A stretch of DNA of 63,732 nucleotides, counting the filler, from Reclinomonas americana ATCC 50394 (lineage: Eukaryota), in assembly GCA_048213135.1 (NCBI GenBank). It is 16 parts of 16 records of this genome, joined end to end, with 100 filler letters (N's around TTAATTAATTAA, not from the genome) between each part and the next. Parts side by side here need not be neighbours in the genome. Positions count along the whole stretch, not along the records: positions 9,553 to 16,474 come from AFZH01017995.1; 15 more parts are not named here. One strand, written 5' to 3'. Positions 1 to 63,732 of the stretch are shown piece by piece. How positions within the stretch are numbered: position 1 is the first letter of the stretch; every line of letters begins with the position of its first letter. The position numbers and the translations under genes are program-made. The notes under the pieces are model-generated. The model worked only from the letters and a program-made list of their open reading frames with translations. It ran no database searches and was not told where the DNA came from.

Positions 1-1410
1 GAAGGTGTTCTTCGAGTTTTGGTACTGCACGCGGATCATTAGCAACGCGGGCAAGAGCGGGATGGAGCGGGAAACAACAACGACGCAACTCCCCACGCGG
101 CGCCAGCAATCGTGCAGATAATGACACACAGCAGGAGGTAGCCAAAGACAGAGCCGACGAGCAAGTTCATCGCCCTGTCGATCTTGCCGAGCTTGTGGCG
201 GACCTTGCCAGTGGCGTTCTGTCGGGCAATCTTCGAGTCGGCGCCCGTGTAGCAAGCCACGCCAATCACCCACTCCGTGTTGCGCAGCACGCATTCCTTG
301 GTATCACAAGAGACAGCAAATAAGTGAGAAGAGAAAGAGCGCGTGTGGCGGACAGTTCTTCCGCTCGGGACGAAACTCGGAGCAAGAGATTGTTGATGGA
401 GATCGATTCGCCGACTTGGGTCGCCGGGTACGAGCGATAAAAGGCGGAGTCGAACTTGCGCAGATCACGATTCGGCAACTCGCACTTGATGAAGCCTGCG
501 CGCACGTCGGCACAATGTCACAATCACCGTCAACATGATCAAACGCCATCGAACTCGAACAAAAGAATCGGCAAAAATGACAATCATCACCCCGCTTCTC
601 TCCATCTCTCTCCCCTCTCGCACACATCACCAGGGACATCTTGCTCTCCACGCGCGCATAGACACACAAAAAATGAGAAAACACCGAATCAACGCACCCT
701 GGAAGCTCGCCTGCTGGTCCGGCTGCAGCGTGCGGGTCATCACAAAAGAATCCTTGCGTTTCAAGTTCGTTTCGCCATCGAGATCGGCCGTGTCGACATA
801 CGAGATGCCACCACGATCCGACGAGCCAAACGCCAGCACGTCGGCCGGCACCTTCTCGTCGCGTCGAATGCGAACCACATCACCGAGTTTCAACTGACAC
901 GCACAGCGAGAGAGAAAAGAGAGTGAGTGAGTGGGTGTGATTGGACACACATTCCTCCGCGCAGACGATTGTGTGCACCACACACACCTCCTGCCACACA
1001 ATGCGCTCCCAGTGCTTCTCTCGCCACACCTCCACCACGCGATTGTTCACAGCCTTGTCCAAACGATGTCGCTTCTGCTCACACACACGCGCGCGCGGGG
1101 GGAAAGCGAGATATCAGTGTGTGTGCGCACGCCTTTTGAGAGAGAGAGAGAAAGAGAGTGGACGCACCCAGTCCTCAATGCCATCCTTCAGCGCAGTCAC
1201 CGCCAACACAAACACGAGTGGTGCAATGGACGACGCGGGACCCACTTGCGAAACCGACGGGAACGATGTCAGAATCGCAATGAGCAGGAAGTACACGCTG
1301 CGCGCAAGAGACAGAGGCCACACAGTGAGCACAAGAGACGGAGAGAGAGAGTTGTGTGAACAGCAACTTGGCAGGTCGCTGAAACTGTCTCCACAAGTTG
1401 AGCGGCAGAC
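1..1410 (-). CDS. P4-type ATPase (phospholipid flippase), partial, multi-exon
   Basis: Spliced exons give LPLNLWRQFQRPANVYFLLIAIL, PLVFVLAVTALKDGIEDW, GDVVRIRRDEKVPAD, YVDTADLDGETNLK and LRNTEWVIGVACYTGADSK, all P4-ATPase motifs. Both ends are truncated. Confidence 0.95.
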
Positions 1411-1781
1411 TGCACACACACACGCACGTTAAACAAAACACACACACGCGCGCGCATGCACACACGACGCAGCACACGACGCAACAATGACCTGCACACG
1501 AAAAGCACACGACGCGCGCGGCGAAAGTNNNNNNNNNNNNNNNNNNNNNNNNNNNNNNNNNNNNNNNNNNNNTTAATTAATTAANNNNNNNNNNNNNNNN
1601 NNNNNNNNNNNNNNNNNNNNNNNNNNNNGGGCCCGGCGCTGCCCGGTAATACCACGCTTGTGTGTTGCGGCGGCGGGCGCGCACCACTCATCGATCTTCT
1701 TCTGTGACAGTTCGGCGCGGCTCGCGCTCAACCGGAGGGACAAATGAGTTTTTCGCGGAAATCGGAATTCGAATGGCCCAG

Positions 1782-2628
1782 CAACAACAACAACATTGAT
1801 CCAAACGGCAACACAGCTGCGTGATAGTCTACCATCTTGAGAGAGCATCGGGCCAGCTGCAGAATCTGAGACATCAACGAAAAAAGTGAGAAACAGTCGA
1901 GATGCTGTAATGCTGGCGTTTCTGTTTGGTTGTGATGGTGTGCGGATGGTGGTGTTTGGTTCTGTGCTGGGCGTGTGGAGCAGTGGCGGCAGCGGTGCAC
2001 GTGGCGACTGCACATGTTCGTGTTCGATTTTTTCGCGATCGAGTGAATATCGGCGGACACGTTTCGTGTCGGCGGACTAGATGGTGGATCGTGTACACGA
2101 GCAGGGGGTTTAGAGGCTAGCAGTAGCATGTGTTGCATTCGTTGCTTTACCACCATTTCGGCGTCAGATCAGCCACTTTGCATTGAATTGTTCGCGGATT
2201 TTTTCTTTTTTCTGTTTGTACAACGTTTTTGTTTTTGCTCCTCGTTCGCAGCAGCAGAAAGAGGGAAGTTCCGCCGTTCTATCCAGTCGTACTTGTCGGC
2301 AACTAACCTTGGGAGCTTTAGTCGGCAGACTGCAGTTCTCCATGGCCATGGTCCGAGTACAGAATTCGAACCATGCAGAATTTTGCCAGCGTCAACAACA
2401 ATTCATGCACCATCAAACTATGCTTCTGTCCTCGAGACCGCTGATTGTGTTGATGTCTCGGATACATGATCGTCAAGACAGCTGTTGCCTGTTTGCTGGA
2501 AAGGAAACTTCCATCTCGACTTTTTCTCGCTTTTTTCCGAAATGTCTGAGTTTCTGGTGCTCTCTCAAGACGGTGATCATCATGCAGCTGTGTTGCTGTT
2601 TGGATTAGTAAAGTTGTTGTTGTTGTTG
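1782..2628. repeat. Imperfect ~120 bp inverted repeat pair (arms 1782-1904 and 2512-2628) around a ~600 bp spacer; foldback/MITE-like
   Basis: The left arm (caacaac..atccaaacggcaacacagctgc..tcttgagagagca..gaaaaaagtgagaaacagtcgagatg) aligns to the reverse complement of the right arm (caacaac..atccaaacagcaacacagctgc..tcttgagagagca..gaaaaaagcgagaaaaagtcgagatg). Confidence 0.85.
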
Positions 2629-2646
2629 TACAACTCCTTTGCGCAT

Positions 2647-3144
2647 TCACTTCGTCAAAATAGCTCTGGCCAGTGGCACGGCAAACGGCACACACGGCGT
2701 GGTCATCTCATCGGTGAGCAGCAGGCGATAGCCAGAGGGGCCCATGCGTTGCAGTTGCTCGCCGCGACCGTCGGTCGGCAAAAACGTGGTGGCGTCGAAT
2801 TCACGACCTGTGGCGTCGTCGCACGTGTAAAAGTCGGCGCGCACCGTCTCCAAGTCTGCAACACAAAAAAAAGGGAACGGACGTTAGCAATCAAACTTTG
2901 CATTCTTTTCTCTATCTACCCTACCAAGGAGGGAACGCAACATTGGTGCTGATTCGGGGTCAGTTCGCAGTACAACGACTCGTGCTGCTCGTCGTCCTGT
3001 CGCGCCACCAGCATGTAACTCGGACGCGGGAACAGCTCGCCATCGGAGAACACGGGTGACACTTGCACGAGGTGCAGACTGAGGAACTGCGACACGTAGA
3101 GCCAGTCCTGCCGCGTAATGGTGCGCATGAAGCCGTTCATGACG
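2647..3144 (-). CDS. Hypothetical protein, last two exons
   Basis: ORFs 2916-3140 and 2647-2853 join in frame through an intron T|GTTGCG(2941)...TGCAG|AC. No family recognised. Confidence 0.6.
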
Positions 3145-3244
3145 NNNNNNNNNNNNNNNNNNNNNNNNNNNNNNNNNNNNNNNNNNNNTTAATTAATTAA
3201 NNNNNNNNNNNNNNNNNNNNNNNNNNNNNNNNNNNNNNNNNNNN

Positions 3245-5232
3245 AATGAACGCAACAGCAAGAGTGCCGGTGCCTCGCTGCACTTGCTCCACCGGCAGCT
3301 TGCGATATCGGTAGCCGACACGCCCGAAGCGCAGCACCACCTCCTCCTCACCCTCCTCCTCTTCACGCTCCTGCTCAAAACTGCCCTTCATGCGCACCTC
3401 GGGTCCGAACGAGGCGTCGGCCTGCACACGCCTGCGACTCGGCGACGACTTGCGCCGCGAGGAGGAGGGCGACGTGGGCGACGTGGGCGAACCGGCACCG
3501 CGCGCGCCACCAAATGCACCGTGCAAGTCACTGAAGCGCAGCGGCCCGACGCTGCCGCGCATGGAGCCACCGAGCGAGTCGCGCCGCGACTGCAGCGTTC
3601 GCTGATACCTCTCAATCAGTGCGTCCTCCTGCTCCACCGTCAACAGACGAGTGGACGAGGTCGACGAGCTGCCCAGTGACGCGGTACTGCTGTTCGACTG
3701 CACCGAGCCAACGGTGAATGGTCGACGAGCGGTGCCGTTGCCACGATCCAGCTGCTGCTGCTGCTGCTGCAGCTGCTGAAGCTCCGTGGCCTCATCCTGC
3801 AGCTGCGGCGGCACCTGCAATGGCGAGTGCTGGCGATCTGGGTCCACATCAATGATCTCGCCGTCGTCCGCCATGCGTGATAGCTCATCTGCGATGCGGT
3901 CGGCCGTCTCCACATCCAGCCGGAGTCCGTCCGCCAGCGTCACCTATTGCGATAAATCAGCCAACAGACTGGCGGAAAACCTCGAAGGAAGACAGAGGTA
4001 GCACGGAACCGCTTCAGTCTGGCGCGTTCGGGAAAACACCGGCGAGTCCGCCATCAGTAGCCGCTCGCCCAAATCTGTGCTTGCTTGCACTCGGTGAGAA
4101 TGAGGAGTCGACTGTGTCGGCCTGAAAATGTAGCGCTCACCGTCGCCGTCGTCCCATGAATTGTCGAGGTATCGCAAACGGTTGCGCAGCACATGCATTT
4201 GCACGAGCACAAAGCCGGCGTGCTACACAAGAGACGACAGTGAGGCAATGGTAGGCGTCACGACGACAAACAAAAGCACGCAACCTCCTCGCTGACATTG
4301 TAAAAGTCGTCGGCCGTGAGGAACATGGGATGGCGCACAAACGACAACGCATCGACCGCCATGCGCAGATTATGCAAGCAGTGCTTCGGCAGGCGCGGCT
4401 GCGTGAACACCGACGACAGCTGCAGCGCCGAGTCCGAGTAGAAGCGATGCACGAGGCCACACAGCACGCGACCATCGCGCAACTCACGCGACAGGCCCAC
4501 CGATCCCTCTACATTTGTGCGAGGTGTTGAGTGCACGCGGCGTCAGCAGGAGAGGAGGAGGGATTAGAGAGGCACCTTCGGCCAGCAAGCCCACTTGCAT
4601 GCGATACGCCGCCAAACTGCGATTCAGCCACTGAATGATTTCGTCGTGCGCCCGCTGTGCAGTCGCTCGCATGAGACGGAGAGTGGAGAGCGAAGGGGCG
4701 AACGAGGGGGGAATGGTGCCACTCCACCTCGGCAGGCAACAGAAAGTACAGCCGAAAGATCTCGTAATACAAGCGAACCACTGGCTCATCGGCACCATAA
4801 AACTCCTCTGGCCTGCACGGCACACACACACACACACATGAGAATGATGACACGTGCATGTATGCGCGTGTGTGTGTGCATGCAAACGCAACGTGCACAG
4901 CGCGCGCGTGTCGACTGCACTACCCCAACGCTTCCGCAAATGCACCGTCACCTCACGCACATTCAACATGCGATCTGTGCACACGGTGAGCGCGCGCCAA
5001 CGAGAGCAAGTCACGCACACGCACACGCACCTGCATTAGTGACTGGCTCCTCCACACAATCCACCGCCTGCACCAACAGCTCGCCATCCACACGCCTGCA
5101 CACGCGCACCAGCAACGCAGCGCCTCCACTGCGCGACTCGTGCACAAAGTCGCCCTCTCCGCCGTCGACTTGCACACTCACCAGCGACGCCACCCACTGA
5201 TGCAGAAGCGCACGCAGACGCGCATCGCTCAT
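3245..5232 (-). CDS. Calponin-homology (CH) domain protein, 3' end truncated
   Basis: EIIQWLNRSL...SRELRDGRVLCGLVHRFY...CLHNLRMAVDALSFVRHPMFLTADDF is CH-like. An N-terminal LLHQWVASL...FVHESRSGGAALL segment may be a second, degenerate CH domain. A low-complexity tail follows. Confidence 0.7.
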
Positions 5233-5347
5233 GATGAAAACGAGACGACCAAAGTGTGTGGGCATGGATCGACTGATGCCGAGTTGAACTTCGTGGACGG
5301 ATTCTCGACCAAAGTCGTTTCGGGGTGCTTGTTTTGTTGTTGTCGCC

Positions 5348-5736
5348 ATGAGCAATCGTGAGATGGATGAGGAGATCCGCAAGGCGGAGGCCAAGTTGCG
5401 CGCGTTTGGCGTCAATGCGTCGGGTGATCGCAGTTGCGTGTCATGACTGGAGGAGTGACTTTCATCTTTCACACTCTCACGCTCTCTCTGTGTGCGTGTG
5501 TGTGCGCGCGCAGCCAAGGTGCTTCCGCCTGCGCCTCCCACTGCAGGCTCTGCGGCTGTTGCGTGCGCGCTTTATTTTTCCATTGTTATATCAATCATGA
5601 CTTACACACACGCACACTCTCTTTCCATCTCTCTCTCTGTTTAGGGACGAGGAGGCGCACCGGCAGCGAGACCAACAGCGCCGCCGCGAGTTGAGTCGTC
5701 TGTGGCGCGCGCGGAACATTTTCACTTGTCAATACG
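5348..5736 (+). CDS. Hypothetical protein, 5' exons (MSNREMDEEIRKAEAKLRAFG...)
   Basis: ATG at 5348; two GTTGCG..AG introns keep the frame open up to the contig end. Confidence 0.5.
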
Positions 5737-5837
5737 NNNNNNNNNNNNNNNNNNNNNNNNNNNNNNNNNNNNNNNNNNNNTTAATTAATTAANNNNNNNN
5801 NNNNNNNNNNNNNNNNNNNNNNNNNNNNNNNNNNNNA

Positions 5838-7482
5838 GCAGCGGCGGGCGATGTGGCCACGCTGGAGCAAACACGCCAGATGCTCACAAAGGTGCGAAAC
5901 AAATGGCGGATCACGCCAGTCGTCATCTTTGTCTCTGACGCCCCTCACAGGAGTGCGACTCGCTGCGCACAATCTACCGCCTGATCGAGGCCGAGGTCAA
6001 CAAGAAGAAGGAGGAGAAGGCGGCGGAGACGGCGGCGTGTGAACAGCAGCGTGCAATTTTCCGTGCCCTGGAAGCCGAGGTGGCCAAGAAGCAGAGCGAG
6101 GCCTCATCGGTGGCGGCTGTGTCGCGCGAGGAGGAGAATCGACTGCGCACGCAGCTGCACGAGGCCACCACTCGCATCGCTGGCCTCGAGCGTGACACGC
6201 AAGCGCTGCGATCGGTTCGTGCACCCCCTTTTCCCATCTGCTGCACATGCGGTTCGCTGATGTTTTCTTTGTCGGAGTACAGCAAGCGGCTGAATTGCAG
6301 GCGGGCAAAGACGTGCTGGTGTCGCAAGTCCAACAACTGCAGGGCCACCTTGCACGCGAACAGGCGCACGTGGCGACGCTGCAGGCGGTACGTGATGCTG
6401 GGTATGTTATGTCCAACTCTCCACTTCTCACACTTCGCCACAGCATGCATCACAACAAGAAGAGTCGGCGGCCCTGCAGCAGCAACTGGCGACGCTGGAG
6501 GCAAAGTTGGACAGTGTGTGGAAGGTGTGCTTGGCACTCATTTTTTCCCTCTCTCCTTTTCATACCCCCTCATCACTCGTCGCAGGAGCGTGACCGCATC
6601 ATGGTCGAGAAGGAGCACGCTGTGGCGGATTGTGCGCGTCACGAGGCCACCATTGCACGACTGGAGGCTGAGGTGAGCAGCGTGCGTGCCGAGGTGCAAC
6701 AGGCCGCCGCAGCCGCGGATGCCACCGAGCAGCTGGCGGCGCTCAGCGCGGCACGCGACGCGGCCGAGATGCGCGCGCAGACGGCACGTGTGACGCTGGA
6801 TGCCACCGAAGCGCAGCTGAAGGCACTGACAGCGCGCATGGAGGCCGCCGAAGCGCGTGCCGAGTCGCTGCAGGCGGACCTGGAGCGCGCACGCGACGAC
6901 ATTGTTGGGTGGTCGGAGGCGTATGCCGAGGTGCGAATACCGCACTGTGGCGATTCTTATGTGCGTGTGTTTTTTCCTGACATGCATGCTCGCGAAGCTG
7001 GACGAGACACTGAAGGCGACGACGGCGGCGTCTGGAGCGGTGAGCGCCCCGCCACCCGCACCCGTCATTGACCCGGCGTTGGTGGAGGAGTTGCGCGCCA
7101 CCAAGGAGGAGCTGGAGTCGGTGAAGGCGGAATTGTCGAAAGCCAACGAGGTAAGACACACAACTGGGGGAAGTGGGACATGATTGACACGGCATGTGGC
7201 TGAAACTCACGCGAATATTTGCAGGATCTGGGCTCGTGGGCGCTGGCCTACGACGAGCTCAAATCGGAGAAGGAGACTGGCGACGCCACCGCCAACGCCC
7301 GCATTGCCGAGCTCGAGGCCTCGTGCACGCAGCTGGAGGAGTCGCTGCGCACGGCCACCACAGTTGCGTCTCGACGACGACGACGGATGAGGAAATGTGT
7401 ACATCTCACTCGTGCGTATGTACAGGACCTGCATGCGTGGTCGGCGGCGTACGAGGAACTGCAGAAACAAGTGTCGCAGTGA
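5838..7482 (+). CDS. Long coiled-coil protein, 3' part
   Basis: Multiple E/A/L/R-rich heptad exons joined by short GT-AG introns; stop TGA at 7480-7482. Confidence 0.8.
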
Positions 7483-7946
7483 TCTTCGCAATTTTTATTT
7501 GTCTCATCGAGAAACGGCTCGGAAAAATACACGAGAGTTGCATGAACCGTTGTCCTCGCCCGGGCGTGCCTGCACGTACACACACACATATTCGACACAC
7601 ACACTCTGGAGGCAGTGGTGCAACACACAGAGGAGAGAGAGAGAGGCGGTGGCAGCAGAGCTGAAGAGAGAGAGAGAGGCGAGAAGCCGTTCGTTCGAAA
7701 ATCGCAGTCAGTCGGTTGACATTCACACAATCATCGGAGCAAAGTGGAGCGAAAGTCGCCACCTTCTTTCACTCTCTCTCCCTCCCACAAGCTCTCACCA
7801 GCTCCTCGTTATCCCCCCCGCTCCCGCCTACCCCCCCACCCAACTCCACTCTTCACCAGGAGGAAAAAAGTGCGTGTGATCGCGCACATGATCGTCACAC
7901 CGACTCTCACTCACTCACTCACACTCTTGCGCTCACTTTTTCCAGC

Positions 7947-8151
7947 ATGTTTGACGATCGCCGCTCAAGTGCCTCGAGTGTAGACTCGCTTCCGACCGCC
8001 GCGCGACCAACCGTGCTGGTCACTGGAGGCGCGGGATACATTGGCAGTCACNNNNNNNNNNNNNNNNNNNNNNNNNNNNNNNNNNNNNNNNNNNNTTAAT
8101 TAATTAANNNNNNNNNNNNNNNNNNNNNNNNNNNNNNNNNNNNNNNNNNNN

Positions 8152-8190
<39 letters not shown>

Positions 8191-9010
8191 AGTCTCAGTT
8201 CACTCTCGTACTCTGCTGTACTTCTCCTTACAAAGAAGATCCGTACATTATCTTGGGAGACGAGGACTATGTGTTGCAGAGGGAGGAGGGAGAGTGTTTG
8301 TGTGTTCGCGAGGCCGGAGGGAGGGAGATTGCATGTCACAAGGAGTTGATTGCTTACCACCTCCTTTCTCCAATCACAAAACAGTCCTCGACAAGTACCG
8401 CCAGGTGCACGGCTTCCAGTACTGCATCTTCCGCTTCTTCAACGTGGCCGGCGCGACGCCGGAGTACTCGCTGGGAGACCGCAACTGCATGTTGCACTTG
8501 GTGCCGATTGTGTTGCGCTGTGCACTGGAGCACAAACCGTTCAGTCTGTTTGGGGAGGACTATGCCACCCGCGACGGATCGTGTGTGCGTGACTATTTGC
8601 ACCCGATGGATGTGGCGAATGCGCATGTGCTCGGACTGGATTGGATGCTGCGCAGCGGACCGAGTGGCGAATCGCTGCCCTTCAATCTCGGCACCGGCGA
8701 GGGTCTCACAGTGAAGGAGGTCATCAAGGCGGCGGAGGTGGTCACTGGCCGCCCCGTGGATGTGGTGCGCGGGCCGCGGCGACCAGGCGACGTGGAGGCG
8801 GTGTTTTGCGACCCCTCCCGCGCCCAGCGTGTGCTCGGATGGAAGGCGCAGCAGTCGTCGATTGAGCAGATTGTGCGCACCGAGCTGGAGTTCCAGGAGA
8901 AGCAGCGGGCGGAGAAGCGGCGTGCGGAGGCGTTTTCGCCCAACGCTGCCGACAGCGAGCCGGCGCTGCTGCGCGACGAGCGAGATGCCATGTCACCAAC
9001 ACGGACGTGA
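7947..9010 (+). CDS. galE: UDP-glucose 4-epimerase (GalE-like extended SDR), split by an assembly gap
   Basis: VLVTGGAGYIGSH lies before the gap. FRFFNVAGA, FGEDYATRDGSCVRDYLHPMDVANAH, FNLGTGEG, RRPGD and LGWKA lie after it. Confidence 0.9.
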
Positions 9011-9552
9011 GCAACGCAACTACTAGAAATATGATGTGTGTGGATCGCCAGCAGCCTTTGGATTGCGAAGGGGCGTGTCTGTGCGGTGGGTGCTTTTTTT
9101 CTTGGGTTCGTTTGTTTTTTTTTATTATGTGTGTGCGTGTGTGTCCGTCCCACCAACTGAGAAAGAGAAAGGAGAAGAAAAGGTAGCAACAAAAACAGGC
9201 GTGAGAGTCTTTTATTACGAAACAAGAGGAAGTAAAACTTGGCGGAACTGCTAGAAACGGCTTTGTCACTTCGCGCAAAGCGTCTCTGAATTCGTCTCGG
9301 GTAGGCATACAAGATGGCAATCATACGATGCGCTTATGCGTAGCGGCGAAGATCGCAGTTCTCGCGATCGACTTGTTCGAAGCTCCGCAGCGATCGCGAG
9401 AGCGAACACATGCACAAGAAAACCTGCGGCCCCTGCTCTGAAGACTGGTGAGNNNNNNNNNNNNNNNNNNNNNNNNNNNNNNNNNNNNNNNNNNNNTTAA
9501 TTAATTAANNNNNNNNNNNNNNNNNNNNNNNNNNNNNNNNNNNNNNNNNNNN

Positions 9553-9834
9553 AGATCTGCCGGCCAACCCGGAAGTGGCCTCGATGATGCTCGGCAATCC
9601 CTTCCAATTCGAAACCGTGTGCCGTCAGTGGACCGAGAAGTTTGCGTCGTCGGCGCAGCGCGCCAAGCACCACAGATCGGTGCTGGAGGTTGCCAAGCGC
9701 GCGCTGACTGCATCGGGTTCACCTGACAGGTGTGCTGCATCAGAATCTCACACAATCGTTTTTCCCCCGCTGTGTGCTCACGCACTACTGCACGCAGGGC
9801 CGTAGCAGAGAGCGTCATAGAATCACCAAAGTAA
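9553..9834 (+). CDS. Ubiquitin-conjugating enzyme (E2)-like protein, C-terminal end
   Basis: DLPANPEVASMMLGNPFQFETVCRQWTEKFA resembles the UBC C-terminal helices. One intron; TAA at 9832-9834. Confidence 0.65.
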
Positions 9835-9906
9835 AGTAGTAATGGGTTAAAAAAAAAGGACAGCAAGTTTACGGGTGGCTGTCGCGCGTGCATGCACACA
9901 TGCAGT

Positions 9907-11721
9907 CTACTTGCCGTGCGCCTCGCGATTCATACGCAAAATCTCACCGGGCGACGGCAACGGCTTTCCGTCGGTAGGTTTCCTGTTCGCGCGCAGCACG
10001 TCACCGGGGCTGGCATATGGCCGCTGCTGGAACAATGGGCCTGTGGCAGTGCTGTCGGCGGCATGAGTGGGCGAGCCCTGGCCCATGCCCCAGGAGCCAC
10101 GCGGAGCGTCCGAGTATGCGCTCGGATCCATGGGGTCCACTTCTTCAGCGGCGGCCGCTGCTCCACCGGCAGGACGCCGACGCGGTACGGGATCTGCAGA
10201 ACACACCTTTGGTATAAGCAGCGAGCTTTATGGTCAGCGAATACTTGTGCCCTCACACACCTCGCCGCGGCTCCCTCGACGCGTCACTGGCTGCGCTCTT
10301 GCCGGCAGTGCGCTCGTCCACACGCGGCATGGGTCGCACGCCGGGTTCCTGTGGGCGTTCCCACTTGGCCTCTCCCGTGTACACTGTGATGGGCGACGTC
10401 AGAGCCTGCTCCCCTTCCCATGTCGCCCCAACCAAGTCGCGCACCGTTAAAGTAATACGGGTATTGAGTGGTGGGGTCGAGTCGCTCCTCCCAGCCCTCT
10501 GGCAACGGCTCGCCTGCCGCACCGCCCACCGCTGGTGTCGCCCCTGCTGCTGCTGCCGCCGCCTGCTGACTCGCCAGGTATTGCTGGTGTTGCCAGGCGG
10601 CCTGCTGCTGCTGCTGCTGCGCGAGCATCATCTGATGGTGCTGATGTTGCAGGTGCTGCTGATGCGCCTGCGCCGCCTGCTGCAGCTCACGATGCTTCTC
10701 GTCCACATCCTTGCGCTCCCACACACTGGTGTTGCTCGTCGCGTGATAATAGTACGTCAGTCGCGATCCCGGGTCCACATGCGCCGTCCAACCCGGCGGC
10801 AGCTCGTCCTCCTGCACCACCCCACCCGCTGAGTCTAGCATGCTCGCGCGCGCATCGCCGGTGAACTCGACGCTACTCACCGGCTTTACACGCTTCTGGA
10901 GCGGTTCGTCCTCGGCCGCCTCCTCGCTTGGTCTCTTGCCGGTGGTCTCCAGCAACTCACCACAATCCGCAATGACCACTGGCGTGTGCGGCTTGTCGTT
11001 CGCTCCCGTCGGCACCTTCTCCACTCGACGCACCACATCAAAGCCCTCGACCACCCGCCCAAACACCACGTGTTTGCCGTCCAGATGACGACACGCACGG
11101 CCACTCGTCACAATGAAAAACTGTGAGCCGTTCGTGTTGGGCCCCGCATTCGCCTGCCACTCAGCATGAGCCATCCACACAGCTGCCGAAAGGTCACCCG
11201 ACAACACCACCCACCATGCTCAACACAAAGTCCTGATGCTTGTGGATAAAGTTCTCGTCTGCATTCCAGCTCAGTCAAGTGCATGCATACTGTGTGCGTG
11301 CGTGCGTGTGTGACTGCACTGACCGGCAAACTTGGCACCATAGATGGACTCGCCTCCAGTGCCATTCTTCTTGGAAAAGTCACCACCTTTTGAGCAACAG
11401 ACAACATGATGAGCACCATCTCAACTCAATCATCATCACAAATGCAACCTTGCAACATGAAGCCATCAATGATGCGATGAAACGGGCATCCCTTGTAATG
11501 CAGCGGCTTTCCTGTCGTTCTGCCCACACCTCGCTCACCCGTGCACAAGGCGCGAAAGTTCTCCGACGTCTTGGGTGTGTCGGCAAACAACTCAAACACA
11601 ACGCGACCCTCCACTGACACATGCAAAGAGAGTGTGAGTGTGAGAGGAGATGCACAGAGAGGGGAAGGAGAGGCTGTGCACCATCGCCCATGCGGATGTC
11701 GAAGAACACTCGGCGTGCCAT
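9907..11721 (-). CDS. Cyclophilin PPIase - WW - WW - PQBP1-type C-terminal domain fusion protein
   Basis: Cyclophilin motifs [67 protein letters not shown]. Two WW domains (LPPGW..YYY..SVWER; LPEGW..YYFN..AKWERP). C-terminus [16 protein letters not shown]...[22 protein letters not shown]. The introns checked by hand keep the frame. Confidence 0.92.
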
Positions 11722-11777
11722 TGTTGACAGAGTGACGGAGCAGACAGACTCGCGCTGTACTGTCTCACTGTGGAAGG

Positions 11778-12145
11778 ATGAAGAGCAGTGGAAGTGGCGC
11801 AGACACACTGCGACCGCTCACTGAGTCGCTGCTGACTCACCCAGGTCGACCACTGCTCTTTGTTGTCTGCGTCTGTGTGAGTGTGCGTCACACTCATCAT
11901 TATGTGTGATGCAGACGCGAGAACAGAACGTGGCGCGCGATATCAGGCGTCTCCGCGGCGACGAGGACCACAGACTGATGTGGAGCTCACAGAGAGACAG
12001 CGGGGAGGCGACGGGGAGGAGGATGCAGACGAGAATGCATTCCGGTCGCCTGTGGACACGGATGAGGGCGATCAGCCGGAAGAACTGCAGAGATTACTCG
12101 TGCTGCGCAAGACCGTGGTGGGCGATGATGAGGTGGAGGATGATG

Positions 12146-12181
<36 letters not shown>

Positions 12182-14549
12182 TTGATGGAGGTGATGTGGA
12201 TGCTCTGTTGGCGACACCGCGACTGCCGCGCAGTGCGTCGGTCAAGGAGTCGGCGGAGGAGTGGCGTCGCGTGGGCGGTCTCCTCGCTGCACTGCATCGT
12301 GTGAATCGGCAGTCGCAGAAGCGTGGGACTCGCAGTGCGGATGTCTCGGAAAACGACGACGATGACGATTATGACGATGATGATGGCGATGGCGACAACT
12401 TGAGTAACACGGGCCTGGTCGGGCAGGAGCGTGCGAAGCCTCGCGACATTCACCCGCACCATCGCTCCATGCACTTGGCGTCGTCGGCGCCGGCAAAGGG
12501 TGTCTCGGGCATCATGACGGCGACGCGCAATGGTGTGGCCTCGGTTCCGAACTTTGGCGGGCACAACGACAGCGGGTACTCGTTGCTCGAGGCGCTCGAC
12601 ATTTTGCCGCACGACGAGGCCGGCACCGAGTACGGCGATGGCGACAGCTCGCGCTCCGTCAATGTGAACAAGCCGCCAGAGGGCCTGCTCGGCAAGATCG
12701 ATCGCTTCTTTGCCATCTCCGCCCGACGCAGCACCATTGTCACCGAGATCATTGGTGGCGCCACCAATTTCCTCGCCACCTTTTGTTGCGTCGCTCTTGC
12801 CAGTCCCTCCTGTCTCTGCCTCTCACTCACTCCACTACGTTAGTTGTCATTCGACGAACGGTGGAACGTGTGTCGCTCATCGGCATGCCGGCCGATGCCA
12901 CGCAAGTCTCCACGGCGGTCATCTCTGGCATCTCGTGCATCCTCATGGGAGTGTTCGGCAATGCCCCGTTTGTGCTGACTGTCGGTGGCGATCCCACGGT
13001 GGTGCGGCATTGCCTTTCCATCTGTCTCTCTCTCCCCTCCCTGACTCAACAATCGCCACACAGTTTTTCGTCTCTCGCCTCGTGCAGCAGCTCGGCTACA
13101 CGTGGCAACAGGCCCTCGCCATGACGTTTCTGCAGGGCCTGCTATTATTCGTGTTTGGGGTTTGTCGCTCGCGCCTGTCTTCCCGGGTGCCATCCGTGCC
13201 GTCACTCATCCTCCGGTGCAGTACGGTATTCGTTCGTACCTCATGCGGGCATTCCCGCGTGAGATCCGCATCGGCATCAATGTCGGCTCGGCGCTGCTGC
13301 TCGGTCTCAGCGGCCTCCGTGTGATGGGCTTTGTCGATCCAGTCGGCATTGACGATCCACCCACGTATACGTATCAGTTGCGTGCGGGTGCCCCTACCCC
13401 TACTTCTATCGTTTGTTGCTGGTTGTGTTTGCCGCGTACTTAGCCCATATGCCAGGGTATTACTGGCGACGGCAACACTCGTGCTCGTGGTGTACCTCTT
13501 CAACTTCCTGGCCGAGCTCGGCACTTCCCCCGTGCGTCGCATCATAGGGCGACTGTCGGTGATTATTGGTGCGCTCGCCTGCACTGTCGTGTCGATCATC
13601 ATATGGGCGGCTGCGCCGTCGGAGCGGCATTTCTTGTCGACCCCATTCAACAACTTCTCGTGGTCCATGTCGGCCATTGCCTTCAAGCTGGACTTCAACT
13701 TTCCCAACCCCCGGTTCATTCTCTACGTCGTTGCGTTGGCCCCTCCCCCCTTCGTCACTATCGATGTCTCGTGCGGAGCTGACGCCATTCTCTTCTGTGC
13801 AACAATCATCAGCTGGCCATGCTCGGTCTGTTGTTTCTGAGTGCACTGGGCACGCTGCTCGGCTGCTCTCAGCTGTTCCCGTTGTCGCGTGGTGACGGCG
13901 GTCGCGAACTGAAACTGTACGAGACGGCCGATCGTGTGCGACGGATCATGCAAATCACCGGCTTTGCCACCATGTTCTCGTCGGCACTCGGCATGCCGGC
14001 GGCGGTACCCTATGTCGACTCCACCGTCGGCATCCTGATGGGTGCACGCACGGGCCTCTGCTCGGTTTGCGTCGTCGTCGTCGTCACGCAAACACATCTC
14101 CTGCTGTGGCAAGTTGGGAAGCTGACCTCCTCGTCGCAGATTGTCACCGGCCTGCTCTTCCTGCTGTGGATCCCACTGCAGAATTTGTTCGAGTTGATCC
14201 CGCGATACTCGGTCGGCGCCGCGTACGTACTGCTGAACGCCATTATGATTATTCCTATTCGCCGTTGCGTGTGTGTGCGCGCACCCCTTCCGTGCACGAG
14301 AACTGAGTGTGATGGGGTCCGCTGCTCGCAGAGCTGCGACCGTCAGTGTCGGACTGTGTGCCATTCCTCTTTGTGGTGCTGCTGATTCCGTCGGTCCGCA
14401 ACATTGGCACGGGCACGGCCATTGGCTATGCGTTGTACTTTCTGTACTCGTTGTTCAGTCGACGTGGCGGCATTGCCACGTTGCGCACACCAGGCAAAGT
14501 CGTAATCTTCCTCATTTGTTGCATTCAGATTGCATCGCTTGACATATGA
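11778..14549 (+). CDS. AzgA-like (NCS2) purine permease with a long acidic/low-complexity N-terminus
   Basis: IDRFFAISARRSTIVTEIIGGATNFL, ILMGVFGNAPF, LGYTWQQALAMTFLQGLL, IRSYLMRAFPREIRIGI and GARTGL; many TM segments. Start inferred from an in-frame upstream exon. Confidence 0.85.
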
Positions 14550-14640
14550 TGACACAAAACAAAACTTGTTAAACAAAAAACAAACAGCAAATGTATACTG
14601 ATTAGTGCTGATAACCATTAGTTGTCCTCCTCCTTCTTTT

Positions 14641-15999
14641 TCATGGTCTCCGACCTCGCGATGAGTTGGTGGCCGACGGGCCCGAGAAGTACGGCATCAT
14701 GCTTGCAGATCTCGGCGACGCGTCCTGCAACTCGAACGCCGGTGCACCGGCCGGCATCATTCGCGCCTCCAGTTCCGGCGCAGGCAGGTTGAACCTGGCA
14801 TTGGCACCCAACTCCGCATCATGACCGGTCGACGAGGGTGTCGACGTGCCTCGGGAGGCCGTAGCACTCTTGGAGGAGAGCGGTGTGCTCTCCGTGTAAT
14901 CGTCCAGGGCGTCGTACTCGGCCGCGTGGTCCTTGCCAGAGGCACCGCTGCGCAGCATTTGCGGCATGTTCACCGGTCGCGGCTGCAGCACGTCGCCCAC
15001 CGACGTGGCCGTGGTGGTGGCAAAGAGAATCAGGATGAGTGTGTCCGGCAGCACTCTGTGTTTCATCGCGTTTGAGAGAGAGAGAGAGAGAGGAGAGAGG
15101 GAAGCCAAGGAGAATCACGCAACTCGGAAAGCACGTAGTAGCAGAGGAACACCCACACATTGGCGGCGTCGTGGAATCCTGCAAGCATGCTTGAGAATGA
15201 TGTGCATGCCGTGAGCTGGGAAAGCACATGGCACGCACCGACAATCACGATAACACCACGCGCCACTAGCGCCAGCGAGCACGATCCCGCGATGATCGCC
15301 ACCTTCAGCACAAACACTCGCTTGATCTGCAACTTGATGACACGCGTGTGCGGCGATCGATTGCACAGCAGCACCAGGCCGTAGACGACAAACAGCAAGG
15401 CCGCTCCAAAGTTACTCTGCGCAGACAAGGCGTGAGGCTCGTCGCAGTTGTTTGTCATATGCCAGTGCCACGCGACGCAACAATTGCAAAGCCAATTCGA
15501 AAGTACTGCAGTGCATCACGTCAGTCAAGGGGCGTCGAGAGACGGTGCGGGCAGAGTGGCGCGACAGGAAGAAGACGCAACATAACCGGCGATCGAGTTC
15601 ATGTCGTCATCTTCGTCTTTCTTCTCGCTGACCGACGTGTTGTAGACGATAATGGCCGTGAGATTGAGACAGTTGAGGAAGGCCAGAATGCCCACCGATA
15701 TGCGATAGGTGAACTCGGAGATGGAGACCAGCAGCTTGGCCATGGACATCCTGTTAATTGATGGATTGCACCAGTCGTGATGAACATCAACAACAAGGTC
15801 AAGTCCGTGCGCTGCGGAATCCCACACATACGCACCACATCTCCACCATGAGCGAGTAGTCCAGCAAGTAGATGCACGCGGGGAAGGTGCGGAAAAAGTC
15901 CCACGCGGGCGTCAAGTACACCTCGTCGAAGCCCTCCCATTTGGAGACACAGTTGACCTTGGCGCCCTGATAGTACCATGTAACAATGCGAACTGTGTA

Positions 16000-16030
<31 letters not shown>

Positions 16031-16372
16031 ACAGGAGAGAGGGAGGGTGTCAACATCAATTAGCAGACAGAGACTGCGTGAGTGCCGTGATCATCATCAT
16101 ATTTTCGCGCACACAGTGGAACATGTCACGCGCACGTGCTCTCCCATCACTCTTCCTGCTGCTCTTTGCCTTGAAGTGTGTGTGTGTGTCTCACTCTCTC
16201 TGTCTACACAACTGCATGTCTCTGAGAGCAGCGCCAGAAGGAAGATGACTCGTCGTCTCCAAATCGTGTGCTCATGGTGATATTCGCGGTACAACTGAGC
16301 CAGCACGGCCACAAAGAGACACGAGTAGAGACCGCCCAGGAAGTATGGGCCCACCACGTCCACACACGTCAT
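14641..16372 (-). CDS. Multi-pass membrane protein, THH1/TOM1/TOM3 (GPR137-like) family
   Basis: About seven hydrophobic segments: LGGLYSCLFVAVLAQL, FFRTFPACIYLLDYSLMVEMW, ALLFVVYG, KVAIIAGSCSLALVARG, YYVLSEVLPDTLILILF. Ser-rich tail; start uncertain. Confidence 0.65.
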
Positions 16373-16574
16373 CCTTTGCGCGCTCTCTCTCCCAGTGCTC
16401 TGTGCGCGGAGTTGTCCCGACACTGGGACGAACATCCATCATGTTTTACTTGATTGTGAAGGCGCCGGCTCTGCNNNNNNNNNNNNNNNNNNNNNNNNNN
16501 NNNNNNNNNNNNNNNNNNTTAATTAATTAANNNNNNNNNNNNNNNNNNNNNNNNNNNNNNNNNNNNNNNNNNNN

Positions 16575-17476
16575 CTCTCCCCCCTCTCCGTGAACGCAAC
16601 ATCGTTGCACCGAATGATGCAACAGCCACCGACGGCCAGGCCCACCACCAGATACACATCGACCGAGCCATCGGCACTGGCCTCACGCTGCACCGCCTGC
16701 AACGACGACACCTGACTGACGAAATCCAACTCGGCAAACTTGCTCAACGTCCACGCGCCCGCACGCTGCTCACTCTCCACCGTGTACACATACAGGTACC
16801 GATTGGCACTGCCAATCACAATATCCTTGCGCCCATGCACGCCCGTGTCGACCACCTGCATGCACGTCCCATTCGGCACCACTCGCCACGACACCACCGG
16901 ATGCATGGCCGCCGCCACTGGCATCCCATCGAACCCACCAGGCACCTGGAACACATACAGCATGCCCTCTGCTGTCAACACCATCACCGACAGCTGCCAC
17001 GAGTGCGCGTTTGAGTACGAGGCATATAGAGAACAAGCACAGTGGTGTGGAGACCTTGTCCTCGTACAACAGTGAATCGCATACAATGCATGTGATCTGG
17101 AGGCACACGAGTCGGTCTCTGTGACTGCACACACACACGTACAGGCATGAACGCGCGCAACTGTTCCGAGAGCGCGCGCCGACTGCCAACACTGTCGCAA
17201 CAGATACTTGTACACAAGCAGTGAGCCCTCTGCTGTGCCCACGACCAGTTCATTGCGCTGTTATGCAAGTGAGTGACATGTGTAGGAGGGGAGAACGCGC
17301 GCGCGTGTGTGCACTGAACTCCATCATTGTCGGCATCACACAAGACAAACGCCGACTGCACAATGGGCGCAGCAGGGAACTCAAGCTCCTCCTATTGGCA
17401 TGTAAGAGCACACAGACAGCACTTAGTGCATATCACGCACACAGACCTTGTCAAGCAGTGTCAGGCAGCGATCCAT
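16575..17476 (-). CDS. ITFG2: KICSTOR subunit ITFG2, 5' part
   Basis: Spliced N-terminus MDRCLTLLDKEELEF...AFVLCDADNDGRNELVVGTAEGSLLVYK...VLTAEGMLYVF...GRKDIVIGSANR parallels ITFG2 (LGDVDNDTLNELVVGD). Confidence 0.8.
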
Positions 17477-17655
17477 GCGCAATTCGGTGCTGCAGTCGCG
17501 TTGACTCACACTCATTGATAAATTTGTCTTGTTTGCATTGCGTGCGTGCGTGTGTGAGTGCACCACTCGCACTCTCTCTCTCTCTCCATGTGCGTGTGTG
17601 TGCATTGACTTACCCACATGTGTGTCTGTGTCTGTGTGTGTGCATTTGCAGCACC

Positions 17656-18441
17656 ATGATGATGCTACCGCTGTTGAAGACGGTTCTGCGACCGTTCTCG
17701 CTCGTGTACAACATGTTGGCGTCGGAGGTGAAGAACCTGCGTACGCCGTTCGCCACTCCGTCGGACCTGCCATGGTACCGCCGAGCAATCATCACGTACA
17801 AGAATCTGATTGAGTTCCGCGCGCCACTGATCACCACGGCGTCCACGATTGCCACCACGTACGTGCTGGGAGAGGGCGTGGCCGAGCTGATTGGGCAGGG
17901 GCACTTGGACTGGAAGCGACTGGCGGTGTTTGGAGTCTACGGCATGTTCTTGGGCGGGCCGGCGTACTTTTTCTGGTTCAAGTACCTCGACAAGGTTCCG
18001 GGTCAGTTGTTGGTGACGGGCGAGCGCTTCCGCAACTTTTACACAAGGAGCCTCGAGCGGTTCGTCTCCAACTTCCAGATCTCGGTGAATGGGCAGGTGG
18101 TGCCACCGTCGGCGGTGTCGTTCAAGTTCACCACCAAGCTCGCCATCAACAAGTGGATTGTGAAGGCCGCCAAGATTTGCATGGATCAGTTCATGTTCTC
18201 CTCCCTCTACACCCTCTTCATCATGGTCGCCATTGGCAAGATGACTGGCGAGAGCAACCACGACATCAAGGAGAAGGTGCGCGACAAGTACTGGACCATC
18301 TACAAGGCCGACTGCATTGTGTGGCCGCCGGCGCAGCTCATCAACTTCACCTACGTGCCACCACAACTCCAGCCCATCTACGTCAACGTACTCAACATTC
18401 TCTGGAACGCCTACCTCTCGTTCCAGCTGGGTGGGCACTGA
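17656..18441 (+). CDS. Mpv17/PMP22 family membrane protein, intronless CDS
   Basis: PLITTAS..LGEGVAE, DWKRLAVFGVYG..WFKYLD, KICMDQFMF, YKADCIVWPPAQLINFTYVP..YVNVLNILWNAYLS. Confidence 0.93.
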   Translation: MMMLPLLKTVLRPFSLVYNMLASEVKNLRTPFATPSDLPWYRRAIITYKNLIEFRAPLITTASTIATTYVLGEGVAELIGQGHLDWKRLAVFGVYGMFLGGPAYFFWFKYLDKVPGQLLVTGERFRNFYTRSLERFVSNFQISVNGQVVPPSAVSFKFTTKLAINKWIVKAAKICMDQFMFSSLYTLFIMVAIGKMTGESNHDIKEKVRDKYWTIYKADCIVWPPAQLINFTYVPPQLQPIYVNVLNILWNAYLSFQLGGH

Positions 18442-18822
18442 GCTGGCGGTGAGTGTCCATCCACCTTGTGTAAAACCTTGGGAACTGCAGATTCACAGAC
18501 TCACCGCCCCCCTTGTCGCAGTGCCTTCCTCCCCCCTCCTGCCCGTACACGGCAGAGAAGCACGGGGCCGCTGGGTGCGCTGTGCAGTTGCCACCGACCC
18601 CACGCAGACGAGAGCATGTCACTATGGTCGCACGGGAAACCCCAACCCCTATATACCTTCAATAAAGTTTGGGTTTTCTCGTGTGTGCTACACGTACTGC
18701 CGATGCATCTCCAGATGGCCATGTCATCGTTGGAGGTGCGTTCCACCCGTTTTCACGCGGAACACGTATTGGCTTGATTTTTCGCAAGTTTTTTTCGCTT
18801 GTTCTTCTCACGCGTGCATCAA

Positions 18823-20701
18823 ATGAGTTTTCTGCTGAGTGCCAAGTCTGCGGTGGAGGGCTGGATGCAGGATCATCCATGGCTGACTGTGGCCATCAGT
18901 GCAGCAGTCGCCGGTGCTGCAGCAGGCGGCTCCGTCTACAGCAAGCTGACTGGTGAGGCAGACACACACAGGTGCACATGTCGTCCCATGTCGCGCCTCT
19001 CGCTCACGCACTCTCTCGTGCCACAGAGACGCAAAAGACGCTGAAGGTCACGCGTGAGGTGCTCACCACGGCCAATGTCCGCGCCAAGGAATTCCGTGAT
19101 CGGGTGAGTCGCATGAGTGCGCTTGTGAGTGTGTGCCTCTCTCTCTGACACACACACACACACACACACACACAGACGGAGGCATTGGCCAAGATCTCTG
19201 GCGCCAATGTCAACATGGTGCCGTATGACACCACCCCACAGTATGACTTGGCGTACCTGGAGGCGCTGCGTGGAGGTCAGTGCATCTCACGCTGCAGATG
19301 CTTGTCTGTCTGTCTCTCATCACTCTGTGAGTGCAGCCAGTGACTTGGAGAAGTTCGAGGCGGCGTTTGATGTGCTGCGCGAGGTGCTGATGAAGGAGAT
19401 TGGGCAGTACGAGATCCCCGAGGATGCGATCACGTACATTCGTGAGATGTTTGACTACACGTCCAAGGGTGGTGCGTGGCCGTCTTGTCGCTCGCTCCCT
19501 TGCGTGCACGCGCGTGAGTTGACGCTTGTCTGGGGAATGCAGGCAAGATGAACCGCGGTCTGGCCGTGGTGCACACGATGAAGGCGATCCTCGGCCGTGA
19601 TTTGACCACGGAGGAGACCTTCAAGGCGCACGTGCTCGGCTGGGCGGTGGAGCTGGTGTGTCTCCTTGTTGTCCTCCTCCTCGTTCTTCCCCGCCGTTGC
19701 GATCCTGACCGCGAGTGCCATGCGTCGCAGCTGCAAGCGTTCTTCCTGGTGGCCGACGACGTGATGGATCAGTCGCCGACACGACGCGGTCGCCCGTGCT
19801 GGTACCGCGTGGACAAGATCGGTTTCAAGGCCATCAACGACTCGTTCATTCTCGAGTCGACCGTGTACCGGCTGCTGCGCAAGTTCTTCCGCACGGAGCC
19901 GTACTACGTGGCGCTCTTTGAGATCATGCAGGAGACGACGTATCAGACGGAGCTGGGCCAGTTGCTCGACCTCAGCTCCGAGCACCTCGACTACGACGAG
20001 TTCACACCAGAAATGTTGCGTCTGGCCACAGTGCAGTTCGTCGTATTGTTTTGGGTGTGGCCAACACGGCAAGCATGCAGGCACACAAACATTGTCAAGT
20101 ACAAGACGTCGTTCTACTCGTTCTACCTGCCCGTGGCGATGGCCATGCTGGCGACGGGACGCACGGAGAAGGCCGAGTTTGACACGGCGCGCGACATTCT
20201 CGTCGAGATGGGAGTCTACTTCCAGGTGCAGGACGACTACCTCGATTGCTACGCCGATCCGGAGGTACTGGGCAAGGTGAGGCTCGACGAGAATGCAGAG
20301 TGCCCGGTGTTTCGTTGTTTTTCTGACGAACAATCGTGCGGTGCAGGTCGGCACCGACATTGAGGATCGCAAGTGCTCGTGGCTGATTGTGCAGGCGCTG
20401 CCATTGTGCTCCGATGCACAACGCAGACGGCTCGAGGTGCGTGTGTGCAGAGGAGCGCTGCACCCTTCCCTCGTCACTCACTGCTCCTCCGCCTCCCCTG
20501 CAGGACAACTACGGCAAGAAGGATCGCGCGGCGGTGGCGCAGGTCAAGGCCGTGTACCGAGAGCTCAACCTGGAGCGTCTGTACGAGGAGTACGAGGCGC
20601 GCGTGTACAAGTCACTCACCGGCAAGATCAGCGGCGTCACCACGCTCCCACAAAAAGTGTTTACCATGTTCCTGGAGAAGATCTTCAAGCGCAGCAAGTA
20701 A
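18823..20701 (+). CDS. FDPS: Farnesyl diphosphate synthase with an N-terminal hydrophobic extension
   Basis: GGKMNRGL, FARM FFLVADDVMD, RRGRPCWY, QTELGQLLDL, KYKTSFYSFYLP, SARM YFQVQDDYLD, GKVGTDIEDRKCSW and C-terminal KIFKRSK. Confidence 0.96.
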
Positions 20702-20924
20702 TCGACTGCTCGCCGTCTGCCACTCACCTCTTGGTCGTTTTTTTACCCCCACCCACCCCACCCACCTTTCACACAAATAAACCACGCACTAGCACCACCA
20801 CCATCACCACCACCACTGAATAGCGCCTCACCGCGATGCACACTTTACCAAAGCGTGCAAACACTTCTGACCAGCCATTTGGGGAAAAAAGAATGAAGAA
20901 AGAGTTGTAGTAGAGAAACGAGGA

Positions 20925-21559
20925 TTACACGCGTGACGAGGATCCCGTCGTGGCCGCACCCTCATCATCTCCCTCCACGTCATACATCTCCGTGCCGCTT
21001 CCCAAGTCACCCTGCTCACGAGCCTCGCGCTGCATACACACACAGAAAGGAGTCAACCCACACTGCAGACGCGCTCACTACGCAGTAGCAGTGTGGACAC
21101 ACCTCGCGCTCAGCGCGGTGCCTCTTCTTGCACCAGTCCGACGTGGCCTGCGCCGTCGCAATGAAGATGAAGCTGAGAATGACCAGCGCCAGACCTAATG
21201 AATGCATCAGTTATGCATGAGCAAGTGTCATCGCAATGAGAGGGAGAGGGAGAGAGAGACTAACCGAGAATGATGTACACATAGGTCCAGGCTGTGTGTG
21301 ACCACATGCATGCAACAGAGTGTGAGTTGTCAACGCAAACAGCAACGGGACGAGTGAGACATGTCGTATGCGCGCAACTCTTGTTGTTGCCGTCTGCGCG
21401 CGCGTGCACAGAGACACACAAGGAGGAGAGAGCGCATCAGTGATATGATGTGCATTGCAGTTGGGCGCCAGTGTGTGTGTTTGACAACAAACCATCGGCC
21501 ATGGCGCTGCCGACCAGGCCAAACGCCGCCAGAGTGCCAAAGATGCTTCGCGGAGTCAT
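20925..21559 (-). CDS. Small (~105 aa) single-pass membrane protein with signal peptide
   Basis: Five exons joined by GT-AG introns: MTPRSIFGTLAAFGLVGSAMAD-DGNNKSCAHTTSWTYVYIILGLALVILSFIFIATAQ-ATSDWCKKRHR...SSSRV*. Confidence 0.6.
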
Positions 21560-21879
21560 TCTTCCAAAGGGAGCGAGAGAGAGAGGGGATAACAGAGAAG
21601 TGGGGGATAACGCGCGCGAGGAAACCCTGTGTGTGTGACGAGCATGTCCATGAGCACAAAAACATGCGCGACAAACACGCCCCCCACAGTCACACGCTAT
21701 CTCACACGGAATGCAACCACAGAGAGCACACACGCAGCATGCATGCACAAGAGGAGCAGGCGAGGGATGTGCCCTACTCACCTGCGTGACCCGTGTGACA
21801 GATTGGTGGCCGCGAGCCACGCAGCGATCTGTCCACGTAAACCGACTCTCGACTTGCGGCGGAGACTTCCATTGCTGAC

Positions 21880-25362
<3,483 letters not shown>

Positions 25363-25625
25363 TGCGTGTATCTCTTTCTCTCTCTCTCTCTCTCTTTTCG
25401 TTATTGTTGCTGCTGTTTTACTCTGATATTTTTGGTTGCTGTGCGTCGCTGGTTGATTGTCTCCATGCGATGCCGTGTACTCTGTTTAACAAAATAGTGA
25501 TGCCGAGAGCGTTGTGTGACGCTGCCGCGCATCCGCGAGATTCCTATGTCCCTCTCTCTCCTCCCTCCCCCGATGATAAACAACCGTTTTCGGAGATAAC
25601 AAGTTATACAATTGCGATTGGTGTT

Positions 25626-28213
25626 TCATGAGGGGTTGCGGGCGGCCACCGGCGGTGCAAAGTGCACATGACTGACAGTGCGACGCACAGACTGCACACG
25701 TTTCGGCGACAGCAGAATCGGTGGTATCACCTCCTCGGAGGCGGGAGTCAACACGGCCGGTAATGACTTGCTCCTGTCCGCGCGCTCTGGCGGCAGATTC
25801 ACCGTCACCTTCACCGGCTCATTGTCGCCCTTGCCATCGGCCAGTCGCAGCAAGTGCCGCCATTTCCGCAAGGCCACTGTGACGTAATGCGCGTGGTGAG
25901 GACGGGCGGGAACGAGAGCGAGAGAGACAGCACTCACCGCACGCCTTGAACAGCAAGTAGAATCGCGCGTACGCCACCCTGAACTGCGATCTGGAGAACT
26001 GCTGATCGCCACGATGATCCAGCGCTGCTCTCCGCCTCTCCCAGTGAGCTCACGGACACTCACAAGCAGCACACCACGCGCGCGCAACTCGTCAACGCCA
26101 CCGAGATAGCCTCTGCAGTCGGTCTCCACACACCCGTCTCCCCAGCCGCCGCACACTCGCTCTCATGCACCTGCAGAATGCTTTCATACACGCGACTCAG
26201 CGGCACCGTCGGCACCGCAGCATCGCTCTTGCCACCCTCCGCAGTCGCCTGCACGTGCTCCTCAAACACCTCCCGGATCCTGTCATCAAACAGTGGCGTA
26301 AAGCGCGTCTCTAGTGTCGCTCGCCGCACAGGTCCCAACACCAATGCCTGGAAGCCTACACAAGCACGCACGCACATCAGCACGTAACACCGCCAACAAC
26401 AGTCTGTCTTTCGCGCTCAACTGTGAGTCAACTCCAGCGCGCTCATGTTGTCGACCAATGCCTGTCGCAACACCGCATCTGGTCGCACTCTGTCTGTCAT
26501 GTTGTACACTATGTAGTCCTCCTCGCCCCACCCCGCACATGGACCGCTTAATGGCGGGAAGAGCGCGGAGAGCAGCGCGTGTGGATTGCGCAAGAGAGCG
26601 CGAGCGGCAATCGCCTCTTTGCTGCTGTTGCTGTTGTTGGCGCCTGTTGATTGCGTGTCTGCGCATACTGCGTCGGTGATGAAGTTGGCGGGTGCCTCAC
26701 AGGTGCAGGCCACTGCGCGCCCGCATGAGGCCTCGCTCCCCATTTGAGGGGTGAAAGGGGGGGTGAAATATCCATGCTCGCGCGTGAACCGTTTCTATCC
26801 GTTTCTTTACTGTAACATTGCGCTGCGTGCGTGTGTTTGTTGGTGATGCTCGCCAGCTGGCAGCGCAAGAGGCGTGTGACGAGGCGGAAGCGCAGCGGTG
26901 TTCGAATTGAGTGATCTGCGCAACATTCATTTCTGTCACTGCTTGCTGTAGCCGATCGGTGACTGCCCGTCGATTGCCGTCGGTGTGTGCCACTCCTCCA
27001 CCAGTCGCGTGGACATGCGGCGTGCGCTCAGCGCGATCTGCGTCTCGTAGGGGCGTCGGAAGGCGTCCACGACCAGCTGGTGGAATTCGTCGGCACTCAG
27101 CGGGGTGTCGCCGGCGCCGGCACCGTCGTCGCGCTCGTCTACAATGTCGGCGGCGGTCTCTTGCACTGCCTCCTCACTCGGCAGTCCCTCAAAGTGGCTC
27201 CAGTTGGCGTACAACACCTGCACGCGGCATGTCAGCCACTATGGCGACTGACTCGCTACATGCATGACGATCGACGCAACTCCAATGGCGTGCTGCACAT
27301 CGCCGGTGCCGATCGCGCCTCCAAACTCGCGTACCACCTCCTCAACTACCAGTGCTGTGAGCTCAAGAGACACACGCTTGCACAACAGTGGACTCACCAG
27401 CATCGGTAAACTCCGGCAACGAGAGCAGCAGCGGCGAGAACTCCACCTGCTTCACCTGCCGCTGCCGATCGTCTCCATCCTCGTACTCCTCGTCATCATC
27501 GACATCCTCATTGCCACTGTCCGGGCCCTCCAAGTCAGCCGGCACCTCCAGCTCGTCCTCAATGGGATCCAGCGGCGGTGGAGGCGCCGATCGCGACGAT
27601 GTGTGCCCCGACTCGCGACCTGCCGATGCTGCTCCTCCCTCATTACCTCCACCACCAAGACGCTCAGGTCCAGGCACCGCAGCACCCTGCACACCCCTCA
27701 GTCAATCACAATGCATTGGTATCAGTACGCATGCTGGGGTGTTTACCTCTTCCTCTTCCTCTTCCTCTTCTTCCTCTTCGTCCTCCGCCACCTCCTCTGG
27801 CACTGCTCGCGTGTCAGTTGCAACACGACACACACACTCTCTCTCTCTCTCACATGCACACACCATGCTGCGGCGGCAGTTGCTTGACAGGAGTGAGAGT
27901 CGCTTGTGGCAGCGGTTGTGCGACCACCTCTGGCATCTCCTGCTGCATCAGTGCCTTGACGTGCTTCTCTGCGGGGAATGGCAGTGCCTGTCCCGCACGC
28001 CATGCACAGTAGCTACGCACACACACACAAGAGTGAGTGCGTGTGTGTGAGATGAGGAGAGTGTGTGATGCGGAACTTTGCCAGATATCGATACGTGTCG
28101 ACGTGTGTGCGTGGAATGCGGGCTTTCATGGCCGCCTTTGTCAAGTCGTGCAGGCAGTCGGTGGTGGCCGCACGCACCGAGGTCGGCGACCAGGGACCTC
28201 CGCGCACATCCAT
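25626..28213 (-). CDS. Hypothetical multi-exon protein with an acidic linker
   Basis: Chain of exons from MDVRGGPWSPT.. through poly-E, QVEFSPLLLSL, VLYANWSHFEGLP, TPLFDDRIREVFEEH to ..ARNPS*. No family recognised. Confidence 0.6.
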
Positions 28214-28671
28214 TGTTTGTTGTTTGTGAAATAGAAAATCACACATCAAATTTCTTCACTAGCGTCCACAATATACACGCATACAACCAACCACACCCCG
28301 ACCCACTCACGTACGCACAGGCGCAACAAAGACAACGAGCAAAACAGGAGACACCAACGGAAGCAAGACACATTTCGGCTGCTGCACACACCACACACAC
28401 ACACACGAGACTAGAAAAAAACCAGCCACCATGACTGCATCGTCTTCGGCGCACAGCAGAGTGCACACACGAGGGTGCGACAACCAACCGTCGCACGCCC
28501 CGCGGACCCGCTGCACCAAAAGTCGACACACCAATAGACACACACTCTGACAGACGCAAAAAGTGGAAAGAGAGAGAAAGGAAGAAAAGGAAAAGGCTAG
28601 TTGCTTGGTTAAACTTGTGTACGTTCCGGCTCCCTCCACCACACGCAGACACACTGACGGACAAAGCTTGC

Positions 28672-29620
28672 TTATTTCTGCATCGAGTAGAAGAGAGAGA
28701 GAGAAAGAGACACGGTAAGTCCCGGGTTGCACACACACACAGACATACAATTAATCAAGCAAGCACGAGGAACAAACCTGCACCGGCAGGAAGAGCTTGA
28801 ACTCGGGTGGGAGCTCGTCTTCAGAGTACAACCGATCCGAGAAGTAGATGCGGCGGATGCGGCAGTTCGCGTGGATTTGCACGCGCAGCGTCTCAACTTT
28901 TTGTGTGGAGACCATCGCGTGAGCAACATGCAAGCAACAACAGGCGGTGGTGGCGTGAAGCGCAACTGTAGTTTGTGCCATATGCACGCCGAGTGAAATC
29001 GGAGAGGTTGAACTGGATCTGGTTCCAGCCCTCGTCAAGCCGCATCGGCATTGTGCAGATGAAGGGCTTGACTCTCGTTGTGGACTGGTAGTTGGATGCT
29101 CGGAATCGTCGTCGGACGTTCTTGTCGTCGAGCACTTGCACCTCGAACGTGAAGTACTTCTTCAACTGCAAAAGGGCGAAGAGAGGTGAGCAGCCAACGA
29201 CCAGGGAGGGAGAGAGGAGAGGGTGGACAAAATCAACGCACGTTCTTGATAATCATGACCAAGAATGGCAGCTTGATGCCGAGCGTCTTTTGCGGATCGG
29301 CAGGGCATGTGATGTAGCTGCACGCGTGCACATGTCAGCGACACGCTCCCACTCTCTCCCTCCCTCCCTTGCGCAGCACGACGAAACTTGGTTGACACAT
29401 TCGTGCCAACGACCTCCAACACACTGCTTTGAATGTCTGGGTCCGTAATTCGTTTTATGTGACCATTACGGACTGCGGCAGCAGCAGCAGTGAGCACAGC
29501 GCACACACCCAGTCAGTGACACTGCACACACACACCTTTCTTGTCCCAGATCTGCAGTGGCTTACTGCCGATCGAGTAGAGGATCGAGAGGAAACCAGAC
29601 TGGAACGTGTTCTTGAACAT
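28672..29620 (-). CDS. CFAP20: Cilia- and flagella-associated protein 20 (BUG22), six exons
   Basis: [39 protein letters not shown]...[27 protein letters not shown]...[18 protein letters not shown] closely matches the known protein. Confidence 0.99.
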
Positions 29621-30549
29621 GCTTTCTTGCTCCTCTTGACACACACACACACACGCAAAAAGGAGCTGCTTGTGCCAACTGCGCGCACAGACACACAGAG
29701 AGAGCGCATGGTGAGCAACAACAAATGATGACAAAAAACACAACGCCTCACATAACGCATGACTAAAAAGCCATCGAACTTTCTCCGACACGCACACATG
29801 AGCTCTTTCTGACAGCACGTGCACAGCGAGGATAGAGAGAGTGGGGGAAGAGAGAAGAGGAGCAAGAGCAGCAAACAAGACAAAGAAGGAAAAAACACAC
29901 ACAACGCACAGAGTCCATATGTCACAAGCGTTGCCGTTGATTTTACAACGCACAATCGACTCTTTTTTTCACACACGCACACTCTCACTGTGAATCACTC
30001 CAAAGCGTGCACAGAGAGAGAGCATTGTTGTTTCTGGTAAGAGAGGAGAAGAAAACATAAGAGGGCGAGTGCCAGTGTGTTTGCGTGCAAGAAAAAAAGC
30101 AAGCGGACATCTCCACGCCCGAGATGTGCACCCCCTCTCTTGTCTCTCCATTCCCCGCTCTGCCTCTTCCCTCTGTGTCTCTTACTGCTCCGCGCACGCA
30201 CACACAGGCACACGTTGACATTACGTGCAACACACAACGCACAAACACAAAAGAGAATCAACACACACACACATACGCGCGCACGACAAACCTCTCTTTT
30301 TCTCTCACTGTGCTCGGCTGCGAGTTGCTGCTGCTGCTGTTGTGGAGGAAGGCAAACAGAGAAAAGAGAGAGAGACCCAATCAACGCGCTCTCGGCTTCT
30401 CGAAACAAAAAAAGTTGTGTTTGCTCGCTGCTAAACGACTCGCGGGCAATGCGCGGGAGCAACAACGCACAAACGCAGTGACTCATCACCGGCATTGGCC
30501 GGTTCACTCGACGGGCGGGTGGAAGCCATACCCAGGACTTTTGTGTGCT

Positions 30550-33500
30550 ATGGACGAGGTGTCGTGGCTCGACGATGTGCGGCAACAGCTGCAAGAGCGA
30601 GTGCAATCGGTACACACTCTGTCACTCACTCACTCAGAGAAACAACACACTCACTCGCATGCACAGCTGATCATTGTCGACAAGGGACTCAGTGAAGACA
30701 TGGTTCGTGTCTCCCCACTCCTCGTGAATGACCTCTGATCACTCACCGGCGTGCGGTGTTATGTAACACAGGCCACTGCGCTATTCAAGCTGTTGTTTGG
30801 CTCACCTGTGCGGGCGCTCGATATCGGCGATCGCGCACTGACGGCTCACGGTTTGCGCGCGGTGTTGCGTGCAGTGCCGGCGTTGCGATCGTTGGTGGTG
30901 TGGCCTCGTTGCGTTATAGCTTGCCACTGATCTTGCCCTCTTTCGCGTGTGTGTGCTCATTGATTTGCGTGCAGGGAGCAAACCGGGCGATGAGTTCAGT
31001 CTCTCCATGATTGTGTTTCTCCGATGTGAGCGCGCTGACTCTTGTGTGTGCGCAGTGCGGGTGCGGCCATTGGTGAGCTGTGTCGGCAGCTCACGACGCT
31101 GTCGATCCCCAGTGCGAACTTGGGTGTGCGTGGCGCGGAGGGAGTGGCGGCCTGTGAAAATCTCACCAATCTCGACGTGTCGTGTTGCGTGGTTCTCCGA
31201 CAGTCGATTGCGGCCTCTGCTCGCTCTGATGATCGTCGTCGTCGTTGTGGTGGTTGCAGTGAATCCGCTTGGCGATGCGGGTGTGATGGTGATTGCCGAT
31301 CGGTGTCCGCGACTCACGCAGCTGAATATTAGCGGCACTGCGGTGTCGGATGCTGGCATTGGGTTGCGTGCCTCAGGCCTCCGAATCCCATCCATGATTT
31401 GTCTCACAAGAACTGTGACGTTTGCGCAGTGCGGTGGCGATCAAATGTCCACTGCTGTCGGCGCTGCAGGCCAACAGTTGCGATGACTTGCTTCTCGGTC
31501 TTTGAAGCAGCGATGTCTAAATTGCTTTTTTGTGCAGATAATCGTGAGCCTGGGTCAATGTACTTGGCCAACACGTTGGATTTCACTCACTCACGTGTGT
31601 CTGTGTGCGTCCACAGATATCGGTGACAAGGGAGCCATCACGCTGGCCAAGGTGACCTCGCGCTCGCATTTCTTGTTGCCTTTGAGAATTGCACTCTCTC
31701 ACCGTCACACAGGAGTGCAACCTGGAGCGCCTCTGTCTTGCCTTCAATCTCCTCACTCGCCGAGGAGCCATGGTGAGTTGGCTGTGCATCTCTTAAGTTG
31801 GCGTTGGTGCTGATTTGTCGGGTCTATGCAGGCCATCGCACAAGGCCTCCCCAACCTCACCGAGTTGTTTATCACTGGCGTTGCGTCGCAATTGATCATA
31901 AGAGCGATTGTGTGCATGCATGACTAACCCGCCTGCACGCGCAGAATGGATTCAAGAGTTTTGCAGTCGCCTGCGGCCTGGACGAGAAGTTGGACCGCGA
32001 CGATCCGATTGCGTGAGTAACTCCCGCGGGCCGGCAGAGATTTTGGCACGTGCTAATCATGTGCGGGCAGAGTGCTCAAGATCGTGCAAGAAAAGATGAA
32101 ACGCGATCCGCGATTCATGGCACCGCCGTCGCCAATGAGTGGACCGGCGGCTGATGGCAGCGGTGCGGCGGGAGGCGTGCAGGATCGCCGCACGCTGTTT
32201 GTGCCCACGTTGCAGCGTCTCGCCGGCACTGCCGACAGCGGTGCTTCTGTAATCCTGCAGTGGGATCAAATGGAGATCACACAGTATGAGTGCCGTCTGG
32301 TGCACAGGAAGCCGGGCGAAGAGGCGCTGACGGGTTTGTACCTCCGCCACTGATACACACAGTCTCTGATTGATTCTCACATCTCTTCTTTTCATCAGTC
32401 GTGAAGGATGTGGTGACTGTGGCCTCTCAGCGAGAACAAATGCAGAGGCGTGTGCTCACGGACTTGGAGGAGGGGCAGCATCAGTTCGCGCTGCAGGTGC
32501 TCACTGGCCAGGACGCGTGGACTACTGGACCGTGGACCACTGTAGAAGTCCGCAATGGTGCTCCCACTTCCCTGCCAGCACTATATTGCTGCAGGATGAC
32601 TTAACTTGTGTCTCTCTCCCCGTGTATGTGCTCAGAACCAATCGCGCTCAACGTGCAAAGTGTGGGCCAGTGGGCCGGTTCGTCAGGCACTCCTCACCCC
32701 TCACTCCCTTTTCGTCCTCTGCTGACTGTGTGTGCTTGCCCTCCAGGTGCTTTCGATACGCAGCCGTTCCCGTTCAAGGGCCTGCTGCATGCTCCTTGGG
32801 CGGCCAAGTGCGTCCACTCTTGCTCCGTGTCTGCATGAGTGTTCGACGATAATGACTGTCAGTGCGTGCACGCAGCCTTGCCAAGGGTCGGCCATTGTCG
32901 CGTCATTTGCAACACTCCGAGTTCACAGCCAAGCTGGTGCCGCAGCGGCTACCTGGCTCCGTCACGCCCATTCTGCCGCCTCCCGTCTACATTCGCACGA
33001 GCACTGCACAGACACCAGTGGCCGTAGATGGCTTGTGGCCCGACACGTTTCGTCAATCATCGCTTATCCCAGCAGCAGTTGGAATCAGCGTGATTTACAA
33101 GCTTGTCACAGATTTTATACGGTGGAAACGCAAGTGACAGACGGACGCACATTCAGTCATGCGGCTACAGTGGGCGAGGTGCACACACGACCTCTTGGTG
33201 AGTGACAGTGAGTGGCGGAATGCCTGCGCGATATAAAGAACTAACGCACGCAATTTCTGCGCAGCACAACACGAACAACACACACAGCAGCTGACCGACG
33301 TACTGGAGACCATCCGGGAAGTGTGCAAGAGTGCGTTGCTCCCTGCCTTTTCCCGCTGAGCGTGGCACTGACGAGCGCATTGATCCACATCGCAGCTCTC
33401 TTTGCGTCTCTCCCTCCCTGCTGCTACCCGGTGGCCACACAAGACGTCCGTCGACTCTGTGCGCAAACCACAGATGTGGTGAATTCCGCACTGGCAGCCT

Positions 33501-36500
33501 CGCGCCGTCGCACTGCGTCACTGGTGCAACGACAGGAGCCCGTGGAACGACGTGCCACCTCTGACATGATCGGTGTGGATCCCGAGCCGTGGCAGCTGGT
33601 GGTGACGGCGGAGCGTGAGCTGCTGGAGTTTCTGTCGGACTGCCAGGAGCGGTTGGGCACACTGGTGCACCACCTCGTGAACGTACCACAAGCGCGCATG
33701 ACCGTGACGACGTCGGATCTGCTGTCGTTTATGCGCATGGATCTGGAGGCACTCGGTGGGGTGCTTGCCGACTGGTCCGAGCGCACGATTCGATTTGCGC
33801 AGTCGCTCGACAAGCTACATCAAGGTCTCCGCCGTGTGTGCGTTGTCGTGGTAGCTTGGAGGAAATGTGTGTACTTACGAATGACCCTGCCTGCTTACTT
33901 GCGCAGCATGCAACATTGTGGAGCGCGACACGCCCAAACAACCGGGCGAATGCGCTCCAGTTCCTCCACTCGAGCGCGAGTCGTCGCTCACGCAGATGAT
34001 GGCTGCCATCAATGAGCACATGGCCGCTGCAGTTGCTGCAATGCTTGTTGTGCTCATCTCGTATAATGTGTGTGTGCTCATGGTTGACGTGCAGGGAAAT
34101 CTCGCCGAGCTCGATGTGGCTGCGTGGGACAATCAGCGCGGCACTCGAGGTCGATGGAATGAGCTCTTGCAGAGGTACACTGGATTGATTGCGATGGAAG
34201 GCGCGCTGTGTGGGTGAGCGAGACTCACACGCGTGGTGCGCAGAGCGCGAGCCGAGTCTCACCCCTCCGAGGAGATTGCGGTTGTGCTGCGACAGCTGGA
34301 GGTGGAGCAGGAGGAGCTGCGCCGTCGGAAACAAGAGAATGCCAGCGAACACGCTGCACTGCAGACCAAACTCAAGAACCTGCATTCAAAGATCGAACGC
34401 AACCTCGTCGAGGCGCAGGCACTCGAATCGCTCAGCGCCGCACTCGCCGGGAAGCAACACCTGCTGATGGACGAATTCCAGCAAGTGCAAATGGACCCGT
34501 CACCGGCCAGCACCAGCGGCAACGGCGCCGCCTCATCTTCTCTCTTTTTGACTCCACTGCCTTCTTCAGTCGGCGTGTGGTTTGCCGATGGTGACGTGCC
34601 GCTTCTCGTAGTTGGTTTTCTGCGTTCCAGTGTTTCACTCTGTTGTCCCTTCTGCAGCGGTGGTTCGCCGCTCCATGTCACTGCTGGAGCGACATCAGGC
34701 ACTGTTGACCAGTGAGAGAGCCACTCGCATGGCACGCTTGTCAACCGCGAAGACTGCGCTGTTGCACGAGGTACGAGGTGATGGGAGAATTGTACTCTCG
34801 GCATGGTCTCACCATTTGAGCAGGTGGGCGTCACCCACGTGAAACTGCACGTGTTGCACAAGAACCGTTCGGCACTGGTGCGTTTCTGCTGCTGGCGTAT
34901 GACACACGGTAGCACCTATATTCATGTGCGAGTCATCGCAGGGTGAACTGTTGGCGAATGTGGAGCAGACGCAGCAGACGATGGGAACGTCAGTGGAGGA
35001 GATTGCACTGCAAATCACACACTACGACGGTCTGCGCGTCTCGTATCAGCAGGAACTCGAACGCATGATGCAGTGGACCGAGTCCAAGACCCGAGTGCAA
35101 ACAGAGCAGGAGATTCGACGAGCCTGTGTGGTACGTGTTACATTAGCAACTCGGTTGGAAAACATGCGGAAAACTAATGACATCGATCGATGCAGGATGC
35201 CATGCAACGGTATTCTACTGTGGACGTGCAGTCAGGTGAGATGAGAAGCTCGTCGCATGCACACGATCTCTACATACTCATCCCGCGATCACACAGTGCT
35301 CACTCGCCACTCCAGTTCGGTGAAGGCATCGAGTGCTCCGAGTTCCGAGCCGCGGCCACGACGCTCCAGTTGCGCACAACAAGGAATAGAGATTGTGCGT
35401 GGCTACTCTTCTTGTTGACACGCTGTGTAGATGTCGATGTGGAGCAGTGGCAGCAGCAAGTGGAGTTGGACATTGCCGAGGACGACGACACGCTGGAGGC
35501 CGACACGCCAATGACACCCGCGCGCATGGCACCTTCGCTGCAATTGCTTCTTGTCGAGCAGTTCCCACGCTGTCCGCCGGCCAGCGTGCAATGTCGTCAT
35601 GTACGTGTTGTGCGAGTGAATGTGCGCCCGCACTGCTTGTCCACTCACTCGGTCGTGTGTGCGACTTGCAGAATACGCTGGTAATTGACTGGGAGCTGGA
35701 TCCGGTTGACGATCGACTTGTCGAGTGGAAGTTGCGATCGTGTGTTGAGTCTCAACGCAGGCTGGGTGATTCGGATACTCATTGTCGCCATGCAGACCTC
35801 TGCTGCCGATGGATTCGTCGGCGGGAGTGGGGGCCGCAAATCCTGCGGAACCACAGCAGTATCAGTCGGAACTCAATGCCCGCATCTGCGTGGCGGCGTT
35901 GGAGGTGTGTGTGTCGCATGTCAAGCACTAAATTCATTTTCTTGTGCCTCACACAATGACGCGCACAGTTGGTGGTGGGTCGTGTCCATGTGACCCAACT
36001 GGGCGGACAGCGTGGTCGAACCATTCGCGTCGTGGCCGACGCTGCCGTGCAGTGCAATCTGCTTGAGGTCTGATGGCGATCAACTCTTTTCCTCATTTAC
36101 GCTTCATGACTAATCTCCGCGTGCAGACTTTGCCAGAGGCGCTACATCGAGTACGCACCAAGGAAAAATCGGAGAGGGCGGCGGCGGCGCTGGTGAATGC
36201 CATGGTACGATCGTCTTCTTCTCTCTCCCTCTCTTTGTGTGCTCCTCCTCGTACTCAACACATCACGATCACAGGTCATCGATCAGGGCAAGTCACAGCA
36301 CGCGACAGGGACGCCACCGCGGCCGACGGAACACACTCGACCGGCCAGCGCATTCGCCACCACGAATCCCGGCAGCCGACCGTCGCGATTACCACCCACG
36401 GCGGCCTCATTGATGTCGTCTCCTCAATCACCAGCGGGTGCTCCACTGGCAGCCGCCGCCGCGACGCCTCCACCGCCATCGCCATTCGCCGACAAGGTGG

Positions 36501-36676
36501 CGCCCCACTTGCGAGACATTCCACTGACACTGGCGGAACGGCGGCAGATGATGCCGCCAGGGCGACCACAGAGCGCCGTCGCCAGAAGCACCGTGCCACC
36601 AAACATTCCTAATCCGGCGTACTCGCGGTCTCCCTCACGTCCCAGCACGGCCAGCACCAGAAGCAAACCAGCATGA
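30550..36676 (+). CDS. Large protein: RNI-like LRRs, FN3-like segment(s), coiled coil and Pro/Ser-rich tail
   Basis: LTNLDVSLNPLGDAGVMVIADRCPRLTQLNISGTAVSD, LERLCLAFNLL; beta-rich VILQWD..YECRL..HQFALQV..GPW; coiled-coil exons ~34250-35200. Treating this as a single gene is an inference. Confidence 0.65.
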
Positions 36677-36819
36677 GGGAGCACCACAGTGCATCACCAC
36701 TAGTAACACGTCGCTTAAACAGCCTTGTCCAAATGTATACCAAACTTCAAAAAGAGAGAGAGAGAGAAACCAATGCAGATGAAAAATGCAAACAAACTAG
36801 CTGGCACCGTGAAGTGCCC

Positions 36820-39800
36820 TCACATCTGCTTGCGGAAGAAGCGGTAGGCGGTTTTCAAGTGCGAGTCCGAGTTGGAGTTTTGGGCGACTCGCGTGAGTGC
36901 CGTGCGCCATGTCGGAGCCATCTTGATGAGCTGGGGATGAGAGAGTGGTGAGTGATGTGATGGAAAGAGGAGGTGAGTGCGACTTGCTCACCGAGCGGTT
37001 TGCTGGCGCCTTCGCCAAAAAGTACAGTGCTGATGAGGCGCTGCGCATGAGGCGTGTGCCCGACGCACCAGCAATGACAGCCACGAGATTGTTAACAAAA
37101 TTCGGGACCTGACCAATGGCCTCGGCCAGCCCGTAGTTGCCCTGCTGGTCCGCCTGGCACGCCAGTGTCATGACGATGCCGCACACCTGCATAGGGAGGG
37201 AAGGAAGGGAGGAGAGGGAGGGGATGTAAGGGAGGGGATGTAAGGGAAGGGAGAAGAGAGGGGAGGGGAAGGGAGGAGAGGGAGGGGAGAGGAGAGGAGA
37301 GGAGAGGAGAGGAGAGGAGAGGAGAGGAGAGGAGAGGAGAGGAGAGGAGAGGAGAGGAGAGGAGAGGAGAGGANNNNNNNNNNNNNNNNNNNNNNNNNNN
37401 NNNNNNNNNNNNNNNNNTTAATTAATTAANNNNNNNNNNNNNNNNNNNNNNNNNNNNNNNNNNNNNNNNNNNNGAGGAGAGGAGAGGAGAGGAGGGGGAG
37501 GAGAGGAGAGGAGAGGAGAGGAGAGTGAGAGAGAGTGCGTGAGTGCGTGCGTGAGTTGAGTGGGCGCGTGTGTGAGAGAGAGAGAGTGAGTGGGCGTGTG
37601 TGTGTATGTGTGTGTGCGAGAGAGAGAGAGAGAGGAGGGAGAGGGAGAGTGAGTGTGTGTTGTGAGAGAGAGAGAGACAGACTGCTGACAAAGGAGTAAG
37701 TGGCAGGAGTTGTGCCATCGGGCTTTGGATGTGTTCCAACGAGGTTCACCACTTGAGTCGGTGAGTGACAAGAAGAGGGAGAGAGAGAGAGAGAGAGAGA
37801 AGAGTCACAAACGGCTACGCAACTCGCTCGTTGATCTTTTCCGAGTTCTGCGAGGCAAGGTTGCACAAATCGTTCAAGATGGCGGGTGAGCAAATGGTGG
37901 CGGCGCCAGTCACGCATCGCGCCATGCCCCTGTGACACGAGAGTAGAGGTTGAGCAAACAACTTTTCGCCAGTGCGTGAGTGTGCGTATGTGACGGACGC
38001 ACCAGAGGCCCGTGAGAATGGCAAATACCAACTCCTCCTCGTCCTCCGTGTTGTACGGAATAAACTCATGCATGCGCTCGCTGAGAATGCGAATGGTGCC
38101 TGGGCAACACAAGGCAAAAGTGAGTATAGAGTGCGACCAGCAATAACAACTCATTCCCGCCGAAGGAACAAACCCGTGGCGAGGTGTCGTTGGAGCAGCT
38201 CCGCATTGTCCATGGTGTTGGCCAACACAAGTGCCGCCAGCTTGGCCACATGCAAGTTCTGCTTGTCTTGGAAGAGTTCTGCTCGGCGACGAAACGTGAG
38301 ACGTTGCAGGACAAACACGAAGCAAGGTAGTGTGCACCGCACGCACCGTAGATGCGCGCCAAGACCACATCCGATGAGATGGCCATGTCGGCACCACGGC
38401 TCGCTGACGAGATGTTGACCATGACGCGCAGCACGTGCACTCGCAGCAAGTCATCGTCCGTCTGCGTTCACATTCTGTCGGTTAGAGACAGGGCAGCGAA
38501 CTGCGGTGTGATGCATGATCAAACGCAACAGCAATGAGGCGCGTGAGCTCCATCACGCCGCCGGCGTTGACAAAGCTCTCCACGACTTCGGTTTCACGCG
38601 CATGCAGCGCCACTCTCTTGCACACCTCGACAATCAAATTCGGGTCCTGGGCGTTGCGGTTGCGCAGCAGCAGAGCCATAAACTCGCCCCACGGAGGCAC
38701 CACGGGCTTCACACTGTCGATCGTGTGTGAGTCGCGCAACACGAGAACATCGACGCACGTAATCAGACGAACCGAGTGGCCTTGTTGAGTGCCTCACTCT
38801 CATGCCGCCGTCCCACCACACCAGCTTCCCTGGCTGCAATATCGAAAGACAACCAGCGACGGATGAGAACCAAACATAACATCCTTTCTCTCTCATTCAG
38901 CAGTGAGCACGCAACCTTCCAGGCCTGCCTCCGGGTCCTTCCGTGCAGCAGAAGCAGAAGCGCCAGCAGCAGCAGGTGGACGAGCAGCCGTCGTGGCGAC
39001 AGTGGCCGGTGGTGAGATGAGTGAAGGGGTGGCAGAAAATGAGGCAGGAGCAGGAGCAGTGGCAGCAGCGGCGGTTGGCGCAGGAGCAGCAGCGGAAGCA
39101 GCGGGAGCCGCGGCTGAAGGAGCTGCCGCGGTGGTGCCAGCACCAGTGTCTGCGGCTGCGCCAGCACGAACTGGCGACATTGGCCTCTGCAATCGTACGA
39201 ACACATGAGCGCCTGCGCCGCCAGCGTCATCATCAGTGAGCGCGGCAACGACGCAACAGAGGGCTGCACCACGGGCAGCGGAGCAGACGGCGCAGGAACT
39301 GCGACAACCACTGGGGCGGCGCCCGGCAGGAACGACACGGGGCAGCAGCCGCCCTCAGAGACCTCACGCATAATGTAGTCAATGTAGCCGGTCTCAATCA
39401 TGCGAGCCATGGCCCACACCGCCAGGTAAAAGTTGTCCACATTGTGCTGCGCAATCGACAGGATCTTGCGCGCCAGTGGTGGGTTCACTGCGGTGTTATT
39501 CTTGCCTGGTGAGCGCAAGACGAGCAGGTGAGGTGAGACGACAGAATTCACCGCTGTCTTCCGGAACGAATTTCTCCGCCGACGTGAGCGTCCACTGCTC
39601 GCCGGTGTGATCGGAAACGTAGGCCATGAAATCGAACAGCTCATGCAGTTGCTGACGCCACCGGGCCGGCACCGTCGCCGCACGCGCCACACGGTACATT
39701 CTGCGCCAATAGATCAGTCGAGCGGTGCAGACGTGTGGCATGCGCATCCACCCCACACAGACCGCTGGTAGGACACATCGTCGGAGAAGCCCAGGTCGCA

Positions 39801-41153
39801 CACCAAGGTGAGGAAGCGAGCGACGCGGCGCGGGATTTCCACGGCATCCGGCGAACCGACGACTGCGCAGCAGCAAAAGGCATAAGAGAGGCGTCTGTGA
39901 AGAAGAAAATAAAGGAGCCTGCCTGCCCAACACAACTGATTCGACGATTCGCAAACATGGAAGTCACCATGTCTTTCATGTGAGCGACCATGTTGGTCTC
40001 GCGGGGCTGTCCGTTCAGCAGGTGGGTGAGCTGCTTGACAAGCTCCATGGCGGCGTCGAAGGAGTCCGGCTTCACATTGAGGTACCAGATGCACCAGCCC
40101 ATCATGCGCTCCTGGGGGTGGAAGGAGAGAAAGGAAAAGGGGGAAGGGGAAGGAGAAGGGGAAGGATGAAGGGGGAAGGATGAAGGGGAGAGAAAGAAGG
40201 GGGAAGATGAAGGGGGAAGGGGGAAGGGGAAGGGGGAAGGAGGAGGGGGAAGGAGGAGGGGAAAGGAGAAGGGGGATAAGAGGGGAAGGGGAAAAGAGAA
40301 GGGGAAAAGGGAAGGGGGCAAGGAGAAGGGGAAGAGAAGGGGGAAGAAGCAGGGGGAAGAAAGAGGGGCAGAGAAGGGGGAAGGAGAAAAGGGGAGAAGG
40401 GGGAAGGAGAAAAGGGGAGAAGGAGAGGGGAGAAGGGAGATAGAAGGGGGAGAGAAGGGGGAGGGCTGGAGTCAGAAGGCGCAGCCACAAAATAAGAAAG
40501 TGTTACGATGGGCACGAAACATCGAGCAGCAAGTCATTGGCCATCTTCTGCAACGGCTCCGTCTGGTACATGTCGAGACGCATCGGTTCCTGAATGCGCA
40601 TCGTCTGCGTGATGCCGCTGACCAGCTACAATCGCAGTGAGTCGCCTTGCACAGAAGCCATCATCGAGAAGAAAAAACGCACCGCCACCGACTCCACTCG
40701 CATGGGCGGCGGGACGTACTGGCGAGAGCTGCCGAGATCGCCACCACCGTCGCCTTCCGGGGGCGGCGCAGCACTGGACGAGGGTCCCTCGTTGGTCGAG
40801 CCAGCGACGAAGCTCGCACTGTATCAAGCGATGAGAATTGAATTCATACAGATGGGTTACGAAAGGCAGGCAACGCAACCGAGGAGCGCTCGGCAGTGAC
40901 AGCGGCGGTGCAATCGGTTGCCTGGCGAGGAGGAGGTTGAGAGATGGGGGGAAACCTGAAGGAGACATGAGACTTGCACGCAACGACGCCAGTCGGTCTT
41001 CTTCAGCACGCTGCCGCTCCTTGAAGAGCGAGCAGCGCACCACAATGTCGGTGTACGTGTCGCCCAGTGGAGGCAAATGCTTGCGGCGCATAATAGCGAC
41101 GCAGCAGTCCAGCTTCTCGTTCTCTGCACATGTCTGCACACAGAGAGGGTCAG
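36820..41153 (-). CDS. Armadillo/HEAT-like helical repeat protein, spans gaps
   Basis: VVESFVNAGGVMELTRLI, HVLRVMVNISSAS, AKLAALVLANTM, FAILTGLW, SASSALYFLAKAPANR; stop TGA at 36820-36822. Confidence 0.6.
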
Positions 41154-41343
41154 ACACAAGAAAGAGGGGGGAAGGAGAAGGGGAAGGAGAAGGGGGAAGA
41201 GAAGGGGGAAGAGAAGGGGGAAGAGAAGGGGGAAGGAGAAGGGNNNNNNNNNNNNNNNNNNNNNNNNNNNNNNNNNNNNNNNNNNNNTTAATTAATTAAN
41301 NNNNNNNNNNNNNNNNNNNNNNNNNNNNNNNNNNNNNNNNNNN

Positions 41344-41384
<41 letters not shown>

Positions 41385-41393
41385 CACGCAACA

Positions 41394-41620
41394 ATCCACG
41401 CCGTCCAGTGCGTAAGGTCGCCGGGGCGCGGAGCCTTGCGATTCGACTCCTGGGAGACCGTAAACTGGCACTCCTTGTTGTCGAACATGAGCGAGATGAG
41501 GCGGTGGCAATCGTAGCGCAGCTGCGCGTACTCGGCGCGGTACAGTTCCGGGTCGATCTTGCGCATTGGGTAGATGTCGATCTCCAGTCGTCCGACGCCG
41601 GAGCCGGAGCCGAAGAGGCC
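41394..41620 (-). CDS. Isolated coding exon (GLFGSGSGVGRLEIDIYPMRKIDPELYRAEY...)
   Basis: Coding-like exon bounded by ACAG| and |GTTGCG; probably part of a flanking minus-strand gene. Confidence 0.55.
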
Positions 41621-42400
41621 TGTGGGAGGAAGAGGGCAAAGGGGGAGTGAGGGGGAAGGGTGGAAGGGCAAGGGTGGGAGGACGGTTTTCCTTTATCTCT
41701 CCGTCTGTCTGTCTCTTTCTCTCTTCTATTGCTCTCTGTGTCTGTCTATTTGTCCTTGGTCTCTCTGATTCTCTCTTTTCTCACTCAGTGATGGCGAGAG
41801 AGAGGCAAAAGAGGCACAGGGAGACAGAGAATGGAACGATTTTCCTTTTCTCGCTGTTTCTCCGTCTGTCAGTCTCTCTCACTTTCATTGTCTGTCTGTC
41901 GTGATTTCTCTGTTTCTCTCTCCTGATGCCAAAAGAGAGAGAAAGAGAGAGAAAGAGATAGAGAGAGACGGAGAGAGACAGATAGAGAGGGAAGACATCG
42001 AAACAGCGAGAGAGAACCAAAGAGAAAGAGAGAGAGACACACACATACACACACAGAGAACGAGACAGCCTTCCTTCTCTCTATATTCGTCAGTCTGTCT
42101 CTCTTTCTCTGTCTCTGCTTCTCTCCTTTTCTCTCTCAGAGACGCCGAGAGACAGACAACCAGAGAGAGGAGCAACGAGAGAGGCAAAGAAGCAAAGAGA
42201 GAGAGAAAAAGAGAGAACGAGACGGCCTTTCTTCTCTCTGTATCCCGTCAGTTCGTCTCTCAACTAGTCTCTGTTTCGTTCTCTCAGATATGCAGAGAGA
42301 GGCAGAAAGAGAGACGGAGAAAAACAGATAGAGAAGGAAGACAGCGATGCAGACAGCGAGAGATAATCAGTGAGAAAAAGTGATACAGAGATATGTACGA

Positions 42401-42460
<60 letters not shown>

Positions 42461-42774
42461 TGTCACACAACACTACCTACTACTACACGAACGTAAACGT
42501 AAGTTAGGTTCGGTCGGTCGGTCGTTCGTCTCTACGTCGTACGGACGGACGACGTAGTAGGACGGACGAACGAACGTAACGTACNNNNNNNNNNNNNNNN
42601 NNNNNNNNNNNNNNNNNNNNNNNNNNNNTTAATTAATTAANNNNNNNNNNNNNNNNNNNNNNNNNNNNNNNNNNNNNNNNNNNNGCGCGTCGGTGGTAGT
42701 AGTCCGTTCGTCGTCGCGAAGAAGTAGGTCGACTCTCGTCGTCGTACGTACCGTACTACCGTCCGTCGTCGTAC

Positions 42775-42812
<38 letters not shown>

Positions 42813-42825
42813 TGTCACACAACAT

Positions 42826-63732: not shown

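Follow-up and report, generated by a model that had tools for sequence, protein, structure and literature searches.

A single predicted gene in the draft genome of Reclinomonas americana ATCC 50394 joins a cyclophilin to a PQBP1 homologue that has two WW domains and a tail with two putative docking motifs for the U5 snRNP protein Dim1/U5-15kD. We consider it highly probable that this fusion is real at the DNA level, and are somewhat less confident that the full cyclophilin-WW-WW-tail protein is the main product of the locus. Our analysis of the window (the whole stretch of 63,732 nt, from assembly GCA_048213135.1) confirmed in the spliced model, through Pfam domains, matches to solved structures and gapless junctions, the proposal of an earlier note that one frame runs from the cyclophilin through WW1, a Gln/His/Ala tract and WW2 to the PQBP1 tail. 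The predicted architecture is apparently unique and is built from two well-known families. On balance, the gene probably encodes a nuclear adaptor-enzyme, in which a cyclophilin would be carried by a PQBP1 of the plant and algal type with a Dim1-docking tail.

Gene model and genomic context

The gene lies on the minus strand (11721..9907), as do all the features located below, and is modelled with seven exons and six introns, giving a frame-consistent coding sequence of 1431 nt and a predicted product of 476 aa. The start codon (ATG, 11721..11719) and the stop codon (9909..9907) agree with those proposed earlier, and the elements then listed were all found where they had first been placed. All six introns of the model are 61-68 nt long and have GT..AG ends. 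Their donors (GTGCAC, GTTGCA, GTCAGT, GTGGGT, GTGCGC and GTGTGT) show the canonical GT followed by a weak consensus, and the speculation that the protein might be linked to unusual donors found no support, since all six introns are of the GT..AG type and nothing ties the weak consensus beyond the GT to the protein.

Five of the six splice junctions are gapless when the spliced model is aligned, four within the cyclophilin and one within WW2. The junction of intron 6 (10260..10194, 67 nt), which attaches the PQBP1 tail, falls in a non-conserved basic spacer, and its basis is the GT..AG ends, the 67-nt length and the reading frame. Retention of this intron would bring a stop after three codons (...REPRRGV, then stop), and the protein would end directly after WW2.

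In the window, 16 contigs (1.0-13.7 kb) are strung together, with 44 N + TTAATTAATTAA + 44 N between neighbours, and the gene is wholly contained in the 6.9-kb contig at 9553..16474 of this fragmented draft assembly. The next plus-strand ORF begins some 160 nt upstream of the gene's start codon, while a convergent ORF ends about 100 nt past its stop codon; such close neighbouring genes suggest a compact genome. No Rfam family matched within the window. The farnesyl-diphosphate synthase ORF has its nearest counterparts in enzymes of birds, plants and humans.

A single exon carries both the cyclophilin and WW1

Exon 5 (10445..11153) is the fusion exon: it encodes the C-terminal half of the cyclophilin, a linker, WW1, the Gln/His/Ala tract and the first half of WW2 without an in-frame stop. 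Its 236-aa translation, given to Pfam alone, returned both PF00160 (E 3e-19) and two stretches of PF00397 (E 6e-17). The earlier claim that the cyclophilin and WW1 share one exon is thus upheld. The ORF cited for it (10284-11210) is not: the stop-to-stop ORF is 10284..11219, and the actual exon (11153..10445) is shorter because introns 4 (11214..11154) and 5 (10444..10384) cut into it. Likewise, the statement that the fusion does not depend on a splice guess holds for the joining of the cyclophilin to WW1 within exon 5 and fails for the remainder of the protein, as the exon shared with the cyclophilin takes in WW1 and reaches just 20 residues into WW2, which intron 5 splits, and the PQBP1 tail is joined via intron 6.

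No stop codon closes the cyclophilin in exon 5, and the frame runs from IADCGELL through a charged linker of 48 residues (10806..10949) into WW1. The GC content of the linker by codon position (0.71/0.48/0.77) resembles that of the whole coding sequence (0.68/0.49/0.71), and its other two frames are interrupted, one by three stops and one by a single stop. At the stop frequency of the contig, the chance of meeting no stop over the 48 codons is about 0.34, so the open frame taken alone is weak evidence. Within the linker lies an in-frame segment of 69 nt with GTGAGT..CAG ends (10880..10812), which keeps the frame whether spliced or not and may be an optional seventh intron, in which case the product would have 453 aa; its GC content (0.67) is nearer that of the exons (0.63) than that of the six introns (0.54). 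The linker also contains KR, 12 residues and then KRVK, which we take to resemble a bipartite nuclear signal and regard as a candidate.

A complete cyclophilin of the divergent-loop class

Exon 1 (11682..11721) supplies the start codon and the 13 residues that open the cyclophilin, and its junction is gapless against P0175, P0274 and P0318. Exon 2 (11449..11613) encodes the N-terminal half, with the GKPLHYKG divergent loop and the active-site residues of FHRII..GFMLQ, and the domain continues through exon 3 (11324..11386) and exon 4 (11215..11258), both placed by the gene model and the alignment, the latter also recovered by tblastn of the model. PF00160 was found above the Pfam gathering score (cutoff 21.7 bits) in exon 5 (70.2 bits, E 3e-19) as well as in exon 2 (48.7 bits, E 1e-12). 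Residues 4-171 of the spliced model align end to end with cyclophilins, without gaps at the junctions and at 230-250 bits (250 bits for P0175 from Aphanomyces euteiches, 247 for P0274 and 230 for P0318, a plant CYP40), which indicates a complete and collinear domain.

Against human CypA (1ak4_A), residues 2-54 of exon 2 match residues 18-63 with a 7-residue insertion that is the divergent loop, while residues 1-67 of exon 5, a stretch that includes HLDGKH, match residues 101-164. Of the CypA positions that we take to be catalytic, R55, F60, Q63 and H126 are all kept here, and the position of Trp121 is occupied by His. The catalytic R/F/Q/H pattern and the GKPLHYKG loop pointed out in the earlier note are therefore present, FHRII/GFMLQ aligning to 1ak4_A up to residue 63, and so is the His at the CsA-binding Trp position, just before LDGKHVVFG, where 9ls5 has Trp. 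This His is ordinary for the class, because the three aligned cyclophilins (P0175, P0274 and P0318) all have it. As modelled, the cyclophilin is complete, its predicted active site is intact, and it is of the divergent-loop class with a Cyp40-like N-terminal half.

The best solved match of the N-terminal half is cyclophilin 40 (1ihg_A, 87 bits), and the score against PPIG (2wfi_A, 5e-21) is also good. The C-terminal half (10950..11153), which ends in IADCGELL and holds the His at the CsA-contact position, is closest to 9ls5_A (E 4e-25) and to the snRNP cyclophilin PPIH (1mzw_A, E 2e-20). We rejected the assignment of the domain to one orthologous cyclophilin subfamily, as its N-terminal half is nearest Cyp40 and its C-terminal half nearest 9ls5 and PPIH. 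Taken as a whole, the domain is matched about as well by FKBP-cyclophilin fusions as by PPIG-like and Cyp40 proteins, and the cyclophilin matches listed are scattered taxonomically. No parvulin (PpiC/rotamase) domain was found by Pfam, the scanned exons giving only PF00160 and PF00397, and no TPR family was found by Pfam in exons 5-7.

Two WW domains of the plant and algal type

WW1 (LPPGW...YYYH...WER; 10713..10802) was picked up by Pfam as a WW stretch (residues 118-147 of exon 5) and has Lys in place of the usual conserved Pro after the second Trp. It is separated by the Gln/His/Ala-rich low-complexity tract (10512..10703) from WW2 (10352..10505), which begins LPEGW...YYFN and, split by intron 5, is completed in exon 6 (10261..10383), where the gene model and the alignment place its second half and the basic spacer. 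Once spliced, WW2 is gapless against WW domains in two PQBP1 homologues, P0005 and P0007. Among the matches listed, the WW and tail regions are collinear in 206 of the 258 PQBP1-tail relatives, and two WW domains are typical of the plant and algal members. The two-WW form of PQBP1 is ordinary in plants and algae, and it is the predicted cyclophilin head that is the unusual part.

A PQBP1 tail with two putative docking motifs

Exon 7 (9907..10193) encodes the PQBP1 C-terminal domain and the stop codon, and matches the peptide of human PQBP1 that was solved in crystals with U5-15kD (4bwq_B, E 1.2e-8; 4bws_B, 1.5e-8; 4cdo_A, 1.8e-7). No Pfam family was found in this last exon, and the ESM Atlas gave no usable match for exon 5 or for the tail. 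Relatives of the tail numbered 235 at E <= 0.01, the best of them bearing the name polyglutamine-binding protein 1, and a second search yielded 355 representatives at E <= 0.001; among the matches listed, the best are from green algae, Chlorokybus and Rhodelphis. The tail is about 70% identical to its plant homologues, the strongest conservation of the gene.

The family alignment places the PQBP1 signature, of the DPMDPSxYSDAPRG type, at 10096..10137. It is followed by a putative U5-15kD-binding motif of the Tyr type (9985..10041), which aligns to the crystallised human peptide and whose core, Y-A-S-P-G-D-V-L, fits YxxPxxVL. In the available text of PMC9180999, the C-terminal domain of human PQBP1 is described as binding U5-15kD through YxxPxxVL, a motif essential for the binding. 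Further downstream, a second copy of the Leu type (9928..9966) has the core L-P-S-P-G-E-I-L, without the Tyr and the Val of YxxPxxVL. Seven residues separate the two 12-residue repeat units, which score 41 against each other with BLOSUM62, a value that 3 of 5000 shuffled tails attain. The Leu-type form is the sole motif in five homologues among the matches listed, P0422, P0448, P0465 (from the ctenophore Pleurobrachia), P0480 and P0462 (from the euglenid Peranema, where it reads RPLPSPGAVLGA), and motif 2 is for this reason read as a natural variant of the docking motif and not as a chance look-alike. We accordingly regard the duplicated U5-15kD-binding-like motif announced in the earlier note as a genuine copy, given how few shuffles reach its score and that the Leu form occurs naturally elsewhere. 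None of the 241 other family members among the matches listed in which the motif is recognisable has a second one downstream, and 81 of these 241 have at least 20 residues after their motif, i.e. room for a second copy.

The hepta/di-amino-acid repeat region that animal PQBP1 has between its WW and C-terminal domains is absent here, where a short basic spacer precedes the tail. The plant and algal homologues among the matches listed are likewise free of such repeats, so the feature defines the animal form only. We found no stand-alone PQBP1 in the window, tblastn of the model matching only the gene itself, and no DIM1 family by Pfam among the 129 ORFs of the window with at least 150 aa.

Rarity of the architecture and comparison with known systems

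The architecture did not prove to be common already. By local HMMER with the spliced model, a cyclophilin was found in none of the 258 PQBP1-tail proteins among the matches listed, and a PQBP1 tail in none of the 240 cyclophilin matches listed, which also lacked any WW domain even at E <= 10. Similarly, PF00160 was absent from 120 tail relatives longer than 165 aa (120 of the 235 matches), and PF00397 from two sets of 120 relatives of exon 5 among the matches listed, one of 414-2000 aa and the other of 129-413 aa. The survey covered 120 of 235 and 150 of 355 matches; of the 258 tail proteins, 92 reach 300 aa or more and 53, shorter than 170 aa, are fragments, and close relatives of this organism may be missing from the proteins compared. 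The partner domains of the 240 cyclophilin matches listed were FKBP, TPR, parvulin, thioredoxin, SYF2-type and others, never WW. A metagenome locus (L001, AT-rich at 29% GC), the sole metagenomic match to the tail, was rejected as a relative, having the tail motif and no cyclophilin within 10 kb upstream. In full-text literature, we found no description of a cyclophilin-PQBP1 or a cyclophilin-WW fusion, and a treatment of protozoan PPIases places WW domains, in its available text, only with parvulins (PMC11357558).

Human PQBP1/NPW38 (4BWQ, 4BWS, 4CDO) resembles the C-terminal part of the protein in having a WW domain followed by the DPMDPSxYSDAPRG signature and a YxxPxxVL tail, and the two-WW members of plants and algae (P0005 from Selaginella, 387 aa; P0001 from Chlorokybus, 563 aa; P0003 from Tetraselmis, 596 aa) have the same collinear order of WW, WW and tail. 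What sets our gene apart from these relatives is the N-terminal cyclophilin (0/258) and the tandem second motif (0/241), both counts referring to the matches listed. From animal PQBP1 it differs further in carrying the Gln/His/Ala tract between its WW domains, in contrast to the hepta/di-amino-acid repeat region described in the available part of PMC9180999.

The tethering of a WW targeting module to a prolyl isomerase is also the design of Pin1/Ess1 (PMC11357558, as far as its available text goes). The isomerase of Pin1/Ess1 is a parvulin (PF00639), whereas here it is a cyclophilin (PF00160), the domains come in the opposite order, WW occurs twice and a putative Dim1-binding tail is added; the gene is an analogue of Pin1/Ess1 and not a member of that family.

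Multidomain nuclear cyclophilins are carried to the spliceosome by modules of the RRM, WD40, U-box or RS kind, and to our knowledge none of PPIE, PPIL4, PPWD1, PPIL2, PPIG and PPIH uses WW domains or a PQBP1 tail. With these nuclear and spliceosomal proteins, the subject of a review (PMC6315705), the present gene shares the principle that a targeting module, attached or bound, brings a cyclophilin to the splicing machinery, and it resembles PPIH in its C-terminal half (1mzw_A, 2e-20) and PPIG in its N-terminal half (2wfi_A, 5e-21). Cyclophilin 40 (PPID; 1ihg) shares the GKPLH[FY]KGCPFHRII loop and is the best solved match of the N-terminal half, and in the plant CYP40 P0318 the Trp position is likewise taken by His; PPID/CPR6 differs in having TPR repeats where our gene has the PQBP1 module, and the C-terminal half is nearer 9ls5 and PPIH.

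Is the fusion protein the product of the locus?

Conservation lends the fusion no support, because no relative with the same fusion was found among the matches listed. Also counted against the reading of one gene for a nuclear adaptor-enzyme are the junction of intron 6, the roughly 0.34 chance of an open linker, the fragmented draft, the Pro missing from WW1 and the Tyr missing from motif 2. The high fragmentation of the assembly (16 contigs in the window, of 1.0-13.7 kb), the absence of the fusion from other genomes among the matches listed, and the several linker codons that are one substitution away from a stop would all fit an artefact, in which a sequencing error had erased the stop between adjacent or unrelated genes, or a chimeric contig had been assembled. 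We consider this very improbable: both halves lie in the same frame, the 48 intervening codons have a coding GC profile, there is neither a repeat nor a run of N at the junction, and an in-frame chimera that by chance had a coding-like composition is unlikely. Somewhat less improbable, and still unlikely, is that the locus mainly yields separate or truncated products, the full fusion being at most a minor isoform. These products would be a tail-less cyclophilin-WW-WW protein made when intron 6 is retained, which gives an immediate stop, and a stand-alone PQBP1 started from the Met of ...ARASMLDS..., an in-frame linker Met 12 codons upstream of WW1; the close neighbour genes (about 160 nt upstream and about 100 nt beyond the stop), which suggest a compact genome, are in keeping with it. 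Against such a split stand the six introns, alike in their narrow size range and GT..AG ends, the lack of a cyclophilin stop codon in any reading of exon 5, and the coding-like composition of the linker.

It is also possible, and we give this a minor though not negligible chance, that the fusion is real and acts mainly in transcription, as a cyclophilin-based analogue of Pin1/Ess1 on the RNA polymerase II tail. The WW domains would then bind the phosphorylated polymerase tail and the isomerase would act on its Ser-Pro bonds, the Dim1-binding tail merely coupling the protein to splicing. A WW module and a prolyl isomerase on a flexible linker are indeed the layout of Pin1, there with a parvulin (PMC11357558, available text), and PQBP1 is reported, in the accessible part of PMC9180999, to be brought to RNA polymerase II at its C-terminal tail. 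However, the strongest conservation of the gene lies in the Dim1-binding tail (about 70% identity to plants), and the motif there is duplicated, which points to U5 as the main partner.

Proposed function and meaning

The gene probably arose by fusion of a cyclophilin gene to the 5' end of a PQBP1 gene. In the adaptor-enzyme that we favour, the cyclophilin makes up the N-terminal third and the PQBP1 homologue the C-terminal two thirds. The ligands of the two WW domains would be proline-rich or phospho-Ser-Pro sequences, and the disordered tail would dock on Dim1/U5-15kD through its two tandem motifs, one of the Tyr type and one of the Leu type. Thanks to the flexible linker and the Gln/His/Ala tract, the isomerase would be able to reach prolines in partners held by the WW domains or by the tail, and candidate clients would be proline-rich splicing factors, the tail of RNA polymerase II and the neighbours of Dim1 in the tri-snRNP or B complex. 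From homology to human PQBP1/NPW38, we infer an isomerase tethered to the B complex; NPW38/PQBP1 is placed among the human B-specific spliceosomal proteins in the available text of PMC5364666. A nuclear location, Dim1 binding, enzyme activity and the clients are all predictions of this kind. The protein is thus likely to be a PQBP1-type adaptor that would bring a predicted active prolyl isomerase to U5/Dim1 and to WW ligands. In humans, loss of the Dim1-binding motif of PQBP1 leads to intellectual disability, according to the part of PMC9180999 available.

The value of the finding is limited to that of a single homology-supported gene model in one draft genome. Within our comparison, this is the first PQBP1 homologue seen with two tandem putative Dim1-docking motifs among the matches listed, and the fusion would be the cyclophilin counterpart of the Pin1 design. 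A bolder 'Rosetta stone' reading, which we hold to be a long shot, is that PQBP1 and a divergent-loop (Cyp40/PPIG-like) cyclophilin cooperate at the Dim1 site of the tri-snRNP or B complex in eukaryotes generally, and that in this lineage the partnership became hard-wired and the Dim1 dock was doubled. If that were true, a single molecule could link two particles that bear Dim1, or stay bound during remodelling, and a proline switch beside Dim1 would be a regulated step of spliceosome activation. The natural fusion suggests the hypothesis that adaptors of the PQBP1 type bring proline isomerisation to the vicinity of Dim1 or to WW ligands, or work together with it there, which may be tested in model organisms.

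Variation in the docking motif and other cyclophilin combinations

The Dim1-docking motif of the PQBP1 tail, YxxPxxVL, varies among the homologues matched in our searches. Leucine takes the place of the motif's tyrosine (RPLPSPG..) in five PQBP1 homologues, P0465 from Pleurobrachia bachei, P0462 from Peranema trichophorum, P0422, P0448 and P0480, and therefore the tyrosine that is said to define YxxPxxVL is not universal. Six green-algal homologues (P0003, P0006, P0007, P0016, P0036 and P0447) carry an extra YxxPSxV[LI]-like motif near the N-terminus, for example NYQPPSAVLAQ or YKPPSAVLKE, at a position far upstream of the tail motif. Judging by these sequences, chlorophytes may also have two Dim1-dock-like motifs per protein, arranged differently from those of the fusion gene.

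Among the cyclophilins matched, the metagenome proteins P0148, P0151 and P0155 (481-503 aa) combine a cyclophilin domain (PF00160) with parvulin/rotamase domains (PF00639, PF13616), and thus hold two different prolyl isomerases in one chain.

Genomic surroundings

The fusion gene is closely flanked on both sides. A divergent plus-strand ORF starts about 160 nt upstream of its start codon (region 11722-11900), and a convergent plus-strand ORF ends about 100 nt past its stop codon (region 9806-9906); this tight spacing suggests a compact genome. The window comprises 16 contigs of 1.0-13.7 kb each rather than a single chromosome stretch, joined by spacers of 44 N, TTAATTAATTAA and 44 N (1529-1628, 3145-3244, 9453-9552 and 12 more sites). 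Because the contigs are joined in this way, synteny outside 9553..16474 is uninformative for the fusion gene.

TG/CA-rich tracts are common in the introns and spacers. Long ORFs at 62418-63731, 53187-54086 and 55681-56538 are built from short tandem repeats, either LLSSP/EERRG units, read from both strands, or ER/RE dipeptide runs, the latter derived from GA-rich microsatellites.

Other genes in the window

A farnesyl-diphosphate synthase ORF lies on the plus strand at 19518-20360 (PF00348, E 5e-51), its nearest enzymes being avian, plant and human. Two aligned blocks are separated by some 32 additional residues (156-187), which could be an insertion or an in-frame intron left unspliced. Further coding pieces, on unlinked contigs, represent, respectively, a seven-repeat WD40 protein (48876-50051, plus strand), the C-terminus of an Mpv17/PMP22 family member (17125-18438, plus strand), a PH-domain protein (43659-44885, minus strand) and RING-finger and protein-kinase fragments (61418-62580, minus strand). 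Finally, a minus-strand exon at 29516-29968 encodes the first part of a domain of the CFA20 type (cilia/flagella-associated protein 20), and its presence suggests that the organism builds flagella or cilia.
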